Source: Rhizophagus irregularis (lineage: Eukaryota). From it: 64,000 nt of DNA. Made by a program: the position numbers and the translations under genes. The stretch covers positions 2,108,001 through 2,172,000 of the forward strand of contig NC_089435.1 in assembly GCF_026210795.1 (NCBI RefSeq), in the 5' to 3' direction. Position 1 is the stretch's first letter. Every line of letters begins with the position of its first letter. The notes below the pieces were generated by a model. The model did not search any database. It saw nothing but the letters and a program-made list of their open reading frames with translations, and was not told where the DNA came from. This document shows, in pieces, positions 1 through 64,000 of the stretch.

Positions 1-371
1 TCATTCAAAGAAATTTTTCCACTATAAATATATCTAAAAATAAAAAAAAAAAATTATAAATTTTAAATACTTTTATTTTTTATATTTTAAAATTTTAATT
101 CTTATCTTACATACCTTAATATTACTTGAAAAATTTCTGGTAAAATATTTGGTAATTTTATATGAACCAAAGTTTCATCATTTTTCTTTCTATTTGTTGT
201 CAAAATTCTTCGTAAATAAGTAGACCGATAATGTAAGATAACCATATGAGCACGGAATATCTTTATATAAGGGTCATTACCAACTTCAATGGTAACATCA
301 TAATATTCTTCATCATTTAAACTTTCAAGTAAATTTTGTGATAATTTTGGTAAAAGTTTATTTTCATCCAT
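1..371 (-). CDS. BTB/POZ-(BACK-TLDc) protein, copy 1; exon 1 371-115, exon 2 starts at 33 and runs off the window
   Basis: MDENKLLPKLSQNLL...YYDVTIEVGNDP...FRAHMVILHYRS BTB N-terminus; GT donor at 114-113 and AG acceptor at 35-34, the same intron position as the complete paralogs. Confidence 0.9.
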
Positions 372-994
372 GATTTTAAAAATTTAAAAGAAAAAGAAAT
401 TAAATTATTTAATTTTTGTGAACGATTGACTTATATATTTGCTGCTGCAGCTTGTTGATCCAGAACATCCTAATATTTTTGTGTCACTTGCGAATCATTA
501 CGGTAATGCGACACAAAGTGGTATAATTGAAATTAAAATTGGCTTTGTACTGTAGCTCGGACAAGTGTTACGAAGTCGCAGTAACTGGGATTCATTTATC
601 ATTGACAGCTTTTTTTTATTGTATTATTTTAGTTAGATTAGAATAGATGATTAAGTAATTCAAATGGCGCAAGACAAATCGATGTACAAGTCGATCCATG
701 GTTAAGTGGTGTTTATTTTTTTATTTTATTTATTTTTTTTTTGTAGTAAAACGAATTACTTTATTATTTATATGATAAAGAACATGAAAATTCTTCCAGA
801 AAATCGATAAATTTATCATAAATAAAAACTCACTACGTATGGTAATTATGATTAGCATGATGTCTAGACATTATGCCGGTTGATGTCTTTAATTACATTC
901 TCCTTCAATACCACGCTTTCGTCACATCCTTTTCTTCAATAAGTATCAGACGAACCAAGAATATCTTCACCCGATAGATAAATTCTTCAATAGG

Positions 995-1720
995 ACCTGG
1001 ATCTTGATGGTATCTAATGAAATAAAAGGGAGAGGTTATCTTATGATCACTCAGATAAATAAGTTATTGAATTGCTAGGCTGATATCAGAACGCTCATCC
1101 ACGCTTACTCAGGCACATATACCAGATTTCATCTAAACTCACAAAGAATCCCGACAAATAAGCAAAAGCATATTTGGAAAACCTTAGACATATACATACG
1201 TGAGCAGACCCATGAACTAAATCGTAAAAAAACCTTCATTGCAATTAAAGCTCAAACTTTTTAAATTTAAACACAATAACTCACCAAATGTATTAAATGT
1301 GATAATAAATTCCTATTGATTTTGTTATAGATTTCTTGTGTAAGGAGAACCTTGGACTTGATGATAAAAATAATATTAAATTAATATATCAATAGAATTG
1401 ATAAATACGGAAAAACTGGATCTTGATGATAATAATCTAGAAATAAAGAGAAAGGTTATCCTATGATCACTCAGATAAATGAGTTATTGAATTACTAGGC
1501 TGATATCAGAACGCTCATCCACGCTTACTCAGGCACATATACCAGATTTCATCTAAACTCACAAAGAATCCCGACAAATAAGCAAAAGCATATTTGGAAA
1601 ACCTTAGACATATACGTGTGTGAGCAGACCCATGAACTAAACCGTAAAAAAGCCTTCATTGCAATTAAAGCCCAACCTCCAAATTTGAACACAAAATAAC
1701 TCACCAAATGCATGATAAAT
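995..1720. repeat. Tandem duplication of a ~300-bp non-coding block (about 995-1290 and 1415-1710); third copy at about 36230-36520
   Basis: Near-identical core GGTTATC.TATGATCACTCAGATAAAT...GCAATTAAAGC...AATAACTCACCAAATG in three places. Confidence 0.85.
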
Positions 1721-3511
1721 AAATTTCTTTTGATATTGTTAAAAATGAGATGGTCATGCTGGCAGAACTTAATAGATTTCTTGTGTAAGGAGACCTGGAT
1801 CTTAATGATGATGGTTTAGAGAGATTTGTTATCCTATAATCAGATTCTGATAATCAAATGGTATTGTTAATCGAAAACCAAAGTAACTTTTGGCTTGAAG
1901 ATATCTTAGGAGTACGATGTTAAAATCGGTTTTGATTTTTCGCGATATAAATGTAGATAAAGCTTGTGCGTGATATTTTCATTAAATAATATTGAAGGAA
2001 ATAATATTGAAGGAAATAAAACCTTTTATATATTTTTTTGTTGTACAAACTATTATGTAATATTGAGCACAAAATGTACAAAAAGTTAAATTGCAATGAC
2101 TCATATACTTTATTTATAATAGTTACATAGACTGATACAAGTTTACTCACAATAAATAAAATTCACATTTATTTTTTAATATTAATTCAACATGTGCATA
2201 TTATTCAAAATACAGGACGAATCCGATTCAGTTAATGAAAATTTGATCAAAAATCGAAAAGTTGTTTTCTTATTAATTATTTTTCTTTATCAGCCTATCG
2301 GAATGATACAATCGACCGCAGAATATTTTTTTAATTTTTCCTTTTCGGTATTTTTTTCTAAAATTTTTTTTCGAGGTTTTCTTTTTTTATCTCCTTTTTT
2401 TTTTGAAAAGAAATTTTTTTTTTGGTTTGGCTTTTTTTTCCAAACTGAAAAATTTTTATTTTAAATTTTTTTTTTCGAAATTTTTTTTTTTTTTGTTTTT
2501 TTTCGAAAAATTTTTTTTAACCTTTTCTTTTTTTGGTTTGGTCATTTTTTTTCAAACTAAAAAAAAATTTTTTCCCTTTTCTTTTTTCGGTCTGGTTTTT
2601 TTTAAACCGAAAATTTATTTTTTTTCCATTCTTTTACCATTTAGGTTTGGATCAGTGATCGGATCGATGCTACGACTTACTCATAGTATCAAAACTATCA
2701 TACCAAAAATATTGTATATGTCAAAATATTTATTTATATGGAATGTAAATATCATAAATTGTAAATAACATTGTATTTAAATTGTATTTATAATTTATAT
2801 CATTTCAATATCGTTGAAATATTAACTAATTCTTATCTTTTTTATCTTCATATACTAACGATATAATTCAAAATTATAAATAAATAAATAAAAAACCTTA
2901 AATTAATATTATATAAAATCTAATATACCCAAATATAGATCAGAAAATTTTATTTTTATTATTATATTATTAATCTTGTTACGTTGTATTAAAAAAATAA
3001 TAAATTAAATGTTTTTTTTATAATCTTGTTTATTATTTATCACGTTGTTTATTTAAAATAAATTCAATTGAAAATGAACTAAAGAAATTTGACTTTAGTT
3101 GTTTATATTGAATTATAAGTATGATTTAAAAATACAAGTTAATAGTCTATTAAATAATTTTTGTTTGTTAAATTATTTAAATTATTTGAATACGATATTC
3201 ACTAAGTTTAATTACCAAATTTTGTTAAACACAAATTGTGAAAAAAATAAATAAATAAAAGTATACTAAGCATAGTAAGAAAAAAAAATAGAAAGTAGAA
3301 ACATATTATATCAGAAATGCGTTTACGCGAAATTATATCAATATATTTTCCTTTTTTGGTCATGAGGCGTCAAATATTACGCCTAAAGGTTACAAATTTA
3401 TGTGGGCACAACATGAAGTTTGATCAACAATTTGCATTTTATTAATTTATTACGGTTTGAATGAACGAACTTAAAATAATTCTTTCTTTTCCTTAATTTA
3501 TAAATTACATT

Positions 3512-5812
3512 ATGTCCACTCTTCGATATGAATTAATTACTGCAACAGTTAATAGAGCAATAACATTTACAGATAGTAATATTTACAATGATATACACAA
3601 ACGATTTGAATTTCAAAAACAAACAGTCCTTGCTGATAAAATTCTTACAAATGATGAAAAAACTGAAGCAATAAGAAAATTAACTAAAACTCATGATCGA
3701 GATAAAGTTATTTTTAATGAAGGAACAAGAAGAATTTGTGAAAATTGTAACCAAGAATGTTTAGCCATATTATATTGTGAATATTGTATCCGAAATTATT
3801 TGAAAGAAAATTTTTCAAATTGGACATCTGGGAATGATGATATTGACAATTTAATACAGAAATGTCAAATGGAATCACTTAATCCACAAATGATAGTTGA
3901 ATGGATCCCATATAATAATTTGAAAAATATTAATTATTTGACAAAAGGTGGATTCTCTGAAATCTATACAGCGGGTTGGATTAATGGATATTATGCAGAA
4001 TGGGATTCTGAAAAAAAAACAATTAAAAGAGTTAAAAGATCTGGAAGGCAAAATATAGTAATAAAAGTAGCACTTAAAACGTTAGAAAATGTTGAAGGTG
4101 CAAATCAAAGTTGGATTGAAGAGGTTTGTATAATTTTATTTGAAATCTATTTATAAAAATCTTGTTTTTGTATTAACAATAGCATTGTTGTCATTTAGGC
4201 TAAATCACATTTAACTATAAGTAATAAATGGTCAGGTGTTGCTCGATGTTATGGTTTAACACAAAATCCATCAAATGGATATTATATGCTTGTAATGATG
4301 AGAATGGATATAGATTTAAGAAATTATTTACAACAAAATCATAATCAACTTACATGGAAAGATAGAATGAAAATTATTTATAAAATATCTCATGCACTTT
4401 ATTATATTCATAAAGAGAAATCAATTCATAGAGATTTACATTCTGGAAATATATTATATTCACAATTTAATGATAAGTGGTATATTAGTGATCTTGGATT
4501 TTGTGGACCTGCTGATAAATCTTCAACAGGTATATATGGAAATCTTCCTTACATAGCACCCGAAGTTATTGTTGGAAGAGAATATACTTTTGCATCTGAT
4601 ATTTATAGTATTGCAATTCTTATGTGGGAAATTTCATCTGGACAAACACCATTTATAAATTATGAACATGAAAATGATATTGTAATGAATGTTATTAACG
4701 GTATAAGACCAAAAATTGTGCCAGGAACTCCATTAGAATATAAAAATTTAATGAAAGAATGTTGGGATGCTGATCCATTAAAAAGACCTGACGCTGCCGC
4801 ACTTCGTAATAAAATGAAAAGAATTAATTTAGATTATCAAAATATGTCAGATGAATTATTCAAATCAGAAATAGATAATTTAGAAATGAATAAAGTAGAA
4901 GAAAATAATACAAGTAGCAGATTATTAACAAGTAAAATTCACAACTTTGAAAATCTACCTGAACCAAGAAATGCAACAGAAGGTATAAGTGTATAATATT
5001 TATTAATGAATGTATTTATTTTAAAATACATTATTAATGTTATCTTTTATTATAATAGAAGAACAAGAAGGTATAACCGTATAAATAATAATTTCTACCA
5101 TTTTATTTGGTTTACTATAATAATTTACTTTATTTTCACTACTAACAGCGTTTCATAGTAAATTGTATGATTTTAACATTCCTAACAATAGTAAGTATTT
5201 ATTAACATTACAGCGTTGAATTATCATATAATAATGTTTAATAATTGATATTTATTTTAGTTAACGATTTTAATAAATCAAATGAGCAGGATAGTTCAAA
5301 AGTAGTTACTATTTTTGAAGGTAATGTATTTTAATTATTGTCAAATCAAGATTGATTTATATATTAAATCAATATCTTAAATTTTAGATAGTAATAAAAT
5401 CTTATCTAAATTATTTAAAAATTTGCAAATAAATTCAAATGGTAAGAATAGTAATAAAGTACTAACAAATAGAATTCATTATTATATCAATTTCATTTAT
5501 TTATTAAACGCGACTTTTATTTAAATTTAGATGATGAAAAAGAAATAACTCGACAACAAATAAAAGGGCAAAGTATTAATGTCGATGGTAGGTGAAAATT
5601 TTATATAATAACAAATAATCCTTATACTATTTTAAGTATATTTATTTTCTTATAGATGATGACGAAATATATAATAATCCAAATTTTCATTCAAAAGAAC
5701 AAGATGAACTGGAAATTCCTGATGGTAAGTTCTTAAATAAATAGGATTTCTTTTTAAAGCAACTTAATTAATTTACTAATTTGTTAATTTTTTACCTTTA
5801 GATGGATTTTAA
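3512..5812 (+). CDS. Tyrosine-kinase-like (TKL) protein kinase, 9 exons: 3512-4123, 4199-4982, 5059-5070, 5149-5190, 5261-5320, 5388-5441, 5531-5587, 5656-5724, 5802-5812
   Basis: CxxC..CxxC zinc region and WTSGN motif, KGGFSEIY, VALK, HRDLHSGN, DLG, YIAPE, SDIYS; GT-AG introns read by eye give an open frame ending EIPDDGF-stop. Confidence 0.88.
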
Positions 5813-6638
5813 ATTGGACTTTATAAATCAAACCAATATTATATTATATTCCAAATTTTTATCATTTATTTATACTTTATTTTAAGTTATTTAAACACTA
5901 AGATTAGAGTAGTTAAAATGTTTTACAAGATTCTTAGTTTGTAATTTAAATAATTATATAACAAAGTTATTAAATTATTAAATGTATAAATTATCAATAA
6001 AAAATTTATGTGAAATATTGTTGATTCCTTTTAGTAATATAATAAAAATTTTTAACCGTTACAATAATTATTCGAATTTAGGCGAAAATAATAATATTAT
6101 GAAAATAAATTTTACATCATTGAATAATATATAATCCTTTTTTCAATCCAAAAACTATCCGTCAGATGATCTTTATCGTTATTTATTCTTATCTAACTTT
6201 ATATCTTATATATAAAAAAAATGACAGATCGAGCATGAGATTCAGATAATAATCTCTAAAACAGCAACATTTCAATTTTCCATATGATAAACTTATTTCA
6301 ACTATTCATAAGATTATTAGAATTTTAATCTAATGTGTTTGGAAAATATTTTATTGTTTAAAACATTATAACAATTATTTATAGAAAATTTTTAATCATT
6401 TATGTTTTTGGCCTAAATGGTATGGGTTGAATGTAAATTTCTGGCTAAATCAGGAATTTTGTAAAGTAAACAAGTTAGTATTCATTTCTAAGTAAGGTGA
6501 TCAATTATTTTTTATAAAGCCTATTTAATAGTTTAATACATTTCAATCAATTTATATAAATATGTTGAATACGATAATAAAACGAATAGTAAACAATAAA
6601 AAGAAAAAAAATTAATATCTACTATTGCAAAATTGGTT

Positions 6639-8121
6639 TTAATTTAGAATTTGAAATACTTCATATTCTTTCGCATAAAAATCATCATTAGTTTTTCTGA
6701 TTTGCTTTTCGTAATAACAATTAACACAAAAACCATAGTCACTAATTAAAGTAAGGTCATCCCCAAATATTGGACCACTATCATGATAGTTGTATATGGC
6801 ATATTCTTCATTTTCCACGCGACTTACAATATGACTTTCAATATCATCACTATTCTTAAAAGAAAATATAAAACTATCGTTAGTAGTGCCATATTTACCA
6901 TAATCATCAGATTTCCATTCAATTGGATTATATCCCCCAAGAATTTCAGTACTATCTTTCACTTTAACAATTGTTATAGTATTAGGCTGATTATCACAGA
7001 TTTCATGAAATTTTTCAGCTGTAAATCCATCACGAGATCCACGAAATAACAATTGGAATTTGTACGCAGTTTCTATCTCATCCGTAATTTCTAATCTATC
7101 GATCCATTTCGAGATTAATTCAGCATGTTGAGTTGTAATGATTTTGGAATCAATATTATTTTTCTTAGTAGTAATACGAGATTTTGATTGTTTAATTGAT
7201 TGGTTGTTAGAATCCAAAAAATATTTTAATAAATCTTTATATAATTCTTTTGGCAAAACTTTTTTATAAGGTAATATTTCTTTTGAAAATTCATCAGAAG
7301 TTAAATTATAGAATCTAATAAATGGAATACAATTATGTAAACTATTTTTCAAAGTATTAAAATCTTCTTTTGAAAAATTTGCGGGATCCGAAGAAAGTTC
7401 TGGGTTTTGAGCAAGTCCCCATTTAACCATATGTTTCCATACTTGAACTTCGTCCATTTGAAGATTATCACTTTGAATAATTGTGATCAAAAGTTTTTCT
7501 GGAATTGAAGCAAAATTTAAAGATTCGAATATCTTATCTGGCTCTTCGGAGGTTAAATTAGTACAAAAATTTTGAAGTTCCAAGAAAGAATCGTTCTCAA
7601 AGCATGTTTGATATATCAAATTAAAATTTTGTTCCATCCAATTTGCCTTAGTTTTAATCAAGAAGGATTGTATATAAGTGATTAATTCTTGAAGACCAAG
7701 TTCACTTCCGGCAATCAAGATTTTAATTATATCCGAAGTATCATATTCCTCCAAGTTAATTCTTCCACTATAAATATATCTAAAAAATAAAAAAGCGTAA
7801 ATTTAAATATGTTGTTATACAGTATATTCATTTAATTTAATTTTAATTTAATTTTAATTATTACCTTAAGATTATTTGAAAAATTTCTGGTAAAATATTT
7901 GGTAATTTTATATGAACCAAAGTCCCATCATTATTCTTTTTATTTGTTGATAACATTCTTCGTAGATACGTGGAACGATAATGTAAGATAACCATATGAG
8001 CACGAAATATCTTTATATAAGGATCATTACCAACTTCAATAGTAACATCATAATATTCTTCATCATTTAAAATTTCAAGTAAATTTTGAAATAATTTTGG
8101 TAAAAGATTATTATCATCCAT
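6639..8121 (-). CDS. BTB-BACK-TLDc protein, copy 2 (exons 8121-7865 and 7779-6639)
   Basis: BTB N-terminal ORF spliced (LR|YIYSG) to a 371-aa ORF with BACK-like helices and TLDc motifs LLFRGSRDGF...FHEICD...ILGGYNP...SFIFSF...GPIFG...EYEVFQ. Confidence 0.92.
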
Positions 8122-9479
8122 AATTTAGTTTTAAAAAAGAAATGAAAAGAAAAGAAATGAAAAAGAAAATGATCGACAATTTTGTCGGTTAAACCTTATA
8201 TACTTTAAATTGCCGCTGCAGCTTGTTGATCCGAGACTCCTATCATGACTATCATGACATAATGGATAATGGTGTTTATCGGGAGCAATTGGCAATATGG
8301 ATGTCTAAAATAATTTTTCTAAATTTTATTCATTTTTTTAGATGGATTTTAATATTTTTTTGATAAATTATATAAATTATCTAGAAGCAATTTATCATAG
8401 CAGCATTGCACAATTACGTTCAATTTTGATGTCGATGCACAATTTTAATACATTCTAATGCTCACAATTCATTCACAAATGTACAATTCATATTAGAAAC
8501 CAAACTTAAATAAAATATGAAATACATAATTTGATAATTTCTTTTTGATAGGATCAATTTACCATTTATTGATAGCGTATTTGATAATTTTTTTAATACT
8601 GTATTATCCATTATTATCCATTTGATAGCTTTTTGATAGCTGAAGAACCATATGAAATAACAATACTACATATCTTTAAAACTCTTTTTTATATAATATT
8701 ATTCGGATCCTGAACAATCAAAAAATATGAATAGTATCTGATATTATAATTTCCATCACCACTCTATTATTGAAAATGTTACACCGCACAAATTGTGCGG
8801 AAATTACCATTATATAATTTGAAACAATAGTTAAAATGTTGATACACTAGTATTTCCCCCATTTTTCTCTCTATATGTCATATTCAAAAATATGGTGTAG
8901 TTTAGCAATTCCATTATTATATGGGAAAATCCATTTTCAAACAAAATTATAATTTATTTACGTAATTTAAATGGTGCGTGATCTAGAAGCAAAATTAAAT
9001 GAATACAAAAAAGGAAGGAGAATTGCATGGGTTACCATAAAACCGTCTAATACAATAGAATGTTCCTTCGCTAACGCTTCGGATAATGAATGTTCCTTTT
9101 ATGAAATTAGAATTGATATGTGTGAGAATTAGTTAAGAGGAAAGTGAAAATTCGAAAAACTTTTTTTTTTTGAATTTAAGTAATATAATGTTTGCAAATA
9201 TCGAATCTAATCAAATATGTGGCTTATCATATAAACTATTTATATTGACAAATGAAATATGAATTATGCAAAAAAAAAATATAACACACTAGGATATGCA
9301 AACTATTTACCACTTTGTATTATATATAGTATTATCGTTGTAATAATTTCATAAATTTTGAATGTGTTGTATTAACTAATTTTTCAGAACATTCTTTATT
9401 ATAGAAGTTTTAGAAACCCACATAGAAGGATACGTCCACGAATAGATGATTGCCCACAAGCACAATTGGATTATACTAA

Positions 9480-9920
9480 TATAATGATGTATTATTCGAA
9501 GTTATTGAAAGATCACTAATTAAAAAAGCATACTATTCAACATCTACAAACATGATGGAGTCAAAGATGAAGAAGTTTAAAAATGAATATACACTTGGTT
9601 AAAAACTCACATCTAAATTTAGATAAAATACAATACAAACGAATTTTTGATTGTGAGGTTTATTATAATAAAAGACTTATCCAAGCAATTTATCGGAATT
9701 GTCCAAATCTTAGTGAAAGGTTATTGATTTAATGTCAAAATTTAAATGTTAAAATTTGATTAATTTTTGAGAATAAAGTGTCTATTCAATATAGGAGTTT
9801 ATTTGAAGTATTAATTAGATCCTTACCAATAAATTTTTGATCAAAATTATGGACCTAAGTTTGAAACATTAAAATCATTTTTTGATAACTGGAAAGTTAG
9901 ACATCCTGTGTTATTGAAAA
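9480..9920 (+). pseudogene. Degraded F-box/LRR-type gene relic (C-terminal part)
   Basis: Disrupted frames still encode YYNKRLIQAIYRNCPNL (9661-9711) and FETLKSFFDNWKVRHPVLL (9860-9916), resembling C-termini of the expanded AM-fungal F-box family (recognised from memory). Confidence 0.5.
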
Positions 9921-11045
9921 AATGTCAAAAAAACGTTAAATAACATTTTTTTATTATAGTTAATCTAAAAAATGTCAAAATAAAGTTTTTTTACTATAGT
10001 TAATTGAAGCAATACATTTTTTAATTATAGTTAATTAAAAAAAATGTCAAAACAATGTTTTTAATAGTTAATTGAAAAAACGTCCAAATAACTTTTTTTA
10101 CTGTAGTTAATTGAAAAATTATCAAAATAACATATTTTTATTTTAAAAAAATTAAACTAATGTTAATTCGTAATTCGCGTAACAATCGGAGCACTTTCGC
10201 AAATCTGCGTTTTGATGCCATTTCGTACATAGGTAAATCGGTCAATTTTTAACCAAACAGGCTAAAATTTTTACTGATAAAACTTGGACATTAGATCTAT
10301 ATTATCCAAGCATTAATTATAACAGTTACTAAGTTTAAATAATTGCTAGAAGTTGTTGATTAACAAAATTTTTAGTAAAAATGCTTTGCAATTTTTTATT
10401 AATAAAAGTGTGAAACAGGCTCAAAATTTACATTTATATACATTTTGATATATTATTATTGGATTTTTTAAAAAAAAGTTAAGGTAAAAAAATAAAATTA
10501 TTCTTATTTTAAGATTAACAGTTTATTTTTTGTAAATTTTCCCAATTGACAACTTTTAAGAATTATTTACGAAATTATAAGTTTTACAATAATTACAATT
10601 AATACTTGAAAAAATAGACTCAATGTCAGAGTTTTCTCAGTAAAAATTTCAGCCAAATCGGTTAAAATTGACCGATTTACCTATGTAAGAGACGCAGATT
10701 TCAATGGTGCTCCGATTGTTACACGAATTACGAATTAACTTTTTTTTTACTACAGCTAATTCAAAAAAAATGTTAAAATAACGTCAAATAACCATTTTTC
10801 ATTATAGTTTATTTAAAAAAAATGTTAAATAACATTTTTTTTATTATGGCTAATTTAATAAATGTTAAAATAATGTCAAATAACGTTTTTTTATTATAGT
10901 TAATTTAAAAAAATGTCAAAAAAAGTCAAAATAACATTATTTATTATAGTTAATTGAAAAACATTAAAATAACATTTTTATTATAATTTAAAAAAACATT
11001 AACATTAGAAAATGTTTTTTATAATAATTAATTAAAAAAATGTGA
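9915..11045. repeat. Degenerate ~40-50-bp AT-rich minisatellite (AAAAAATGTCAAAATAACATTTTTTATTATAGTTAATT) interrupted by a foldback element
   Basis: Repeated units at 9915-10140 and 10740-11045. Confidence 0.7.
10162..10739. mobile_element. Foldback/MITE with ~200-bp imperfect terminal inverted repeats
   Basis: GTTAATTCGTAATTCGCGTAACAATCGGAGCAC at left is the reverse complement of GTGCTCCGATTGTTACACGAATTACGAATTAAC at right; inverted similarity continues inward; TTAA at both ends. Confidence 0.8.
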
Positions 11046-11376
11046 CCTGATTAACTCATATTTTTACATTTTGTAGTTTTAACCAATTAATGTTTGATAT
11101 ATTGATATATGAGTTACATTTACTATATAAAATATATATACTATATTAAATAAACCAATTACTATACTGTACATACTATATACACACTATATATGCTATA
11201 TTGATTATATTATAAACTAGAACTGTACCACTATGGCCGCCTGGCGGCGGCCTTCAAAATAAAATTAGGTGTAACATGAGCATAAATGCATAGTCAAATA
11301 AACACTTTTTTTAAAGAATCCCTAATTGCTTTATTATACTTATATGATAACTGATAACATGATAATCTAGGTTTGT

Positions 11377-11505
11377 TTATGAAATAGGAAGCGGTTGTGA
11401 TGCTATTTGTTCCAAGCGAGAATATTCTTTAATCACATTTGGATCTACTTTGAATGCATCTCTATTTAAATTCATTGTTTGAATTTGATCCCATTTAGGA
11501 CATCT
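11377..11505 (-). pseudogene. C-terminal remnant of a Helitron Pif1-family helicase
   Basis: Reads RCPKWDQIQTMNLNRDAFKVDPNVIKEYSRLEQIASQPLPIS-stop, matching the region after Pif1 motif VI (YVALSR); lies ~130 nt from the Helitron 3' hairpin. Confidence 0.65.
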
Positions 11506-12230
11506 GATTCAGTTTTATTGATTTAATGTTAGTAATAAATTATTAAAAAAATTATTAGTAATCAAATTATTATGAAAGTTTTAATAGTTCGTATATATAT
11601 GATCAGTGATCTATAACATATATTTGTAATATTATTATTAAGGATCAACAATTAAAATTTACAATAACTTCAATTTTTTTTTTTAATAAAAAATAAATAA
11701 ATATAATGTTTATTACATATAAGATATAAAAAATACCAGATAATAAAAATGAATTTTAAAAACAGTTCGTATTTGTCAGGTGATCTATGATATGCATAAT
11801 AGTACGATCAGCAATTAAATTTTACGTTGACTTCGTTGACTTCAAATTTTTTTTTTTTTTTGAACTAATTATACTTTGATATAAAAATAAAATAAATGCA
11901 ACTTCTTTTATTTCATTTATTTCATTGAAAAATAAATAAAGTACTTATTACATATAAAATATAAAAAACAATAGATAATAAAAAAAGAATTTTAAAAACA
12001 GTTCGTATTTGTCAGGTGATCTATGACATGTGTAACATGATCAGCAATTAAATTTTACGTAGACTTCAAATTTTTTTTTAAACCACTTTTCTTTGACATA
12101 AAAAATAAAATACGTTTTTTATTTCATTAAAAAAAATAAATATAGCACTTATTACATATAAAATATAAAGAACAGATAATAAAAAAAATTAAAGAAAAGA
12201 TTATTACTGGGTTACGTTAGTTCATAAACA

Positions 12231-13215
12231 TTATTTAGTTTTTTGTTTTTTTTTTACCTCTTGTTGAATTTGAAATTTTTGGTGTATTATTTTTTTTTTA
12301 ATATTTTCGTTTCTCTCTTCATTTTCTTCAATATTTTCATTAATTCTTTCTTCATTTTCTTCATTTGTAATAGAAGTTTCACTATCATGAATTTCATCAC
12401 TTTGTTGATTTTGTAATAGAAAAGATCTTGAAATATCTGCTATTTTAGTCATATTTATTTTACGTTTATTTTTAGTTGGTGTCATTGACAATGATGGTTG
12501 TGTTGTTGAATTCTGTTGTATGAGAGAAATTCTTTGTTCTATAACAGATTTTGAAGATCCTTCATTACATGAATCAGATTTTGATTTCCATGGAACTACA
12601 ATACTGTTATCTGATTCTATTTTTGCTGATACAAACTGAAATTCCAAAATTTCACAGTATAATTGATCTTTTGCAAAAAAAAAATACTCCTGTTATATGA
12701 ACTGTTGAATTTTTTCTGGCTTTTGTTAATGCGTTCTTAAATCGCCCATTTGGTGGGTGAGTTAAATTTACAGTAAATGGAGTAAATTGATCCTTAGATA
12801 AATATGGCTTTACTTGTATTTGTAAAGTATATTCACTTTCTGTTAATTCTGCATACCCCAAAGTCTTTCCAAGAAGATGTACAGTTGGTTTTATTATAGG
12901 AATATCTTCCTTATCGATAAGGAGTTGTACATTAGTTGTAATAGAGATGTTTATTGAACCATCTTGAGTTGTTGAAAATTTTCCTGTAATTAAGTATACA
13001 TTTTCTGCCTTAAGTGGCGAAGTTACTTCAGATCCATCATCTGAATCAAGGTCTGTGTTATTTATTAAGGTCATATAATTGTAAAATTTATATATTTGAA
13101 ATGCATCTTCATTATCAATTCGGGAAATAGCCATGCCTTTCTGCAAGACACCATTATTAATAGTTTCATCAGTCACAGAGAGTATATACACAATGGTTGT
13201 AATGTTTGCAATCAT
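12231..13215 (-). CDS. Probable OB-fold (RPA/SSB-like) protein carried by the Helitron; split by a frameshift in a T-run near 12675-12684
   Basis: ORFs 13215-12652 and 12647-12231 join as GVFFF/AKDQLYCEILEFQFVS; beta-rich VYLITGKF and VHITG segments suggest two OB folds; acidic low-complexity tail. Confidence 0.55.
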
Positions 13216-13979
13216 ATTTCGAAATTTTTTTTGAATCTGATTATTATTAAAATGAAAAATGAATAAAAGTAAAAAAAAGTAAATGAATTACTTATATTTA
13301 TAAAAAAAATTATGACTTTAATATATTTATAATATATTTCATTTTTTTAAAAAAAAGTAATAATATTACAATTATTTATTATTATTTATGATTTATGATT
13401 ATTAAAAAAATGTGATTTTATTACAATTTATTACAAAATTATGATACATTTTATTTAAAAACTTAAAAAAGTGGTTCATTGAAAAAATTACGATTTTATT
13501 ATTTATTAATATATGAAAAATTTTGATTTTTATCAAATTTATTAAAAAAAATGCAATTTTATTGAAAAAATTACGATTTTATTACAATTTATTGCAAAAT
13601 TATGATGATTATATTACATTTATTTAAATTTAAAAAAAAAGTAGTTTTCATTGAAAAATTGCGATTTTATTATTTATTTACATTGAAAAAAAATTGATTT
13701 TATCAAAAATTTATTACAATTTATATAATAAAATTAATTTATTAATTTATATAATAGTTTATAATTGAAATAACATAATCTCATTAACTGTTAAATATTA
13801 CTTTATTAATTAAATAAATGATAAAAAAAAAGGGTAATTTTATTAAAACTAATTTGTTTATAGTTACTATATGCGGCTTTAAATTTTCTAACCTGTGAAT
13901 TCAATTTTAGTTTATTTTCATTGTAACGTAAATGATGATCATCTTTCAATTTTTCAATTTGTAAATTTATTTATTTTTT

Positions 13980-14208
13980 ATTGTCCGGAGCGAAGCGAAG
14001 GACTATATATGTCTACGCACTATGATGATCTATGGAAATAACGTGTAAATTTTCAATCACGTGAGTTTCTCTGTCCAGGAATTCCAAGGCTAATCAGCAG
14101 AAAATTACCGGAATTCCAAGGCGTTATCCTGCTAATTAGTAGAATATCGCTACATCTTTATTTATTATACCTTGCTCCAGACTTAGTACAACGGTTCCCG
14201 TTTCCTAG
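13980..14208 (+). mobile_element. Small non-autonomous Helentron/Helitron-like element
   Basis: 5' GTCCGGAGCGAAG has a subterminal inverted copy CTTGCTCCAGAC (14171-14182), then hairpin AACGG-TTC-CCGTT and CTAG|T; it interrupts a T-rich repeat unit that is uninterrupted at about 14415-14460. Confidence 0.7.
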
Positions 14209-16113
14209 TTATTAAAAAAGTGTAATAATCTGTTGAAAAAAACCACACTTTTATAATTATAGCTATAAAAAAAGGGTGGTTTCATTGTAACTAATTTATT
14301 TATAGTTATTAAATTGTGGCTTTAGTTCTTTTAACTAATATTAACATATGAATTTAATTGTAGATTATTTTCATTGTGACGTAAATGATGATCATCTTTC
14401 GATTTTCAATTTGTAAATTTATTTATTTTTTTTTATTATTAATTAAAAAAATGTGTAATTTATGGGAAAAATCACAATTTTTAATTTAATTAACAAACAA
14501 ATAAAAAAATACAATTTTATTAATAAAAAAAAGTACCTTCATTATAACTAATTTATTTATAGTTACTATATACAAGTTTCAATTTTTATAACATGTGAAT
14601 CAAATTTTAGATTATTTTTTACTTACTGTGACGTAAATGATGATCAACTTCAATTCACGAAATTTATTTAAACAACTGCTGTCCAAAAAACAATCAATTG
14701 ATATATTGAAATTGAAATTGAAATTGAAATTGAAATTCATTGCAATGAAACGAAATTTCAATTATGTTTATATATATTTTATTTAAAAACGGACCCTGTT
14801 TTGCCATATTTGCTAACCAAATTAGGACCTACTTCCTTCCTTTTTTGGAATACAACTTATTATTATAACGGCCAATCACAATAAACAACACTATGAAATT
14901 TAGATCATCTGAGTGCTAACAACTTTGTATCGTGATCTGTATATATTGATAAATATATATTCGACATGTTTGATATTGATCAACAATCGCTCTGATGATC
15001 GTTAAAAACCAAAAATCCACAGAAGAAATTTTTACTAAAAAACACATTTCTTTATAGACAAGTGTCGATTTTTTCACCAATTTTGGTCTCTACGTTCTTC
15101 TCGGAACATTATCATATGAGTTTTGCTATAGGGAAAAAATTTTTGAAAAAATTTCTTAAAAATTTAGAAAAATCTTATCGCCCTGTTACTAACGACGAAG
15201 ACATATATCTTACATATTCGTCTCCCAATAAAAGAAACAATATGACTTCCAGTCAACCTGCAGGTTCTTCTCAAACTGCTCATAACACCATAACGGACAC
15301 GACTATGGAAGAGGCATTATCCACCTCTCCCACTCATATTCTCTCGCACAGCGAAATCGAACTTACATCACGTGACTTACAGGAAAATGATATTCACACG
15401 CAAACACCAATCACTGAAAATTTGACTTTTATGGAGGAAGATCCTATTGAACCTAACCCCGATAAGGGGAAATCACCAGAAACACAATCAGCCACACAAA
15501 TAAACACTCCTAATCCGGTACAAATCACGGTGCTAAATGATATTTTTAAACAGACACCACAAGCTTCAAACAAAGCACACAAAGGATTTATTCCTAGAGA
15601 TAGTTTCCCACCGAAACTTTCTAACAACGAAATTATCAATCTAATAAAGACGTCATTTATCAAAGACAGTAATGCTTTTAGATTTGATGTTAATACAACA
15701 TCCACATATAGATACTTTACTATTCACTTCAGAACACGTGACTCACTTGTTCAATATATCGAAAAAAGTCCTGACAACCTCAAACACATAAAAATTTACG
15801 AACTCACCAATGAGACTATCAACACATTAATTGAACGCAAATTCGCTAATTTAGACCAGGCCGTCATAAAAATTATGGATATCCCATACAACTACGATAC
15901 ATCCATGCTCATCAAGCAAGGACCCCGAAGAATATATAAATAACTCAGATCCAAATTTAAATTTTAATATGTTCTTTATACATTTAATTTTTATTAATAG
16001 CTTTATACAAAATCAGCATATAAGTTCTAATCCTATTATAATTTTATACAACTTTACCTCTAAGTTATAAATTCTATGCAATTATCTGAATTACTTCTTT
16101 TTGATTAAAAAAA

Positions 16114-19100
16114 TTATAATGAATTTTTGCTTTGTTTAATAACTGAAGAGTATTATCATCAAAAACCTTTATATCTTGCATGTTTAAATGATAAATAACA
16201 TTTTTTGGATGTTGATGAGTAATTAAAAAACATCCCTCCTCTGTTAAAGCTGAAAAAATATTACGTATAGGAGTAAAAACTTTGAGAGTTATATATGATA
16301 TATTTTCAATGTCTGTAATTGGTTCTTGATGATAACTATAATATCCATATGCTTCATAAAAGCTAGAAATTACTTGTCCAATACAAAGTTGTAATCCAAA
16401 AACAACTAGAATAAAATCTTGCTCATTAAGAGGATTATGACTATTAATATTTGCTGATTCAATATTTTCAACTATAAAATGAAAAAATTATTTTAATAAT
16501 TTCTAATAATATAATAAACTTATTCAATTTATACTCACTTAAATTTTTATTATCAATTAAAATTTTTTGCCGTTTTTTTGATTGCCCCTTTTCATAAAAA
16601 GTAGCAAGAGATTGGCTCATAGTTTTTCGCTCATTTTTCCATCTCTTTTCACGTTGTTTAACAATTCGCATTTCAGCATTTTCATTTTTACTAAAAAATG
16701 AGACAATATGATTTGCTTGATTAGGTTTAATTAAACCAGATTTGCATAATTTTGTACTATTAGTTTTAATTGTACGTTCAATATTGCGAGAATTATAAGC
16801 ATTATGCTTCTCACGTTGATACACCATTTCTTGAAAATCAATTACATTTTCAGTAACCAGTATAGTAGTATCAGTATTATTAATATCTTAAATTTAAAAT
16901 AAATAATATTAGTATCTATAAATAATTATTTATAAATTGTAATTCTTTAACATTACCTGTATTAATTATACTTGAATCCAATGTTTCATCTATATCAATA
17001 AAAGAAAGTTGCTTTTGACATTCATTTAAAGACAAATTTTGACTATCTTTATTTATGTTTACTTTTTCCCTTTCATTTTCTTTTTGTCTTATAAGATTCA
17101 CTTCTTTAGCCGCATAACCAATTATTTGAGAAAGATCAAGATTAGAAAAATTCTCATCTGAATCTTGCATGCATTCATCATGATTATCTGAACCAGATAC
17201 TTCTCCATCATTAGGACCTATTAAGATATAAGGCCGAAGTGAATTAATAGGTACAATATCGGGAGTCAACATTCCTAGAAATTCAGCAAGATCACATGCT
17301 AGTTGGCGTGACTGATCAAATGCATGATGAATTTGAATATCATTTGGCCAAGATCACAATATATTCACTTGATCAAATTCAATAATTTCGTTATTATATT
17401 CAAATTGATATCCTATCAAGTAAAATAATTAATTTATTTATATGTTAGCTATAATCATTATATAGTATTAAACAAAGGAATTTTTTTTACTTACCATCAC
17501 GTACAGATTTCTCTTTATTGAAAGACAATTCTTTTGAATTTAATGCTTTGGTATAGTGGCCAATTTTTGGTACCATTTCTAACAACTCTGCAAAATCAAA
17601 ATCAGCATTAATTTGCCGTGCTGCTCCAAAAAAATGTTCACAGGCTTCTGAACCATGAATCCAAGGAATAAGAGGATATTGACTATAATAATCTCTATGA
17701 GCTTTTACAAGTAAAACTATTGATTCTGCTAATGAAGTCATTATTGCAAATGTTTGAGATGCAATAAAGTTCTGAGATACAGAAATAAATTCAGGATACT
17801 TTCGTGCTAATGTATTTATATGAAATCGCCAAATTCGCAAAAAAAAATAAGAAGTCATTGCCATTCTTATTCGTTCAAGAGGTGAAATATTTCTATTCAA
17901 ATAACTATCAACCAATTCACCTAATAAAATAAGATAAATATTAAATAAATATATTTAGTATATTTATATTTATAAACAAAAGAGTTGCAGTTCCTTACCA
18001 ATTATAAATAGATATATAAATGTGCCCTTGAATTCGGATTTGATCTTATTATTAGAATCAAGGCAACATGCCAAATTTTTAGGGCAAAAGGTTCGATAAG
18101 CTGCACCATCGTCTTGACGATCAAGCTTATACACATCAGACTTATACATGGGACTTTGGAGATGAGATAACAATTTTGTAAAATGATTAAATCCTATAGT
18201 AGAATGACCAAATGTGAGAGCTCGAGCACCAGACATTGCTGCATTACGTCCCGTCTTCTTAGCATGTTTAGGATCTTGAATTCGTACTATTGGTCCAATA
18301 TTTGGAAAATTGGACAACTGAAATCAATGTTATATGGTGTATAATTAAATCTAAGTCTATCGGAAGTTTTAATCTGTTAAATTTGAGTTTGTGCGTTAAA
18401 CTCAACTTGTGCACCATCAGAACCAATTGAGATTATGTGTAATCCAAGTTCCTGTGCAAAATCCAAAAGTAACTTATGTATATTGACGATTGATTCCGTT
18501 TTATCAGATCCATTGTTAGGAAGAAGAGCAATAATTACTGGAGGAAATTTTGGCAACGGAACCTAAATAGAATTTCGTAATGTTAACATAATTATATTTA
18601 ACCTGCCTTACCAATATATTAATAATATTTACCTGTAATATATACACTCTTACATATTTTGCAATAGAATTATTTTCCTTAATTTTGTTGATTACAAGTG
18701 GAATATCGTTATATGTTTTGATACTTGTCTCATTAACTGAAAATGTAGATCCAATTATGCATCCCATCTGCGATGAATATCGGAGGCGAGGTTTTAGTTT
18801 TGTATTGTCGGACATAGCTGCAATCGGTCCATCATAACCAATTGAATCCAAAAATCGCTTAAAACGAGCTACGTTTTCAAAACAAAGTGTTGGATCCGTT
18901 AATATATCTTCAGAATTAGAACGCAAACGCCTAAAGATTGTTAAAAAGCTTTATTAAGTTATTTTTTAAATAAAATGTACCAAGATAGTAATTTTATACC
19001 TGATATTCTGGATCGTTAAACCTTCTAAGTTTTGTCGAAATAAATTTAATGCATGCGGACTAAAGGTACCAAGTACTATGAGAAAGTTTTTAAATTCCTC

Positions 19101-20188
19101 AGAATATTTCAGGTTTTGTTTACCCTTATTTTTCTCTTTTTTAGATGCAACTTGTGTCATAATTTCACAAAGACCTGTAAAAACTGGTTTTTCTTTAAAA
19201 GCACCATTAATACCTTTATTTGCCAATGTTACCCAAACATCTGAAGCCGTATCAGAGTTATTGTCTTTGATAAGAGACCAAACGATATTAAGATCAACAT
19301 ATTTCAAATACTTTTTCAGAGGATCGTTTTCGAAATAGTGTTTTGGGATATGCTTCAATTTTGATTTTGGTGGTTTTACAATTGCAATTCGATTTTGTAA
19401 ATTCTTATCAACTTTTAAGCTAAGACATTCATTACAAGCACTTTTATCAGTATATCCTGCGCAATTCATTGAACATACAGAATTACCTTGATTAAAGATA
19501 TTTTATTAATATGTATATATACAGATTATATGAAACAAATAGCACTTCAACTTACAATCACGATCAACTCGCCATATTGCTTCTGAATATAACTGACGAT
19601 TCAATCGGCATTTTTGTGAATGAGTTAATCTCTTACGCGTAAATTTATTTGGAAAGAGATTAGGGAAAAGCTCCTTTGCTACAATTTCAATTCTTCTAGT
19701 TCCACCAAATTGAACAGGAGTACGACTGATATATTGGCGAATTGATCTAGATTTGAGACCAGGGCAAGGTTTCATTTATTGTTAGATAAGGTTATTGCAT
19801 CATCTTCACTACTTGAGTATTCATCCTCAATATCACTTTCTGTTTGTACTTCATTTTCTTCATCAACGTTAAACAAATCATCATCATCCATTCTATCATC
19901 ATCATCACTTTCCCATTCTTCGGCACTACTAACATCATCTGCATTTTCATTTTTTTCATTTTTTTCTAGCTTAGAAATTGGTTTATAAAAATTCAAGATA
20001 GATTGAACTCCTTGCTTAGCCAAACATCCTTTACCCTTAACGTGAATATTTAAAAAGGTTTCATCATAGCGACGACTAAGTTTAATAGTTTTACCACAAC
20101 GACAAATAACTTTCTTCATACGAAGTATGTGAGCGCAATATGGATGTTTTGCAAGTCTTTCCTTGCTATATTTCCAAGCAAATGGCAT
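16114..20188 (-). pseudogene. Multi-exon P-element/THAP9-like DDE transposase, inactivated (3' end approximate)
   Basis: Spliced exons (20188-19556, 19486-19000, 18930-18633, 18562-17999, 17920-17495, 17412 onward) give MSDNTK, IGSDGA, QDPKHAKKTGRN (DxxHxxKxxRN), DRQD and SEACEHFFGAARQ (ExxFGxxR); frameshifts near 19775 and 18310, in-frame stops near 18378 and 17354. Confidence 0.78.
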
Positions 20189-20269
20189 TTTAAGAAAAAC
20201 AAAAAGAACCAAAGTTTATGATAAAAATATGAAGAATTTTTAAAAATAAAACGTATAACAAGAGATGAA

Positions 20270-20378
20270 AATACACAATAAAAAAAAATAAAATGCACGA
20301 TAAAAAAAAATGAAATGCACGATGAAAAAAAAGATGAAATGCACGATGAAAAAAAAGATGAAATGCACGATGATGAAA
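20270..20378. repeat. Four tandem ~22-24-bp units (AAATGCACGATGAAAAAAAAGATG) upstream of the transposase
   Basis: Directly visible. Confidence 0.8.
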
Positions 20379-22192
20379 AATTGTATGATCACATTTTTTA
20401 TATATAGATATATACTAATAATGTATAAATGTATTTTATACAAATTAAAATCTGAATTGCTTTAAAAATCTATTTCCGTTATACAAACGTATACCTAACT
20501 TCTAAATTTACCGACTGATCAGATTATACAAATTTAACTTTAAGTTTCTAAAAAGTGATATAGTAACTTTATACAAACCTGAATCCCAGTTATATATATA
20601 ATCTTCGGGGTCCTATCAAGCACCTCGCCGTAAAACAGGTAGCAACGTCCTTGAATACAAGGAAATTAAAAAACCTCCAAGAAAAATTCCCAATCGCAAC
20701 AATCGCGGACGTACTATTTTCATAAAACCAGCCTACAAACTACTTATTGTCCAATTTGACAAACAGTCAGCATATGATTATTTTATGAAAGAAAACTATT
20801 GGAGCCTTGAAATCGAGAACTTCGTAGTAAGGATTTTACCTGGAAACCCTGACGACCCTGAATATAAAAAATGCACCAGCTGTTACTTTAAAATTACTGG
20901 ACTCCCCCTCAACACCACAGCCAAGGACATTGAACCACTTATCAAGCACGTCTATGGACGAACTTGTACATTCACACAAACCACCAAACACTCAACTATG
21001 AAAAACGCCTATATTTACATTTCACTGGATAACTATCCAGTTGACGCGATTAATGGCGCTTCCTCACTATTTGAAGGTTATAACCTCCACATCCTACCGG
21101 GTCATCTATCACTCAAAACGTGTAACACTTGTGGATCACCCCTTCACGAAACGAAAGATTGTGATGATAAAAACTTCGATACAGACCAATCTAATCGCAA
21201 ATTCTTCAAAAAATGATTTATTAATCGTAATGAAGAAAAAATTACAATCAGTGAAAACCACAGAGCCAGATATAATCACGTCATAACTCTAAATGCAAAT
21301 AAAAGTTCAAACACAACGTCACCAAATTATAAGTCTAGCCAACCACTAGCACGCAATTACAATAACAAAAATCCACAATCAGGCAGCTTGTTATATCCTC
21401 GTCAAAACAAACAACCATACAACCATACAAACCATGGCAATAATAGCAAAAATTATAAATATGACAATTCCTATATTGCCCCGCACTTGGACAATCCTCA
21501 AATGTCTACCACCAAAAACTCAGAACACAGAATTACCCAACTGGAACAACAAGTCCAATCACTCCTAGATAGCGTTAAGACACTTCAAGAAGGAAAAACT
21601 AAAGTCGATAGTACTATCGCCGATATTCACCACAACCATAATTTAATGAGTTCATCACTCAATGATATAACCACCAGACTAGACAAGTACGACACAATTA
21701 TACAACATCTCACGACTAACATTAACCTACTTAGTCAAGAAAAGATCGCACAATCAAAAGATCGCTCCATCAAATCACCAAAAAGAACATCACCATACGA
21801 ACAGTCTTTGTATAGGGCAGCAAAAACTAGATATAATCTAAGAGCAATAAACAAGGTAACATCACAGCGAAAGACAGTGAACAGCCCTTAGCAACTGATG
21901 AAGACACTGACGCCCCCGATGATGTCGTTATGTCAGACAGTGCCGTCTTTGAAGGAATCATTGACGAACTATCAAACACAACACCAACTGAGACTAAGTT
22001 CTCAGTTAAATCCTATAACCCTCTTAACCTCCTCCCGCAGTTTAATGCAACGCATTAATTACGTGTCTAGTATTAATACTATCACCTCCCCCTCTCTTTT
22101 TTTTGGATATACTTCTTGGATTTACCCATTTAGATATTAATGGCTTAAATATTTCGATTCACATATTCATACTTTTTTATACAATTTTTTTT

Positions 22193-25100
22193 ATGGAATA
22201 CACCAATTTGAAATCCCCGGCTGACCTCGAAAATCAGCCTTCTGAACCCATTTTACAATATTCTTATTCTAAATATAATAATAATACAAAAATACAAAAA
22301 AATCATAAAAAACCCCAAAATCACAAAAATATTAATCAAAATTTCCACCCTCCATACAACAATGACACATATACATCAAATTCACAAAATTACACTTGTG
22401 AATCTCGTAACGAAGAAGATAAAAACATGTTAAATTATATCGAATATAACATATTCGACGATAATGATACATTAGGGATGGCGTCTACCTCTCAACCACA
22501 CGACACCCCTATACCTTCATTCCCCCAATTACGTACACATTTCATTGATTACCATAAATTTGGTACAATTAATATTCAAGGAGGATTTAATAATAAATTA
22601 AATGATATTCTCCAATTTTTTACACTTCACAATTACGATATACTTATTTTAACTGAAACTGGTCTCCATCAATATACCAATATAGACATGGACCTTAATA
22701 AAACAATACACTCAATACACTCACTTCCGTCATTGAATAATGACAACACTAAACCAAATATTCATGTTTATACAGATAACAAAGGAAATACCAAAGGCAG
22801 TGGAGTCTCTATGATAATCACAGATCAACTGCAGAAACATATTATTAAAACCAACACTTTTTTTGGTCGTATCCTTACGGTAGACCTGTGCTTCAAAGGC
22901 AACCATTATATCAAACTTATATGTTGTTATTTACCAGCTAACGCCGTTGACGACAAGATTTAATTATTAAATGTTATAAGGAAATAGAGAATATTTTAAC
23001 TAACGCTATGCACAACCATTTTGAATGTATAGTTTTAGGTGATTTAAATATCAGCTTTGACAAATTGAAAAAATCCAATCATTATCCTATTTGGAGACGT
23101 GAAATTAAAACAATCCTTAAAAACTTTGGCCTTAAAGACTTACTCAAATCCTTTCACGAACGTCTATCACCAACACATAGTACCAAAAGAAACGATGGAC
23201 CAGATATACAATCTCGTATTGATTACATATTCACCTCATCCAACATTCTTCAACATAGTTTTTACGCTTATACTCATAGCATTTCTGAAGACCTTTTTAC
23301 TACAGATCATAAGGCTCTAAGTTGTTACTTGACTCAAGATTACTTTAGAAATAAATTCAATAGCTCTAGGAAAAGCTTAGAAAAATCACCCACGTACAAA
23401 CCTAATACCAATCCTCAAATTCGCTATAAATACCATTCTATGACCACAGAATCTTGGTCTAATTACAAACTTATCAACGGTATTATATATCGTCAACACA
23501 TTAACAATTCAATTTCACCGGACAAAACACCGGAACAACAAATTGAGTTCTATTGGTCTAATATCAAAGATATTATTAACCAAACTAAAGAAAAATGTAT
23601 TCCCTTTTCTGAATATAAGAAATACACGAAACATGATCATCCCCTTTGTTTAAGACAAAATAATAATAAAATACTTACACTTCGTACGATTTTACGAAAA
23701 TTCTCTAATATTAAAATTAATAGAATACAGGGTGATCACGACAAATGGAAAGATTACTGGAAACTTTGGGGTACACTACGTAAACAAATTTTGGTTATAG
23801 ACGTCCACTTTAATGCCAAACGTACTATTTGGTTACCAGTTAATTTGACGATCGATAATATATTTGACGTCAAAAAAGATTTACAAAGCCTTTTACGAGT
23901 CATTAATGTTTTACATAAACAGGAAGAAGATTCATGGACTATTAACAAAATTAACAAATATATTAACGATAGGAATAATAATTTAATCCACGACCAAAAA
24001 AGAATGATTAATAGTATCCTTGACCGTAAACCTCAAAAAATAACTTTAGATCGTTTACATTACTATGATCAACAAACTAATCAATTTCAATTTACTAATA
24101 ACCCACATATTATAGCAGAACAAACTAATTTACATTTTCAATGTTTAGGAAAAGACCTTAATGAAATTAGAAATATTAAAGAGTATAAGTCAATTCAAGA
24201 CCTCCCGTTATATTGGAGATCGACCTACGAACCCATCAACAATCGTAACTGTAAACATATGAATTCATTATCGGAGGATTTCTCAATTGAAGAATTATCC
24301 CAAGTCATTTCATCACTTCCAAATAATAAAGCCGCAGGCATCTCTGGAATTACATACAAAGACATCAAACATACCCATCAAGATTTCAGAGAATATATTC
24401 AACAATTTTTTAATTATATTATACAGGTCCAAATTTATCCACGGGATTGGTTATACGCATTTCTTTTCCCTATACCCAAACCAAAGGCTTGGGACTGTAA
24501 AATAGAAAACACACAACCTATAGTCTTGTTGGAAACATTTAGAAAACTATTTGTTAAAATTTTGACACAAAGGATTAACACTAAACTTATGACGTATAAC
24601 CTGATTAATGAAAACAATCGGGCGGGTTTGATGGGACAATCAACGTTACAACCACTACAAGTTATCCAACATATAATTGAATCTGCTTATAAGGACAAAA
24701 AACAGCTTTGGATTGGTTTACAAGACCTTAGCAAGGCCTATGATAGAGTTAATTCATCTCTATTGAAATTAGCTTTAGAACGCCTCCACTTTCCTGATAA
24801 AATTACCACTCTTCTAATATCCTTATTTAGTGATCGGAAAAATAATGTTATATTACCTTTTGGCTTATCCGCTGACTATGATGTAATTCAAGGCATAGAC
24901 CAAGGCGAAGTCATTAGTCCGATTTTATGGATTATTTATTATGATCCTATGTTTTCACACTTGTCACAATTAACGGAAAACTTACATATTACCCGTATCA
25001 ACAAAATTAATAATATATACTAACCGGATACAGACCTACAGATAGATTACTCATCGTCAGTGGTGGGTTACCTTGATGACACCAGTTGGTTTGCATCTTC

Positions 25101-28100
25101 CAAACTACAATTGGAATCAAATCTCCAAATAGCGAATTCCTTTTACGATATGGCGAATATCACCATTAATCATGACAAATATATTATCCTTACTAATAAC
25201 CCTAAATTTTGTAACAAGGATTTACAATTCCAGGTTACCCCTTCCAAATCAATTACGATTAGAACAGTGCCACGCACTTCGTCCAACCGAATTCTTGGAA
25301 TCTACATCAACGCATTTAATTCACATACGCCAACGTTAAAAAAGATTAAAAAAATAGTCAATCACTTCGCGTATACAATGCGTTTCAAGAAAATAACCCA
25401 TGACCACCTTATTTACATTATTAACAAAGTATTATTACCCAAATTGGAGTATATTAACCAATTCACTATTTTCACACGTTCACAATGTGATTCTTTATTA
25501 GCCCCAGTTAAAAAACTTTTCAAACAACATTTAAAATTACCAATATCTACACATAATAACATTATCCATAACAAACTATTTCCGTCTATCAATAGTTTCT
25601 TTTACAATCAATTTTATTCACATATATCAATAGTCAATGTTATTTTAGATACCCCTATGTTTTCCACTATTGGTTTACAAAAAATTTTTAAATACACAAT
25701 ATGATTTTTGGATCCCCAATTTTCCTACGTCCAAAGATTTAGCTAATCCTATTTCTTCAAATTATCAATCCCTTTTAACTCGACAATTACGTTTATTTAA
25801 TAATTTTTATATTACTTTTTACCACACTGTAATACATCTGTTTCTGGTGGTGGTAATTCCATAGTATCATATTTTAATTCACATCAGTTTCTCGACCCTT
25901 TATCAAGTAGCGACCTCCAAAGCTTGCGGAAAAAACGCATAATGTTCATGGACCAGTTAGCGTCCATCGATGGTTCCTACTTAAGCACCTGGAAAGATGT
26001 CAAAAAACAAAACCCTAAGGCAAATTTTAAAGGACCTACACCCAAGTGGTTTCAAAAACTTGAAAAATCCAACATTATTGCGGCCGAAAGTTCACGCTGC
26101 CTTTTACAAAATTTAATCGTTTCCCCGCCATCGTGATACGACTTTATGTCACCTCCTATATGAAAAGCATCTAATTACCGCCCTAAGAATGAATGGACTA
26201 TTTCTTGGGACCTTGTACACCAATGTGAATTATACGGCAAGACGATCGAACAACAGAATGACCTATATGATACTAGTCTTACTTATCAAACACATTATAT
26301 ACCAGTGGTAGACGCTGATACTAGATCCAATTTAACACCTAAAAAAGTAACACCTACGTTGCAGCCTTGTCCTGGACAATGTGGTCATAGTGTACCTTTC
26401 AGTAGCGATTTGCGTCCAAAATGTGTTATTGTTTCATTAACATCACATTTGATTTTTTTTAATGTTCATGCAAAAAAATTTATCCCTAATAAACAATTTT
26501 TAAAATTAGAAAAATCTTTTATTTTTCCAGTTACACCTTTACATACACTTCGTACACAAGCGTTTACATTTAGTAAACATAGATTAATTATACCCAATGT
26601 TTTACCTTCAACGGTCCCTATTTTATCCACATTAGATTCATACTTAAATGTGAATTCAGAAATATTCAATAATTCGATTAATTTAAATTTAAATATTTCT
26701 TCTTCTCTTTTCATTAATAATATATTTGTAGGAAATAGAGATCTGATTATTGAACTTTTAGAAATAGCTAAACAATTTTTGTTATGGAAAAATTTTATTT
26801 TTTATACTGATGGTTCTTTTTCTAGTTTAGATGTTACTTCTTCTACTCAAACTCAAATGGATTTTGCTTGGATAGAAACTGCTGATGCAACTCCTAATTC
26901 AGGCCCTCCTCCACCATCATACAAAGGCGCTTTATCTTTTAATCCATCTTCTACCAAAGCGGAAGTTTACGCTTTACTCACGGCAATTATTGCAGTACCT
27001 GATAATAGTGAACTAGATGTTTTCACGGATTCGCTCAATGTTATCCATACCTTTTATGTAGTCACGAACAAATTAACTTCTATAAGAAGAATTTTGAAAT
27101 GTAATAACCATTTAGCGTGGCGTTTGATCGATACCTTAATCACAAAAAAATCCTTGATTGTAAGATTACACAAAGTCAAAGCTCACTCCAATGACTATTG
27201 GAACGACATGGCAGATGGTTTAGCCAACGCAGCACGCCAACTTGCACCTTATGAAATCAACCCTACAAATTTACCGGGTTCATTAATGACCCCTATTTGG
27301 GCTTCTATAGCACCAATTGATCGCGACATTAGAAAATTTTGTCATAACTTAACAGATGCTTATACTTTTGATCAATTCTTGGGTAACCCTTCACTCTCAC
27401 CTATTTTCGATAGATTTCCCTTACCCTCAATACATTGGCCTCTTACCTGAGCGTGGTTACAATTTAACTCCACGCCCGACGTATGTAGTTCTACCAAATC
27501 ATCACTCAGCGCTTTTAAAAGCAAAGCACTTAATCATATTCTCCCTTGTGGCGACGTTCTCACTAAACACTATCCTGACCTTTACCCTAATAATTACATA
27601 CCTTGCCCAGTATGTAACAATCATCAAGACACTAACGAACATTTGGGAATTTGTTCAAACCTTTTACCTATCATTAACAAAATTTTAATGGAACACAAAC
27701 GGATTTTACAAAGCCTCCTTGAGGAGAACACTTCATATGACCCCGTTCTCATTTCACAATCCATTGATCAATTCGAGCTCCTATCACCCATTTCAGGTTC
27801 AAACTCTTATAATCATCCTATATATTTAATTATACATCAACTTGTTTCACAAGATCTTTATAACCTTGTTCGTTCTTTTACGTTTAATGATAAACTTACA
27901 CGTTCAATTATATGGGACTTTTTAATATCACTACAAGAACATATTTATCAAGAAATATGGCCTAAACATTGTTCTTTATTGAAATTATGGGAACAACGCA
28001 ATGGAATTACATCCAAACGTAAACGTGATTTTCAAAGGAAAATACCAAAGAAGTCACGTGATCACCAATTAACTCAACCTACTGCTCGACCTAGAATTGC

Positions 28101-28446
28101 CTCTTCTTCTCAACACGGATCACAAAATCCTTCTCACCCCAGAGCTAGGACGAATTCCTCACCCTCTGATGGTATTTCTCGCCGTTCGTTTCACCTTTGG
28201 ACCTCTATGGTGCCGTCTACTCGTCCTTCTCACCTGCTGCATCTACTGATGTGGTTGATTTTGTGTACATGTAATTTTTTACATTCTGGTGGATGGTTGT
28301 TTCCTGTCCGGCATCCTAGTAGTTTCGAGTTAGATATAGATAATTTTCTTCTTCATGTAATTTTAGATTTAATTTTTTTTGTTCTTCTTTTTCGTTCGAT
28401 AGTACCTTCTAGACTCCCGGTTATGCCTGATTGTTCTATTGAATAG
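22193..28446 (+). pseudogene. LINE ORF2: AP endonuclease, reverse transcriptase, RNase H, C-terminal CCHC
   Basis: GTINIQG, ILTETG, GDLN, RIDYIF, TDH (APE); LQDLSKAYD, GIDQGEVISP, YLDD (RT); FYTDGS, AEVYA, FTDS, KVKAHS, N..AD (RNase H); CPVC...HLGIC; several stops and frameshifts. Confidence 0.92.
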
Positions 28447-28479
28447 TGGGCAAGACGACCCCTTCGGGCTTCTCCTGAG

Positions 28480-28997
28480 TAGGGATGCCAAAAGTTCGGT
28501 TATAACCGATCATAACCGGGTTTTACCGGTTCGGTTATCGGTTCAGTTTCAGTCCAAGACTGACCGGTTAACCGTCAGTTTTATATATAAAAAAACCGAT
28601 CAAAAAACCGATCGGTTAATTGTAAATTTTAATATATTCCGGAAAAAAAAAATGATTTTGTTTATTGAGAATACCATTAAAACTATTGTTTTAGTGTTTT
28701 TATGTATAATATTCTCATTTTTGACATTATCGAATTTACGCGTTGATCACGTGATTTTTCGTTTCTCTGAAAAATCACAACATCGGCGTTATTGTTGTAA
28801 AAAATTACATAAATTCAAAGAATATTATTCAAAAAGTTATAATTGATACTTTATGCATTATTTTATTCGATTTTGCAGTATTTTTGTAATCGGTTTTGTA
28901 GTTCAGTTTTATCGGTCAGTTTGCGGTCGGTTCGGTTTTGGTTGAAAACTGCAGTTTTAAAACCGAAACCGAACCGAACTGACCATTGGCATCCCTA
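28480..28997. mobile_element. hAT-type MITE (518 bp) in the LINE 3' UTR
   Basis: 12-bp TIR TAGGGATGCCAA/TTGGCATCCCTA (Ac-like), perfect 8-bp TSD CTCCTGAG (28472-28479, 28998-29005), many subterminal ACCG/CGGT motifs. Confidence 0.92.
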
Positions 28998-30039
28998 CTC
29001 CTGAGAGGTTGGATTTAGCATTAGCTTAGAATTTATTGTTCTTTTAGATCATGTTTATTCTTATTTAGCGTTCAGTCCGTATTTTAAAAATAAAAATAAA
29101 ATAAAATAAAATTGATCAACAATCATGTGACAAACCTGTGTTTTAAGATAAGTTATCATTGATCAGCAAAATACAACACTACAAAATTCATAATGCGGGC
29201 CAAAACGTATAGTGCTGGCCAGACAATTTTGGCCTGAATTTTGACTTTCGGCAGAGTTTCAGTTTCAGGAATGACTGGCCAAAACATCATGCTGAAATTA
29301 CTGAGTTTTGGCAATATGTATAGTTCCAACTATTGTATTTTGAAAACCAAAATGAACAGAATGCTATTTCTTATTATAAATTTTACAGCTCCCTATGAAT
29401 GATGGACTCTTGTTACATTAATAAGATTAAGATAAAATTAAAAAAAAACTATGATAGAATCCTAAATAGCATAGCTAATAGTAAATTAAGCAAATTTTAT
29501 ATACTAGTAAAGCTCTGCATGAGCTGAGCCAGCATGCAAGCTGAGCCATACTTAATAAGTTGGCTTGATGCTTGATAAGCTGGCTCAAAAAAGCTTGAGC
29601 TGGCTCACCTGCAAAGTAATAAAATAAAAATTAATCATTAGTATTTTTTTTTTTTTTTTTGTATAATTGGCATAAAAACATTTTTTGAAATCTACTATTT
29701 TAAATACTTTTAATATATATAAATAAAAATTGGAGATTGTTAAACGTCGCCTGGGCGATCATCACCTGGTTTTTTTTCAAATATGTCATATAATGTATCT
29801 AATTTTTGATTGGTTATTATTGTAAAAGATATTTTTAAAAATTATTTTTTGCAAACATATTTATTCAAAATAATCTTATTTAATAAAATTTTATTTTCAA
29901 ATATTAAAATTTAAGTCACACATTTTTGATTTTAAAGAAAAAAATCACTATATTTATTTTTAATGAAGTAATACAAATAAAAAAACAATAACAATAAATA
30001 AAAAAGATAAGTAAATTATAATGATCAAGGAGAAAGATG

Positions 30040-30510
30040 CTAATAAAATTGAAATAACAATGGAGTAATGGAAAGTAATAGAAGATGAAAGGGAGTAAAA
30101 AAGGATAATGAGAAGTGTTAGGAAACAAAAAGGAAAAAAGGACATGATGAGAGATGAAAAGGAGTGATGGGAGACGAAAAGAGTAATGGGAAGATGAAGA
30201 GGAGTGGTGGGACAAAACGAAGTGATGGGAGATGAAGAAGAGTGATAAGAGATAAAAAGGAGTGATGGGAGACAAAAAGAAGTGATGGGAAGATGAAGAG
30301 AAGTGATGGGAAACGAAAAGAAGTGATGGGAGATGAAAAGAAGTGATGGGAGACGAAGAGGAGTGATGGGAGACGGAAAGAAGTGATGGGAAGATGAAGA
30401 GGAGTAATGGGAGATAAAAAGGAGCGATGGGAAACGAAAAGGAGTAATGGGAGACAAAGAGGAGTGATGAGCGATGAAAAGAAGTGATGAGAAGACGAAG
30501 AGGAGTAAAA
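30040..30510. repeat. Purine-rich ~20-21-bp minisatellite (GAAGAGGAGTGATGGGAGAC)
   Basis: About 20 degenerate tandem units; explains the spurious ORFs on the minus strand. Confidence 0.85.
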
Positions 30511-30529
30511 ATTTATTAAAATTGTAAAA

Positions 30530-32130
30530 TTTAATAAAAATTTTCCAATAAACTTTCAATCAATTTTTTATAAAAAAAAGATCTCTAATGAAATTCTTTA
30601 TTAAAAAAAAAATTTCAAGCCGAATACACTTATTAAAAAAAAAACTATTTTTAATAAAAATTTTCTATTAAGATTCTAAACAAAATTCTTCATCAAAAAA
30701 TAAAAAATTTTTTTCAACAAACAATTCTCTAATGAAATTCTCAATCAAAAAAAATATCTCTAATTAAATAAAAATTCAAAGATTCTTACCACCTATTAAA
30801 AAAAATTTTCAAAAAAATTTATATATCAAAAAAAAAAAACTCCTCTCCTATTAAAAAAAAATCTCCCTGTTAAAATACATTAACGAAATGATCTATCAAA
30901 AAAAAAAAAATCTTACCTATTAAAAAAAAAATTCTATGATGAAATTTCTATAAATTCTCAGTGAAATCTATTAAAGAAAAATTCTTTAATGAAATTCTCT
31001 ATCAAAAACAATCCTCCTATTAAAAAAATTCTCCAATAAAATTCTCTGTCAAAAATACTTTCACCTATTAAAAAAAATTCCCAAAAGAAATTCTTTATCA
31101 AGGAAAACTCCCTTCTATTAAAAAAAAAATTCTTAATTAAATTCTCTATCAAAAAAAAAATAATCTCACTTGTTAAAAGAATTTTCTAATGAAATTATCT
31201 ATCAAAAAATAATCTTCCTTATTAAAAAAATTCTTCAAATAATTTTCTACAAAAAAAAAAATCTCAATAAATTCTCTATAAATACAATCCAATAATAAGA
31301 GGTCATATAACAAATATATAAAGTATAAACAAAAAAAAAAAGAATTTTCACATTTTTAATACTTAATACGCACTCTTTTTCAAGAACTCCTCTAAGAAAT
31401 TTCTTCATTTTACCAGTGATTGTAAATCTCTGCATTTACCTATTATGAGAAAGAAAAAATTATTAATAGTGTGCTAAATTTTTATTTAATGGTAAAGAAG
31501 ACATAGCCAATTCCTCCTTTAGAATTAGCAGACTTTACTAATAACAAAGTAGGATGTTATCTGCTTGAGTTGGTTATCAAGTGAACAAAAGAAATAAAAA
31601 ACATAAAAAAAAAAAGAAAAAAAAGGGAATAAAAAATAAAAATAAAAATGAAAATAAAAATAAAAATAAAAATAAAAATAAAAATAAAAATAAAAATAAA
31701 AAAGAAAAAGCAGGTAATTTCATAGGAATTACCCACTTTGCTCACCCTTACCCAACCCAGACAAACAAATCCAGTACCCTCCTAAGTAAAATTTGTGAAC
31801 TCCCCGACTCAATGAGTTATCCGTTCTAATTTTGACTTAGGAAGTTACCCACTTTGCAAATAAAAAAATACACACCTCTTTTAAAGTCTCTTGAGCCATT
31901 TACACTCATCTAGAAAATCAGTAATGCTCCATTCAGAGAACTTTCATCTGTTGTCCAGTGTTTCAATACAAAATATTGCTATAACTGATAAATAAAAAAA
32001 AAGGAATAAATACAATCCAATGATAAGAGGTCAGATAACAAATATAAAGTATAAACATCAAAAAAAAAAAAAATTTCGCGTTTTTAATACTTGATACACA
32101 CTCTTTTTCAAGAACTCCTCTAAGAAAATA
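30530..32130. repeat. A-rich degenerate repeats, an (AAAAAT)n tract at 31630-31700, and a ~125-bp direct repeat (31280-31402 / 32008-32128)
   Basis: AAATACAATCCAAT.ATAAGAGGTCA...CACTCTTTTTCAAGAACTCCTCTAAGAAA appears twice. Confidence 0.7.
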
Positions 32131-32159
32131 TGTGCACACTCCCTGTAGATGGTGTTTTA

Positions 32160-32890
32160 CTTCCTTTTTTTTTGTCTTTTTTTTAGGTCTATTTTCTCTC
32201 ATACAGTTCTTTTTCTTTATTAGGGGAAATGCGTCTGATATGTCCTGGAAAGATGAAATGGGAAAGAATTAGGTTTTCTCTTAGGCTCCTTTTCTTTCCA
32301 CATACCTAAACATCATGGCCTGACAGCCCTGACCCAAGAAATGTAAAGTAACGTGTGCTTCAAAACTTATGACATGACTGACGCGTCAATTTAACCCCAC
32401 GTGTTAATTTTCAATCAACCAATTATTTTTGTTCGAATATTTTTTAAATTTCTTTACAAAGTATTAAGGAAGACGTGAAAAAGGGGGCTTAAGGAAGACC
32501 TAATAAAGAGACCTAAAGAAATCTAGTCAGAGAGAAGATAGAGAAGATAGACCTAAAAAAAAGATGACGAAAAAAAAGATAAAGAAAGCCTAAAAAAAAG
32601 ACAATGAAAAAAAAGATGGAAAAAAAGAAGATAAAGAAAGCCAGGATGAAAAAAAGATGATGAAAAAAGGAAAAAAAATGCCTAAAAAAAAGACAAAAAA
32701 GAAGATAAAGAATGCCAGGATGAAAAAAAAGATGACGAAAAAAAGAAGATAAAAAAAGCCTAAAAAAAATGACGATGAAAAAAAAGATGAAAAAAAGAAG
32801 ATAAAGAAAGCCAGGATGAAAAAAAAGATGACGAAAAAAAGAAGATGAAAAAAAAGATGAAAAAAGAGATAAAGAAAGCCTAAAAAGATT
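32160..32890. repeat. A-rich dispersed repeat family (GATGACGAAAAAAAAGAAGATAAAGAAAGCC units); related copy at 57920-58520
   Basis: Shared AAGACCTAATAAAGAG and AGAGAAGATAGACCTAAAAAAA motifs at both loci. Confidence 0.65.
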
Positions 32891-34221
32891 AATGAGATAT
32901 TTATATTATTTAAATCATATACTCATGACGAAACCCACATCAAGATTATGTGTTACATGTCATTTTTTTTGCGTAACTTATTGATCGGTCTTTTAGAATT
33001 ATGCTGATTTTGTCGGACTGATATTTTTTTGTTTATGGCTAAATGATTGATATTTTTTTTTTTATCGTATATAATAACACAGATTTAGTTTACTTGTCTG
33101 CTCTAATTTTAAACTGAATTACAAATTAATAAAGTAACTATAATATAAATTTTTGGCCACGTCATGATAGTATTATGTCATTACTATGTCATTCCACTTT
33201 TATAGCAAAATTACCGTTCTACGCCTCAAGGAGAGATATATGATGTCATGTGATTGATAAAATTAAAGGTCGGTTTGTCAATTGTATTTTACAATTTTTA
33301 CCAATATTCTAACCAATTTCTTTGGTAGATTGTACTGAATTTTTTTTAACATAACGCAGGCCAAAATTAGAAGCTTGACCAGCATTATAATCTAACTAAT
33401 AACAACGAGCGATAATTTAATTACCGGTACTTTTCCACCAAAATCATAGAGGAAAAAAAATAATCTAAATAAATACGTTCAAAGATTTTTAATAACGTTC
33501 ATATGTGTTATAATTATTAGTAATTTATAATATTTTTAATATTTTGTAACTTCCCAAATTCCAATAATTAATATTTTCGCTTATATAATCCTGTCACCAC
33601 TATAAAGGTATATAAAAAACTTAAAAACTATGGTATAGATAAATTAGATCACAATTTCTTATTGTAATTTTCCATTAAAGTATGAAGTATTAGAATATTT
33701 AATGCAAATGAATATTAATTTAAAATTAAATATTAATACATAAAAAATTTATTCATGACTTGTTATTCCGATAATTGTTTTTGGGTCCAAAATCTGACAT
33801 GAACACTCTCAGTACTAGTTACAAATCAATCTAGCGAGTTTTATGTCTGATTATCCTCTATAGGTAGTTTAAAGCTAAAATATAAAATAAAAGGAATAGT
33901 TCAAAAATTTGACTTTGATTGTTTTTATGAATATGAAAAATTTGACTAAAGTCAGATTTCGGCTTAGTTAATTTCTGCATAAAGCTCTATGAATATTATT
34001 AAAAATTTTTTTATAATAATTTTTCTATATTTTCCAAATTATATAATTAATATCTAATTGCACACAATAAAGGAATTTTTACACTCAAGTTGATTGTAAA
34101 CACAGTAACAACATGTACTTTCAAATTATTGTATAGTAAAACCAAATAAAATCTTTTTATTGTTCGCTCCGAATCCTATTTGCGTTATGTAATAACTTTG
34201 TATAACAAAAATATCATAAAT

Positions 34222-35713
34222 TCATGATATGATTTGAAATACTTCATATTCTTCCACAGAAAAATTATCAACAGCCGTTTCTCTGATGTGTTTTTCGTAG
34301 AAACCCTTCGAACAACCACAAAAAACTCCAATTAAAGAAAGGTCACCACCAAATGATGGGCCATGACCACTAGCGTTATATATAGCATATTTTTCAAATT
34401 TTATACGACTTAAAATATAACTTTCAATGTCATCACTATCTTTAAAAGAAAATATAAAACTATCTTTAGTAGAGCTAAAAGCTTCATCACAAATTTCACT
34501 AAACTCATTAGATTCCCATGCAATAGGATTATATCCTCCAAGAATTTCTTTACTATCTTTCACTTTAATGATTGTTATAGTATGAGATTGATTGTCACAG
34601 ATTTCATGAAATTTTTTAGGTGTAAATCCATCACGAGATCCACGAAGTAATAATTTGAATTTGTACGCATGTTTTATCTCATCTGTAATTTCTAATCTAT
34701 TGACCCATTTTAAGATTAACTCAGCGTGTTGAATTGTAATAATTTCGGAATCAATTTCCTTAGCAGCCGTACGAGGTTTTGACTTTCTGGTTAATTGGTC
34801 ATTAGAGCTCAAAAAATATTTTAGTAAATCTTTATATAATTCTTTTGGTAAAATTTTTTTATAGGGTAATACTTCATCTGAAAATTCATTAGAAGATAAA
34901 TTATAGAATCTAATAAATGGAATACAATGTTGCAAACTATTTCTCAAAGTATCCAAATCTTCTTTTGAAAAATTCGTAGGATCAGAAGAGAGTTCCGGAT
35001 TTTGAGCATGTCCCCATTTAACCATATGTTTCCATACTTGAACTTCGTCCATTTGAAGATTATCACTTTGAATAATTGTGATCAAAAGTTTTTCTGGAAT
35101 TGAAGAAAAATTTAAAGATTTGAATATCTTATCCGGTTCATTAGACGTTAAATCAGTACAAAATTTTTGCAGTTCCAAAAAAGAATCGTTCTCAAAGCTT
35201 GTTTGATATACCAAATTAAAATTTTGTTCCATCCAATTTGTCTTAGTTTCAATCAAATAAGATTGTAAATAAGTGATTAATTCCTGAAAGCCAAGTTCAT
35301 TTCCAGCAACCAAGATTTTAATTATATCCGAAGTATCATATTCATCCAAAGAAATTTTTCCACTATAAATATATCTAAAAATAAAAAAATTATAAATTTA
35401 AATATTTTATTTTTAAAATATTTTTATATTTTAAATTATAATTCTTATCTTCATACCTTAATATTACTTGAAAAATTTCTGGTAAAATATTTGGTAATTT
35501 TATATGAACCAAAGTTTCATCATTTTTCTTTTTATTTGTTGTCAAAATTCTTCGTAAATAAGTTGAACGATAATGTAAGATAACCATATGAGCACGGAAT
35601 ATCTTTACATAAGGGTCATTACCAACTTCAATAGTAACATCATAATATTCTTCATCATTTAAACTTTCAAGTAAATTTTGTGATAATCTTGGTAAAAGTT
35701 TATTTTCATCCAT
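34222..35713 (-). CDS. BTB-BACK-TLDc protein, copy 3 (exons 35713-35457 and 35374-34222)
   Basis: Same two-exon structure and motifs as copy 2; exon 1 and upstream region nearly identical to copy 1. Confidence 0.92.
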
Positions 35714-35835
35714 GATTTTACAAATTTAAAAGAAGAAAAAGAAATTAACTTTTTTAATTTTTGTTTGACTTATATATTTGCTACTGCAGCTTGTTGATCC
35801 AAAACATCCTAATATTTTTGTGTTACTCAGATAAT

Positions 35836-35970
35836 GGTGTAGTTAGCCAAAAAATAATTAGCCCGGCTCAGGCGTAGATCGTCGTGGAATTCCAGAGGAT
35901 TTTCTGCAATTAAACCGGGTCCGGATGATCGGCAATCAGGAATTCGGCTCCGTTTTTCGGCTAACTATCC
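35836..35970. mobile_element. Small MITE in the promoter of BTB copy 3
   Basis: GGTGTAGTTAGCCAAAAAA / TTTTTCGGCTAACTATCC inverted ends; absent from the paralogous promoter near 490-500; possible ATAAT/ATCAT TSD. Confidence 0.65.
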
Positions 35971-37329
35971 ATCATACGGTAATGCGACACAAAGTGGTAT
36001 AAATAATTGAAATTAAAATCGGCTTTGTAAAATTTTACGAAGTCGAAGTAACTGGGATTTATTAATCATTGACAGTTTTTTTTTATTATATTATTTTAAT
36101 TAGATTAAGAATAGATTCTATTTTTACATTTATTGCTATGATCATGATTAGGTAATTCAATTGACGTATCTTCGCCCAATAGATAAGGTCTTCTCAATTC
36201 TTCAAGAATGGGAGTATGGGACCTATAGGACCTGGGTCTTGATGATGTCTAAGAAAGAAAGGGAGAGGTTATCATATGATCACTCAGATAAATAAGTTAT
36301 TGAATTACTAGGCTGATATCAGAACGCTTATCCACGCTTACTCAGGCACATATACCAGATATCATCTAGACTCACAAAGAATCCCGACAAATAAGCATAA
36401 GCATATTTGGAAAACCTTAGACATATACGTGTGTGAGCAGACCCATGAACTAAATCGTAAAAAAGCCTTCATTGCAATTAAAGCCCAACCTCCAAATTTG
36501 AACACAATAACTCACCAAATGCGCAGAAGAATGTAAAAATGGCTGAACTTATAGATTTTTTTTGTAAGAAGACCTGAATATTGAAATTGATTTATTGAGA
36601 AGGAAATAAAACCTTTTTATATATTTTTTATTGTACAACTTTTATGTATTAAATATTGAGTACAAAATGTACAAAAGTTAAATTGCAATGACTCATATAG
36701 TTGATGTGAATATTTCTTTACCTTATTTATACTAGTTACATAGACTGATACAAGTTTATTCACAATAAATAAAATTATTACACATTATTTTTACTTAAAT
36801 ATTGCATAATTTCAGCTAAACTTGATTTTGAAATATTTTACATTAAACGGATTTATAGTTTAAGCCATAAATACTTTCCTTCAATAATTTTTTTTTTTAC
36901 TTTAAAATTATGTACAATATATAAATTATTTTGATTATTCAATTTTTAATTTCCGCAATGTATTAATAACATGATCCAAAGATCATTAATTAGTAGATTT
37001 AAAATTTATTGAGGTTTCCTTTGATTAAATTCAAATGAGACAAATGCGTATTGTATACAAAAGTTAATTTTAACTTTAATTAAAATAGGCCATTTAAACT
37101 TATTATAGCTTTTAACAATGAAACAATTAGCTAAACTAAAATAATAAATGTTAAAAACAATATTAACGTTGGTCTCAGTTAAGTCGGCATCACTATGTAC
37201 TACATGAGTTACCTATGAGTAAATGACCATAATCATTTCCTAGACTCTAATTCGTTAAATTATATTATTAATTTCATCATCTATTTTAACTTTTTCTTGA
37301 TCAATTTCTAAATTTATTTCATGCCTTAC

Positions 37330-37640
37330 TGCCATTACTTTCACTTCCAATCCCATCATCTAATCGATCGTTACGTAACTTTCTTTTATCCTTCCTACAT
37401 ATCCTTGACTCTTTTCAAATTCAACTACATCATTACACCTCAGAAACTAAATTTTAGATCAAAGTTTATTCAAGATTTCGTTACATACTTGAATAACCTT
37501 TGTTTTTTCTTTTCTCATTTCCGAGTCTGAGAAGATTTTAGTATTGATTAAACTTCGAGTTAATTCTCTCATTAATTGAGTATCCGTGCATAATTTTTTT
37601 AGGAGGAAGACAAGTTGTTCTTTCGACAAAAAGTTGATTT
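37330..37640 (-). pseudogene. Relic of the C-terminus of another LINE ORF2
   Basis: Reads EILNKL*SKI*FLRCNDVVEFEKSQG..RKDKRK, comparable to QEIWPKHCSLLKLWEQRNGITSKRKR at the end of the large LINE ORF2. Confidence 0.45.
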
Positions 37641-38041
37641 TAAAGTTCTTGACTGATAATTTATAGAAAATCTTTGATAATATTAGTATTACTACAGAGC
37701 ACCGAGTTAGGTAGTAGTAAAGTTGTATTGAGATTATTGATACACATACAATAAAATTGCAATTTACTTCACCTTACCCTCACATAAATAAGTGATAACA
37801 TTAGTAATCAAACTTAGTATTAAACGTTTACAGAGCTTTACAATCCTCCTACCTCCCTATGTTAAAGATTTTTGGGCAGAGTACTAATATAAATCTTTTT
37901 TTAAACATATTAATTTTAAATATTCAATAAATTAGACTAGTAATTACTTTTATTAGTACTTGGTAGTATGGTTAAATAGCGTTAAATATCAAATAATTTA
38001 CATTTTTTTTAAACTTTTCATTGTAGAAAAAAGGAAGAGTA

Positions 38042-38228
38042 CAGTCAAACCTTTATATAACGATAATATGTCGGGACATATATGAAATTTTTAGGAAATA
38101 TCGTTATATCAAAGTTATACCGATATTTATATGTCCTCACATAAATTGGGAAAATAAAATTTTATCGGTATATCAAGATTTTAATAGTATATCGGTATAT
38201 CGAATATCGGTATATCGAGGTTAGACTG
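38042..38228. mobile_element. Tc1/mariner-pogo-type MITE (187 bp)
   Basis: TA|CAGTCAAACCTTTATATAACGATA ... TATCGGTATATCGAGGTTAGACTG|TA; 24-bp imperfect TIR and TA TSD. Confidence 0.85.
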
Positions 38229-39168
38229 TAGGTATCAATTAATGAAAACCATAGATATTTAATTAAGTTACTAAAAAAAGAGTAAATAATCAATAAAGGA
38301 AAAAGCAAGGGCTAATATGTGAGGTTACGTCAGCGGATGAAAGGAAGGAAAATTGAATGGGTTACCATAAAATCGTCTAATGCCAGTACAGTAGAATGCT
38401 CCTTCGCTAACGCCCCGGACAATGAATATTCCTCTTAATGAATTAGAATTGAAATGTGTGAGAATTAGTTAAGAGGAAATTGAAAATTCGCAAAACTTTT
38501 TTTTTTTTTGAATTTAAGCAATATGACGTTCGCAAATATCGAAACTATTAATATTGATAAATGAAATATGAATTATACAAAAAAAAATTTTTGAAATATA
38601 GGATATGCAAACTATTTTACCACTTTGTATTATACAGTACATAGTATTATCGTTGTAATAATTTTATCAATTTGTATGTGTTGTATTACCTAAGTTTCAA
38701 GACATTCCTCATTATAGAAGTTTTAATAACCCACATAGAAGGATACGTCCACGAATAGATGATTGATTAAACGCCCACAAGCACAATTGGGTTATACTCG
38801 TATAATGATCGTGAATATTTATAAGCAATAATTTTAATCTACCGAGTAATTGATTATAAATTTTATGCGAGCGACAAGCGTTGCTCATAAGACTATAAAA
38901 GATTGTCATTATTCATCAGGAGGTAAATGGGCATGTACAGTAAATTTATTTATTTAATTAAAGTTCTCTAATCACTAAAGTAGGTTTGCTTAAAAATAAA
39001 AAATTCTGGTCATAGGCTAATCTTTCTTATACATTGCACTTAATATAATCGTCATGATAACATAACACATTTCCACCAAATTCTCCAATTATCATTATGA
39101 CGGTTTCATGTTTGAAATGAAAATAAAAATAAGTAAAAGAATATATTCTATAGAAACAAAATCAATTA

Positions 39169-40658
39169 TTACTTTTCCTTTATAATTTGAAACACTTCAT
39201 ATTCTTCCACAGCAAATGTATCAGTAGTTTCTCTGATTTGTTTTTCGTAAGCGCTACCATCACAACAACCAGTGTCTCCATATAAACCAAGGTCACCAAT
39301 ACCAAATACTGGACCACTATTATTATAGTTAAGTAAAGCAAATCTTTTACATTTTACACAACTAAAAATATAAGTTTCAATATTATCACTGTTAAAAGAG
39401 AATATAAAACTCTTTTTAGTATATCTATAAGCTTCTTCACAAATTTCATCGTATTCAGATTCCCATTCAACTGGATTATACCCTCCAAGAATTTCATTAC
39501 TATCTTTCACTTTGATAATTGTTATAGTACGAGATTTATTATCACAGATTTCATGAAATGTTTTGGGTGTAAACCCATCACGAGATCCACGAAGTAACAA
39601 TTTGAATTTGTACGCATTTTTTATCTCATCCGTATTTTCTATCCATTTTGAGATTAATTCAGCATGTTGAATTGTAATGATTTTGGAATCAATATTAATT
39701 TCCTTAATAGTCGTACAAGGTTTTGAATCATTAATTGGTTGACTGTCAAGATTCATAAAATATTTTAATAAATCATCATATAATAATTCCTTTGGCAAAA
39801 CCTTTCTGTAAGGTAATACTTTGTCCGAAAATTCTCGAGAAGTTAAATTATGAAATTTTATAAATGGAATACACTGGCGGATATTATTTTTTAAAGTTTT
39901 GAAATCTTCTTTTGAAAAATTTGTAAGATCAGATGGAAGTTCTGGATTTTGAGCAAGTCCCCATTTAAGCACATGTTCCCATACTTGAATTTCGCTCATT
40001 TGAAGATTATCACTTTGAATAAGTGAGACTAAAAGTTTTTCCGGAATCGAAGAAAAATTTGGAGAATTGAATATATTATCTGGCTTTTTGTTTACTAAAT
40101 TAGTACAAAATTTTTGAAGTTCCAAGAAAGAATCGTTCTCAAAACTCGTTTGATATATCAAATTAAAATTTTGTACCATCCAATTTGCTTTAGTTTTAAC
40201 CAGAAAAGATTGTATGTAAGTGATTAATTCTTGAAGGCCAAGTACATTTCCAGTGACCAATATTTTAATTAAATCTGAAGCATGATATTCATCTAAAGAA
40301 AGTTTTCCACCATAAATATATCTTAAAATAAAAAAAGCGTTAATTTAATATTTTATTATAGAATCGTTTTATAATTTATATTTATTCTTAATTTTTCTTA
40401 CCTTAATACTATTTCAAAAATTTCAGGTAAAATATTTGGTAACTTTATATGTACCAAAGTTCCATCATTATTTTTTTTATTGGTTGTCAAAATTCTTCGT
40501 AAATAAGTAGAACGACAATGTAAGATAACCATATGAGCACGAAATATCTTTATATAAGGATCATTACCAACTTCAATAGTAATATCATAATATTCATTCT
40601 CTTTTAAAATTTCAAGTAAATTTTGGGATAATTTTGGTAAAAGTTTATTGTCATCCAT
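39169..40658 (-). CDS. BTB-BACK-TLDc protein, copy 4 (exons 40658-40402 and 40321-39169)
   Basis: Same two-exon structure; BTB, BACK and TLDc motifs intact. Confidence 0.92.
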
Positions 40659-42289
40659 GATTTATAAATTTAAAAGAAGAAAAAGAAGTTAACTTTAATT
40701 TTTTGTTGTACAATTGACTTACAGTATATAAATGGTTGCTGTAGCTTGTTGATCTCAATACAACATATACGAGCATATCTTTACTGATGATCTAATTTTT
40801 AGCAAGTCATGTGAATTTTGATGATCTACCACCGGTCCATAGTTTACGCTGATTATTGAAATATTTATTATTATTATAATTATTATTTTATTGGATATCT
40901 TCAATTTTTAGAATATATTACATAAGAATATGGTTTAGATAGTGATTTAAGTAGTACTCAAAAGTGATTATTATAATAATTAAAAATTACGAATAATTTA
41001 GTAGAAAACAAAAAAAAAAATACTTTATATTTATTTCTATAGATTATTTTCCGTTGCTCAAAAATCCTTTAAATCTCAGCATCACAATTATATTAGTAGA
41101 ATTGATCTTGAATACAAATTCAAGAAAACGTAATTACAGATTTTAATTTGATAACTTTAATTTATTCTTTTTTTAACTAAAATGGGGAAGCATATAAAAT
41201 TCAGATTAAAGAACTTTTGAATATAAATGAGCTTAAATTTGTTAATTTATCGAGAAAAATCTGATACTGAAAAATTAACATTGTGTATACGAATCAACTT
41301 AGTTTTTTAACTAGATAAGTAAACTCAATTTTGTTTATTTTCGTAATATTTTTCGTTTATATGTGTAAAAGCAAATAAAATACGATAAGAAATTCTACTT
41401 TCTTTGTACCATTTGAAAGTAACCATGATTTCCGAAATTATGTTAACCAATAAATATTTAAATCACATGAATTTTAAATCACATGAATGTACCAACGTAA
41501 AATTTTACATGCTGCGTTGCTAAACACGAAATTAAAAGAAAAATGTCTTTTCAAGCATTAACGCTCAACTACTATAGTAAGAAATAACTAAAATATGGTT
41601 CGAAAAAAGGAATTCATATAAAGTTGAAGAAAGTATATCTTGACGACGGACGCGTTTTTATTAACGATATTCTATTAGGACGCAGTAAAAAAAGAAAACA
41701 CAAATGATCATTTAATTTCTTACATATCAAGATACATGTTTGCTTTATAAATTCGTTTTTTAAAAAATGAGTCATTGCTCGAATCAAAATGAACTAACTT
41801 GATATATAAATAAATACACAATACAATTTTTTTTTTAAATATATAAAGGTTTTCATGCTATCTCAATCTCAAATTTTTATTGGTTTAAAATTTTTTATTA
41901 TAGAAATCAAAATCCGCGCGCCGCAACAAATTAAATATGAGAACCAATTTCTTAACTTTATATCAATTATTACAGTAAAACTTTTTGAATTTAAATTTTA
42001 AATAAAAAACTATCTCATATCCAAAATCTTATTTTAACCCTATATTCTAGATCTTAGATTCATCTTTTAATCCGTTTCAATAATTCTATCAAATAAATAT
42101 TTAACAAAATTTCAATTTTTACCACTCATTTCTTATTATTTGTATATACTAAAGTTTGTTAATTAGTGAGAAATGTAATAAATAGGATAGTATTTATTTT
42201 GTGGATTTAAATTGAAATCCCAAATGATTTTCGCCCTAAATTTGTTAAAGAGTCCCTTAATATAAAAAAAATTAAATATGATTGTCAAG

Positions 42290-42347
42290 ATCTTAGACTA
42301 GAATCGAACTAGTCAAAGCATAGACATGCTCTCCACCAGGATAAGAT
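42290..42347 (-). ncRNA. 58-nt tRNA-like mini-cloverleaf (mascRNA-like geometry), not a canonical tRNA
   Basis: ATCTTA-TCC TGGT GGA-G-AGCAT GTCT ATGCT-TT-GACTAG TTCGATT CTAGTC-TAAGAT: four perfect stems, canonical 7-nt T loop, GG in the D-like loop. Confidence 0.6.
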
Positions 42348-42621
42348 TTAAAAAAAATTCTGTTTGCTTATTCTTTTAAACGCATAAGAGAAAGAAAAGA
42401 AACAGAAAAAGAAAAGAAACACCTTAAAATATGGAAGAACTCTAGAGCTATGACCTCAAACACCAATAGGCAAACTCAGAGAGATGCTATGGCTGACCAG
42501 CCGGAAGACAGGGGCATATGCTATGGGTTTATCACGTTTCCAATAAACCAAGGTCGTCTACAGTCACATTATGTATATTATACTATACAATGGTCTAGAA
42601 AGTTCAACCATCTTCATTATA

Positions 42622-43340
42622 CTGGTGACCAGATGTAAAACCTAGACATCACCAGAAATAATGGGCGTTTTTACTAATAAAACTGCAAAACAAACTCCTT
42701 TTGTACGAGAGAGATACCTCGTTACGCGTGACGACCAGATGTAAAACCTAGACATCGTCAGGAAATGGGCGTTTTTACTAATAAAACTGCAAAACAAACT
42801 CTTTTTATACGAGAGAGTACCTCATTACGCGTGACGACCAGATGTAAAACCTAGACATCGTCAGGAAATGGGCGTTTTTACTAATAAAACTGCAAAACAA
42901 ACTCCTTTTGTACGAGAGAGATACCTCGTTACGCAGATGTAAAACCTAGACATCGTCAGGAAATGGGCGTTTTTACTAATAAAACTGCAAAACAAACTCT
43001 TTTTGTACGAGAGAGATACCTCGGTATAAAAAAAGAGACCTCGTTGTAAAAAAAAGAGACCTTGTAAAAAAAAGAGACCTCGTTGTAAAAAAAAAGAGAC
43101 CTTGTTATAAAAGAAAATGTCATTATAAAAGTAAAAGAAAGATATTTAAAATATAAAAAACTTCGTTATAAAAGTAAAAAAAAATATAAGGTCGTTATAA
43201 AAGTAAAAAAAATATAAGGTCGTTAAAAAAAACATAAGGTCGTTAAAAAAAAAATATAAGGTCGTTAAAAAAAAATATTTAAGGTCGTTAAAAAAAAATA
43301 TAAGGTTAAAAAAAAAATATAAGGTCGTTAAAAAAAAAGT
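42622..43340. repeat. Four ~95-106-bp tandem hairpin-containing units, then short A-tailed units (GAGACCTCGTTGTAn, AAGGTCGTTAn)
   Basis: Units start at 42627, 42733, 42836 and about 42934; six AAGGTCGTTA copies between 43188 and 43330. Confidence 0.9.
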
Positions 43341-44169
43341 GCAAAAAGTGGTTTATTTATAAAAAAAAATAATCAGTGGGTTATAAGAATACGCTGATTT
43401 TATATTTGGACAGATTGATTGATTGATTTGATTAAAGGAGTATTTGGCTGATCCGCAGGACTGGCCTTCAATTGTATGTTGCGTAACAATTTTTAAAAAG
43501 TTATTCAAAATATGAGTAACTCAGAGACGTATCGGTCGTATCGCGCAATTTATCAAATATCAATATCAGCAGTTGCATCATGCACCATGACTAAATCAAG
43601 ACCTAGGCACCTAGCACTTTTAAATAATATACGGAAAAATGATTACAATAAGCGTAATAAAGGTCTAATACTTCAATTTTAAATATGTGTATAAAGTAAC
43701 GTGCGAGTTACACCTATGTTTAAAATTGCAATGACTCACTACACGATCTCCAAATAAATCAATAATTGTCATTGCGTAACAAATTATATGTGGTTTAGGC
43801 GGTAGTATGTTCTTGTGTATTTGTTACGGTATTGTGCTTTATTGCTTTTTAGGTATGAAACTTTAACCGGTATCAGGTATGCTTTCGATCTTACTAAACT
43901 TCTTTTTTAATTTAATTACCATTAAAAAGTTAGAATTTTTTTTTTATAAAATTACTGTAGTATTAATTTCGTCTATAATATAACTAATCATACCCACTCA
44001 AAGGTTATTCATATTCCTATGGTATTTCGGTACGATTGGCATCGTACCCATCGTACCTGTACATAATTAATAATACCTTACTTATTATATTATATTATAT
44101 CGTACCATACTACTTTACTATATACTCATGTGGTTTACGCATTCTTCATAATAAAATGTCACAAATTAG

Positions 44170-45148
44170 TTTTGAAATGAGGCCGCTGCGGTAAATTTTC
44201 TCATCAGATTCATTGATACAATGCCTGAGCAATCTTTCGATTTCATCAAGAAATCTGCTCTTTCCAGTTCCAGGTACACCGGCTAAGACGGAGATTGAAT
44301 GAAAGTAATCCACATTGCGATGTTCAAATCGCCTCTTAATCCCAAATATCGGTTTGCTACCATTCCAGAGGGTATCGATGGGGTCTTTTCGTTGATGAAG
44401 TTCAAAGTCTTTACCAAAGGTTTCAATTCAATTTTAGCCTGAGGAGCTAAGAAACACATAATTGAAAAGATAACAAAGCTAAAAGACATACTCAGTTTTT
44501 ACCACGTCTGAATTGTTGTATCCACTTGTAGATAGAAGTAACATCGTTTCAGTTAGGAACTAGAACCACTAATAAATAAGAGACTTGTTAGAGTTTTTTT
44601 CACCATAATCCCGCCACTGGTAAGTGTCTTCCAATGTTTTACCTCTCGAACTAGATATTTGCATCGAATTTGGTCTGATTGCTTTTTTTTTTCGCGTTAA
44701 AGCAGGTCCCTCCCAGTAAGGCGTTCCACAAGGTATCTGTAGCTAAATAACTTCGAGCATCTATTGGTTTGAAACGGTGTCTAATGTGGATGTTAGATAC
44801 TACAAAATTTTTAGTATCTAATTCATCTTTAAAATAGCCTTTTAAACGGTTTATTTCTTTTCTATGGAGTTTTTGTACAATGTACAGTATTATTCGGGTA
44901 GAAACACTTTTTATATCTTTTTTCTTGACATTAATTCTCCAAAGTATCATATCGCTAGTATTTTTAGAATCTTTCTTATCACTAAGAAATTCCCTGAGAA
45001 GTGCAACGGTCACTGTTCAACGGTGAATAATTTTAAAGGATATTTTTAATTTACCAAACTCGACGGAACTTCCATTTTCATTATTATAAATGGGAATTGG
45101 AATTAAACTATCAGTGTTTAGAAATAAACAATTAAATAATGCTTCCAT
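44170..45148 (-). pseudogene. Crinkler (CRN)-type N-terminal domain plus P-loop NTPase, degraded
   Basis: MEALFNCLFL... start, TVALLREFL...ILWRINV...IHI CRN-like signature; a frame absent from the ORF track reads DPIDTLWNG...RF...VLAGVPGTGKSRFLDE (Walker A at 44280-44257). Confidence 0.65.
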
Positions 45149-47928
45149 TCCAGTGAGAAGTAGTTGCAAATCTATAGCAACTACACAGATTTCACATATT
45201 TATTACAATATATTTTTCAGATTCTTTTGAACTATTTATTAATTATTTACTTTGATACAAATTTTGTATAATAGTTAAATTTCTTATAAATAATCGGAAA
45301 ATTTATAAATAATTAAATTTATTTAAGTAAGATGATACATTTATTTAAAATAAAAAAAATTTGTCAATGTGAGACGACTGAGACGTCAGAATGGTCGTAC
45401 TATATATGATGATGTAAATCTCCCAAACATAATATCCATTTTCACTAAATTGTTTTGCATTTATTCCTTTACTAAAAAAACCTTTTATTTCAATCTTTCA
45501 TAATTTTGTAATCCCATTCTAAAAACTACATCTCCATATTCTGTACCGGATTTTTTATCACAAAATTTGCTTTCTACTAAACAAAAAAAACACTCATTGT
45601 TGTCACCATTTGAGAAGAAAAAATATTTCGAACTAAAAAAAGAAAACATTATTGAACAATAAAAAGTCAAATTCATATCATTATAAAAAAAAATTCGTCT
45701 TGTTTAAAAACTAGCGATTTATTTGGTTACAGCACGATTTCCCAACAAATGATTTCTCGACAAAACACTTGCCTTTACAAAAGTTTGGCCAGAGGTATAC
45801 AGAGTTATGTACGAACATATGATCAAACGGCCAGCGTTAGGCTGTCTTCGTAAGCGATTTATATAGTTTATATGGCACGATTTCATTTATTATAATTATA
45901 AATTAATAATATTTATAAACTAAAAAAAAACAATTATATAAAAGGGAAAGAATCAAATTTCCTTTCATAAATTTTACATTATGTTTTATCATAAAACAAG
46001 TTCAAAATAAATTATATTTCATATATTTTACATTTTAAAGTCCTAACTCCCCTTTAAACATGAACTCTCGTTTTTCTTATATTTTTAATAATTATTAGTT
46101 ATAGATTTAAATAAATATTTTTTTTATATGATAAATGATTAAAAATTCATAACAAAAATTAAAAGTAGCAGTGCTTATACACAGTGTATCTTAATTTTAT
46201 TGAAACAAGAGGTTATTTAGAAATTTATACTATATTTATCTATATTTACGAATACATTTTGCATTAGCTTATTAAAACCATTATCTCATTAAATATTAAA
46301 TTAGTAAAAAAATTATTTATTTTTTTAATAATAGTTATTCACAGGACCGATATAGCCCCACATCCAATAAGTGATCATGCATTAATTAATAACATCATAA
46401 ATAAGTTTTATTTAACTTTCATTTTTATGCTTTTTTTAATCCACTATTCCACTTTATAAGCTTTATTTAAACTTTTCCTACAAAATATTCATTTACGCCA
46501 TATTTTTTTACTCCACTTTATTATATCAATCATATGTTATTGTTATACCTAATAAAAATATCGGTCTATGCCAAATATAGAATATACATAAGACGCATAG
46601 TCACGTTTTCTTTTTAAATTAGGTTAGAATCAAACGAACGATTCGTTCACTCTAACCAGATATAGAATATAGACATGCATGTGTGATATATTATATTAGA
46701 TATGTTTCAACTTGACAAAAAAATGTCGAATTATACCATATTTCTAAAATAAGCTTAAATTCTCATACCGTACGTACTTCCGCATTTAGATATATTAATG
46801 TGAACGATAACTCTCATTATATATAAATCGAATAGCAAAAAAAAAATCGCGTAGATCAAACTTTATAATCAATCGGACCCAAGTAATTTTAAGCGAATCA
46901 CTGGACCGCACAGTCCGATGTTCCGGACCCAAATTCACATGATTGGACACCGTAAGGTATAACAAGTATTAAACATTTTAGAGCTTTACTACCGTCTACC
47001 TCCCATTTTTTAGGCTGCGCATTAATAATATTATAGAACTTTTATATGAATATTTACGTTATAAATCATTCTTTTTTACACATATTAATGTTTGAGTAAT
47101 CAATAAACTGGACTTTAATTAGCAAAGATCAATTATTAATACTAAGCACTAAATAGAATTAAACTGCGTGGCAATTAACACAAACTTTTTGTCTTTACAA
47201 TATGAAGTTTGTAAATATCCTGCGGCTAACCATATGATATTAAACGTGAGCCATTTTTGTTAGTCAATTAAATTGAATTATATAAAAAAATAATTTTTGG
47301 AATATAATTCGACAGGACATATAAATTATTTTTATCACTTTTGTCACCTAACAGTATAATATTAACAATAATTTTATAAATGTTGCATCAACTAATTTTT
47401 CAAAGACAATTTAATCTTATATTATTCATATTTAAAGAAAAGTTAGAAACCCACATAAAAGGATACGTCCAGGAATTAGATGATTGATTGACTGTACTTA
47501 CGAACACGATTGGATAAATTCACATTATACAGTCATTTAAAATAACTTGAAGTGACGTCGAGTAATAAATTAATTTACAGAAAATTGTCAAAACATTATT
47601 TAATATTCGTAATCTGTTAATACAAATTAAAAAAGAGCGTCCCGAAAATTTGCTCATAAATAAAAAATTATTCATTGATCATCAGGAGAGGAGATAATTG
47701 AATATTATATTAAGGTCCTCTAATAACTAAAGTGAGTTTGTTTAGAAATAAAAAAAAATTTTTGTTTATGTGTTAATTTTTTCATTACGCTAGTTAATAC
47801 AAGCAGCATGATAAAATAACACATTTCCACCAATTTCTCCAATTATCTTCGTATTTGAAACTTTTTAAATAGAAATAAAATATAAAAGAAATAAATAAAA
47901 AAAAAATAATAATAAACTGTAAACAATA

Positions 47929-49413
47929 TTATCTTATAGCTTGAAATACTTCATATTCTTCCACAAAAAAATTATCACTAGTTCCTCTGATTCGCTTCTC
48001 ATAAGCAGTATTCGAAGATTTACCAATCATTTCAGCTATAAAAAGATCATTAATACCAAATGATGGACCAAAATTATAATAGTATAATATAGCACAACTT
48101 TCATTTTTTACGCGACTTAAAATATTATTTTCAATATTATCATTATTCTTAAAAGAGAATATAAAACTATCTTTAGTGCTGTAAGTTACACCTTCAGATT
48201 CATTAGATTCATCAAGTTCCCATGCAATTGGATTATATCCTCCAAGAATTTCATTACTATCTTTCACTTTAATAATTGTTATGGTATGAGATTGATTATC
48301 ACAGATTTCATGAAATTTTTCAGGTGTAAATCCATCCCGAGATCCACGAAGTAATAATTTAAATTTGTACGCATTTTTTATCTCATCCGTAATTTCTAAT
48401 TTATCAATCCATTTTGAGATTAATTCAGAATGTTGAATTGTAATGATTTCGGAATCAATATTAATTTCTTTAGTAGTCGTACAAGGTTTTGAATCTTTAA
48501 TTGGTTGATTATCAAGATTCAAAAAATATTTTAATAAATCTTCATATAATAATTCCTTTGGTAAAACTTTTCTGTAAGGTAATACTTTGTCAGAAAATTC
48601 TTTAGAAGTTAAATTATGAAATTTAATAAATGGAATACATTGGCGAATATTATTTTTTAAAGTTTTGAAATCTTCTTTTGAAAAATTTGTAATATCAGAA
48701 GGAAGTTCTGGATTTTGAGTAAGTCCCCATTTAAGCACATATTCCCATACTTGAATTTCGCTCATTTGAAGATTATCACTTTGAATAAGTGAGACCAAAA
48801 GTTTTTCCGGAATCGAAGAAAAATTTAGAGAATTGAATATATTATCTGGCTTTTTAGTTATTAAATTAGTACAAAATTTTTGAAGTTCCAAGAAAGAATC
48901 GTTCTTAAAACTCGTTTGATATATCAAATTAAAATTTTGTGCCATCCAATTTGCTTTAGTTTTAACCAAAAAAGATTGTATATAAGTGATTAATTCTTGA
49001 AGCCCAAGTTCATCTCCAGTGACCAATATCTTAATTATATCTGAAGCATCATATTCATTTAAGGAAATTTTTCCACCATAAATATATCTTAAAATAAAAA
49101 ACGTTAATTTAATATTTTATTATATAATCATATATTTTAATTCTTAATTTTCTTACCTTAATACTATTTCAAAAATTTCAGGTAAAATATTTGGTAACTT
49201 TATATGTACCAAATTTTCATCATTATTTTTTTTATTGGTTGTCAAAACTCTTCGTAAATAAGTAGAACGATAATGTAAAATAACCATATGAGCATGAAAT
49301 ATCTTTATATAAGGATCATTACCAACTTCAATAGTAATATCATAATATTCATTATCATTTAAAATTTCAAGTAAATTTTGAGATAATTTCGGCAAAAATT
49401 TATTGTCATCCAT
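47929..49413 (-). CDS. BTB-BACK-TLDc protein, copy 5 (exons 49413-49157 and 49087-47929)
   Basis: Same two-exon structure; closest to copy 4. Confidence 0.92.
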
Positions 49414-49484
49414 GATTTATAAATTAAAAGAAGAGAAAGAAGTTAACTATAATCTTGTTGTACGATTGACTTTATATAATTGGT

Positions 49485-49501
49485 GCTGTAGCTTGTTGAT
49501 C
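49485..49501 (-). promoter_or_regulatory. Conserved upstream motif GATCAACAAGCTRCAGY shortly 5' of a TATA-like box; also at 444-460, 8215-8231, 35783-35799, 40738-40754 and partly at 50691-50703
   Basis: Present about 70-95 nt upstream of every BTB ATG, while sequence further upstream diverges. Confidence 0.65.
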
Positions 49502-49760
49502 TCATGTGATGCTGGAATTGCTGGATACATGTATTTTGTGTTACTTGTGTGACAAAATTGAAATTAGTCGTTTAGCTCGGCAATCAAATTTAGTATTAAC
49601 CATTTTTAGAGCTTTGCTAGCATTTTTTGGGCTGCGCATTAGAATATTACGTTATAAATCATTCTTTTTTACACACATTAATGTTTGAGACATAAAAGGA
49701 TACGTCCAGGAATTAGGTGATTGATTGCACTTACGAACACGATCGGATAAATTCTCATTA

Positions 49761-50192
49761 CCGTATTTTGCGGTGGGCGTCCTTACTCCTTAGTATAGTA
49801 GGGGTGTACAATATTAACGTACAAACTGGCCCGAGTTTATGTGATAGCGTTAACGTTAACTCCGGCCAGTTCGTACATTAATATCATACACCACACTGTG
49901 TGGATTCCTTAATGTACAGTAGTGGTGGTGTACATTATTAATGTACGAACTGGCCAAAGTTAACGTTAACGCTATCACGTGCAAGGGCATGACTCCTAAA
50001 CTCGGGCCAGTTTGTACGTTAATATTGTACACCCTCACTGTACGTTAAGGAACCTCCCCACTGTGTATTAAGGAATCCCATTTTACGGTTAGTAAGCACC
50101 CCGAAAATAAGCACCCCGGCCAGAATTATGGAGATTTTGGCCAGAATTATACGGTATTAAATGCAAAAAAGGTTATATACCGCAAAATACGG
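49761..50192. mobile_element. pogo/Tc1-type MITE with TA TSD
   Basis: TA|CCGTATTTTGCGGT ... ACCGCAAAATACGG|TA; empty site visible in the paralogous block at about 47510-47545. Confidence 0.88.
49775..50079. mobile_element. Mutator-like palindromic MITE nested in the left TIR of the pogo MITE
   Basis: GGGCGTCCTTA / TAAGGAATCCC ends; 10-bp TSD ATTTTGCGGT / ATTTTACGGT; long internal inverted repeat GGGTGTACAATATTAACGTACAAACTGGCCCGAGTTTA. Confidence 0.75.
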
Positions 50193-50559
50193 TATATGGT
50201 TCATTTAAAACAACTTGTGACGTCGAGTAATAAATTAATTTACAGAAAATTGCAAAACATTATTTGATATTCGTAATTTGTTAATTACAAAATATAGAGA
50301 ACGTCACGAAAATTCGCTCATAAAAATATAAAAAATTATTTATTGTTCTTCAAGAGATAATTGAATTTATATAATTAAGATCCTCTAACAACTAAAGTGG
50401 GTTTGCTTGGAAATAAAAAAAATTCTGGTTATGTGTTAATTTTTTCATTACACTAGTTAATATAACCAGCATGATAAAATAACACATTTTCACCAATTCT
50501 CCAATTATTTTCGTGTTTGAAACTTTTTAAATATAAAAAATAATAAACTGTAAACGACA

Positions 50560-51075
50560 TTCACCAACATTTCTGGTTATAGATAAATGATGGACCAAAT
50601 TATAATAGTACAACCTTCATATTTTTCTATCATAATATTCATTGTCATTTAAAATTTCAAGTAAATTTCGATAAAAGTTTATTATCATTCCAGCCTGTTG
50701 ATCATCACGTACATATTAAAATTGCAGCCAAAAACACCAGATAAAGTGTGTTATTTGTGAAAAATTCTACTAAATCAAATATTAATATATATATTTACAA
50801 AATTAATAATTTATTCAAGAAGATATCCTTAAGTTTAATATATAATTAATTTGGTAAATAATATTGTATATTTAAATTTTACAATATCATCAATTAGAAG
50901 TATCATGTTTGCAACCTTCTCGAAAAGGTTTCATTCATACAGATTCAGAAGTTATTCCTGACAAATACAGTATATTTAAGTTAAATACACACAAAAAGAT
51001 ATAACACTTCTTTCTTCAATACACTATAAATAAGGAGAACGATAATATAAAATAATCGTATAACACGAAATAACT
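50560..51075 (-). pseudogene. Collapsed BTB-TLDc relic(s)
   Basis: Within 150 nt: promoter motif, DNKLLS.., LLEILNDNEYYD and the TLDc GPSF segment; a second BTB fragment near 51035-51075; 3' flank duplicated from copy 5. Confidence 0.6.
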
Positions 51076-51171
51076 TTATTTAAGAGATATATCGAGTCAA
51101 GTAAAAATTCAACTAGTTTTAATCAACTAAAATAACAAAAAAATTAATTATTCATGTTTATCGTTTGTTAA

Positions 51172-51332
51172 TGTTGTGCCCCAAATCTCAATATGCCCCA
51201 AATTGACGATAATCATCGATGATTACTATATGTGAAAGGTAATGCTTTGAAAATTCTTAAGGCATTATAAAGATGGGCCGATAATTTAGGCCGATCGTTG
51301 ATTTGGGGCAATCGTCAACTTGGGGCACAACA
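51172..51332. mobile_element. Small MITE flanked by TTAA
   Basis: TTAA|TGTTGTGCCCCAA ... TTGGGGCACAACA|TTAA, with a second internal GCCCCAAAT/ATTTGGGGC inverted pair. Confidence 0.75.
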
Positions 51333-51745
51333 TTAATTTTGTTTATCGAAATCATCGAAATCATTAATTTCATCAAAATGATGGTAATTTACCAAACATT
51401 ATGCCAATATATTGTAAATCATAAATTTTTAAATTTTTCGGTATTATATTTTATACGAAAATATAAATTCCTTTTCTAGCGAAAACTATATTTATTAGAG
51501 TATTACATATGCAAAAAAGTGAGAACGACGTATATCTTTCGTAATATATAAACAAAACGCAAAAAAGGATAAATTAAGTAATGATCGGCGTGATGTCGAT
51601 CTGTTTACATACGGTCAACAAACTCGGACTCCAGAATTATTTTTTTTTACTTCTTCCTATTTACAACTAAATTTTTTTTTTTCAAAATATTTTGAACAAA
51701 TACTTTTTTAAAAAAGTCTATATATATATTTATTTAAATTTCAAT

Positions 51746-52561
51746 ATGTCATCGGGAAGAAGTAATAAGTCATATTATATTCATTATTATAATCATAGGG
51801 AAGACCCGAATATTCCATTTCCAAATATTGTTTACCCAAATCCTCCACCACCACCATTAATTAATAAATATTGTGATTGTAGAATTATGAGTATTAGAAA
51901 ACAAGTAAAATCTGGAAGAAATATGGGAAGATTATTTTATAGTTGTAGTAAATTTGGAACATCCATGCATGATGATAGATGTAATTTCTTTTGTTGGGAG
52001 GAACCAAGAATTATTAAAACTCCACTTAAATATTCGAAAAGAAAAAGATCTTTAAATAATCCTTTTTCTAAAAAATCAAAAGAAGATAATTATTCTAATA
52101 CAGAAATTACATCATCCCAACATTTATCAACGCAAACACTTCCTCAATTACGTAAAGAAAATAATACTCATACCACACCATTACGACCTTTACCGACGCA
52201 AACTACTCTTACTCAAATATTTAATTCTAGCAAATCTAATCGAAATTATGAAATTTCATCTACACCTATTTTGGTTGATAAAAAAGTTGATCAAGTACAA
52301 CAAAGTAATGAAAGAATACAAGATATTGATAATGATACTTGTAATTATGTTAAATCTTTGGAAAAGAAACTTGAAGAGATTAAAGGGGAATTGGATAAAA
52401 CAAAATTGGAATATAATGAATTGGAGAATTCAAATAAAATTCTAAAAAGGAAATTACGAGATGAAGAAGAGAGAAATGAATCTTTGATTAAATCGAACAA
52501 GAGATTGAGAAAGGATTTAGATGAAAACAAAAAAAATATTAAGAGTTATACAAAAGGATAA
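51746..52561 (+). CDS. GRF-type zinc finger plus C-terminal coiled-coil protein
   Basis: CDC...VKSGRNMGRLFYSC...CNFFCWEE zf-GRF signature; heptad-rich C-terminus; first ATG at 51746. Confidence 0.8.
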   Translation: MSSGRSNKSYYIHYYNHREDPNIPFPNIVYPNPPPPPLINKYCDCRIMSIRKQVKSGRNMGRLFYSCSKFGTSMHDDRCNFFCWEEPRIIKTPLKYSKRKRSLNNPFSKKSKEDNYSNTEITSSQHLSTQTLPQLRKENNTHTTPLRPLPTQTTLTQIFNSSKSNRNYEISSTPILVDKKVDQVQQSNERIQDIDNDTCNYVKSLEKKLEEIKGELDKTKLEYNELENSNKILKRKLRDEEERNESLIKSNKRLRKDLDENKKNIKSYTKG

Positions 52562-54111
52562 ATAATAATTATATCTTTGTGTTTTCGTTTTATTAGTAAA
52601 ATAAGTTTGATATAGCAGTATATATATTTTGGTATTACAAGTAGGAAGTAGTATTTATTTTATTTATTTACTTTTAACATTGTAATCTCTTATTATTTTG
52701 ATTGCCTCGGTCAATAATAAAAATTGATCTACATTTGATAATTTTAATTTCCGTAATTTACTAACCTTAATGTCGTTTGTGGTGTTAAAAATGAATTACG
52801 CGCGTTAAAATTTTAATTATAAAAAATAGTACGTACGAATATAAGTTTATAATTCAATTTTATTCTGCCAAAAAATAGACTGTTCTTTGATTTTCTTTTT
52901 TTTAAACGGAATAAGCCTAGAAGTTACAATTTTTTTCGATAAAATTGGCACTAAATGATTATAATGTTGACATAAATTGCAGGTAAATGAAACATATTTC
53001 CAGAAGTCCAATTGGCGGAATACGAGTTTATAAACATTATTTTCGTCAACCATTATTTATTGAAAAAAAAACATGAAAAAAAAGTGGCAATAACAACTTA
53101 ATTTATGTTAAGAAAAAATAACATAATCAATTAATCAATAATTCTAAACAAATTATTAATATTTATTTTTAACGCTTAATGGAATAAATTCTAAAAAATT
53201 TAGCATTTTCATTTATAATAATAATAAACTTAAATTAGATTAAGACGTGATAGTAATACAAGTGCAAATCTACATGCTTTTTTCAATTTTTAAATAAAAT
53301 CAAAGAAATTTAAATTGTTTTGGTACTGTATAATAAAAAATCATACGTCCCAAGCGTGACATGAAAAAAAATGTGACTAAAATTAAGTGCGGATAGATAG
53401 TGCGTGACGAGTAGGATTTTGCTACTAAAAAAATTTACGGAGCCGGTGATGAAATTCACGTGATATTTCGCGGGAAAATCCTGAATATTTACATTCTTAT
53501 GTTGAGCGTCATTAGTACCATAATTTCACGTATACTTCGTATATTTTGCAAGCAATACGTAAATTTTTTTATTAAAAAAAACAAGGTTTAAATAAATATC
53601 AACACAAAATATATGTAAATAATAAATAAATAAATAAAATCATAGCCCTAACATTTGATTCATTTTTGGAATAAGTAAAAAATTTCTTAAAAGAATATTA
53701 GCTTATTAGCAACTTAACTTAGTTAATAGTCGAATTTTATTTCACCATAAAATAAATGAATCGAATTTCCTTAGTAAGTATTCTGAAATTCTGTATCCTG
53801 AATATTATCAGAAATAGTTCCATTTACTGAATTTGAAGCAGCATTATAGGCGTTATTATTATCTGTATATCCTTGAGAAGTAGGTTGGATTGTAGTAAGA
53901 TGTCCCTCAAAGTGGTCATACTATAATTCCTTATTAATCCCATTGGTTAATAGTTTAAGGCCTTTACGGACCGCAGTAAATTTAAAACAAATTTTTTATT
54001 AAATATAATACTGCGCCCCAAAATTAATAATTTCACTAGGTATCAAAAGTGTAGATCAAGCGTAGATCATCATTATATTTTTTTTATTAATAACTGCTGT
54101 ATATAGTGAAT

Positions 54112-54412
54112 GGTTTTGGTACGAAATCTCGAAAATCATTTGAGCGACTGATACAAGACCGACAACAAAATCTCGACAATTCAATATCTTGACAAGTCAA
54201 AATCCTGACAAGTCAAAATCCCGACAAAATTATAACACACTTAAACTAAATATTACATATTGCAGAAATTATTTTATTAGAACACACATCACAAAATTGT
54301 CGATATAATGACTTGTCGGGATTTTGGATTGCCGAGATTTTGGATTGTCGAGATTTTGTTGTCGATCTTGTGTTAGTCGTGCAAGTGACTGTCGAGATTT
54401 TGATCGGATACC
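54112..54412. mobile_element. Mutator-like MITE with long TIRs containing tandem (AAAATCYYGACAA) units
   Basis: About 120-bp inverted arms starting GG and ending CC; ~9-bp TSD ATAGTGAAT / ATAGTGGAAT. Confidence 0.75.
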
Positions 54413-54830
54413 ATAGTGGAATTACTTAATATTATTAAACTGCCCATAACTAAGCTGTTAAATTTAATAAAGATAATAATTCTGTTAGTTCGACTGTTGA
54501 CTGGTCAAATATTATCCATCATCATAATGCCAGAAAATTGTTGGTGTTTACCTTTTTTTTTTATTTCGTTACAAAGAATAGTAATACATATGCCAAAACT
54601 AAAACATAACAAAATCTATTCTTTTAAACAGTCATTCACCATATTGACAAACCCACCCTCTGATAATAGAAAAAAAAGAGGTGAACTACAACTAATGAAC
54701 GAGATCATAGCTATAAATCAGATGATGACGAAAAAAACTAACGGGTATAAGATGAATCAAAATCAATAAATCGTAGCCAAGGAATATTATGTAAAAAATT
54801 ATTAGATTCCCAACGAATCAAAGGTGAGAT

Positions 54831-55178
54831 TAGAGTTTGGAATCGATTAAGGTTAATCGATTAATTAATCGACTAAGACGGTTAATCGATTAAGGTATCT
54901 CAAAAATTGGTTAATCGATTAAAATTATCAACCCATAATTCTGGTCAAATTATCTAATGCGGCCCAGAGCTGTGAATTTTTGGTCACGTGTTCTCTGAAC
55001 TTGGAAGAATTTGTATTAATTTTTTAATGATAATAATAATAAATAAGACTTTCCTATAACTAAATGTATGATCAAAAACAATTTGGTGCAATCTGCGGTC
55101 AAAAAAAAAATTTTTTAATATTTTAATATTAATCGATTATTAATCGATTAAGGTTTTTTTGGTCGGTTCCAACCTCTA
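54831..55178. mobile_element. hAT-type MITE (348 bp)
   Basis: TIR TAGAGTTTGGAATCGA / TCGGTTCCAACCTCTA, perfect 8-bp TSD GGTGAGAT, subterminal TTAATCGATTAA repeats. Confidence 0.9.
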
Positions 55179-57919
55179 GGTGAGATAAAGGATATGATGG
55201 TGTATTATGCGGCAAATAATAATATATCAGATATGAAAGGAAATCATTTGTGTGTCTGTTATGGACTTTGTCGGACATTTGTGATCTTTAAACGATCTTT
55301 TGTTAATGTTATTAATGACTTTCCATTATTTGAAGAGGTCACAAGAAATCTTCCAGACATGTTTGTGTACGACACTGAAAAAATTGCAAAGGAAGAGTAG
55401 CATGATGCGCATTTGATGCGACGTACGCGAAATGTGGAGTTCGAATATGAACTATGTAAAAGCAAGAAAACGAGGTAATCGTCTGTTAAAATTGGGTTCC
55501 TTGATACTGTGTCTTTTAAGATTTTTTTTTCATATTATTAGATTCACGTAATATTAATATTTCTATAGACTCGTGATCGCATGGTCAATTGGGTCACTAT
55601 AAATTAAGCTAAGTTTACATACTAGTTTATTGAAAGTTTGAGCTATCAATATTATAGATACTAAGGAAATTGATTATCAAATTTTTTGACAAATAAATTG
55701 AAGTAATTTGAATACAATATTAATCATATACCTACACTCAGGAATGTTTTCAAAAATATTTTTTTTTTGAAAATCAGTCAAAAAAACGCTACTTTAACGT
55801 TTCTTTCCTATTTTATAGGACCTGATCTTTTTTGGCCGCTTTTTATTTCCCTACATAGAATATTGCCTGCTCAATAGCCAGATTGATAAAGCATTTATTC
55901 CGCGTTATGCTTTTAAATGTAATATAAGCCCGGTCTAACTGTATGTTTTCTCCAACTAAATAAATATATATATATATTGGTGTATCGAATCATATTGTTA
56001 TGGTCTGAGTTCTCTCTTTTCTTTAGGACTTTGCTATTTTCTTTGGGACTTCTTACTTCCCCTTTTCGGACGTTTTTTCGCTATGAGTAAAGTAGTACAC
56101 CGTTCGTATGCTTCCAAAAGAAATAAATTGCTTTAATGAATATGAAATCGTAGTTAATGATGTAATGATGTAATGATATAACGCCCACAGTAAATACAGT
56201 AAAATACTGAAATAGTATATAAAATTTGACGTCATATACAAGATTACGTTCTATTTTATATACTACGGAGTTCACATGTTTATAATATGACTCATCATGG
56301 TTAAGTGATACATGATTAAAATATATAAAATAGCAACTTTTTTCTCTTAATCTCTTTAACTCCTCTCTTCTTTCTTATTCCTTCTCACCTTTCTTTTTCT
56401 TTTATTTTTTTTTCTTGTTAAGTATGGTAATAGGTAAGGTACAACCAACTCCACACCTCATTTTAAAACGTAGGTACGACCAACTCCACGCTAAAAACTT
56501 TATAAAAAGTTAAAGCCATACATAAACAAATTTTTTAATAAAGTTGAGTAGAGAAACCTGTGTTTATTGCTCGATCGACTTTCCCACATTACATATATAT
56601 ACGTACGTATTTTATGTATGTATGTACATAGTACGTATTGTGTATATATGTAAACCAAATAATTAGATGGGGGAATGAGAAAGCTTATTTTTGGTTTTAC
56701 AAAAATAATTTTCTTTCTTGTTCTGATGCACATGTGCATTATTTGTTTTATTTGTTTTGATTTTTACGTAAATAATTTTCTTTTATAATTTTCTTTCTTG
56801 TTTTTAATGCATATGTGCATAAGTAGTAGTATCTGGGGCCAGAACATAACTAAAAAAACACAGTTTACATATAGAATTTGTCAAGTTGTGAAAGTTATTA
56901 TATTATATATCTATATGTCCGAACGTCTCTGCTCAATTTTTGTTCTTAATAACCCAAATATTATTTTTTTTTCAAATCCTATTAATTATAAACTGGTTGT
57001 ATAAGATTAAAGGTAAGTGGTTTCTTTTTTTCCCTGAACGAAGCTTGCCACCTCTACGTGGTGTTCAGGAGTAACAGTTGTAAGTTTATAACTAACCAAG
57101 AGCAAGCAATATTTTATTTTACATATTTTTGCGCCATTTTGTATTGAATGTCACGTAAAAATGTTTATTCATAACACTCATAACATTAGCATCATGTTGC
57201 GTATAATGGATCGTAAGTAAAAAAGAAATGAGATTTTCAAAGTTTTGGATTGGGTTACAGGTTTGGCCGGCCCGATTGAATTGGAAACTTGGAGATAATG
57301 GAGTCACAGCTCTTTTTTTTTAAAACAAAAAATCACTATTGAAGTTTTAAGATGTAGATATTACTAAAAAAGAAATTTATGAATAAAAGCTTTAACATTG
57401 TTTTAAAAATTGTTATTAAAGAAGTGAAATATGCGAAAATAATACTTTACAGAAATATGAATCTAATTACAGTATGTTTTCCAGGTTAAAATTTGTAGTA
57501 CACTCAGAATAATTATTGCTAATGACAAAAAAGTTGCTTTTAGATTGCACATTCCTGGTAGATGATCTGAATTTTTGGAGTTAATATTGTTTAAAATTGA
57601 ACTTGAAGGTGATTTTACTGAAGGTGTCACTAAGAACTTGGAGACAATATAATGAAACCTGTAAATTATAAGTTTTATAGACCTCCAAATACAATTGCCT
57701 GCTATTACTTCTCGTTTTAACTAAAAAAGATTTTGTGCGAGCTTAATAAAAGTTTGTCAAAAGATTTTCAAAGTCCAAATTTTATCCAAAATTACTCATT
57801 CAAATTTTTTATAAGTATTGACGAAACGATATTAATAAATAGTAATTACAAAATTGACGTTCAATTAAAAATTTAAAAGTATTAAACATATTAAAATACA
57901 TAAAATCAGATATTTAAAC

Positions 57920-58520
57920 TCTGCCTAGGTTTTCTTTTTATTAGGTCTTTTTTTTTTAGGCCCCTTTCTTTACGTCTTCCTTTCATAAAAATTCTGTATT
58001 GCCCGGTACCTTATATTACCGATCCACAAGATAAGCATAAATCAATTTATAATATTTTTTCTTTCTTGAATATAAACTCTGACGGTATTTTTAGTTTATA
58101 GGCACATATAATTAATTTTATTATTTTATCATCTTTTTTTGCTTTACTGACATAAAATTTAATGAGAAGATAGACCTAAAAAAGGTGGAAAAAAAAGATG
58201 ACGAAAAAAAAATGACGAAACGAAAGAAAAAAGATGACGAAGCGAAAAAAAAGACGACGAAACGAAAAAAGGTGTCTAAAAGAAGACCTAGTAAAGAGAA
58301 GACCTAGACAGAGAGAAGATAGACCTAAAAAAAAAGACAAAAAAAATAAGAAAAAAACACCACACACACACACAACCCACACTCCCAACCACATACCTAA
58401 AATACCTAAAGGAAGACGTAAAAAAAAGGGCCTAAGAGATAGAAGACCTAATAAAGAGAAGCCTAGGCAGAGAGAAGATGGACCTCGAAAACGAAGACGA
58501 TGAAAAAAAGGGGCAAGGTA
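57920..58520. repeat. A-rich repeat with an inverted pair (57920-57982 vs 58409-58472)
   Basis: CTCTGCCTAGG...TATTAGGTCTT...TACGTCTTCCTT is the reverse complement of AAGGAAGACGTA...AAGACCTAATA...CCTAGGCAGAG. Confidence 0.65.
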
Positions 58521-59739
58521 TTGAGGGTATATAAATACTTTTTTCGAATACATAGTGCTAATAATTAATAAAATCTTGATTGCGAAAAATCACGAGAGAA
58601 ATTGAATTATAAATATGTATATATCGCGTAAATAAACAATCTTACATCACACTAATAACAATGACTAATGAATAACTAATATCTCCTTAATCAAAAAAAA
58701 CACAATATATTTGCTAAGCAATTGATTATGTTTGGTATCATGTGATTATTACCAAATCTGTGCGACAATCGTTCATATAAATATCCTTATGTTAGCCTTA
58801 GCCCTTAGAACGAATATAATACATGATGGTTATAATAAATTTAACCATAAATATACCTTTATTTTTACTCTCGGGTGATTTATCCGCACACGCGCTGTTC
58901 TTCAATAAACCAATGATTAGATTATAATATTATGATCTTCGATACCAAACTATGCTTACTATCTTGTATTGCTTAAACTAATTTTTTGATAATACATGAT
59001 AAAGTCGATTTGCTATGTAAATGAAAAAATGAATCAGGTAGCGGATGTTTCAAGGGAGGAGTTTGCTGAGCATTAATCACGATCGGGTAAAACTTTAAAA
59101 CGTCAGCATAGGTTATTACAAGAATTCCCCGTTTAATCTTAACAGAATCACTTTTCAACAAAATAAAAAGATTCCAACGTAATCCCCGGAAACTCTATAA
59201 GGGTTACTCAATGAAATGAATAGCCGGGTAGTACTGTTTAAGTATGATTTTACACAAATTTAATATTTATGTAGGAAATATTGATTACATAATATATTAC
59301 AATAGAAGTGAGTTTATTTAAAAACGTTAATATATAAATAAATTTAATTTTTATCGCATAAAAGTTATAAAACTGTTATTGTCGACAATTTTGTTAATTC
59401 CCTAGATACATCCAAATTTGATGTTGAGCTTCGGGAGACAGCACTTCATTTTTAAACGAAATAATTATCATTAATATCCTAACGACCAGCTATATACTTA
59501 ATTTTTTGCACTAAAATGCGAAATATTTATATGCAACACGTAATCTTTTTTTAAATTGTTTATTTCGTAGTTATTCAAAATATAAAAATATTATTTTGTA
59601 AAAAAAAAAAGAAGACGAGAATTTCTCTAAGTTTTCTTAAAAATCGAATTTTTATGGAGGTAAAAGCAAGATTCAAGCGTAAAAAAAATACATTTATATA
59701 TCTAATTCCAAAATGAAATATATTATCATAATTTAGTTT

Positions 59740-61520
59740 AAGAAAGCTTCTGAAATTCCATATCTTTGAATATCATATGTAATCCGTTTAATGAAATCGA
59801 AGCTGTAACCCAAATGTTATTAATTTGATTATTTGAATACTTGAAGAATTGTTGAATGCAATATTTTGTTGATAAACAAGTTGATGTTAAATTTTGTTGG
59901 ATTTGTCGTTGGATTAGAGAATTTTATCGAAGTTATGGCATTATCATAATTCTGGCCGACATTATTTGTTAATCCCGTGACTATTTATTTAATGTTCATT
60001 TATAATAATGATTGTTTCCATAACTACCATTGAATGATCATTTAAGCTAATTACAAATATTTCATGTTAATTTTGTTTCAAACAAAAAAGTAAAAGGTTA
60101 AATGAAATTATAAAAGGATATAATAATTGTTGTATATTATTATGGAACGTGAGTAAATTAATGCTATTATTCAGGGTCACGCATCTTCTAATGGGTCCTT
60201 TAACTTATAAAGATCAATGTAATAAATTAGCGGAAAAGAATTTTGGAAATAAATTACTAGAATTTAGGGGACAACCAGAAACTCATGATATATTAATATG
60301 TACGTGATATATACCGTATCTGTTATCGACTTTACTTGCCATTTTACTAACATCACATTATCCCGAAATCATTTCAGAGAATCACCATTTTGCCGATAAC
60401 CATAAATCAACAAGATTTTCACTGAGTAAGTAATAATGTGATTATGTGAACCATATTACTTTTAATTTGAAATTGGATGTTATTTATTGAATAAATTCAA
60501 TTTTATTATTGTAGTTTGAAAAATATTAAAACAAGCTTATAATTTTTTTAAAAGCAGTGAATTTTACTTAAAGTAATATGAGGCGCAGCTAACTAATGAA
60601 ATTTATTTAAATAATTCCCGGTGAAATATCATATCAAGTCGGGTAATTTTGAAGTTGGGTAAATTTTTTTCATGTCAGTAAAATAGAAGTCAGCAAAATA
60701 GTGTCGGTTAATTTCATGTCGGTGAAATAGCTGTCTTAAATAGTATCGTAACCGATATATACAGTACGTGTATCATTTGGTAAAAGTTTGAAGTGCGGGA
60801 GTTGCGGTATTAATGAGGTATTAGATTCCTATGATATTAATTGGAATTCGTTACTGTTACCCATTGGTAAATTAGAATGGTCTAAGTGAAAATATTTATG
60901 CCGTTAAATTCTTTCAGTAAATAAGCCATGCACTCATGTTTATGGTTTTATTAACAATAAGTTTATGTATAGTATTGTGTAGTTTTGTTATTTGAATTCA
61001 TTTTCTTAATGGTTACAAAAGGTGAATTTTATTTATTCCTTTTTTCTATTTTGAAAAAATGGAACTATGTAAATTGCTCAAAAATGATCATTCTTATAGA
61101 TGTCTGTTTTTGGTAAATTTCTTGCATAAAAGTCGAAACGTAATTAAATATTTCGTGTAAATCCGCAGTCTTGTTAATCCAAAATTTTACTTGTTATATG
61201 TTCTGCATAAAAATTTACAAATACCTGATTGATGAATACTAAATAATTTGTTTTTTTTTATTACACTAAGAACAGAACTTGAGATATCATAAAATAAGTT
61301 TTAGGTATAATTCTATATATAGCATTTTAGTTATATTTGTATTCTCGCTTCGCTTAGATCACAGCCGGTTTGATTATAAAATAAGCAATTTGTTGGACTT
61401 GTTGAATTTGTTGTCGAATTAAAAAATCTAATGGACGTAATTCGGTATATTGATATGTAACATGATAGATACGTGCATCATTGGGTTATGCGCTATCATT
61501 ACCCATTGGTAAATTGGAAT
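59740..61520 (-). pseudogene. Degraded paralogs of the 62999-63538 gene (another relic at about 53770-53890)
   Basis: Matches such as TCTAATGGACGTAATTCGGTATATTGATATGTAACATGATAGATACGTG (near 61430-61480) and TTTGAAGTGCGGGAGTTG (near 60790). Confidence 0.6.
60315..60753. mobile_element. Degenerate Mutator-like insertion within the pseudogene relic
   Basis: 9-bp direct repeat GATATATAC at 60306-60314 and 60754-60762; removing it restores similarity to 63325-63355. Confidence 0.5.
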
Positions 61521-62998
61521 ACTGTAATTTTGTGCAGTGTGATTATTTGAATTCTTTTTGTAAAGCGAAAAACTATGAAGAATCAGAAAGTTGGAATGAA
61601 GTAATGGGTTATTTACAGTATACAGTATTACGTTTTTTTTTAAAAATATTATAAATAAAGCTTAGTGTAAATGATAGTGTAAATTAAATTGTCCCATACT
61701 CCCATGTAAAACAGTGTTCAGTGCACTCGTCCGAAAATTATAATTATGTTAAATCAATATGATCATTCTATGATAAACGCACACATAGAAGTACAGTAAA
61801 ATATGCATCTAGTAAAAACTATGAAGCAGAAGCTATATACCAACGTGTACTGTTGTAGTTATAAAAAACTACTATTAAATCCTCGAAACTAACTAAACAA
61901 AAAACCTAACGTCGTCCAATCGTGTGTATGCACCAAACAATCAAAACAAGAAAAAAAAACTTTTTTGCTAATTTTCTAGAATACTTTTCGTTAATTTTAA
62001 TGGAACTAGGAACGCAAATGCCTGACTCCTTGAAAGATGTTCCAATATTAACTTCTCAAACGGGTCTCGGTAGGCTAATTAACCGAGATCATATAGTATG
62101 TACAATGGCAAAATTGATTCGAAATATTTTTATCACGTGCAACAAATCATTTTATCTTTATAAAACGTAACCTAAAATATTATCACGTCATGTAAGTTAG
62201 TAAGTACAATAATAATTATTAGGCATAAAAACTTTACAAATCATATGAGAGATTTTGTTGAGAATGTAGAAAATTAAAGAATCATATCATATTATTACAT
62301 TAATGATTGTTCAGAAATTTCTGGAATATTTTCAACAAAATTTCAAAAAATTGGATACAGTATCAAATACATTGGTATTTTATAATTGATGATGGTCGAA
62401 ATATCATGTGTATCAGGTAAAAGTTTTAAAAAGTTTGATAGATACATCGGATAAATCACGAAGTGCCGAATAACTATTAAGGTATTTTTTTTTGGTGCTA
62501 CGAATTACTAAGACACCACAACTCCTGTTGATGCGCCTTTATATTATTAATTAGATCGGCACATTTTTCGACAAAGAATTTTCTATTGTACAAATAAACC
62601 CAGAAATTTATCATATAGTGTAATTGTGTATGCTAAATTACTTTATTCCGACTTTTCCGCAATAACTTATAATGCTCTACCGCAGTAACTGATAATATAC
62701 GCAATACGTAAATTTTTTTTTTAAAGAAAAAGTTTTATTTCAGTTTTAAATATTGATACAAATACATTTGGTTCGTTTTCGAATTATATATAAAAAAAAT
62801 TCCCAATCACTAATAAAAAAAACATAGAAAAAAAGTAGAAAGAATCAAAATTAAGTTGCCCATATATTAAAAGGAATATCTTAAAAATATTGTCTTAAAT
62901 AATATTAGCTTAATTTAACATTAATAAATAAGGAGTAAATTAAAACTCAAGAAGAAAAAAAACTTATTTCATCCTAAATATATTAATGAGTCTGATTC

Positions 62999-63538
62999 TT
63001 AGGAATTCTGAAATCCTGTATCTTGGATTTTATCAGAAATAGTTTCGCTTACCGAATTTGAAGCCGTATTATAGGCGTCGTTATTATCCGAATATACTTG
63101 GGAAGTAGATTGAATATTAGTATCAAAAAAATTTTGTTGAATGCTGTTTTGTTGATAAACGGGTTGTTGAACTTGTTGAAATTGTTGTTGAATTTGTTGT
63201 TGAATTAGAGAATGTATGTTATTATGCAGTGGAAACTCATGACCAGGAATACGAGATAAATTAATACTATTATTCAAGCGTCGGGCATTTTCTAATGGGT
63301 GTAATTCAGTATATTGATATGTAACGTGATAGATACGTGTATCGTTTGGTAAAGGAAAGTAAAATTCAAATGTATCGTTTTGAAGTGCGGGAGTTGTAGT
63401 ACTAGTATTAGACATTTCTACGGCGGTGTTAATGGAAGTGTGTTGGTCGTTGTTAATATGTAAAGGTGCGAAGTTATTTTCAGTTTGATACATTGGTATA
63501 TCAGAATGATCTGGAGAAGTTTGGTTATTTAAATTCAT
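62999..63538 (-). CDS. Hypothetical Q/N-rich 179-aa protein
   Basis: Open ATG-to-stop frame; core FEFYFPLPNDTRIYHVTYQYTELHPLENAR conserved in nearby relics. Confidence 0.65.
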   Translation of the reverse strand: MNLNNQTSPDHSDIPMYQTENNFAPLHINNDQHTSINTAVEMSNTSTTTPALQNDTFEFYFPLPNDTRIYHVTYQYTELHPLENARRLNNSINLSRIPGHEFPLHNNIHSLIQQQIQQQFQQVQQPVYQQNSIQQNFFDTNIQSTSQVYSDNNDAYNTASNSVSETISDKIQDTGFQNS

Positions 63539-64000
63539 TTTTCTAAAAAAATTTTAATTATGTTTGAATATTCATGAATATAATCAATTTTATATGAAGA
63601 AATTATTTAATATGCCAGAAAAAAAATTAAGAAAAAAAGGAGAAGGAAAAAATATAAATTTTTTTGAAAAAAAAACAGGTGAAAAAAGGGGAATATGGTA
63701 TCTTTATATATGTTTTTGAGAGAGAAGTACTTTTAACAATAGAAAAAATAAAAATAAAAAATAAAATAAGTAATAAACTCGGCGTAAAACGAGGAAAAAG
63801 AAAATTTTTTTTTTTGATTGTAAAATTAATTCCAAGAGGGTGTTAAGATGATTATATATATTTGATTCTGGTAATTATTTATAATATTTATTTTTTTTTT
63901 CGTTTTTCGTTTTTTTTATAGTGTATTTAATGAGAAGGGTTATTAATAATATTTATTTTAATTATATTAGTAAAGTAAGAGTTTTTGTTTTTTTAAATCC

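Follow-up and report, generated by a model that had tools for sequence, protein, structure and literature searches.

On the minus strand of a 64,000-nt stretch of Rhizophagus irregularis DNA (hereafter the window; NCBI RefSeq assembly GCF_026210795.1, contig NC_089435.1), a 58-nt segment folds into a tRNA-like cloverleaf that cannot decode, and sequence comparison indicates that this cloverleaf is a real, conserved, multi-copy module of mycorrhizal fungi. The parts of it that have been kept are those that tRNA-processing enzymes read, namely the T loop and the 12-bp stack, and the decoding loop is free. The best explanation we can offer, which we hold with a little less than even confidence, is that the cloverleaf serves as an RNase P/RNase Z cutting signal, with cleavage being predicted, within long RNAs derived from repeats, and that it is convergent with mascRNA.

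A non-decoding cloverleaf closes a tandem-repeat array

The segment had been picked out by a reading of the sequence alone, which described four perfect stems. Four stems do make up its minimum-energy structure, although one pair in the anticodon-like stem is a G.U, so that "perfect" has to be given up. The arms comprise a 6-bp acceptor stem, a 3-bp D-like stem with a UGGU loop, a 6-bp anticodon-like stem with a 4-nt loop, a single linker U, and a 6-bp T stem carrying a canonical 7-nt T loop. The fold therefore agrees with the 12-bp stack of 6-bp acceptor and 6-bp T stem, the canonical T loop and the 4-nt loops of the sequence-only reading, and it bears out the description of a non-decoding tRNA mimic. 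The mimic has the linker-poor four-way junction of mascRNA and menRNA and is conserved although its flanks diverge. The cloverleaf has neither the 7-bp acceptor stem nor the 7-nt anticodon loop of a canonical tRNA and is not detected by tRNA models.

Its folding energy is -16.2 kcal/mol (z -1.98), and 7 of 200 shuffles are as stable. When the whole window was shuffled with dinucleotides preserved, a T arm with a 12-bp stack and two inner hairpins appeared in 10 of 1000 shuffles, and the T arm and stack alone in 32 of 1000, as compared with exactly one such site in a structural scan of the real window. Because 10 in 1000 shuffled windows contain a comparable site, the fold is by itself modest evidence; chance origin is ruled out because the homologues described below are conserved.

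ARAGORN made no tRNA call at the element, and Rfam at gathering score, applied to the whole window, gave no match there. A search of 41000-44000 with Rfam at E up to 10 likewise returned no match, so that the comparison with the mascRNA-menRNA and tRNA models that the sequence-only reading had named came back empty. Model R1 scores 85.6 bits on the cloverleaf, its sole strong match in the window, and finds no second copy there. A retroplasmid-type RNA like that of Mauriceville finds no support either: the sole reverse transcriptase found among the eight frames scanned is of the endonuclease-plus-RT kind (22951-25020), about 17 kb away, and no CCA is encoded at the cloverleaf.

Table 1 Features of the cloverleaf locus, in positions of the window
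Feature	Position	Strand	Basis
58-nt non-decoding tRNA-like cloverleaf, the conserved module	42290..42347	-	Fold, paralogous reads, soil homologues
T8AA leader	42348..42357	-	Sequence; alignment A1
A-rich tract, specific to the locus type and not kept in soil homologues	42358..42377	-	Sequence, fold, reads
Pair of U-rich tracts produced by tandem duplication of 17 nt	42391..42419	-	Tandem repeat of period 17; fold
Unique GC-richer segment upstream of the cloverleaf and tracts	42430..42640	-	RNA-labelled reads with strand bias
About four 103-nt tandem units, one hairpin each	42627..43022	-	Repeat analysis
T-rich 20-22-nt tandem repeats, head of the array	43014..43338	-	Repeat analysis
T8 run 18 nt downstream of the cloverleaf; possible Pol III terminator (putative role)	42264..42271	-	

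The fungal DNA of the window is rich in AT and contains BTB-TLDc genes in tandem; one of the BTB-TLDc proteins is 98% identical over its full length to a Rhizophagus irregularis protein. At least four of these paralogues stand in tandem, with duplicated flanks, around the locus (6639-49116, minus strand). On the strand of the cloverleaf, the array extends upstream through the unique segment, the 103-nt units and the T-rich repeats, reaching about 43340, and is closed by the cloverleaf (Table 1). It contains no splice-site repeats, no transposon ends were found around it, and there is no long open reading frame at the locus. In the hairpin of the 103-nt unit (42620-42975, minus strand), the last copy alters both sides of the stem with pairing retained. 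The unique segment folds no better than shuffles (z -0.75), and an identity as telomerase RNA, SRP RNA or snoRNA, weighed against Rfam and the fold, found no support.

Just upstream of the T-rich array lie repeated CAAT motifs and a TATA-like box (43398-43435, minus strand), a possible Pol II promoter made of motifs that are common in AT-rich DNA; T8-like runs are also common in the DNA of the window. Farther away, several frames of a non-LTR retroelement-like region (20600-28450, plus strand) encode endonuclease and reverse transcriptase domains. Interrupted frames at 16070-20215 (minus strand), two of which gave no Pfam match, resemble a DNA transposase gene, and two short frames with a P-loop-like motif and no Pfam match (44146-45016, minus strand) are possibly pieces of a Crinkler-like gene. 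A weak C/D-box snoRNA-like match lies at 41072-41142 (minus strand; 17.7 bits, E 3.9, under the family threshold).

Soil homologues conserve the cloverleaf while their flanks diverge

A pattern scan of metagenomes returned 25 loci, 16 of which are true homologues; the other nine are chance matches (GC 44-62%, no cloverleaf, no model match). The 16 soil contigs represent about seven genomic loci, since they form nine groups of which two pairs merge by long matches. Near a soil homologue lies a transposase fragment that shares 75-76% identity with R. irregularis proteins. The contigs therefore probably belong to another member of the Glomeraceae, and a single species, or a few, may have supplied them all.

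The match between the window and the soil contigs is confined to the cloverleaf and its T-run/AA leader. Over the core, the window is 83-86% identical to the seven soil loci, compared with 47-48% for a shuffled partner, whereas the flanks are near their null values, with 47-53% upstream against a null of 46-49%, and 39-46% downstream against 41-45%. When the soil loci are compared with one another, the core averages 96% identity and the flanks 59-61% (21 pairs). In an alignment of nine copies, none of the seven T-loop columns varies, and variation is confined to 2 of 12 columns in the acceptor stem and 3 of 12 in the T stem, as against 7 of 8 in the anticodon loop and 12 of 13 in the leader. 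All nine copies have the 6+6 acceptor/T stack, and all nine have the D-loop GG, although the second of these positions was restricted to G or A in the search pattern. Since segments of the D arm and T loop were fixed in that pattern, apparent soil conservation there is inflated; three copies found without it agree with the rest.

RNAalifold recovers the same four helices unaided, 97.7% of cells pair across the nine copies, and two pairs change on both sides. Covariation is not significant: the count of double changes was reached by 48 of 500 shuffles and the score by 42 of 500. Five of the nine distinct stem departures keep pairing, compared with 50% expected from random transitions, and four break pairs.

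The pattern also gave six matches in viral contigs, which we rejected as homologues: one is a tmRNA end, one a partial tRNA-Sec match, one a mini-cloverleaf, and the rest chance. Tighter patterns found none in viral contigs and none in prokaryotic genomes, and model R1 found nothing in two endobacterial assemblies. The mini-cloverleaf lies in a GC-rich viral contig (L004, 1485-1560, minus strand), shares its D arm with the element, has a T stem of 6 bp, and scores 35.8 bits on model R1 without an Rfam match; it is probably independent, and the pattern that found it had the D arm fixed.

Most soil copies lie in splice-site arrays, some carried by CACTA elements

The majority of soil cloverleaves are found inside T-rich splice-site arrays and on the same strand as these. 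In all 16 contigs, TTGTAG acceptor-like repeats number 7-18 on the strand of the cloverleaf and 0 on the other, and in the four contigs examined (L011, L012, L027 and L031) short units resembling exons and introns follow one another in runs. The exon-like pieces there are 16-65 nt long and stand between intron-like units of 70-140 nt; these arrays grade into acceptor-site repeats without donors, are rich in TTCGA and CTTCGG, and have CpG above expectation. No long frame was found in the array of L022.

At two of the seven soil loci (L011 and L022), the array forms a complete non-autonomous CACTA element, with CACTA-type terminal inverted repeats and a matching 3-bp target duplication. An inverted repeat of at least 231 nt, which could be an assembly effect, encloses a third locus; the remaining contigs either stop within the array or have no CACTA termini. 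The CACTA element of L022 carries two cloverleaves and, on the same strand, two 69-nt tRNA-like units (3451-3519 and 3953-4021) of a class also present in L010, L014 and L021. These units share 86-87% identity with a tRNA-Phe but have an anticodon loop of only 5 nt, and the second copy in L022 shows a double change from G1-C72 to A1-U72. Two tRNA shapes that are unrelated to each other, both unable to decode, are therefore found on one strand of these arrays.

The contig that contains the matched tRNA-Phe also has nad2-, nad3- and atp6-type genes (L034/L066; contig C543 of assembly G001, LXRJ01000112.1). Filed under Ca. Glomeribacter gigasporarum, this contig is, to judge from its gene content, likely host (fungal) mitochondrial DNA inside a bacterial assembly. 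We accordingly rejected a bacterial origin for the 69-nt class on account of the nad2/nad3/atp6-type genes, as well as the ARAGORN label "SeC (tca)" for these units, their match being a tRNA-Phe on a mitochondrial-type contig.

Read data contain further copies in R. irregularis and weak signs of transcription

Four of 24 listed runs were aligned to 41850-42715. In the three raw-read runs, 26, 20 and 30 reads aligned out of about 11 million each, totals that count all reads whatever their fungal share, from strains that differ from that of the window and, in two libraries, after poly(A) selection; most of the aligned reads fit partly. In each of these three runs depth rises on 42285-42350 and the reads run on into several different flanks, so that they stem from other loci or alleles. 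What the paralogous reads match is the cloverleaf and not its flanks, and homology among the read copies ends sharply at the cloverleaf. In two of the runs, two reads each join its 3' side to the 103-nt unit, which means that the cloverleaf can also be internal.

Five of the seven listed stem changes in these reads keep a standard pair (42297 together with 42313; 42313; 42318; 42331; and 42345 C>U, minus strand). Of the others, 42345 C>G counts neither way, and the closing pair at 42321 is both kept and broken. Three reads imply a double change from A-U to G-C in the T stem, and the anticodon loop shows substitutions and indels. The D-loop GG reads GA in 1 of 12, 4 of 7 and 5 of 8 reads (10 of 27 from other loci), whereas the two D-loop G residues are called essential in mascRNA/menRNA in the available text of PMC11693755.

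Over 42430-42715, first mates of run X24 lie mostly on the plus strand, with depth up to 8.9 versus 2.3, and 42430-42640 is also covered by one contig of metatranscriptome X13. The strand bias of X24, possibly a DNA run, is a weak sign that fits minus-strand RNA upstream of the cloverleaf. On the cloverleaf itself reads occur in both orientations and most run on past it; no pile-up of read ends was seen in any of the four runs at depths under 15, in 150-nt libraries that could not capture a 58-nt RNA. The proposal that the cloverleaf marks the 3' end of a lncRNA is in line with the strand of the splice-site arrays in the homologues and with weak signs of minus-strand transcription. A strictly 3'-terminal position is not supported, since most homologues are internal to arrays and the L022 element has two cloverleaves along with two further tRNA-like units.

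A predicted cutting signal and its alternatives

If the cloverleaf is a cutting signal, a Pol II transcript would run through the array, the D and T loops would form an elbow, and the 12-bp acceptor/T stack would set an RNase P cut before 42347, RNase P being described in passages of PMC4919913 as measuring the T-arm/acceptor stack. RNase Z would cut after 42290 or 42289 and a 58-59-nt RNA would be released, with sharp predicted ends at 42347/42348 and 42290/42289. The upstream RNA would be left with a U-run-plus-AA end, supplied by the T8AA leader, and U-tract-binding proteins could protect this end, as the behaviour of La and Lsm2-8 gives ground to suppose. Internal copies would split a long precursor and, because the cloverleaf closes the array at the window locus, it would form the 3' end there. 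The U-rich and A-rich tracts would be a local addition, which may or may not protect that end.

We consider it unlikely that the element works instead through internal Pol III signals, either as the head of a short Pol III RNA or SINE-like element or as a TFIIIC B-box site that insulates the arrays at the DNA level. We take its T loop to read as a perfect B box and its D arm as an A box with two departures, the T8 run downstream would suit Pol III, homology stops sharply at the cloverleaf amid several different flanks, and B-box-like motifs occur a few times in the soil arrays. However, the run of 5-8 T that lies just upstream of most copies would be expected to stop Pol III started there, and the acceptor stem is conserved, with one pair changed on both sides, when DNA-level binding needs neither. 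SINE families have been reported in R. irregularis (available text of PMC11075540), yet the sequence is absent from one supplement file of that paper, which holds tables and not the repeat library, and by inspection of the window and the 16 contigs we found no SINE body, tail or target-site duplication and no CCA encoded around the copies.

We give similarly little credence to the idea that the cloverleaf is a passenger, that is, a nuclear or mitochondrial tRNA relic copied along with transposon arrays, its copies being alike through a conserved source and recent copying. This would fit with the capture of mitochondrial tRNA-Phe by the same arrays, with the four of nine stem departures that break pairs, with the whole CACTA elements and 3-bp duplications at two of seven soil loci and with low expression, and the 3' side may be readable as that of an old 7+5 tRNA lacking G7. 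But co-copied flanks would be expected to be about as alike as the core, when the soil flanks reach only 59-61% against 96%, and the segment that is the D stem in a tRNA pairs downstream here, in a helix that is kept while its loop changes length. The lack of any Rfam tRNA match at E up to 10 and of an ARAGORN call also speaks against a relic, as does the search for a parent from which the element might derive by simple deletion, which yielded none among 63 distinct tRNAs (a bacterial, phage and partial fungal mitochondrial set). Still less probable, in our judgement, is that the full logic of MALAT1 operates at the window locus, with an RNase P cut, trimming of the spacer and a U.A-U triple helix that protects the end of an RNA of about 1 kb.

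The case for that logic comes from the tracts upstream of the cloverleaf, which, with the T8AA spacer, lie where the sequence-only reading had placed them (U-rich 42419-42391, A-rich 42377-42358, spacer 42357-42348) and pair with each other as it had stated. In the fold, the A-rich tract forms 17 bp, interrupted by two bulges, with U-rich 42407-42391, which leaves 42419-42408 as a possible third strand, in parallel match, with up to 12 triples on paper; from this we infer, as a model, a putative triple helix at 42358-42419. The position of the cloverleaf at the close of the array is also as such logic would have it, and in all three raw-read runs the unaligned ends of some R. irregularis-labelled reads hold variants of the A-rich tract ahead of the cloverleaf, although other read copies have unrelated sequence there. 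Against this, a mirror-symmetric sequence duplicated over 17 nt yields the spare third strand automatically, the two U-rich strands are not connected by a hairpin, the energy of the tract hairpin is ordinary (z -1.25, 24 of 200 shuffles), and the RNA is rare in poly(A) libraries. Ten nucleotides separate the A-rich tract from the predicted RNase P cut, whereas the tract of MALAT1 abuts its RNase P site (available text of PMC8457004).

The A-rich tract is absent upstream of the cloverleaf in 16 of 16 soil contigs, where any 15 nt hold at most 9 purines and 6 A, compared with 13 and 11 in the window. The triple helix therefore falls outside the conserved module, and we no longer count it, as had been proposed, as part of the processing element. 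What the soil homologues share upstream is the leader: their BLAST matches extend to 42359, and a T run followed by AA, AAA or AAAA is present in seven of nine rows of alignment A1, being missing in L011 and without the A's in L022b.

Beyond the cutting signal itself, a wider picture can be drawn, which we regard as doubtful. Arbuscular mycorrhizal fungi may possess a class of long RNAs peculiar to them, rich in repeats and splice sites, which non-autonomous DNA transposons have spread. Recruited tRNA mimics (the 58-nt fold and the anticodon-disabled mitochondrial tRNA) would punctuate these RNAs, and RNase P and RNase Z would cut them there into defined pieces, with a triple helix added independently at the window locus and MALAT1-style ends rebuilt in this way outside vertebrates. 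MALAT1 and NEAT1 are called the only lncRNAs that mature through the tRNA-processing machinery in the accessible part of a 2025 survey (PMC12941219). If the cutting signal is real, this strategy would have arisen again, in a fungal nuclear module, and cutting would be separable from protection by a triple helix. It would also offer a handle on the unclassified repeats (PMC11075540) and unannotated small-RNA loci (PMC8647823) of R. irregularis, as far as the available text of these papers describes them.

Comparison with known systems

The element is undescribed in Rfam and in the available text of the literature, including R. irregularis genome papers, though repeat libraries or subscription papers could hold it. 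In form it resembles mascRNA and menRNA, whose arm sizes and missing tRNA linker residues are described in the accessible portions of PMC11693755. Shared by all are a non-decoding cloverleaf of about 58 nt, a small D arm (its GG being present in the nine aligned fungal copies but GA in 10 of 27 reads), a compact anticodon loop, near-absent linkers, a canonical T loop and an acceptor/T stack of 12 bp in total, made up as 7+5 in mascRNA/menRNA and as 6+6 in the fungal element. The two differ in context, since mascRNA and menRNA belong to the 3' ends of vertebrate MALAT1 and NEAT1_2 (PMC11693755, PMC8457004, PMC12941219 and PMC10869381, available text), whereas the fungal element occurs in many loci, often internally and several per array, with low read counts. 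Eleven of the 16 homologous contigs were searched with the Rfam mascRNA/menRNA model at E up to 1, and none matched. The two also differ in the A-rich tract, which abuts the cut in MALAT1 but stands behind a 10-nt spacer in the window and is missing from the soil contigs. As MALAT1 is limited to jawed vertebrates, according to passages of PMC10869381, any shared function would be convergent; we likewise regard convergence as the best reading of the likeness to mascRNA, and do not place the fungal element in the MALAT1 family.

Anole lizard and fish have MALAT1-like loci (Zhang et al. 2017, as cited in the available text of PMC10869381) that offer a parallel in that a tRNA-like processing module has been copied to many transcripts, but those copies are described with a triple helix and a tRNA-like part, while the fungal ones consist of a cloverleaf and a short leader. 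The ENE triple-helix elements that transposon RNAs of plants and fungi contain (Tycowski et al. 2016, via passages of PMC13541005 and PMC7583470) are likewise U-rich RNA elements in fungal mobile DNA. An ENE, however, binds the poly(A) tail and is described without a tRNA-like part, which is the very part conserved here. tRNA-derived SINEs and stand-alone TFIIIC B-box sites have a tRNA-like head or B box in dispersed copies, but the fungal element differs from them in the T run directly upstream and in having kept its acceptor stem.

The t-elements of plant mitochondria, whose cloverleaf ends mark RNase P and RNase Z cuts (Forner et al. 2007, PMC1920247, available text), are also non-canonical cloverleaves with a conserved T arm, and their cuts may lie at either end of a transcript. 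They are organellar and stand beside mRNAs, whereas the fungal element is nuclear and lies in non-coding arrays and transposon cargo. By analogy, these cut signals without a triple helix would be the closer functional model for the fungal cloverleaf.
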